Source: Salarchaeum japonicum
GTDB lineage: Archaea; Halobacteriota; Halobacteria; Halobacteriales; Halobacteriaceae
Assembly (NCBI RefSeq): GCF_049705945.1
Contig: NZ_JBNAMV010000004.1
Span: 831,097 to 855,096 of the forward strand
Length of the DNA: 24,000 nucleotides
Reading direction: 5' to 3'
Position numbers and translations under genes: made by a program. The first letter of the stretch is position 1. Every line of letters starts with the position of its first letter. Under the pieces are notes generated by a model. That model ran no database searches, was not told the DNA's origin, and worked only from the letters and a program-made list of their open reading frames with translations. This document shows, in pieces, positions 1-24,000 of the stretch.

Positions 1-380
1 ACGCAGATGTCGGGGTCGACGATGCCGCGGTACTGCACGTCGTCACCCATCGAGGACGCGTTCCGGTCGCTGAACGCGATGTCGCGGCGGTTTGTCGCGG
101 TGCGCGCGACCTCCGAGGACTGGTAGCTGAACCGACGGGCGAGCGCGCCGGACTCCACGAGGTCCACGTCGATTTCGTCGCCGACGTTCCCGCTGCTGAC
201 GAGCGTGAGTTCGAGGTCGCGTTCGTCGTCGGCCAACGCGAGCGGCACCAGTTTGGGGTAGCCGACGCTCCCGAACCCGCTCGTGAGTACGGTCGCGTCC
301 GTGTCGATGTCAGCGGCGACCGAGGCGGCGTCCCGGACGGGGAGGTCGCCGTTCAGGCGGTCGGTAACGTTGTCAGTCAT
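1..380 (-). CDS. Acetyl-CoA hydrolase/transferase-family CoA-transferase, N-terminal part (gene runs off the left edge)
   Basis: Absent from the ORF track because there is no stop in the window. My reverse translation from the ATG (complement of cat 378-380) gives MTDNVTDRLNGDLPVRDAASVAADIDTDATVLTSGFGSVGYPKLVPL... The SGFxxxGYPKxVP N-terminal motif is typical of Ach1/ScpC-type CoA-transferases. GC3 is high. It lies 78 nt downstream of the gcdH-like gene on the same strand. Confidence 0.55.
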   Translation of the reverse strand, partial: MTDNVTDRLNGDLPVRDAASVAADIDTDATVLTSGFGSVGYPKLVPLALADDERDLELTLVSSGNVGDEIDVDLVESGALARRFSYQSSEVARTATNRRDIAFSDRNASSMGDDVQYRGIVDPDIC

Positions 381-458
381 CGAGAATCAGACTCGGAGAA
401 GTCGTGCATGTGCGTCTGGCTACCCCGTACGCGGTCAAAAAGGCTTCCGTCGAGGGGT

Positions 459-1619
459 TTACTGGAACGCCTGGATGCCGGTGAGTTCCTGGCCGAGCAC
501 GAGCGTGTGGATGTCGTGCGTGCCCTCGTACGTGTAGACTGTCTCCATGTTCGCCATGTGCCGCATCGGCGAGTAGTCCGCGCTGATGCCGTTCCCGCCG
601 AGCATTTCGCGGGCGACCCGGCTCATGTCGCGCGCCATCCGGACGTTGTTCCGCTTCGCCATCGAGACGTGTCCGGGTTCGAGGTCGCCGCGTTCCTTCA
701 GGTCGGCGAGGCGGTGCGCGAGCAGTTGCGCGGTCGTGATCTGGGTCGCCTGTTCGGCGAGCTTCTGCTGCTGGAGCTGGAAGCCCGCGATGGGTTTCCC
801 GAACTGTTCGCGGCCCTTCGCGTACTCGCGGGCCTCCTCGAAGGCGTCGCGCGCCGCGCCGATGACGCCCCAGGCGATACCGTAGCGCGCCTGCGTGAGA
901 CACGAGAGCGGCCCCTTCATGCCGGAGACGCCGGGAAGGACGTTCTCCTCGGGGACGACCACGTCGTTCAGGCCGATTTCGCCCGTGATGGACGCGCGGA
1001 GGCTGAGCTTCTCGTCGATCTTGTTCGTCGTCACGCCCTCGCGGTCCGTCTCGACGAGGAATCCGCGGACGGTGTCGTCGTCGCTGCGGTCCTTCGCCCA
1101 CACGACCGCGACGTCAGCGATGGGCGAGTTCGTAATCCAGGTCTTCGAGCCGTTCAGGACGTACTCGTCGCCGCGCTTCTCCGCGTGCGTCTCCATCCCG
1201 GACGGGTTCGAACCGTGCTGGGGTTCGGTGAGCCCGAAGCAGCCGACGGCTTCGCCGCGACCCATCGCGGGCAGCCACTCCTCTTTCTGCTCCTCGCTGC
1301 CGTAGGCGTGAATCGGGTACATGACGAGCGCGCCCTGCACGCTCGCCATCGACCGAAGCCCGGAGTCGCCGGCTTCGAGTTCCTGCATCAGGAGACCGTA
1401 CGCGGTCTCGGACACGCCGGGCAGGCCGTAGCCGTCGAGGTTCGGGGCGAAAAAGCCCATCTCGCCGAGTTTCGGGATGATCTCCGTGGGGAACGTTCCC
1501 TCGATGAAGTGCTCGCCGATGTCCGGTTTGATTTCGGACTCAACGAAATCACGGGCCGTGTCCCGAATCATCCGTTCTTCGGCTGAGAGGTCCTCTTCCA
1601 GACCAACGAAGTCCAACAT
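459..1619 (-). CDS. gcdH: Glutaryl-CoA dehydrogenase-like acyl-CoA dehydrogenase (386 aa)
   Basis: Full-length ORF. Acyl-CoA dehydrogenase motifs: GCFGLTEPQHGSNP, KTWITNSPIADVAVVWAK, and a C-terminal TYEGTHDIHTLVLGQELTGIQAF that closely matches the glutaryl-CoA dehydrogenase signature. Confidence 0.8.
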   Translation of the reverse strand: MLDFVGLEEDLSAEERMIRDTARDFVESEIKPDIGEHFIEGTFPTEIIPKLGEMGFFAPNLDGYGLPGVSETAYGLLMQELEAGDSGLRSMASVQGALVMYPIHAYGSEEQKEEWLPAMGRGEAVGCFGLTEPQHGSNPSGMETHAEKRGDEYVLNGSKTWITNSPIADVAVVWAKDRSDDDTVRGFLVETDREGVTTNKIDEKLSLRASITGEIGLNDVVVPEENVLPGVSGMKGPLSCLTQARYGIAWGVIGAARDAFEEAREYAKGREQFGKPIAGFQLQQQKLAEQATQITTAQLLAHRLADLKERGDLEPGHVSMAKRNNVRMARDMSRVAREMLGGNGISADYSPMRHMANMETVYTYEGTHDIHTLVLGQELTGIQAFQ

Positions 1620-1643
1620 TACCTGTAACTAGTCGAAACGACG

Positions 1644-1649
1644 CATAAG
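1644..1649 (-). promoter_or_regulatory. TATA-like box (CTTATG on minus strand) about 28 nt upstream of the gcdH-like start
   Basis: AT-rich hexamer in an otherwise GC-rich spacer. The spacing is typical of leaderless haloarchaeal transcripts. Confidence 0.35.
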
Positions 1650-1674
1650 GATTGTGCAACCGGGCCGGAAAACC

Positions 1675-1680
1675 AATAAG
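1675..1680 (+). promoter_or_regulatory. TATA-like box (AATAAG) about 30 nt upstream of ATG 1707
   Basis: AT-rich hexamer at the expected spacing. A purine-rich GAGGAG also sits 8-13 nt before the ATG. Confidence 0.3.
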
Positions 1681-1706
1681 ACGAGGGGCGAAAGAGGAGA
1701 TAACGT

Positions 1707-2186
1707 ATGCCTGACGGACGACTACGCCGGGACGCGTCGCCATACCTCACGTCGCTGGACGGGAGCGCGGCGGAGCGCGTCACCGCGATGGAGTGGGGTC
1801 GCCACCTCGGCCGCGCGTTCGGCGCGTCCGGCGCTATCAGCGCGCTGCGCTACTACGAGGAGGTCGGCTGGGTGAGCGAGACGGTGAAGGAGACGATGGC
1901 CGACTACGTTCGCGGCCTCCCGCTGGACGCGCTTGAGTCCGACCCCGACTACGACCCCGAGTTGAGCACCGAGCTCGACGACCTCGACGACTCGCCGTTC
2001 GACGCGCACGCGAAATCACTGGAGTACGTCGCGGCTATCGCGAACGACAACATTACCCATCAGCTCGCGACGATTTCGGGGAGCGCGGCCGCCCGGGAGG
2101 CCGCCGCCGCGGCCGGCGAGTTCCAGGAGGAGATTCCGGAGCCCGCGCAGGCCGCCGCGCGCGACGACGATGAGGACGAAGAGTAG
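1707..2186 (+). CDS. Stand-alone archaellum ArlD/ArlE (FlaD/E)-domain protein, 159 aa
   Basis: Residues about 10-110 (SPYLTSL...AMEWGRHL...GAISALRYYEEVGWVSETVKETM...AHAKSLEYV) parallel the C-terminal domain of the 7263-8228 product (SPYLNAL...LMQWVAML...GALKTIDYYAQIDWISPSVKRQL...AHSESFEHI). Acidic tail. The stop lies 3 nt from the arlJ stop. Confidence 0.7.
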   Translation: MPDGRLRRDASPYLTSLDGSAAERVTAMEWGRHLGRAFGASGAISALRYYEEVGWVSETVKETMADYVRGLPLDALESDPDYDPELSTELDDLDDSPFDAHAKSLEYVAAIANDNITHQLATISGSAAAREAAAAAGEFQEEIPEPAQAAARDDDEDEE

Positions 2187-2189
2187 TTT

Positions 2190-3929
2190 TTAGACCTGGA
2201 CGAGCGCGCCGACGAGGTAGCTGGTGGCGACGGCGACGACGGCGCTGATCCAGAGTTGGGCGACGAAGTGCGTGAGCGTGGTGAGCGAGTGGCCGCGGCT
2301 GACGATGCGAATCATCACTGACGTGAGGAGGGCGTTGAGGAGGACGATGATGAACAGCATGAACTGCAGTTCGGGGATGTCGTACTGACTGACGGAGAGT
2401 AGGCCGCCGAGTTGGGCGTTGCTGAGGTCCATGTCCTGTGCGATGGTCATGAACAGCCGGGAGATTTCGAGGCCGACGAACATCGCGAACACGCTCGCGC
2501 CCGTGATGCCGTAGATGGTTCCGACGACCGTTCCGGCTTCCTGGCTGCGTTTCCGACGGAGGTTCAGGACTTCGCTGATATTGGCCTCGATGAGGCTGCC
2601 GAGTTGGCGGGGTTCACCGCCCATGCGGCGGCCGGTGACGTACATTTCACTGAACTTCTGGATGAGGTAGGAGCCGGTTTCGGCGGCGAAGTACCGCCAC
2701 GCGAGGTTGGAGTCGATACGCATCGAGAGGCGCTTGTAGAGGTCGTCGACGTTGTCGGTGAGGTTCCCGAAGTCCTTCTTCCGGAGGCTTTCGAGGACCG
2801 AGCCGGTGGAACTCTGTTTGACGGATTCGACCGCGCCGAGCGCGCGGATGAACGAGGGGAAGGACTCGTCGCGGTTCTTGATGCGGTTCTGTTCTTGGCG
2901 TGCGATGAGGCCGGGGATGATGAACGGCGTGAACGGGAGCGCGAGGTAGATTGGGAGCGGGATGTCGGACCCGAACGGGACGAGGCCCGAGAGGATGCCG
3001 TAGGTGAGCGCGGTGAGCGCGAGGCTGAGTCCAGTGCCGACGAGCAAGCCGGTGCGGAGGCGGGCGTTCCGGTCGAGCGCGATTTCGGTGCGGTAGAACC
3101 AGACGGGGTCCTTGGGGGCGACGCTGTTCATCGCGTACACGAACACGACCTGGAGGAAGAGGTAGAGGAGGATAACCGCCATTACGGGCGTCATCGGGTC
3201 GATACCGACGATGAACGGCACGACGAGCGCGAACACGAGGCCGAACGTCGTGGAGAGCACGATGCTCATGTAGACATCCTTGATGAGGGAGAGCCGGTCG
3301 AGTTGGGCTTCGTAGCGCGTGACGAAGCTCTGAATGATGGAGTCCTGTTCGGAGAGCAGGAAGTCGTCGATGGTCTGTCCGGCGCCGACGGTGTACGCGA
3401 GGCGTTCGAGGAAGTCCTGCATCAGGGGACTGGGGACGCGTTTCGCGCGCATCCGACAGGCGTCCTCGAGGCTCTGATTCCACGTGTCGATGAGGCCGAC
3501 GACGTGCCCCATCTCCTCCGCGATGGCTTCGTACTCGTCCTCGTGTGCGAGCGTCCGGAACACCTCCACGCGGTCGATGTTCGTCGTGGAGAGGATGGTG
3601 ATGTGGGTGATGAAGAGGTGGAAGTGTTCGCGTATCTGCTTGCGCTTGCGGTCCTGGAGGATTTTCGGGTAGATGAGCGCGACGAACGGCACGAACACCC
3701 CGAACAGGACGGTGACGGGAACGACGAAGAGCGGGAGACCGAGGATGAACGGCAACAGCATGACGCCGAACCCGAGGACGACCGACGGGAGGATGACGAC
3801 CAGCGCGTACCGCTGCGCGGGCATCCCCATGTACTCGTAGTCCCGCAGGAGCGACCGGACGACATCGCCGATGTCGAACTCGTCGTCGTCCCGGCCGACC
3901 TGCGTTCCCGCCCCGGTCTCCGTCGCCAT
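2190..3929 (-). CDS. arlJ: Archaellum polytopic membrane platform protein ArlJ (FlaJ), 579 aa
   Basis: Large multi-TM protein with two cytoplasmic GspF/TadC-like domains. It directly abuts arlI (no spacer) at the last position of the arl operon. Confidence 0.85.
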   Translation of the reverse strand: MATETGAGTQVGRDDDEFDIGDVVRSLLRDYEYMGMPAQRYALVVILPSVVLGFGVMLLPFILGLPLFVVPVTVLFGVFVPFVALIYPKILQDRKRKQIREHFHLFITHITILSTTNIDRVEVFRTLAHEDEYEAIAEEMGHVVGLIDTWNQSLEDACRMRAKRVPSPLMQDFLERLAYTVGAGQTIDDFLLSEQDSIIQSFVTRYEAQLDRLSLIKDVYMSIVLSTTFGLVFALVVPFIVGIDPMTPVMAVILLYLFLQVVFVYAMNSVAPKDPVWFYRTEIALDRNARLRTGLLVGTGLSLALTALTYGILSGLVPFGSDIPLPIYLALPFTPFIIPGLIARQEQNRIKNRDESFPSFIRALGAVESVKQSSTGSVLESLRKKDFGNLTDNVDDLYKRLSMRIDSNLAWRYFAAETGSYLIQKFSEMYVTGRRMGGEPRQLGSLIEANISEVLNLRRKRSQEAGTVVGTIYGITGASVFAMFVGLEISRLFMTIAQDMDLSNAQLGGLLSVSQYDIPELQFMLFIIVLLNALLTSVMIRIVSRGHSLTTLTHFVAQLWISAVVAVATSYLVGALVQV

Positions 3930-5612
3930 CTATGCTTCCGGTGAGTCGGGCAGGCCACCAGTATTTATCGGCAGTGCCTCCACGCCGTCGCGCTGGAAGG
4001 TCGAGATGGCGTTGTTCGCCTCCGACCACGACAGCACGTCCTCGTCGATGAGGCGGCGGATGATTTCGGCCCTGCGGCGGAGTTCGTTGTATATCTCCCG
4101 GGTGTCCTGGTAGCCGAGGAGTTCCGCGATCTGGTCTTCGAGCACGTGACTGTTGTTCATGCCCGTGAACACGACTTCGTCGTCGCGGGGGTCCCAGTTG
4201 AACGCCTGCCGGGTGATGACGCCGCCGTCGTGGTCGCTGTACCCCTCGATTTCCTGGACGGAGGTGACGCGGCGGAGCACGCGGTCGCCCTGCTTCACGC
4301 GGTTCTGGAAGAGCGCCACGTCGCAGTTGTCCATGAACGTCTCGGGGACGTTGATGGGTTCGCCCGTGAAGCGCTGAATCATGGAGACGATGTCGCTCGC
4401 GTGGAACGTCAGCATCACCGGGTGGCCGGTCTGTGCGGCCTGGAACGCCATCTGCCCCTCCGCACCACGGACCTCGCCGACGATGATGTAGTCGGGACGC
4501 GAGCGGAGCGCGGCGGCGACGAGGTCGAACATGTCCACGTCCGCGTTCTCGTCGTTGCCCTGGCCCTCCCGCGTGAGGAGTTGCTGCCAGGTCGAGTGCG
4601 GGACGTTCACCTCGGCGGTGTCCTCCGCGGTGTAAATCTTGGAGTCGCGGGGGATGAGCGAGATGGAGGCGTTCAGGGTCGTCGTCTTCCCGGACGCGGT
4701 CTCACCGACGACGAACACCGTGCGCTCGTTCTCCAGGCAGAGCCAGAGGTAGGCGGCGAGTTCGGGGCTGAGCGTCCCCCACTTCGTAATCTGGAAGATG
4801 GAGAGCGGTACCTCCTCGCTCTGACGGATGGTGAGACTCGGGCCCTGCACGGACACGTCGTCGGAGTAGATGATGTTGATACGGGAGCCGTCGGGGAGCG
4901 TGGAGTCGATGATGGGGTTCGAGTCGGACACCGGCGTGTCCATGCGCTCGCCCATGTTCCGAATCCAGTTCTCGAACTCCTCGCTCGACCCGAAGTCGAC
5001 CGTGGTGGGGAGCATGCTGTACGTCGCGTGGTCGACGTAGCACTGGTGGGGGCCGATGACGTGGATGTCCTCGTTCTCGGGGTCGCTCATGATGGGGTCG
5101 AGCGGGCCGAGTCCGACGATGTCGCGCTGGAGGCGGTAGCGCACTCGGCGGTAGGTCTCCGGGTCGACGTTCACGGTGGTGCCGATGAAGGAACCGATAG
5201 CGCCGGACGCGACGCCGCCGACGGAGACGATTTCGTCGAGGAGTTCGTCGAGGTGTTCGTCGAACTGGCGTTCCTCGCTCGGCGCGGGCTTGGTGACGCT
5301 CTTGTCGAGGAGGAGTTGGCGGATGGTCTCGTACTGCTGGTGTTCGTCCGGCCGGAGCGACGGTTCGATGACGTAGTACGTGGTGTCGATACCCACGTCC
5401 CCGTGGATGTGGCAGAACGTGGGGTGTTCGGAGACCGTCGGATAGATGACGTGGGGATTGTGCATCTCGTGTTCGTCCGACAGTTCGTCCACGTACAGCG
5501 GGTACTCGCCGTGTTCCTCTCGAAACGTCTCCAGGTGGTCGCGGAGATGGGTGTGTTCGTCCATCAGCGACTGGAGTTCGGCGCTCGCGCGCTGGGAGCC
5601 GAGTTCCGTCAT
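3930..5612 (-). CDS. arlI: Archaellum assembly/motor ATPase ArlI (FlaI), 560 aa
   Basis: Type II/IV secretion-family ATPase. Walker A GETASGKTT, Walker B/Asp box DYIIVGEVRG, followed by a His box. Flanked by arlH and arlJ with no intergenic nucleotides. Confidence 0.9.
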   Translation of the reverse strand: MTELGSQRASAELQSLMDEHTHLRDHLETFREEHGEYPLYVDELSDEHEMHNPHVIYPTVSEHPTFCHIHGDVGIDTTYYVIEPSLRPDEHQQYETIRQLLLDKSVTKPAPSEERQFDEHLDELLDEIVSVGGVASGAIGSFIGTTVNVDPETYRRVRYRLQRDIVGLGPLDPIMSDPENEDIHVIGPHQCYVDHATYSMLPTTVDFGSSEEFENWIRNMGERMDTPVSDSNPIIDSTLPDGSRINIIYSDDVSVQGPSLTIRQSEEVPLSIFQITKWGTLSPELAAYLWLCLENERTVFVVGETASGKTTTLNASISLIPRDSKIYTAEDTAEVNVPHSTWQQLLTREGQGNDENADVDMFDLVAAALRSRPDYIIVGEVRGAEGQMAFQAAQTGHPVMLTFHASDIVSMIQRFTGEPINVPETFMDNCDVALFQNRVKQGDRVLRRVTSVQEIEGYSDHDGGVITRQAFNWDPRDDEVVFTGMNNSHVLEDQIAELLGYQDTREIYNELRRRAEIIRRLIDEDVLSWSEANNAISTFQRDGVEALPINTGGLPDSPEA

Positions 5613-6353
5613 CTACGCCACCGTCCGCGTCACGATGGTCAGTCCGCGGCCGGTCTGGACCTCGTACCCGATGGTGTCGTCCACCTGGTTGCCCATGCCC
5701 GCGAACTTCCGCACGACCATCTGTCGGCGGATGTCGTTCCCGACTTCCTCCGAGGAGAGTTTGAGGTAGACGTCGGAGACGTCACGAACGGGACGGAGCG
5801 CGGCGTCCGTCAGGGAGTCGGGGTTCACGGTGAGGAGAATGGTCTTTCCGTGGGAGGTGATCGTCCGGAAGAAGCTGATGAGGTTCTGCATCACGTCGTC
5901 CTCGTCCCCGTGCTCTCGGATAGACTCGTAGTGGGGGTCGTGGAGGAGGATGGAGTCGAACCCGTCGAAGATGATGACGTCGCTGTTCCACATCGTCTCC
6001 GCGTCCATCAGTCGCTGGAGGAGCGGGCGCTTGGCGTCCACGTCGCTGAACGTGTTCGTCGTGTCCACGTCCGCGTGCAGGAAGAGCATGTTCTCGCGCG
6101 TGAGGTGTTCGACGACGTCGTAGTCGAGGGACTGCATCTGGTCGATGAAGCTCGCCGCGGTCTCCTCCGTGGAGACGTACGTGACCGTGTTCCCGGTCTC
6201 GCAGAGTCCGTACGCGAACCGCTGCGTGATGACGCTCTTCCCGGAGCCGTGCTCGCCTTCGAGGATGCCGAGGCTGCCCGTGGGGAGGCCGCCGCCGAGC
6301 TGCGCGTTCACGCGGTCACGGGTGTCGAGTCCGAGTTCGTAGAGGTCTGGCAT
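5613..6353 (-). CDS. arlH: Archaellum KaiC/RecA-like ATP-binding protein ArlH (FlaH), 246 aa
   Basis: Walker A GEHGSGKS. The size and the position between arlG and arlI are canonical. Confidence 0.85.
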   Translation of the reverse strand: MPDLYELGLDTRDRVNAQLGGGLPTGSLGILEGEHGSGKSVITQRFAYGLCETGNTVTYVSTEETAASFIDQMQSLDYDVVEHLTRENMLFLHADVDTTNTFSDVDAKRPLLQRLMDAETMWNSDVIIFDGFDSILLHDPHYESIREHGDEDDVMQNLISFFRTITSHGKTILLTVNPDSLTDAALRPVRDVSDVYLKLSSEEVGNDIRRQMVVRKFAGMGNQVDDTIGYEVQTGRGLTIVTRTVA

Positions 6354-6360
6354 GGTTGGT

Positions 6361-6816
6361 CTACACGTAGATGGTCACGGTCTCCTCGTCACCGACGACG
6401 TGCACCGAGATGGTGTGTTCGCCGGCGTCGAGGGGGTACGAGAGGGTGAGGCGAAGGATTTCGCCGGTCGCCCACACGTCGCCCGTCGCGTTGTCGGGCC
6501 TGGAGAGGGCGTCCACCGTCGCGTACTGACCATCAATGAATACGTCTATTTGGGACGTCTGGGCGTATAAGTCCTTTTGCCCGGTGTTCTTGACGAGGAG
6601 CGTGACGTTCCCCGTGGAGTCGTTGTAGAACGCGTCGCTTCCGGTGTCGCCGACGATGTCCACGTCGGTCTCTATCTTGTCGGCGGCGGCGAGCCCCGAC
6701 CCTTCGAGGGTCTGGTCGAGGTCGACGACGCTCGCGGTGAGCGTGGACGCGACCGTCGCCGCGACCATCAGGGACGCGATGAAGATGATGAGTTTGTCGA
6801 CGGAGACGCTCGCCAT
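6361..6816 (-). CDS. arlG: Archaellum stator/periplasmic protein ArlG (FlaG), 151 aa
   Basis: N-terminal hydrophobic helix (MASVSVDKLIIFIASLMVAATVA) followed by a beta-rich domain containing VTLLVKNTG. Its start codon overlaps the arlF stop by 1 nt. Confidence 0.8.
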   Translation of the reverse strand: MASVSVDKLIIFIASLMVAATVASTLTASVVDLDQTLEGSGLAAADKIETDVDIVGDTGSDAFYNDSTGNVTLLVKNTGQKDLYAQTSQIDVFIDGQYATVDALSRPDNATGDVWATGEILRLTLSYPLDAGEHTISVHVVGDEETVTIYV

Positions 6817-7256
6817 CAGGACACCACCGTCACGTTGTTCGTCCCCGCGCTCACCGCGTGCTCGGTCACGACGACAACCCGTTTGGGCTCGTCCGCTGTC
6901 GATAGCGTGAACGTGAGTGTCTCACCGGGCGCCCAGACGGTGCGTGCGCTCGCTCCCTCGACGGCCGTCTCGGGGTTCGTGAAGGCGCCGTCGACGAGTA
7001 GGTCGGTGTCGGTCACGTGCAGGCTGGTCGTGCCCGTGTTGGAGACGTGAACGGTGAGCTGGTCCGAGGTGTTGTTGTAGGTCACGCTGTCGAGCGCGAT
7101 ATCGGTATTTCCGGCGTCCAGCGCGCGGTTCTCCTGTGCGCTCATCGACTCGGAGACGTCCTCGAAGCCGGCCTGCGCCGCGGGAACGACGACGCCCACG
7201 ACCATGAACGCCGCAACGAACAGAATCGCGGCTGCGCCGTTCGTACTGAACCCCAT
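6816..7256 (-). CDS. arlF: Archaellum stator/S-layer-contact protein ArlF (FlaF), 146 aa
   Basis: N-terminal TM helix followed by a beta-sandwich-type domain (LTVHVSNTGTTSL, LLVDG). Canonical position upstream of arlG. Confidence 0.8.
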   Translation of the reverse strand: MGFSTNGAAAILFVAAFMVVGVVVPAAQAGFEDVSESMSAQENRALDAGNTDIALDSVTYNNTSDQLTVHVSNTGTTSLHVTDTDLLVDGAFTNPETAVEGASARTVWAPGETLTFTLSTADEPKRVVVVTEHAVSAGTNNVTVVS

Positions 7257-7262
7257 GAACTG

Positions 7263-8228
7263 CTACGTCCCCGCGAGCTCCGTCTGCTGTGCCAGTTTCT
7301 GGATGTGTTCGAAACTCTCGCTGTGCGCTTCCACGGACAGTTCGCTCGGCGGCCGGGACGGCTGGTCCTCGTCGATGTCGTGCGCGCCCGACAGCACCGT
7401 CTCCAGTTGGCGCTTCACGGACGGACTGATCCAGTCGATCTGAGCGTAGTAGTCGATGGTTTTCAGCGCGCCCGCCGGTCCCGCGGTGTCGACGAGCATC
7501 GCCACCCACTGCATCAGCACCACGTCAGTCGCGTACGTCGGCGCGAGCGCGTTCAGGTAGGGCGAGTCGCCGGACTGGGACGCGGACACCGGCCGCGCCG
7601 GTGTATCCGCGGGCGTCTCGGGTTCGTCGGGTTCGTCTTCCTCGGCGTCCTCGTCGAGGTTCTGCTTGAGGTCCGCGAAGCTGACGACATCCTCGTCGTC
7701 CTCGTCTTCCGAGTCGTCAGCGTCCGCGTCAGCGGTAGTGTGGCGTTCGTGGCCGATGTCGTCGGACGCCTCGCCGGACATCACGCCGTACGTCTCGTCG
7801 TCGGGCGCGGCCGCCTCGCGCTCGTCGTCCGACGAGAAGGGATTGATGTCGTCGGTGAGCCGGTCGTACACGCCGAGAAGAATCGTGTTCGTCTCCTCGA
7901 TATCGTCAAGGCGGCCGTCCATCGACTCCTGGGTGTTCTCCAGGGATTCGATGGCGGACTCGTTGGTGTCGACGCGGTTTCGGACTTCGTCGAGGTTGTA
8001 CTGGAGTTCCTCGACCGCGTCACCCACATCTCCCTCGAACGCCTCCGTCGAAATCCGGGGCTGCTGCGGTTCGGAGACCGCTTCTTCTTCCTCCGTGTCC
8101 TCCCCAGCGTCAGCGTCCGCGTCCGCCTGTTCCGTCTCGTCCTCGGCGTCCTGTTCGTCCTCTCGTGACTGATTGTTTGGAACGAGGGAGTCGAGGCCGA
8201 GTTCCCGCATCACGTCGCCGAGGTTCAT
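7263..8228 (-). CDS. arlCE: Archaellum ArlC + ArlD/E-domain fusion (FlaCE-like), 321 aa
   Basis: The N-terminal half has a coiled-coil FlaC-like segment (VDTNESAIESLENTQESMDGRLDDIEETNTILLGVYDRLT). A long acidic linker leads to a C-terminal FlaD/E domain (SPYLNALAPTYATDVVLMQWVAML...IDYYAQIDWIS). First gene of the operon. Confidence 0.7.
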   Translation of the reverse strand: MNLGDVMRELGLDSLVPNNQSREDEQDAEDETEQADADADAGEDTEEEEAVSEPQQPRISTEAFEGDVGDAVEELQYNLDEVRNRVDTNESAIESLENTQESMDGRLDDIEETNTILLGVYDRLTDDINPFSSDDEREAAAPDDETYGVMSGEASDDIGHERHTTADADADDSEDEDDEDVVSFADLKQNLDEDAEEDEPDEPETPADTPARPVSASQSGDSPYLNALAPTYATDVVLMQWVAMLVDTAGPAGALKTIDYYAQIDWISPSVKRQLETVLSGAHDIDEDQPSRPPSELSVEAHSESFEHIQKLAQQTELAGT

Positions 8229-8282
8229 TCGTAACTCGGTTCGGTCCCGGCGAAGAAGAACCTTTGGGCAGGGAGACTGGGG

Positions 8283-8288
8283 TTTAAG
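8283..8288 (+). promoter_or_regulatory. TATA-like box TTTAAG in the 96-nt divergent spacer between arlCE-like and the 8325 gene
   Basis: This is the only AT-rich element in the spacer. It lies about 40 nt upstream of ATG 8325 and about 57 nt upstream of the arlCE-like start on the other strand. GGTTTAAGCC is nearly palindromic. Confidence 0.35.
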
Positions 8289-8324
8289 CCGCTCTGGGGC
8301 GACGAGTGGACAGAGACGCTACAG

Positions 8325-8936
8325 ATGGCTGACGAGAACGCGGTACACGAGGCGGTCGTCGACCTTCTCTCTCGGTGGGAGAGTCCGGTGGCGAACAAGC
8401 GCGTGTTCAATCAGCGACTCGCAGCCCACCTCGAATCGGAACTCGACGACCGCGGCCTGGACGTGTCCGTCGAGCGGACGGCGCAGGGCCCGTGCGACAT
8501 CACCGTAGACAGTGTAGGCGTGCTCGTGTTCACGGACTTCAGCCACGCCGACTCAGTGGAGTTACACGCACAGAGCGACCGCATCCAGGAGCGCGTCGAC
8601 ACGCTCGTCGTGTTCGGCTACCTGCTCCCGGAGCGCGACCTCGACCGATGGCGGATGGGCGAGTTCAAGTACGAAGCGATGGGGCTGGATATGGAGGAAG
8701 TGACGTTCCTGCGGCGCAACCCCACCACGGAAACCGTGGAAGAGCACGGTTGGCCGAGCCGCGTGTGGCGGTTCGCCGTCGCGGTCGTCGCGCTTCTCAG
8801 CATCGTCATTGGCGTCGAACTTGCCATCCTCTACCAGGCGTTCGGCGGCGCCGCGCCGAGCCCCGAGCTCACGCTCGCCGCGGTGGTCGTGCTGTCCGCG
8901 TTGCTCGTCTTCCTCTACGAGCGCATCCCCCTCTAG
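8325..8936 (+). CDS. Hypothetical protein: about 140-aa soluble N-terminal domain plus two C-terminal TM helices (203 aa)
   Basis: Strong GC3 in this frame. TM segments VWRFAVAVVALLSIVIGVELAILY and LTLAAVVVLSALLVFLY. No motif I recognise. Confidence 0.65.
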   Translation: MADENAVHEAVVDLLSRWESPVANKRVFNQRLAAHLESELDDRGLDVSVERTAQGPCDITVDSVGVLVFTDFSHADSVELHAQSDRIQERVDTLVVFGYLLPERDLDRWRMGEFKYEAMGLDMEEVTFLRRNPTTETVEEHGWPSRVWRFAVAVVALLSIVIGVELAILYQAFGGAAPSPELTLAAVVVLSALLVFLYERIPL

Positions 8937-9385
8937 AGGTCGAGGTCGGACTCCGCGAGCAGCACGCGCAGCACGTCCTCCGGCGGTTCCGAGGCGTCGA
9001 TGCGGCGGGCGTACCAGCGGAGCGTGTGCTCGAACGCGTCCACGACGTTGTTCGACGCGAACCGCTCGTCCGCGACGCCGCGGTCGGTCTTCACCGCGAG
9101 CGCCGCCGCGTACTTCTCTGGTACCGCCGATAGCGCCGCGGCAGCGGACGGCGTCTCAGCGGGCGTCGGGGAGTCGTCGGCCTCCGCTGGGAGGTCGGCG
9201 GTGGGTCGCGGGTCGGGTGACTGTCCCTCGCTCGTGGAGACGACGTACCGGCCGTCCCCGATTTCCTGGACTTCGTCGCGGTCCTCCACATCCAGGTCGT
9301 CGGGGGAGAGCACGCCGTCTTCGGCGAGGTCCTCGGGTGGCACGTCCTCCACGTCCTCGACCGTGGGGTTCGAATCGTCGGCCAT
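8933..9385 (-). CDS. Hypothetical acidic protein, 150 aa
   Basis: I start it at MADDSNPTVEDVED... (ATG = complement of 9383-9385) because an ATTATG box lies 27 nt upstream. The track ORF extends to 10195, but that extension is antisense to better genes. The N-terminal half is D/E/P-rich and probably disordered; the C-terminal about 60 aa looks folded. Confidence 0.6.
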   Translation of the reverse strand: MADDSNPTVEDVEDVPPEDLAEDGVLSPDDLDVEDRDEVQEIGDGRYVVSTSEGQSPDPRPTADLPAEADDSPTPAETPSAAAALSAVPEKYAAALAVKTDRGVADERFASNNVVDAFEHTLRWYARRIDASEPPEDVLRVLLAESDLDL

Positions 9386-9409
9386 ACGCGTGGAGTGGAG
9401 CGCGAGCGA

Positions 9410-9415
9410 CATAAT
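9410..9415 (-). promoter_or_regulatory. TATA-like box (ATTATG on minus strand) 27 nt upstream of start 9385
   Basis: AT-rich hexamer at the canonical spacing for a leaderless mRNA. Confidence 0.4.
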
Positions 9416-9460
9416 CCCGTGGGCGAAGCATTGAGGACGCGCGCGCTCGTCCAGTCGAGT

Positions 9461-9640
9461 ATGGTCTCGCTCTCGGTCGTCGCGGCCGGCCTCGGGCTGG
9501 TCGTCGCGGCGGCGGCGTTCCTCCGGCTCGCGGACAGCGACGAGACCGACGCCGTCCACCTCGTGGTTCTCGAATACGGGTTCGCGTTCGCGCTCCTCAT
9601 CGCGGGGTTCGGCCTCATCGTCATCGAGATGCTGGCGTGA
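9461..9640 (+). CDS. Small two-TM membrane protein (59 aa from ATG 9461; a GTG at 9395 would give 81 aa)
   Basis: MVSLSVVAAGLGLVVAAAAFL...VVLEYGFAFALLIAGFGLIVIEMLA. Two hydrophobic helices and high GC3. Confidence 0.5.
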   Translation: MVSLSVVAAGLGLVVAAAAFLRLADSDETDAVHLVVLEYGFAFALLIAGFGLIVIEMLA

Positions 9641-9679
9641 GGCAACAACGCTTTTCTCGGTAAGGCGCCGCGTACTGGT

Positions 9680-10243
9680 ATGAGACTCGACCGACGAGCG
9701 TTCGCCAGCGCACTCGGTGTAGCAGGCGCGAGCGCGCTTGCGGGCTGTTCGTCGCTTACCGGCGACGACGGGCGGACCGAACGGACGGTGACGGCGACTC
9801 AACCGAACGCGGACGGGGAGGGAACGGTCGCGGAACTCCGCTACCTCATCGAGACGGAACAGGGGGACAACGACTTCGCGATACCCCTCACGCGGATGGC
9901 GACCGGGACGGCGAGCAACGACGAGGGATCGTTCACGTACATCACTGCGACGTACGACTCGACAGCGGGCGACCGCGGCGAGTTCATTTCCGAGGTGGGC
10001 GTGTTCGCGCGGAGCTACGCGACCTACGTCGGTGCGGGCGGAGAAGCGGCGACGGACTTCACAGTCACCGTCGAGGACAGGTATGACGGACAGCCCGCCT
10101 CGTTCGGTATCGCGCGGGAGTGGGCCCGACAATACAACGCGGGCGAGATATCCGGAAACCAGTACATCGGGGAGATCGTGTCGACGTTCGAACAACCGAC
10201 GACTACGAGCGAGAACATCTCACTTACGGGCGATAAGCTATAA
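9680..10243 (+). CDS. Predicted Tat-exported lipoprotein, 187 aa, unknown function
   Basis: Twin-arginine motif (DRRAF), a hydrophobic region, and the lipobox LAGC at residues 20-23. The mature part is acidic and Thr/Gly-rich. Confidence 0.7.
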   Translation: MRLDRRAFASALGVAGASALAGCSSLTGDDGRTERTVTATQPNADGEGTVAELRYLIETEQGDNDFAIPLTRMATGTASNDEGSFTYITATYDSTAGDRGEFISEVGVFARSYATYVGAGGEAATDFTVTVEDRYDGQPASFGIAREWARQYNAGEISGNQYIGEIVSTFEQPTTTSENISLTGDKL

Positions 10244-10269
10244 CCGTCCGTAGCCGCCAGTTTCATACG

Positions 10270-10419
10270 ATGAACGTATCGTTCGAGAACGTGCTAGATT
10301 GGGGTCTGGACCGCGCAGTCCCGGGCTGCCGCGCGCATCTCCCGCTCCGAGTGGCCCCGATGCTGCTCGTCGGGATGATCCTGCTCGTTCTCGGTGTGTT
10401 GAGCACGACGGCGTTCTGA
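10270..10419 (+). CDS. Possible unannotated 49-aa single-TM micro-protein
   Basis: Below the ORF-track size cutoff. My translation: MNVSFENVLDWGLDRAVPGCRAHLPLRVAPMLLVGMILLVLGVLSTTAF. GC3 is mostly G/C. The stop lies 3 nt before ATG 10423 of the next membrane protein. Confidence 0.3.
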   Translation: MNVSFENVLDWGLDRAVPGCRAHLPLRVAPMLLVGMILLVLGVLSTTAF

Positions 10420-10422
10420 TTC

Positions 10423-11169
10423 ATGTCGTCCGAAACCCCGAGCACGAAGGAAATCGAGGCCGTGAGCTGGCTCGTCTCGCGCCAGATCTGGGCGAGCACG
10501 GTTGTGCTCACGGGCGTCCTGGTCGTGTTCGTCGCCATCACGGGAGTCGTGCTCTACGACGCACCGCTGCTGCGTGGGTTCCAGCGGAGCGTGTCGAACT
10601 CCATCGGCGTACTCTCCATCTTCTTGGGGGCTCGCGCGCTCGCGTTCGTTCTCGCGCAGGCACGGCGGGACGCCGTGGTCGCTCGCGGCGACCTCTCCAT
10701 CGCGAACGACGCGTCCCTGATCGGAATGACGACCGTCGCCGCGTTCTCCGTCATCGGCGTCATCGCGGCCGGCGTCGCCCTTCCGCTCCTCCTCTCGACG
10801 ACTGAGGCGTTCACGTACCTCGCAATCGCCATCTCGGTATTCGTCGTGCCCGTGAGTTACGTGGTGCTCGTCTACCAGCTCGGCCAGCGCACCGCGACCG
10901 ACCGCTACGAACGCGGATTCCACGTTCTGCCCGCCGTCTGGCACTACCTCTGGACGCTTCCCGTAATCGTGCTCGCGTGGTATCTCGCGCTCGGCGTGGA
11001 CCCCGTCCCAGTGACCGGCGAAGCCGCCCAGTTGTTCAACGTACGAACGGTGTTCGTGGACGTGTGGACGCTGCTGTACGTCGCCATCGGCACTCCGACC
11101 CTCCTCGTCTTCCTCTACCCGTTCCGCTGGTACGCGGAGCGCGTCGTCCGCGTCGTCGTTCCAACATAG
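10423..11169 (+). CDS. Polytopic membrane protein (about 6 TM), 248 aa, unknown function
   Basis: About six hydrophobic segments and strong GC3. The antisense 307-aa ORF (10294-11217) is R/D/E/H-rich, as expected for an artefact. Confidence 0.7.
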   Translation: MSSETPSTKEIEAVSWLVSRQIWASTVVLTGVLVVFVAITGVVLYDAPLLRGFQRSVSNSIGVLSIFLGARALAFVLAQARRDAVVARGDLSIANDASLIGMTTVAAFSVIGVIAAGVALPLLLSTTEAFTYLAIAISVFVVPVSYVVLVYQLGQRTATDRYERGFHVLPAVWHYLWTLPVIVLAWYLALGVDPVPVTGEAAQLFNVRTVFVDVWTLLYVAIGTPTLLVFLYPFRWYAERVVRVVVPT

Positions 11170-11183
11170 CCCACGGCCCTTGA

Positions 11184-11191
11184 TATTTAAG
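11184..11191 (+). promoter_or_regulatory. TATA box TATTTAAG about 30 nt upstream of ATG 11217
   Basis: The best TATA match in the window, at the correct spacing. Confidence 0.5.
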
Positions 11192-11216
11192 ACGGCGGAC
11201 GGTGTAGCGAGCGCCA

Positions 11217-11570
11217 ATGGCCGAAACGAAAGACTACCTGCCCGACAGGCTCCCCGGCTTCCGCGACATCAAACCCCGTAACCAGGCCGCGCTCGTCATC
11301 CTCTCGGCGTTCGTCGTCAGCATCGCCGTGGCCGCGGTCGCGACCGTCGCCCAAATTCAGCCCGAACAAGTCATCCCCGTGCTCGGCACGGTCGTCTTCC
11401 TGCTCTTCCTCGGCGCCAGCCTCGTCGTCTTCCGCGCGATGTTCGTCGCCGCCCAGAAAGCCGACGGCAGCGTCCAGAGCGCGTTCACCCACCCAGCGTT
11501 CGCCCTACTCTTCCTGCTCGTCGTCTTCGCCGGCGCGCTCTTCCTCGGCTTCCTCAACCAATACCTCTAG
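11217..11570 (+). CDS. Small 3-TM membrane protein, 117 aa
   Basis: Three hydrophobic helices, high GC3, and its own TATA box. Confidence 0.65.
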   Translation: MAETKDYLPDRLPGFRDIKPRNQAALVILSAFVVSIAVAAVATVAQIQPEQVIPVLGTVVFLLFLGASLVVFRAMFVAAQKADGSVQSAFTHPAFALLFLLVVFAGALFLGFLNQYL

Positions 11571-11927
11571 CCAGCGAAAAGGCCACTCGGTTGCTACCCG
11601 GTACGTGCGCCATGGATAGCATCACAGCCTAGAACGAGTTCGAGTGGGTGCGGGAGGGGCGTCACGGGGACGAATACTACTGAAAACGAGACAGCGGACG
11701 CGTTCTAGAGTAGATGGGTACAGTAAGGCGCAACTACCACAAGCCCGCTCTGTGTGGCAAAGACGCGTGTGCCCCGGAGTATGGAATTTGTACAGAACTA
11801 CAGCGATAGGCGACTGGCGAGAAATGCCGGACCGTGAGCGCGAATGTGGCGATACACGCGACGCTGATTGAACGAGCCAGACTACCCAGCGAGTGGGAAT
11901 GGACGCGTCGCTATCCGGTTTGTGTCC

Positions 11928-11937
11928 GAAAGAAAAA
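11928..11937 (-). terminator. Oligo-T terminator candidate (GGTTTTTCTTTC on minus strand) 30 nt after the archaellin stop
   Basis: A T-run containing TTTCTTTC. The same 8-mer follows the ArlG-like gene and the pilin-like gene. Confidence 0.45.
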
Positions 11938-11967
11938 CCGCGGCGTGTTCGGAAGTGAAAGTCCGAC

Positions 11968-12594
11968 TTAGAGACGGACAGCTTCGCCTGGCGAAGCGTC
12001 AGCGAGCGAGGCCGGGACGTTCATCTGGAACACCGTCTCGGCACCCGAGGACGTTACGAACGTAAGGTGAACAGTTTCACCGCCCTCAAGTACGCTGACT
12101 GGCTGCTCAGTAAGATTAATCGTAACCTGGAAGCGATCCGTTTGAGAATTGAGCACCGGTTTGGTCTCACCCTCGTCCGTCACTGCGCTGACCGTGAAGT
12201 TCTCGTTAGTAAGGGTCGTAGCACCGCCCGGTCCCGTCCAGCGAATCGTAGTGTCATTTACATTAATAGGATCGGAACCTGGCGCAAGACTGACCGAAAT
12301 TGTGGTCTCATTAATGACTTTACTGGAATTTTCGTGGCCAGCGCTGGCAGGAAGTTTACTCGCGTTCTGGACAACACCGGTCGCGGCACTCACGTCGAGC
12401 CGGTCCGTGACGCCGGACTGGGCGTCCTGGCTCGTGGATTGCGCGGATGTCTGAAGCATGCCTGCCGTGTTGATGAGGACGCCGGCCGCGAGTGCGGCGA
12501 CGAGGATCATTGCGATGAACACGACGAGCGTTTCGATACCGATCTGGCCCCGGTCTTTCTCGAAGTCGGGGCGGGGAATGCTGATGTCTACCAT
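11968..12594 (-). CDS. Archaellin (ArlA/ArlB = FlaA/FlaB family), 208-aa precursor
   Basis: Class III signal peptide and conserved N-terminus: [45 protein letters not shown]. Internal and C-terminal blocks match haloarchaeal archaellins ([45 protein letters not shown], ending AVRL). Six N-X-S/T sequons. Confidence 0.9.
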
Positions 12595-12786
12595 GATTGG
12601 ATTGGGATGGTTTGTTGGCGGTCCGTCAGCGACGCAGTCACACAGCCTGCGCGCCGCCTGTAACACCACAAACACGGGACATACACATAAACTCATTGGC
12701 TAAATCAGGGGTCGAGACCCGGTTTTTCGAGACAGCTGGCCGACAGTTTAATGAGTGGTTTAGGGCCGTGCTCGCAGAGCGCGAGT

Positions 12787-12794
12787 GAAAGAAA
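12787..12794 (-). terminator. Oligo-T terminator candidate (GCTTTCTTTC on minus strand) 13 nt after the ArlG-like gene stop
   Basis: Same TTTCTTTC 8-mer as after the archaellin and pilin genes. Confidence 0.35.
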
Positions 12795-12807
12795 GCACCG
12801 CTTAACA

Positions 12808-14124
12808 CTACGCGACGCCGATCGTGGTGTCGGTATCGACGATGACGACGGTGCCGGATTCGTCGCGGAGATACCCGATGTCGCCGGTGGTTCCCTCCAT
12901 ATACCGTAGCGGGGCCGGGTCGCCATCGTTCGAGGCGTACTCGACATAGATTATTTCGGGTGTGCCGTCATCGTCGACATCAGCCGCGCCCATTCCAGTT
13001 CCGCTCTCCGGTTGTTCCTGAACGCCGTTCGGTTGGTAGGAAGAGAGCGACCCCGACGTGTATTCGAGGACAGAGATGTATCCAGAACTGTCGCGGTAAG
13101 GGACGCCGACGTTCCCGTCGCCGTCGAAGTCAGCGGGCGTTCCGACACCAAGCGACGAGGAGAGACTCTTGGACGAGGAATGGACGGTCCCGTCGTCGTC
13201 CAAGAACGTGAGCCCGGGGTTCGACGTGACGAACACGATTTCGTCAGCGGAGTCCCCATCGAAGTCCGTGATGCCGACGATGCCGTTCGCCTGTGCGTTC
13301 GACTGGTCGGCGACGGTGAACACGTCTCGGCTGTCAAGCGTGACACCGTAGATGCCGGAGTTGTTGCCGAAGAAGATGGAGCGGTCGGAGCCGTTCCAAC
13401 TGCCGACGGCGAGCCGCGTGCCCGCGTCCGAGCTGGTGCTGGTGAACGGTTGTCCAGGAAGCGTGACGTTGGTGCCGTTACCGTAGGCGATCTTCAGAGC
13501 ACCGGACTGGTTGACGTACGGGATGTCGGCCGCGCCGTCCTCGTCAAAGTCCTGTGACGGCCCGAGTCCTTCCGGAACCATTTCGTTGAGATACGTGGTG
13601 ACGACTTGCGTGTCGGCGTCATACAGTTTCACTGACCCGGAGAACACCACGTCACCGCTAAGATCCGCAGCGCTTCCGTAGAACGGGAAGGTGAGGAGTG
13701 AGCGGCGTTCGTTGGCGCGAACGACGACGCGGTGTGCGCCGTCGTCGAGGGTGGTGTCGAGGGTGATTCGGGCGACGTTGCCGGGCCGCCAGTAGTCGCC
13801 ATCGAGGACGGTGATGTCGGTCTCTTGCACGAATTCGCCGTCGATGAGGGTGTCGATGCGGTTGGGGTCGGTGGGGAGGACGTTCGCGCCGGTGTTTTTC
13901 ACGAGGAGGGTGACGGTCGTGTTTGAGTCGTTGTAGATGGCGCTGGAGCCGGAGTCGCTGATGATGGCGAAGTCGGTGTCGAGTGTCTCCCCGTAGTCCT
14001 CGCCGGTGTCGCGGATGGCGGTCGAGACGTCGTTGGCGACGCCGGTGGCGGTGCCGGCGAGCATCGCGGCGACGGCGACGGCGGCGATGAAGAGGATGAC
14101 GTGGGAGGCGGAGACGCTAGCCAT
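12808..14124 (-). CDS. ArlG (FlaG)-like N-terminal domain fused to an FG-GAP/VCBS-type repeat (beta-propeller-like) domain, 438 aa
   Basis: The first about 145 aa are collinear with the ArlG of 6361-6816 (MASVS.., TD..I..D.GS.A.YNDS...VTLLVKNTG, ID..IDG, W..G...R.TL...LD.G.H). The C-terminal about 290 aa contain at least 5 DxDxDG-type FG-GAP-like repeats (DFDEDGAADIPYV, GSWNGSDRSIFFG, DFDGDSADEIVFV, DFDGDGNVGVPY, DVDDDGTPEIIYV). Confidence 0.75.
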   Translation of the reverse strand: MASVSASHVILFIAAVAVAAMLAGTATGVANDVSTAIRDTGEDYGETLDTDFAIISDSGSSAIYNDSNTTVTLLVKNTGANVLPTDPNRIDTLIDGEFVQETDITVLDGDYWRPGNVARITLDTTLDDGAHRVVVRANERRSLLTFPFYGSAADLSGDVVFSGSVKLYDADTQVVTTYLNEMVPEGLGPSQDFDEDGAADIPYVNQSGALKIAYGNGTNVTLPGQPFTSTSSDAGTRLAVGSWNGSDRSIFFGNNSGIYGVTLDSRDVFTVADQSNAQANGIVGITDFDGDSADEIVFVTSNPGLTFLDDDGTVHSSSKSLSSSLGVGTPADFDGDGNVGVPYRDSSGYISVLEYTSGSLSSYQPNGVQEQPESGTGMGAADVDDDGTPEIIYVEYASNDGDPAPLRYMEGTTGDIGYLRDESGTVVIVDTDTTIGVA

Positions 14125-14152
14125 CGATTAGGAGTGCTTCGTCGCACGGACG

Positions 14153-14158
14153 GATAAG
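14153..14158 (-). promoter_or_regulatory. TATA-like box (CTTATC on minus strand) about 31 nt upstream of start 14124
   Basis: AT-rich hexamer in the 57-nt spacer. The same GCTTATC motif occurs upstream of the pirin gene. Confidence 0.4.
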
Positions 14159-14181
14159 CGTTGAGGCAGCCAGGAAGCCGG

Positions 14182-14694
14182 TTATTCGGGTGTGTTGACG
14201 GTGAGCGGGCCGCCGCAGCGGCCGCACGCGTACTGCTCTGGGTTGCGGACGAGACGGGATTCGCGGTAGCGGGGGAGACGGTGGTCGCAGTCGGTGCAGA
14301 CGACCCACCAAGTGGGCGGCGTGAATCGCTCGCAGTGGGTCGCGGTGTTGAGTCGGTCGGCGAGTCGCTGGAATCGCGGGCCGTGGCTCCCGTCGCCGTG
14401 TTCGGTGACGAGGTGTGCGTGCGCGAGTTCGTGGCGGACCGTGCTGGCGACGGCGTGCCAGCCCCGGTTCTCGAAGAGCCGCCACGCGAGCCGAACCTCG
14501 ACGGGCGTGTCGTCGCGGTAGCGGAGGACGCCGGCGCGTCGTTTCGCGCGCGTGCTCACGGACCACGCGAGGTCGGAGACCTGGACGGAGAGGTCGTGGG
14601 CGGAGACGAGGTCGCGTGCGTACACGCGGACGGCGGCGAGGAACTCCTCGTGGCTGCAGGGCGGCGTGACCGCGTACCACTCGACGTCGTTCAC
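14182..14694 (-). CDS. SprT-like zinc metalloprotease with C-terminal zinc ribbon, 170 aa (GTG start)
   Basis: HELAHAH (HExxH) motif preceded by a typical SprT-family N-terminal region. C-terminal CTDC...CGRC forms a four-Cys ribbon. Confidence 0.7.
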   Translation of the reverse strand: MNDVEWYAVTPPCSHEEFLAAVRVYARDLVSAHDLSVQVSDLAWSVSTRAKRRAGVLRYRDDTPVEVRLAWRLFENRGWHAVASTVRHELAHAHLVTEHGDGSHGPRFQRLADRLNTATHCERFTPPTWWVVCTDCDHRLPRYRESRLVRNPEQYACGRCGGPLTVNTPE

Positions 14695-14718
14695 GGGAGG
14701 AGACTGGACGGGGGCGAG

Positions 14719-14724
14719 TATAGA
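14719..14724 (-). promoter_or_regulatory. TATA-like box (TCTATA on minus strand) 27 nt upstream of GTG 14694
   Basis: The only AT-rich element in the 45-nt spacer, at canonical spacing. Confidence 0.35.
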
Positions 14725-14739
14725 ACTGGGGGTCGGGCG

Positions 14740-15486
14740 TTAGAAGACGAACGGGCCCTGCTGGCGGATTGGTTCGTCGTGGGGTTCGCCGGCGACGGCG
14801 ACGAGGCGGAGGGCGTCGTCGGTCTCGACCGCGAACTCGTCACCGTTCGTGGTGGGGAAGACATTACCTTCGGCGAAGTCGTCACCGTCTACGGTGCCCT
14901 CGCCGGCGACGCCGTAGAGGAAGCCGGCCCAGCCGTCGGGCACGGTCCACGTCCACGAGTCGGTGACGCGCACGTCGAGGTACTGCATGTCGGTGTGGAG
15001 GCTGAGCGGGGAGCCGTCGCCGACGACCGTCGTGACGGTCGCGCCGTCCTGTTCCTCGGTGGGGAGGTCGGTTTGGTCGGCGTCCTCGTAGTCCGCGTCG
15101 ATCTCCTTCTTCTCGCGCGGGAGGTTCACCCAGAGTTGGAGGCCGTTGCAGGCGTCGCCGTCCGCGGGGAATTCCGAGTGCTCGATGCCGCCGCCGGTGG
15201 TGATGCGCATCGCCTCGTTCTCGTAGGCGGTGTGGCTGACGCCGAGGGAGTCCTCGTGTTCCATCCCGCCGTCTATCATGTAGGAGACGATCTCGAATCC
15301 CTTGTGCGGGTGCATCGGGAACCCCTTGTCGGGGTCGATGTAGAACCGCTCGAAGAGGACAAATGGATCGAGGTTGTGCGGGTAGTTGTTCGTCGGGAAC
15401 GCGCGATTCGAGTTTACGCCCGTTCCGTGCTGGACGGTCTGTCCGGCGACCGGTTCGGGCCGTCGTTCGGGGTCGTCAGTAGACAT
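14740..15486 (-). CDS. Pirin-family cupin protein, 248 aa
   Basis: FPMHPHKGFEIVSYMIDGGMEHEDSLG metal-binding cupin motif and a bicupin length. I start at MSTDDPERRP (ATG 15486): the 23 upstream codons are GC3-poor, and a TATA-like box sits 27 nt upstream of 15486. Confidence 0.8.
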   Translation of the reverse strand: MSTDDPERRPEPVAGQTVQHGTGVNSNRAFPTNNYPHNLDPFVLFERFYIDPDKGFPMHPHKGFEIVSYMIDGGMEHEDSLGVSHTAYENEAMRITTGGGIEHSEFPADGDACNGLQLWVNLPREKKEIDADYEDADQTDLPTEEQDGATVTTVVGDGSPLSLHTDMQYLDVRVTDSWTWTVPDGWAGFLYGVAGEGTVDGDDFAEGNVFPTTNGDEFAVETDDALRLVAVAGEPHDEPIRQQGPFVF

Positions 15487-15510
15487 ACCGAAACGAACCC
15501 GCCCAATACT

Positions 15511-15516
15511 GATAAG
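15511..15516 (-). promoter_or_regulatory. TATA-like box (CTTATC on minus strand) 27 nt upstream of the pirin start
   Basis: AT-rich hexamer at canonical spacing. Confidence 0.4.
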
Positions 15517-15687
15517 CATCACGTAGCCGGAAGTCGGAAAGTGGCCGTTGGGCAACCTTAATTTCGAGTTTTCTTTTTTTAGACCGCATAGAGGCTCTTT
15601 TGAGCGTTTCAGAAGAAGTTGTTTTTCTTACTTGAACGCGCTACAGAGAACCTTCATACTCGTAGCGCCGGTAGAATGGAGTGCACT

Positions 15688-16290
15688 ATGAGCGACTACG
15701 AACTTCCCGCGTTGCCGTACGATTACGACGCGCTCGAACCGGCGCTTAGCGAACAGGTACTCACCTGGCATCACGACACCCACCACCAGGGCTACGTCAA
15801 CGGCTGGAACTCCGCCGAAGAAACCCTTGAATCCAACCGCGAGGACGGCGACTTCTCCTCCTCCGCGGGCGCAATCCGGAACGTCACCCACAACGGCAGC
15901 GGTCACGTGCTCCACACGCTGTTCTGGGAGTCCATGAGCCCCGAGGGCGGCGACGAACCCGAAGGCGACCTCCGAGACCGAATCGAGGAAGACTTCGGCT
16001 CCTACGACGCCTGGAAGGGCGAGTTCGAGGCCGCGGCGTCCGCCGCCGGCGGCTGGGCGCTCCTCGTCTACGACAGCCACAGCCAGCAGCTCCGCAACGT
16101 CGTGGTCGACAAGCACGACCAGGGCGCGCTCTGGGGCAGCCACCCAATCCTCGCTCTCGACGTCTGGGAGCACTCCTACTACTACGACTACGGCCCCGAC
16201 CGCGGCGACTTCATCAGCAACTTCTTCGACGTCGTCGACTGGAACGAGCCCGCGAGCCGGTTCGCGGACGCCGTCGAGCGCTTCGAGTAA
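15688..16290 (+). CDS. sod: Mn/Fe superoxide dismutase, 200 aa
   Basis: MSDYELPALPYDYDALEP..SEQVLTWHHDTHHQGYVNGWN and DVWEHSYYYDYGPDRG match Halobacterium-type SOD nearly residue for residue. The metal ligands H, H, D, H are present. Confidence 0.95.
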   Translation: MSDYELPALPYDYDALEPALSEQVLTWHHDTHHQGYVNGWNSAEETLESNREDGDFSSSAGAIRNVTHNGSGHVLHTLFWESMSPEGGDEPEGDLRDRIEEDFGSYDAWKGEFEAAASAAGGWALLVYDSHSQQLRNVVVDKHDQGALWGSHPILALDVWEHSYYYDYGPDRGDFISNFFDVVDWNEPASRFADAVERFE

Positions 16291-16345
16291 GCGGACCACC
16301 GGTTCCACCCCGCGGTGACAGTCGGCCCACGGTTGGCACCTTTTC

Positions 16346-16363
16346 GGAACCCATCCGGGTTCC
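16346..16363 (+). terminator. 7-bp hairpin (GGAACCC-ATCC-GGGTTCC) just after a T4 run, 50 nt downstream of sod
   Basis: Perfect inverted repeat seen directly in the sequence. A function as terminator or processing site is only inferred. Confidence 0.25.
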
Positions 16364-16433
16364 ACCCGTCTCAACGAGTCGCGAAGCTACGCGTACGCGC
16401 AGCGAAAAGAACAGAAATAGAAATTAGCCGGTT

Positions 16434-16934
16434 TCAGTCGTCGAACGGGTCGTCCGTGACGGTTCCCCACTCGCCGCGGTAGAACGTGAGCGGATCCGCA
16501 CTCTCGGTTCGGACGGCGGCGTGTTCGGCGCGTCCGGCGTAGATAGTGTGGTCGCCGACGGTGAATGTGTCGTGGAGCGTGCAGTCGATCGTCGCGAGCG
16601 ACTCCTCGAAGAGTGGGGCGCCGGTGGCTTCGGTGGTCGTCGCTTCTTCGGTGAACGGGTCGCCGTCCTCGGTCATGCCGGCGAAGTGTTCGGCGAGGCC
16701 GCGCTGTTCGGTGGTAAGGACGTTGACGGCGTAACTGTCAGTGTCGGTCTCCTGGAGGATGCGGTGGGCTTCGGTTCCGTGGTCCAAGGAGACGAGGACG
16801 ACCGGCGGGTCGAGGCTGAGGCTGGCGAAGGCGTTGACGGTGATGCCGTGCGGGTCTTCGCCGGGCAGCGTGACGACGGTGACGCCCGTCGCGAAGTTCC
16901 CGAGGACGGTGCGGAAGGCGTCGGCGTCCACCAT
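16434..16934 (-). CDS. Flavin reductase-like (FMN-binding split-barrel) protein, about 166 aa
   Basis: FRTVLGNFATGVTVVT...GITVNAFASLSLDPPVVLVSL is the flavin reductase domain signature. The ATG is at 16934; an in-frame GTG sits one codon upstream at 16937. Confidence 0.8.
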   Translation of the reverse strand: MVDADAFRTVLGNFATGVTVVTLPGEDPHGITVNAFASLSLDPPVVLVSLDHGTEAHRILQETDTDSYAVNVLTTEQRGLAEHFAGMTEDGDPFTEEATTTEATGAPLFEESLATIDCTLHDTFTVGDHTIYAGRAEHAAVRTESADPLTFYRGEWGTVTDDPFDD

Positions 16935-17054
16935 CACACACCACCCCGGTTCGTCGCTGGTTCCGAGGCGGTGCGTGCGTGACGAGTCTGGTGCGTCATA
17001 CTCGAACAGTGGGTCGGGAGGGAGAAGAACGCTTTCTGCAGACGCGTACAGCAG

Positions 17055-18008
17055 TCAGTTGGAGAGGTGTTCGACGACCGCGGTGTCGGTGACGGTGACG
17101 TCGTCGTCGACGAGCACGCGGAGTTCGTCGCCCTCGCATTCGAGGGTGAGTTCGACCGTGAGCGGGTCTTCGGCGACGACTTCGGTGTGGCGGTCGCTCA
17201 CGCACCAGTCGAAGTGCCAGAAGGGTTCGGTATTGAGGTCGATGCCGCGCTCGGAGTGGAAGACGAGAACGTGCGCGTTGTCAAGGAGGGTGACGCCGAC
17301 GGTGGACTGAAGCTGGTAGCCACAGCGCGAGCAGACGTGGCGAACGGCGACGTCGAGGTCGTCGCGGTCGGGGTCGCGGACGAGGCTGGTGTCGACGCTG
17401 CCCGTGCATTCGGGGCAGACGCCGTCCGCTGCGAGGCAGTAGTGGTGGCGGACGTAGTGATGGAACGCCTGCATCAGGTCGTCGGTCGTCCGGTCGTCCA
17501 GTCCACCGGAGGGGAACGGATAGCTCACCTGGATGGTGCCGCACTCGGTGCAGCCGACGGTGAGCGTGTCGTCGACGTACCAGCCGTGCAGGCTTCCCGC
17601 GCAGTCGTAACACGACCCCGTGACGGGGAAGAACCCGAGTTGCGCGCGCTCCGTCAGCGTCCCCGTGAAGATCGAACTCACGACCTTCCGGCCGGGATAG
17701 CGGAACGCGTAGCCGTCCTCCGTCTGTTTCACGAAGTGGCCGGTGAGCTTCCGGAGGTGGTAGTTGAAGTTCGCGCTGTCCGCGATATCCACGCGTTCGA
17801 AGAGGTCCGTGAAACTCACGGGCTCCTCGTCCGCGCCGAGTTCGAGCAACGCCTGCAGGATGTCCACGCGCGTGTCGTTCCCCAGCACCGAAAACACGTC
17901 CGCGGGCGGAATGCGTTCCTCTGTCCGGGGCGTCGCCACACCGCCCTCGCCAGCGGCCTCACCCGCGCCGTCCGCGTCCTCGCGCGCGGACCGGTCGAAC
18001 TGACTCAT
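17055..18008 (-). CDS. Winged helix-turn-helix (ArsR-like) transcription regulator with a C-terminal domain carrying four CxxC motifs, 317 aa
   Basis: VFSVLGNDTRVDILQALLE...VSFTDLFERVDIADSANFNYHLRKLTGHFV is an ArsR/wHTH core. The C-terminal part has CYDC, CTEC, CPEC and CSRC. The start at MSQFDRS is supported by a TTTTAC box 27 nt upstream; an alternative ATG lies 9 nt further up. Confidence 0.7.
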   Translation of the reverse strand: MSQFDRSAREDADGAGEAAGEGGVATPRTEERIPPADVFSVLGNDTRVDILQALLELGADEEPVSFTDLFERVDIADSANFNYHLRKLTGHFVKQTEDGYAFRYPGRKVVSSIFTGTLTERAQLGFFPVTGSCYDCAGSLHGWYVDDTLTVGCTECGTIQVSYPFPSGGLDDRTTDDLMQAFHHYVRHHYCLAADGVCPECTGSVDTSLVRDPDRDDLDVAVRHVCSRCGYQLQSTVGVTLLDNAHVLVFHSERGIDLNTEPFWHFDWCVSDRHTEVVAEDPLTVELTLECEGDELRVLVDDDVTVTDTAVVEHLSN

Positions 18009-18032
18009 ACCACACATATGAACGACCGCGCG

Positions 18033-18038
18033 GTAAAA
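18033..18038 (-). promoter_or_regulatory. TATA-like box (TTTTAC on minus strand) 27 nt upstream of start 18008
   Basis: AT-rich hexamer at canonical spacing. Confidence 0.4.
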
Positions 18039-18363
18039 CGTATCGGGACCACTCATCGAACGCCAGCGACACCGCCATCGAACACGCGTGTCGAGTCGGA
18101 CGGAGGACGGCGGCCGGGACACGGGAGGATAACGCGACCCCCCTCAATCGTACGGGTGGGTTTGGCGGTGCACCCCTGCTGTCCGGTAAACGCCGAGGGA
18201 ATCACAAGCTCTCGCGACGGATAGTGGCTAACGGGCGGGGTTCTCTCCCACGCTCTCAGTAATTAAAAGCGCAGCGCCGACCAAACTCGTGAAGGTTTTC
18301 TGAAATCCGACATTCGGGCGTCAGACACTGTCAGGCGTGCGTCTATACAGGTATGGCAATGGC

Positions 18364-18370
18364 ATTTAAG
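18364..18370 (+). promoter_or_regulatory. TATA-like box ATTTAAG, candidate promoter of the pilin-like gene (implies a leader of about 100 nt)
   Basis: AT-rich heptamer. A second box (CACTATATGG, 18384-18393) and a third (TAATTAAAAG, near 18261-18270) also lie in the same 483-nt spacer. Confidence 0.3.
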
Positions 18371-18491
18371 ATGCTTTGGCTCCCACTATATGGTAAGCAC
18401 GCGGGAAAAACCACGACACCACCTGACCGCCACCGGATTTTCCGGCCTACCTCACTATGGGTGTTGTGGTGCTCTCGGTGCACACCCAATC

Positions 18492-19019
18492 ATGAAACTC
18501 GAAATACCGTCCATAGACGCCGACGAACGTGGCGTCAGCCCCGTCATCGGAGTTATACTGATGGTCGCCATCACTGTCATCCTGGCAGCCGTCATCGGTG
18601 CGTTCGTCCTCAACCTCGGCAACGACATCCAGAACACCGCACCCACCGCATCCATCGGCGCCACTGACGCCGGTCAACAGCTGAATAGCACGGGTGATCA
18701 GACTGTCCTGTACATTAATCACCAGCAGGGCGATTCCATCAAGCAGTCCAACCTCCGTATCACGGTCAGTAACGAAAGCGGAGCCCAGATTGCGGACATC
18801 ACGTGGAACACCACCAAGGGAAGCTGGGACGCCGGTACCAACAGTAATCTGAACGTCTCTAGCGGCGCGCTGAGCGACAGTTCCTTCGATGCAGGGGACC
18901 AGCTCACCCTCAAAGAAGTGTCGGGCACTAACGTGACCGCGGGGCAGACGCTCACCGTGCAGATTATCGACACGGAATCCGGTTCGACCGTCGCGACGCC
19001 GACCGTCCGCGTCGAATAA
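18492..19019 (+). CDS. Archaeal type IV pilin-like protein (class III signal peptide, PilA-type hydrophobic domain), 175 aa
   Basis: MKLEIPSIDADERG/VSPVIGVILMVAITVILAAVIGAFVLNLG is the conserved haloarchaeal pilin N-terminus. Five N-X-S/T sequons. GC is lower than in the flanks. Confidence 0.8.
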   Translation: MKLEIPSIDADERGVSPVIGVILMVAITVILAAVIGAFVLNLGNDIQNTAPTASIGATDAGQQLNSTGDQTVLYINHQQGDSIKQSNLRITVSNESGAQIADITWNTTKGSWDAGTNSNLNVSSGALSDSSFDAGDQLTLKEVSGTNVTAGQTLTVQIIDTESGSTVATPTVRVE

Positions 19020-19038
19020 CCCGATTTACACCGTCGCC

Positions 19039-19046
19039 TTTCTTTC
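19039..19046 (+). terminator. Oligo-T terminator candidate (CCTTTCTTTCG) 19 nt after the pilin stop
   Basis: Same TTTCTTTC 8-mer as after the archaellin and ArlG-like genes. Confidence 0.35.
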
Positions 19047-19168
19047 GTACACAACACGCGAGAGCCGCCGCCTCGGAGCTGCTCTCCTCGAAACGCGTAA
19101 ACGAATAAACTTTAGAGAGAGAGTTACGGCTATGGAGGGGTTTCACTAGGAAACGGGCGTGAATCGGA

Positions 19169-19243
19169 TGGGCCCTGGCGGATTTGAACCACCGCTCACC
19201 CGGTTATGAGCCGGGCGCTTTAACCAGACTAAGCTAAGGGCCC
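19169..19243 (-). tRNA. tRNA with anticodon CAT (elongator Met, or Ile2 if C34 is agmatinylated), 75 nt, no intron, CCA not encoded
   Basis: Hand-folded cloverleaf: acceptor GGGCCCT/AGGGCCC, D stem GCTT/AAGC, anticodon stem CCCGG/CCGGG with loop CTCATAA, T arm GGTGG-TTCAAAT-CCGCC, discriminator A. It is not an initiator, which would need A1:U72 and three G:C pairs next to the loop. Confidence 0.85.
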
Positions 19244-19270
19244 TCGCGTCTACGTAACCGAGTCCGCGAC

Positions 19271-19276
19271 TTTAGA
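19271..19276 (-). promoter_or_regulatory. TATA-like box (TCTAAA on minus strand) about 30 nt upstream of the tRNA(CAT) 5' end
   Basis: AT-rich hexamer at canonical spacing. Confidence 0.4.
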
Positions 19277-19350
19277 CTACCGGGACGCGGCGAGCCGACG
19301 CTGCCGGCGATTGCGGGGTTTGCGGGCCGATATCCACAAGCGTGTCCGTG

Positions 19351-19367
19351 GAAACGTCCGGACGGAG
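19351..19367 (-). repeat. 17-nt exact copy of the tRNA-Arg 3' end (last 13 nt of the tRNA plus 4 nt of trailer)
   Basis: gaaacgtccggacggag occurs at 19351-19367 and again at 19455-19471, overlapping tRNA-Arg positions 61-73. Confidence 0.8.
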
Positions 19368-19458
19368 TCCCCGCGAGCCAGCGGCGAGCGGGGGCAGGCC
19401 GGGCGTTTCGAACGAGCGAACGGCGAGCGGGACGCTCGCCGTGTAGCGATGTGAGAAA

Positions 19459-19531
19459 CGTCCGGACGGAGATTTGAACTCCGGTCCCTGGCTCCGCAAG
19501 CCAAGAGGATAGTCCACTACCCTACCCGGAC
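19459..19531 (-). tRNA. tRNA-Arg (anticodon GCG), 73 nt, no intron, CCA not encoded
   Basis: Hand-folded: acceptor GTCCGGG/TCCGGAC, anticodon stem TTGGC/GCCAG with loop TTGCGGA (U33, GCG, G37), T arm CGGAG-TTCAAAT-CTCCG, discriminator G. Confidence 0.85.
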
Positions 19532-19554
19532 TCATCTATCTGTAGCGTGGTGGT

Positions 19555-19562
19555 ATGTAAAG
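19555..19562 (-). promoter_or_regulatory. TATA-like box (CTTTACAT on minus strand) about 27 nt upstream of the tRNA-Arg 5' end
   Basis: AT-rich element at canonical spacing. Confidence 0.4.
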
Positions 19563-19681
19563 CGGTTACGATTCGGCGGTCGGGGTGTGAGGGTTCTTGT
19601 GTGATGGCGGGGGAGTCGTGGGTATGGATTGCTGGGTGAGCGTTCGGGAGAGGGCGTCGGTGTGTGGTGGAGAGGACAATG

Positions 19682-19687
19682 TTTATG
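19682..19687 (+). promoter_or_regulatory. TATA-like box TTTATG about 34 nt upstream of the RPA start
   Basis: AT-rich hexamer at the expected spacing. Confidence 0.4.
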
Positions 19688-19717
19688 CGCGGGACTCACG
19701 TGGCTTGATTCACGATT

Positions 19718-21112
19718 ATGGGCGCTATTGAGGAGACGTACGAGGACCTCGACACGGACGTTTCCCTGGAGGAGTTTCGGGAGGCGGTGGAGGCGAAGGT
19801 GGAGCAGATGGGGGGGTTGGCGGACGAGGAGACGGCGGCGATGTTGCTCGCCCACGAGTTAGACGAGGGGGAGGTGAACGGTATCGCGGATATCGAGCCG
19901 GAGATGGAGGAGGTGAAGTTTCTGGCGAAAGTGACGAGCGTGGGGGAGGTGCGGACGTTCGACCGCGACGAGGAGGACGAGGACGGTCGCGTGTTGAACG
20001 TGGATGTGGCGGACGAGTCCGGGTCGGTGCGGGTGTCGTTCTGGGACGAGCAGGCCGCAGCGGCGACGGACGAACTCGAACCCGGCCAGGTGTTGCGTAT
20101 CAAGGGTCGGCCGAAGGACGGCTACAACGGCGTCGAGGTGAACGTCTCCCAGGTCGAGGTGGACGAGGACGAGGAAATCGACGTGCAGGTCGTGGACACG
20201 TATCGCGTGGAGGACTTGACGATGGGCGCGTCTGACGTGGACCTCGTGGGGGAGGTCCTGTCGACGGATGACGTGCGGACGTTCAGTCGCGACGACGGGT
20301 CGGAGGGGAAGGTGTCGAACTTGCTCGTGGGCGACGAGACGGGGCGCGTGCGGGTGACGCTCTGGGACGAACAGGCCGACCTCGCGGACGAGTTCGCGGC
20401 GGGCGAGATTGTGGAGATAACGGACGGGTACGTGCGGGAGCGCGACGGGTCGCTCGAACTGCACGTCGGGAACCGCGGGCGCGTCGAGACCGTGGACGAG
20501 GACGTGTCGTTCGTGCCGGACGCGAAACCCATCGACGACCTCGAGCTGGACGAGACCGCGGACATCGCGGGCGTCGTGCGGTCGGTGGACGAAAAGCGGA
20601 CGTTCGACCGCGACGACGGCAGTGAGGGCCAAGTGCGGAACGTTCGCCTGCAGGACCAGTCGGGCGACATCCGGGTGGCGCTCTGGGGCGAGAAGGCGGA
20701 CCTCGACATCGGACCAGGTGACGAACTCCTGTTCACGGACGTAGACGTACAGGACGGCTGGCAGGACGACCTCGAAGCGTCCGCTGGCTGGCAGTCCACG
20801 GTCATCGCGCTAGACGACGGCGCGGCGACCGAGTCGGAATCCGAGTCCGCGGGCGCGGACCTCTCCTCGTTCGAGGACGGCACCAGTCCCGATACGTCCT
20901 CTTCAACCGAGGAGGCGGAGGAGGAAGCGTCCGCGGGCGGTGAGGACGTGGAGTTCACGGGCGTTGTCGTGCAGGCGGGGTCGCCCGTGATTCTGGACGA
21001 CGGCGAAGAGACGATGAGCGTCGACACCGAGACGGACGTGACGCTCGGAGAGGAAGTCACGGTGCGCGGAACGCTCCGCGACGGCACGCTAGACGCCGAA
21101 GACGTGCGTTAG
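19718..21112 (+). CDS. Replication protein A / single-stranded DNA-binding protein with three tandem OB folds plus a C-terminal OB-like domain (RpaC/RPA2 type), 464 aa
   Basis: Three internal repeats each have the pattern V(R/K)TF.RD(D/E)...G.V.N..(V/L).D.(S/T)G..RV..W.E.A. The N-terminus is the typical helical MGAIEETYEDL...AAMLLAHEL. There is no cysteine anywhere, hence no Zn finger. Confidence 0.85.
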   Translation: MGAIEETYEDLDTDVSLEEFREAVEAKVEQMGGLADEETAAMLLAHELDEGEVNGIADIEPEMEEVKFLAKVTSVGEVRTFDRDEEDEDGRVLNVDVADESGSVRVSFWDEQAAAATDELEPGQVLRIKGRPKDGYNGVEVNVSQVEVDEDEEIDVQVVDTYRVEDLTMGASDVDLVGEVLSTDDVRTFSRDDGSEGKVSNLLVGDETGRVRVTLWDEQADLADEFAAGEIVEITDGYVRERDGSLELHVGNRGRVETVDEDVSFVPDAKPIDDLELDETADIAGVVRSVDEKRTFDRDDGSEGQVRNVRLQDQSGDIRVALWGEKADLDIGPGDELLFTDVDVQDGWQDDLEASAGWQSTVIALDDGAATESESESAGADLSSFEDGTSPDTSSSTEEAEEEASAGGEDVEFTGVVVQAGSPVILDDGEETMSVDTETDVTLGEEVTVRGTLRDGTLDAEDVR

Positions 21113-21339
21113 TCGTCGTAGGGTTCGTCGTCCCGGAAGTTATCGGGGTTTCGCTCCTCTTTGGCGTCCTCGTGGCGCGCTTCGTCCTCGTGGTCGAGTT
21201 CCTCCCGAATTCGTTCTTCCTCGTACTCCTCGTCGGCGGCGCGGCGTTCCTCGACGGCTTCTTCGGCCTGTTCTTCGTTCGCCTCTACTTCCTGCTCCGC
21301 GATGTCGTCGGCGTTCGACTGGTGTGGGTTCTTCGCCAT
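21109..21339 (-). CDS. Hyperacidic small protein, 76 aa (about 43% Asp+Glu by my count)
   Basis: MAKNPHQSNADDIAEQEVEANEEQAEEAVEERRAADEEYEEERIREELDHEDEARHEDAKEERNPDNFRDDEPYDD. An AATAAC box lies 27 nt upstream. The rest of the 555-aa track ORF is antisense to the histone and HDAC genes. Confidence 0.5.
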   Translation of the reverse strand: MAKNPHQSNADDIAEQEVEANEEQAEEAVEERRAADEEYEEERIREELDHEDEARHEDAKEERNPDNFRDDEPYDD

Positions 21340-21363
21340 ATACGGGGATTCCGGCGCGCGCCT

Positions 21364-21369
21364 GTTATT
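21364..21369 (-). promoter_or_regulatory. TATA-like box (AATAAC on minus strand) 27 nt upstream of start 21339
   Basis: AT-rich hexamer at canonical spacing. Confidence 0.35.
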
Positions 21370-21405
21370 CGTGATGGCGGAACGGTGTGCGAGACGCGCC
21401 CACAC

Positions 21406-21418
21406 GATAAGTGTTAAG
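21406..21418 (+). promoter_or_regulatory. TATA-like region GATAAGTGTTAAG 28-35 nt upstream of the histone start
   Basis: Two overlapping AT-rich hexamers at the expected spacing. Confidence 0.4.
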
Positions 21419-21442
21419 AGAGAGACTGCCCCGTAGTTGGGT

Positions 21443-21874
21443 ATGAGCGTCGAACTCCCGTTCGCGCCGGTGGACGATATCATTCGGCGGCACGCGGGCG
21501 ACTTGCGGGTGAGCGCCGACGCGGCAGAGGAACTCGCGCGACGCATCCAGAACCACGGCGCGGCGGTGGCGGCGACCGCTGCCGAGCGCGCCGACACCGA
21601 CGGCCGGAAGACGCTGATGGCGGCTGATTTCAGCGTCGAGAACGTGACGGACCGGGAGTCGCTCGCGCTTCCGGTCGCTCCCATCGATCGTATCGCGCGA
21701 CTCGACATCCCCGACGAGTACCGGGTGTCGGAGGACGCGCGACTCGCGCTCGCCGCACGCTTGGAGGAGTACGCGGCGGACGCGGCGGCGGGAGCGGCGA
21801 TACTGGCGGAGCACGCGGGACGACGTACTGTGCAGGCAGAGGACGTCGAGACGTACTTCGAGCTCGTGGAATGA
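21443..21874 (+). CDS. hpyA: Archaeal histone, tandem-doublet (two fused histone folds), 143 aa
   Basis: Both halves resemble HMf-type histones: ELPFAPVDDIIRR...RVSADAAEELARRI...GRKTLMAADF and ALPVAPIDRIARL...RVSEDARLALAARLEEY...HAGRRTVQAEDVETYF. Fused doublet histones are characteristic of Halobacteria. Confidence 0.9.
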   Translation: MSVELPFAPVDDIIRRHAGDLRVSADAAEELARRIQNHGAAVAATAAERADTDGRKTLMAADFSVENVTDRESLALPVAPIDRIARLDIPDEYRVSEDARLALAARLEEYAADAAAGAAILAEHAGRRTVQAEDVETYFELVE

Positions 21875-22887
21875 GGTTCGGGTACGCCGACGCGTGTCTC
21901 GACCACGACCCGGGGCCGCGTCATCCGGAGAGTCCAGACCGCTTGCGAGCGATACGGCAGGCGTTGTCGAAACGCCACGGCGTCGAGTACGTCGCGGCGC
22001 GGGACGCGGAGCGCGAGGAGGTGGAGCGCGCGCACGAATCCGGGTACGTGGACCGGCTCGTGGAGTTCTGTGAGTCGGGCGGCGGGAGTTGGGACCCGGA
22101 CACGTCCGCGGTGGAGGAGACGTGGCCGGCCGCGTTGGCGTCCGCGGGGCAGTCGATGTGGGCGGCGCGACGCGCGGTCGCCGGTGATTCGGGCCGGAAG
22201 ACGCCGTTCGCGCTCGGGCGACCCCCCGGACATCACGCGGTCGCGGACAACGCGATGGGGTTCTGTTTCCTGAACAACGTCGCCATCGCCGCGGAACACG
22301 CGCTCGCGACGACCGAAACAGAGCGCGTCGCGATTCTGGACTGGGACGTCCATCACGGGAACGGCACGCAGGACATCTTCTACGACCGCGGCGACGTGTT
22401 CTACGCGTCCGTCCACGAGGACGGCCTCTACCCGGGTACGGGGGACATCGAAGAGACCGGGGAGGGCGACGGCGAGGGTGCGACGCTGAACGTGCCGTTC
22501 GAGGCGGGCGCGGGCGACGCGGAGTACATCGCGGCGTTCGACGAACTCGTGATTCCGGCGTTCGAGGCGTTCGACCCCGACCTCGTGCTGGTGAGCGCGG
22601 GGTTCGACGCGCACCGCCACGACCCCATTTCGCGGATGCACGTCTCGACGGACGGCTACGGCGTGCTTACGGAGCGAATGCGCACCGTCACGGACGCCGT
22701 GGACGCCGGTCTCGGGTTCGTGCTCGAAGGCGGGTACAGCCTCGACACGCTCTCCGACGGCGTCGGGATGGTCCACGAAGTGTTCGACGGAATGACGCCC
22801 GTCACGCCCGAGGACGACGTATCGGAGGCTGCGCGCGCGGTCATCGACGATGTACTCAACGCGCGTCAGGGAATCGGGTCGAAGTAA
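21871..22887 (+). CDS. hdaI: Histone deacetylase-family (class I/II HDAC / AcuC-like) lysine deacetylase, 338 aa
   Basis: GRPPGHHAV, GFCFLNNVAIAA, ILDWDVHHGNGTQDIF and LEGGYS active-site/zinc motifs. The ATG overlaps the histone TGA (ATGA). Confidence 0.9.
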   Translation: MRFGYADACLDHDPGPRHPESPDRLRAIRQALSKRHGVEYVAARDAEREEVERAHESGYVDRLVEFCESGGGSWDPDTSAVEETWPAALASAGQSMWAARRAVAGDSGRKTPFALGRPPGHHAVADNAMGFCFLNNVAIAAEHALATTETERVAILDWDVHHGNGTQDIFYDRGDVFYASVHEDGLYPGTGDIEETGEGDGEGATLNVPFEAGAGDAEYIAAFDELVIPAFEAFDPDLVLVSAGFDAHRHDPISRMHVSTDGYGVLTERMRTVTDAVDAGLGFVLEGGYSLDTLSDGVGMVHEVFDGMTPVTPEDDVSEAARAVIDDVLNARQGIGSK

Positions 22888-24000
22888 GTCGCGAGTTCGC
22901 GGCCGAACTCGTTCGCGAGCACCGCCACGTCCGCGTCCACGAGCACCTCGTAGTCGCCGGCGTCGACAACGGACGCGACGTGGGTGCCGAGCGCGACTTC
23001 GTCGAGTCGCTCAGTCGCGAATCCGGCGGCGGTGCGGATGTCACGCTCGCGCTCCACGACGTACCGGTCGCCGTCGAGGAACGGCCCGTACACGCCCTCG
23101 TTCTCGTACTTCTCGAAGAACCCGGTCGCATGCTCGCCGACGTGCACGGGCGGACCGTCGTGGCGCTCGACCGCCGGCAGCGTCGCCGTCGCGAGTTCGA
23201 CGAACAGCACCGCGGAGTCGTCCGCCCACGCCGCCGACCGCAGCACGTCGAACCCGGCGTGTTCGAGGCCGCGCACGAAGCCCTTCCGGGAACGCCGGAG
23301 CTGCGGGTAGAGCTGGTCCTCCACGAGGTCGGGGGCGTCGAACCGCACCGCGAGCGCGCTCGTCCCGCGACGCTCCAAGTGCGCCTCCACGTCCGCTGGG
23401 TCGAGCGCCGAGCGTTCGTCCGGGAAAAACACGCGCTCCCGGGGAGTGTTGAGGAAGACGCGGGCGTAGTGCTGGAGGCGCGCAACCTGTTCGTCGGAGA
23501 CGACGGCCGCGACGTTCCGCTCGGGGTCGGTCGGGTCAACGACGACGAGCGGGTCGTCGAACGACGCCTCGGCGTGCGCTTCGGGGTCGTACTCCACGGG
23601 CGGATGCCAGTCCCGCGCCGCCTCCAGAACCTCGCGGAACCCGCCGTGTTCGAGGACGAGGAGTTCCGTCAGGTAGCCCGAGAACCCCCGGGTTCGGAGG
23701 TCGCTCCCGTACGCGCCGACGCCCTTGAGGAACTGCTTCAACAGCCGGACGTCCGCCGCGAGGTCGTCGGTGAGGCGCTCGCGGAGGTAGACGTTGTGGA
23801 ACGGCGTGCGGTCCACCGCCGACTGAATCTCCGTCGCTGACTCCACTCGATAGCACGGCACGAGGTCCACGTCGTACGCCTCGAAGGTCCCTTTCACGTA
23901 CGGGTGCTCGGCGTACTCCTCGTGCCCATCCGGAAGCACGCGATTCCCGACATCCAGCCCGAGGTCTTCCAGTTCCTCCCGCGAGAGACTCGGGTCGAAC
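22866..24000 (-). CDS. cca: Archaeal CCA-adding tRNA nucleotidyltransferase, C-terminal about 378 aa (N-terminus beyond the right edge)
   Basis: The frame stays open to the window edge (my translation upstream of the track start: ...FDPSLSREELEDLGLDVGNRVLPDGHEEY). HPYVKGTFEAYDVDLVPCY...IQSAVDRTPFHNVYLRERL matches the class I CCA enzyme. The 3' end overlaps the hdaI 3' end by 22 nt. Confidence 0.8.
   Translation of the reverse strand, partial: FDPSLSREELEDLGLDVGNRVLPDGHEEYAEHPYVKGTFEAYDVDLVPCYRVESATEIQSAVDRTPFHNVYLRERLTDDLAADVRLLKQFLKGVGAYGSDLRTRGFSGYLTELLVLEHGGFREVLEAARDWHPPVEYDPEAHAEASFDDPLVVVDPTDPERNVAAVVSDEQVARLQHYARVFLNTPRERVFFPDERSALDPADVEAHLERRGTSALAVRFDAPDLVEDQLYPQLRRSRKGFVRGLEHAGFDVLRSAAWADDSAVLFVELATATLPAVERHDGPPVHVGEHATGFFEKYENEGVYGPFLDGDRYVVERERDIRTAAGFATERLDEVALGTHVASVVDAGDYEVLVDADVAVLANEFGRELATYFDPIP

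What the first reader, a model, noticed from the sequence alone, without database searches (positions are those of the whole stretch)
12808..14124. ArlG (FlaG) paralogue fused to a roughly 290-aa FG-GAP/VCBS-type repeat domain, directly upstream of the archaellin gene
The window has a canonical arlG inside the arl operon (6361-6816) and also this second, much longer copy.
- **N-terminal domain:** the first about 145 aa are collinear with the canonical ArlG (MASVS start, hydrophobic helix, TD..I..D.GS.A.YNDS...VTLLVKNTG, ID..IDG, W..G...R.TL...LD.G.H).
- **C-terminal domain:** the rest carries at least five integrin-like DxDxDG calcium-loop repeats (DFDEDGAADIPYV, GSWNGSDRSIFFG, DFDGDSADEIVFV, DFDGDGNVGVPY, DVDDDGTPEIIYV) and 7 N-glycosylation sequons.
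- **Context:** it has its own TATA-like box and T-rich terminator and sits next to the only archaellin gene in the window.
- **Background:** published structural work on the FlaG-FlaF complex describes ArlG as a periplasmic filament-forming stator element capped by ArlF, which contacts the S-layer. I am not aware of a characterised ArlG carrying a propeller head.
- **Hypothesis:** it is an alternative stator or anchor for the archaellum motor, or an adhesive/sensor head displayed on an ArlG-like stalk.
Basis: partly seen in the sequence, partly recalled or inferred. Interest (0 to 1): 0.75.

Follow-up and report, generated by a model that had tools for sequence, protein, structure and literature searches.

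The report
ArlG-like stalk with swappable propeller head
A salt-loving archaeon carries, next to its only swimming-filament gene, an extra copy of a motor-anchoring protein (ArlG) fused to a six-bladed, calcium-loop propeller "head". That head has been exchanged as a cassette between near-identical strains, which points to an uncharacterised envelope-gripping or adhesive accessory.

Summary
ORF 12808-14124 (-) encodes 438 aa.

- **N-terminal domain:** residues 1-146 score 159 bits on NCBIfam's ArlG equivalog model (cutoff 110). They are 40% identical to the canonical ArlG at 6361-6816.
- **C-terminal domain:** residues ~152-438 match FG-GAP_3. AlphaFold2 gives a confident model (pLDDT 92, pTM 0.90). 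I read it as a closed six-bladed propeller from the strand pattern and the best Foldseek matches. It has four strict DxDxDG loops.
- **Not an assembly artefact:** Salarchaeum, Halarchaeum and some Halobacterium species all carry the fusion.
- **Context:** in Salarchaeum and Halarchaeum the gene always sits directly upstream of the single archaellin gene, and the normal arlF and arlG are kept.

New findings:

- The propeller also occurs on ArlF-like N-domains and, far more often, on type IV pilin-like N-termini.
- ArlG-like N-domains also carry LamG, PQQ-propeller or Ig-like heads in other haloarchaea.
- A contig ~96% identical to the window keeps the ArlG domain at 93-100% identity. Its whole propeller is replaced by a ~44%-identical allele, with breakpoints at the domain border and the stop codon.

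Best reading (about 0.4): an accessory cap or anchor of the ArlG/ArlF stator whose lectin-like head grips a variable envelope partner. Main rival (0.35): a motor-independent surface binding protein. Function is untested. This is a new variant of a known kind.

The parts
12808..14124 (-). Whole gene, 438 aa: ArlG-like N-domain plus six-bladed FG-GAP-type propeller. It is 100% identical to an NCBI 'hypothetical protein' of Salarchaeum japonicum.
14035..14124 (-). aa 1-30. N-terminal hydrophobic helix 'MASVSASHVILFIAAVAVAAMLAGTATGVA'. It is the same type as in canonical ArlG. No K/R-G/A class III (prepilin peptidase) site precedes it.
   Evidence: Sequence read directly; helix 6-22 in the AF2 model, at low pLDDT; contrast with the archaellin '[10 protein letters not shown]' and the pilin-type relatives 'RG[IVL]SPVVG'
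13681..14124 (-). aa 1-148. ArlG-type domain: helix plus a beta-rich soluble domain. It carries the family motifs SD.GS..Y, T.TLLVKNTG, DG, W.PG and R.
   Evidence: NF052591 159.4 bits against cutoff 110; 40% identity to the canonical ArlG; invariant residues in the alignment of 9 orthologues; beta strands 52-148 at pLDDT 72-85
12811..13671 (-). aa 152-438. Six-bladed beta-propeller head. This is also the segment replaced as a cassette in the near-identical contig L069.
   Evidence: AF2 pLDDT 91.9, pTM 0.90; Foldseek best TMq 0.59-0.63 to six-bladed YWTD propellers; FG-GAP_3; CRTAC1 profile hit E = 1.2e-5; cassette swap
13525..13551 (-). aa 192-200, DFDEDGAAD. Integrin-type D-x-D-x-D-G-x-x-D loop (blade 2).
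   Evidence: D192, D194, D196 and G197 are invariant in orthologues
13240..13266 (-). aa 287-295, DFDGDSADE loop (blade 4).
   Evidence: D287 is invariant across 23 and 25 family members
13105..13131 (-). aa 332-340, DFDGDGNVG loop (blade 5).
12955..12981 (-). aa 382-390, DVDDDGTPE loop (blade 6).
12811..12825 (-). aa 434-438, C-terminal 'TIGVA'. The family-wide G-[VT]-[AVT] ending is inferred to be the strand that closes the propeller ring against the first blade ('velcro').
   Evidence: G436 is invariant in 23 sequences; a terminal strand is present in the model; ring closure is an inference, because the coordinates could not be inspected
14152..14159 (-). GCTTATCC, a TATA-like element at -35..-28 from the ATG. 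It would give a leaderless or near-leaderless mRNA.
   Evidence: identical in Salarchaeum sp. III; GTTATCC in both Halarchaeum species. Promoter function is inferred, not shown.
11968..12594 (-). Context: the single archaellin gene (208 aa from M at 12594). It lies 213 bp downstream on the same strand and has its own conserved upstream region.
6361..7256 (-). Context: canonical arlF (6816-7256) and arlG (6361-6816) in the arl operon, the presumed partners of the ArlG-like domain.
   Evidence: ArlF 144.6 bits, ArlG 166.9 bits

Best explanation
**What it is**
The gene encodes a membrane-anchored envelope protein built from two modules.
- Module 1 is a conserved ArlG-type N-terminal helix plus beta-sandwich, the 'machine-facing' stalk.
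- Module 2 is a six-bladed FG-GAP-type propeller with three to four integrin-like acidic (Ca2+-type) loops, the 'ligand-facing' head.

**Proposed mechanism (inferred)**
- The ArlG-like domain uses the same edge contacts by which ArlG polymerises and binds ArlF. This lets it join the pseudo-periplasmic ArlG/ArlF stator of the archaellum.
- It probably joins as a terminal (cap) subunit, because a 290-aa head follows directly after its last strand.
- The propeller grips a strain-variable envelope partner, most plausibly the S-layer glycoprotein or its glycans. This gives an extra or alternative anchor for the motor.
- The head evolves as an exchangeable cassette because its partner varies between strains.

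**Shown**
- Domain identities, the predicted propeller fold, conserved adjacency to the archaellin gene in two genera, retention of canonical arlF and arlG, cassette replacement, and purifying selection on both modules.

**Inferred**
- Membrane and pseudo-periplasmic location, contact with ArlG/ArlF, Ca2+ binding, and the identity of the ligand.
For: - **ArlG character:** the N-domain passes the ArlG equivalog cutoff in this protein (159 bits) and in all orthologues tested (129-159 bits). It keeps the ArlG core motifs.
- **Strong constraint on the N-domain:** it is 93-100% identical between the window and L069, omega 0.10. That is more than a passive spacer would need.
- **Conserved gene order:** fusion gene then archaellin, same strand, in 4 Salarchaeum loci (window, L070, L069, L008/L003) and 2 Halarchaeum species. 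This holds although the proteins are only 40% identical. It also holds although the upstream neighbour differs (SprT versus an ABC transporter) and the region between archaellin and arlCDE is rearranged.
- **An addition, not a replacement:** canonical arlF and arlG are retained in every case.
- **ArlF precedent:** ArlF, the stator subunit reported to bind the S-layer (Banerjee 2015, PMC4425475; review PMC8978795), also occurs fused to the same propeller. This fits the head acting in envelope attachment.
- **A binding-type head:** confident six-bladed propeller with D-x-D-x-D-G loops. Its structural neighbours include sugar-binding propeller lectins (PLL/PHL, AAL) and receptor propellers.
- **Cassette behaviour:** the whole head is swapped between ~96%-identical genomes, with omega 0.09 within allele types. 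The head is therefore functional and tracks something variable.
Against: - The Halobacterium orthologues (L012, L005/L011) and all ArlF-type fusions examined (L066-L068) are not near arl genes.
- At least 66 of 125 other propeller-bearing representatives have type IV pilin-like signals rather than ArlF/G domains.
- ArlG-like domains carry unrelated heads in orphan loci. The stalk may simply be a general display scaffold.
- The archaellin and arl genes stay ~96% identical where the head is swapped, so the head does not co-vary with archaellum parts.
- The fusion gene and the archaellin gene appear to have separate promoters.
- No experiment or complex prediction supports contact with ArlG or ArlF.
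- The ArlG-filament model itself rests on in vitro data (Umrekar 2021, PMC8667602).
Confidence: 0.4

Rival explanations
1. It is a motor-independent envelope or surface binding protein (adhesin or lectin). The ArlG-derived helix and beta-sandwich serve only as a membrane anchor and stalk, possibly self-oligomerising, that displays a Ca2+-dependent propeller. Its ligand would be external or envelope-borne: glycans, surfaces, other cells, or a target used by viruses. Adjacency to the archaellin gene would reflect the place where arlG was duplicated, or loose co-regulation of motility and attachment.
For: - Most family members are orphans. The Halobacterium-type fusion, the ArlF-type fusions and the LamG, PQQ and BIg heads all sit away from arl genes.
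- The same head sits mostly on type IV pilin-like N-termini. This recalls the use of class III signals to anchor binding proteins in archaeal envelopes (Sulfolobus bindosome; my own knowledge).
- Cassette replacement and deep allelic lineages (dS 0.7-1.3 in the head against 0.1-0.25 in the stalk) are typical of exposed surface proteins.
- Separate promoters are likely.
Against: - The fusion-archaellin pairing is conserved across two genera while the other neighbours change.
- The N-domain stays above the ArlG equivalog cutoff and is much more conserved than a spacer needs to be.
- A monomer anchored by its helix, with about 150 + 290 aa of ectodomain, would probably sit under the S-layer rather than outside it (inference).
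Confidence: 0.35
2. It is a minor structural subunit of the archaellum filament itself, at the tip, base or adaptor position. Its N-terminal helix would insert into the filament core like an archaellin, and the propeller would act as a tip adhesin. This would be analogous to propeller-bearing pilus tip proteins such as bacterial PilY1.
For: - The gene lies directly upstream of the only archaellin gene.
- The N-helix resembles archaellin helices. The A1 profile hits archaellin 9eq7 over residues 4-66, E = 4e-4.
- Pilin-type relatives with the same head would fit a tip-pilin role.
Against: - There is no class III signal or prepilin-peptidase site.
- The TIGR02537 archaellin N-terminal model matches the neighbouring archaellin but not this protein.
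- The best family match is ArlG, not archaellin: BLASTP to the archaellin covers only 35 aa, E = 0.001.
- The Halobacterium orthologues are unlinked to archaellin genes.
Confidence: 0.1
3. It is an envelope sensor or regulator. The propeller would sense Ca2+/Mg2+ or a ligand and modulate archaellum assembly or rotation through the ArlG-like domain.
For: - Acidic Ca2+-type loops are present.
- The gene lies next to the archaellin gene.
- The Foldseek hits include the periplasmic propellers of a sugar-sensing hybrid two-component system, 4a2l.
Against: - There is no cytoplasmic domain or signalling module. The protein has only about 5 residues before the helix.
- There are no linked regulatory genes.
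- Cassette swapping is unusual for an ion sensor.
Confidence: 0.05
4. It is an artefact: two genes joined by a sequencing or assembly error, or a decaying pseudogene.
For: None found.
Against: - A continuous ORF of the same architecture and length (418-438 aa) occurs in independent assemblies and genera.
- omega is 0.09-0.43 in both domains.
- The domain linker is conserved ('F.F' at aa 146).
Confidence: 0.01

Closest known systems
ArlG (FlaG), archaellum stator protein (NCBIfam NF052591, Pfam PF01917; S. acidocaldarius and P. furiosus work: Tsai 2020, Umrekar 2021 PMC8667602)
   Same: - The N-terminal 146 aa match the model end to end above its cutoff.
- Same 'MASVS' start and uncleaved-type hydrophobic helix.
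- Same core motifs.
- 40% identical to the canonical ArlG of this genome.
   Different: - Three times longer, with a 290-aa propeller after the ArlG domain.
- It is a second copy outside the arlF-arlG-arlH position.
- In an NJ tree without bootstrap support, its N-domain groups with other head-bearing or orphan ArlG paralogues rather than with arl-cluster ArlGs.
- Filament formation and ArlF binding are untested.
ArlF (FlaF), S-layer-binding beta-sandwich of the archaellum (Banerjee 2015, PMC4425475)
   Same: - Same superfamily and the same topology (helix plus beta-sandwich).
- The proposed role, attachment to the envelope at the end of the ArlG stalk, is the role proposed here for the head.
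- ArlF-like N-domains carry the same propeller in other haloarchaea.
   Different: - This protein scores only 55 bits on the ArlF model (cutoff 110).
- ArlF binds through its sandwich, not through an added domain.
FG-GAP / VCBS beta-propellers (integrin alpha head, CRTAC1 9etn, ITFG2; Pfam PF13517, PF01839)
   Same: - Repeat signature [h-h-G]-x-D-x-D-x-D-G-x-x-[DE]-h-h-h-h.
- Pfam match above the gathering cutoff.
- Profile hit to CRTAC1, E = 1.2e-5.
- Propeller fold.
   Different: - Six blades inferred, against seven in integrin alpha and ITFG2.
- The best structural superpositions are with six-bladed YWTD propellers (TMq 0.59-0.63).
- Sequence identity to any solved structure is 16% or less.
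- No single-sequence PDB hit.
Haloarchaeal type IV pilin-like proteins with the same propeller (Pilin_N PF07790, DUF7261, DUF7289; e.g. Haloarcula montana 'type IV pilin' P0010)
   Same: - Homologous propeller: 30-35% identity, same length, same G-V-A ending.
- Same overall size, about 420-440 aa.
   Different: - Their N-termini carry a class III signal (RG|[IVL]SPVVG) and a short pilin domain, not an ArlG domain.
- The example examined is not next to archaellum or pilus genes.
Bacterial PilY1 (type IV pilus-associated protein with a C-terminal Ca2+-binding propeller). Analogy from my own knowledge; Makarova 2016 (PMC4858521) proposes PilY-like tip adhesins for archaeal pili.
   Same: Concept only: a propeller with a Ca2+ site attached to a type IV filament machine and used for attachment.
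   Different: - No detectable homology.
- PilY1 is not a pilin or ArlG fusion.
- The location and role of the present protein are unknown.

Membership tests
ArlG (archaellum stator protein; NF052591 / PF01917) | Sequence matches the curated family model above its cutoff over the full model length | tested here: met
   159.4 bits against cutoff 110, model positions 1-148 of 148; PF01917 78.8 bits against 29.5
ArlG (archaellum stator protein; NF052591 / PF01917) | N-terminal hydrophobic helix without an archaellin-type class III signal or prepilin-peptidase site | tested here: met
   Sequence 'MASVSASHVILFIAAVAVAAML' has no K/R-G/A motif. TIGR02537 hits the neighbouring archaellin but not this protein.
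ArlG (archaellum stator protein; NF052591 / PF01917) | Single-domain protein of about 150 aa encoded between arlF and arlH in the arl operon, one copy per genome | tested here: not met
   It is 438 aa and lies 6 kb from the operon. The operon slot is filled by the canonical arlG at 6361-6816. Makarova 2016 describes FlaG as single-copy.
ArlG (archaellum stator protein; NF052591 / PF01917) | Archaellin-type beta-sandwich soluble domain | tested here: inconclusive
   AF2 shows strands over residues 52-148 at pLDDT 72-85. Foldseek hits were dominated by the propeller, and no ArlG or ArlF structure appeared in the top 50. The PDB sequence and profile searches did not reach 5TUH-type entries.
ArlG (archaellum stator protein; NF052591 / PF01917) | Forms filaments, binds ArlF, and is required for archaellation and motility | not testable with these tools
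   Needs multimer modelling, biochemistry and genetics.
FG-GAP / VCBS beta-propeller | Pfam FG-GAP-type repeat match above the gathering cutoff | tested here: met
   PF13517 38.1 bits against 26.9, 3 stretches; profile hit to CRTAC1, E = 1.2e-5
FG-GAP / VCBS beta-propeller | Repeats fold into a closed beta-propeller | tested here: met
   AF2 on a 114-sequence alignment gives pLDDT 91.9, pTM 0.90, with six groups of 3-4 strands. Foldseek gives 142 PDB hits at E <= 1e-3; the 50 listed are essentially all beta-propeller folds, best TMq 0.63. Blade count and ring closure are inferred from the strand pattern and the best matches; the coordinates were not inspected.
FG-GAP / VCBS beta-propeller | Integrin-type D-x-D-x-D-G-x-x-D/E Ca2+ loops | tested here: met
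   Loops start at aa 192, 287, 332 and 382. Three have an acidic residue at position 9. Metal binding itself is not testable here.
Archaellin / type IV pilin | Class III signal peptide, cleaved, with the helix incorporated in the filament core | tested here: not met
   No cleavage motif. There is no TIGR02537 match and no Pilin_N match. BLASTP to the archaellin covers only 35 aa of the helix.

The most novel reading that the evidence does not exclude
Head-bearing ArlG and ArlF paralogues would form a modular adaptor system. Their conserved archaellin-fold stalks would plug into the archaellum stator. Exchangeable heads (FG-GAP propeller, PQQ propeller, LamG lectin) would match the motor's anchorage to the hypervariable S-layer or glycan coat of each strain. 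Whole heads would be replaced by recombination when the envelope changes. This would be the first known mechanism that adapts a rotary motor's stator to a variable cell wall in archaea.
Probability: 0.25. Interest if true: 0.8.

Novelty: new variant of a known kind. Interest (0 to 1): 0.6.

Why it matters
- **The anchoring problem.** How the archaellum motor is held against the cell envelope is one of the least settled parts of the machine. The ArlF/ArlG stator model rests mainly on Sulfolobus and Pyrococcus proteins in vitro, and nothing comparable is known for haloarchaea. A natural ArlG (and ArlF) variant with a dedicated binding head gives a direct handle. Its ligand could be identified with recombinant propeller. 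Its presence at the motor could be tested by cryo-ET and pull-downs.
- **A natural experiment.** The cassette swap between near-identical strains can be used to find what the head co-varies with.
- **Value even if the protein is unrelated to the motor.** The data would still define a widespread, unnamed haloarchaeal surface module. It is a six-bladed FG-GAP-like propeller ending in G-V-A, displayed on archaellin- or pilin-type anchors.

Tried and rejected
- **PDB sequence searches.** Single-sequence searches with either domain found nothing, even at E <= 10 for the N-domain and E <= 1 for the C-domain. Only the profile search gave weak hits, so ArlG interface residues (S. acidocaldarius Y68 / P. 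furiosus Y75) could not be mapped.
- **Virus and plasmid searches.** The viral contig scan could not run because the alignment was too divergent. tblastn of the propeller against phage genomes found no match. Against plasmids it found one weak Halarchaeum PKD-domain protein. There is therefore no sign that the head is virus-borne.
- **Regulatory scans.** The sigma-70 and hairpin-terminator scan is not suited to archaea and found no terminator.
- **Literature.** There are no papers combining FG-GAP with archaell*, or Salarchaeum with archaell*. Umrekar 2021 and Makarova 2016 mention no ArlG fusion.
- **Genome scan limits.** The GTDB scan used only N-terminal patterns. It cannot give the full distribution of ArlF-type or distant ArlG-type fusions.
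- **Readings rejected.**
  - Assembly artefact: rejected on conservation and omega < 1.
  - True archaellin or pilin: rejected because there is no class III signal.
  - Replacement of the canonical ArlG: rejected because arlG is retained in every locus.
Full report
**1. The observation**

The window is from Salarchaeum japonicum: the encoded protein is 100% identical to an NCBI 'hypothetical protein' of that species.

- The ORF at 12808-14124 (- strand) is intact, starts with ATG and encodes 438 aa.
- On the same strand lie, in order of transcription:
  - a SprT-like gene (14182-14694);
  - this gene;
  - 213 bp downstream, the only archaellin gene. The ORF is 11968-12696, but the class III signal [10 protein letters not shown] puts the real start at 12594;
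  - a block of small unknown genes;
  - arlCDE (7263-8228), arlF (6816-7256), arlG (6361-6816), arlH, arlI and arlJ.
- Residues 1-146 match NCBIfam's ArlG equivalog model end to end at 159.4 bits (cutoff 110; the canonical ArlG scores 166.9). The ArlF model gives 55 bits.
- The two ArlG-type sequences of the window are 40% identical over 139 aa, E = 4e-27.
- The rest matches Pfam FG-GAP_3 above its cutoff.

**2. Structure**

- A full-length AlphaFold2 model built on 23 sequences reached pLDDT 77.6. The helix region was poorly defined, the ArlG-type strands scored 72-85 and the C-terminal part 85-92.
- A model of residues 152-438 on a 114-sequence alignment reached pLDDT 91.9 and pTM 0.90.
- Its strands fall into six groups of three to four. 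The best Foldseek superpositions are with six-bladed YWTD propellers (LRP2, LRP4; TMq 0.59-0.63). Seven-bladed lectins and ITFG2 score 0.45-0.56.
- Each repeat reads [h-h-G]-x-D-x-D-x-D-G-x-x-[D/E]-h-h-h-h.
- The extreme C-terminus 'TIGVA' has the form of the h-h-G strand that blade 1 lacks, and G436 is invariant. I infer it closes the ring. I could not inspect coordinates, so the blade count and the closure are inferences.
- No solved structure is close: sequence identity is 16% or less, and there is no single-sequence PDB hit. The nearest by profile is the FG-GAP/VCBS propeller of CRTAC1, E = 1.2e-5.

**3. A real, conserved gene**

- Full-length homologues of 418-438 aa occur in a second S. 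japonicum genome (89%), Salarchaeum sp. III (58%), and Halarchaeum acidiphilum and H. rubridurum (40-42%).
- They also occur in Halobacterium sp. KA-4 and in several MAGs (33-36%).
- All orthologues tested pass the ArlG cutoff (129-159 bits).
- An exhaustive HMM search of 1.84 billion representatives found about 11 clusters at 50% identity with this ArlG-type architecture.
- dN/dS is 0.09-0.43 in both domains.
- A mis-assembly or a pseudogene is excluded.

**4. Genomic context**

- In four Salarchaeum loci and two Halarchaeum species the gene lies directly upstream of the single archaellin gene on the same strand. The canonical arlF and arlG lie 5-6 kb further on.
- This order persists although the upstream neighbour differs (SprT in Salarchaeum, an ABC transporter in Halarchaeum). 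It also persists although the genes between archaellin and arlCDE are rearranged.
- In the Halobacterium lineage the orthologue lies between an RNase H-like gene and a malic enzyme gene. No arl gene lies within the flank held, up to 8 kb on each side.
- A TATA-like GCTTATCC at -35..-28 is conserved upstream of the gene in Salarchaeum, with GTTATCC in Halarchaeum. The archaellin has its own conserved upstream region. Separate transcription units are therefore likely.
- No hairpin terminator is present.

**5. The wider family changes the picture**

- **(a) ArlF-type fusions.** The same propeller is fused to ArlF-like N-domains ('MGF..S' starts, best BLAST hit to the window's ArlF). There are 9 such clusters among the top representatives, and 35 full-length relatives (clusters at 90% identity) were found in a dedicated search. 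Several are labelled 'flagellar protein FlaF' by JGI. The three with usable contigs are orphans.
- **(b) Pilin-type fusions.** Far more often the propeller follows a type IV pilin-like N-terminus. At least 66 of 125 other representatives have a class III signal. Examples carry Pilin_N, DUF7261 or DUF7289.
- **(c) Other heads on ArlG-like stalks.**
  - Laminin_G_3 in Natronoglomus (L031, 503 aa).
  - A PQQ_2 propeller in Natronosalvus (L046, 616 aa).
  - An Ig-like domain in Halomontanus (L049, 257 aa).
  - All three are orphan loci.
- **(d) A headless paralogue.** Halobacterium salinarum, H. bonnevillei and H. rubrum have a second, stand-alone ArlG paralogue. It ends exactly at the domain border (L044 'HFTFTTS*') and groups with the Halobacterium fusions.
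- In an NJ tree without bootstrap support, most head-bearing and orphan ArlG domains separate from the arl-cluster ArlGs.

**6. The head is a cassette**

- Contig L069 (metagenome ERZ508599) aligns with the window at 95.5% (16400->13472) and 96.4% (12820->2774) nucleotide identity.
- Inside the gene, amino-acid identity is 93-100% for residues 1-150.
- At about residue 150 it falls to 26-67% and stays there to the stop codon. The alignment then returns to ~96% through the archaellin and the arl operon.
- The L069 head resembles that of Salarchaeum sp. III (about 80-97% identical in windows).
- Synonymous divergence in the head is saturated between types (dS 1.3). It is several-fold higher than in the stalk even within a type (0.68 against 0.17; 1.25 against 0.17). 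omega within a type is 0.09.
- The propeller is therefore functional and old, and it is exchanged as a whole unit on a conserved stalk. This pattern is typical of proteins that bind a variable partner.

**7. Interpretation**

What is shown is a two-module envelope protein: a conserved ArlG-type stalk plus an exchangeable FG-GAP-type propeller head.

My best mechanistic reading (confidence about 0.4) is that, in Salarchaeum and Halarchaeum, the stalk joins the ArlG/ArlF stator. Those are the proteins thought to bridge the pseudo-periplasm and hold the motor to the S-layer (PMC8667602, PMC8978795, PMC4425475). It would probably join as a terminal subunit. The head would grip a strain-variable envelope component such as the S-layer glycoprotein or its glycans.

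- **Support:**
  - the preserved ArlG signature and the strong constraint on the stalk;
  - the conserved pairing with the archaellin gene;
  - the existence of ArlF-propeller fusions;
  - the lectin-like structural neighbours;
  - the cassette behaviour.
- **Against:**
  - the many orphan relatives;
  - the pilin-type majority;
  - the other heads on ArlG-like stalks;
  - the lack of co-variation with archaellum genes.

These counter-points favour the main rival (0.35): a motor-independent surface binding protein that merely reuses an archaellin-fold anchor. A filament tip or minor-subunit role (0.1) is disfavoured by the absence of a class III signal. A sensor role (0.05) is disfavoured by the lack of any signalling part.

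**8. Novelty**

- No publication in the searched library describes ArlG or ArlF with an added propeller.
- Database annotation is 'hypothetical protein' or plain 'FlaG/FlaF'.
- Both parts belong to known families, so this is a new variant of a known kind rather than a new kind of system.
- It is of real interest for the open question of how the archaellum is anchored in haloarchaea.

Noticed in passing
P0037, P0039, P0059, P0061, P0066, P0084, P0090, P0112, P0119; loci L066:10001-11236, L067:10001-11494, L068:10001-11260: A sister family has an ArlF-like N-domain ('MGF..S' start, best hit to the window's ArlF) fused to the same six-bladed propeller. A dedicated search found 35 full-length relatives (clusters at 90% identity), several labelled 'FlaF' by JGI. 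The three loci with context are not near arl genes. L067 has a cheC-like gene about 2 kb away and a PilB3/T2SSF pair about 6.5 kb away.
   Followed up: partly
L031:8001-9509, L046:8001-9848, L049:8001-8771: ArlG-like N-domains in Natrialbaceae carry other C-terminal heads. These are Laminin_G_3 (Natronoglomus, 503 aa), a PQQ_2 beta-propeller (Natronosalvus, 616 aa) and an Ig-like domain (Halomontanus, 257 aa). No arl genes were detected in the flanks.
   Followed up: partly
L044:8001-8462 (Halobacterium salinarum DSM 3754); also L024 and L034 at 8001-8459: A second, stand-alone ArlG paralogue of about 152 aa lies far from the arl cluster. It groups with the Halobacterium propeller fusions and stops exactly at the stalk/head border ('HFTFTTS*'). 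It looks like a headless version of the fusion.
   Followed up: partly
window 12595-12700, compared with L008 about 9400-9504: The region upstream of the archaellin start is almost identical between S. japonicum and Salarchaeum sp. III. It runs 'GATTTAGCCAATGAGTTTATGT...ACAGGCGGCGCGCAGGCTGTGTGACTGCGTCGCTGACGGACCGC'. The rest of the intergenic spacer has diverged. This suggests a promoter plus a conserved leader of about 90 nt with a possible regulatory role.
   Followed up: no
window 8229-11967: A block of small, mostly unannotated genes lies between the archaellin gene and arlCDE.
- It holds DUF7500 (about 150 aa at 8933-9385; the ORF listing over-extends it to 420 aa), a 187-aa gene at 9680-10243 (+) called DUF8159 in related loci, a 203-aa gene at 8325-8936 (+), and a gene of about 248 aa within 10294-11217 (-).
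- The block is conserved in Salarchaeum.
- It is partly conserved, with inversions, in Halarchaeum.
- These may be lineage-specific archaellum accessory genes.
   Followed up: no
window 1707-2186 (+): An extra 159-aa protein with an Arch_fla_DE domain (69 bits) is encoded convergently, just after arlJ. The same arrangement is seen at the end of the Halarchaeum locus L001.
   Followed up: no
window 18390-19019 (+) and 19169-19531 (-); L069:1-5700: A type IV pilin gene (Pilin_N, 84 bits) lies next to tRNA-Met and tRNA-Arg. In the ~96%-identical contig L069, the stretch upstream of its pilin gene instead holds an integrase, a PadR regulator and small unknown genes. This suggests an integrated element that differs between strains.
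   Followed up: no
window 11968-12696 (-): The longest archaellin ORF starts at 12696 ('MSLCVCPVF...'). The class III signal peptide and the orthologues (203-208 aa) indicate the true start is the ATG at 12594.
   Followed up: partly
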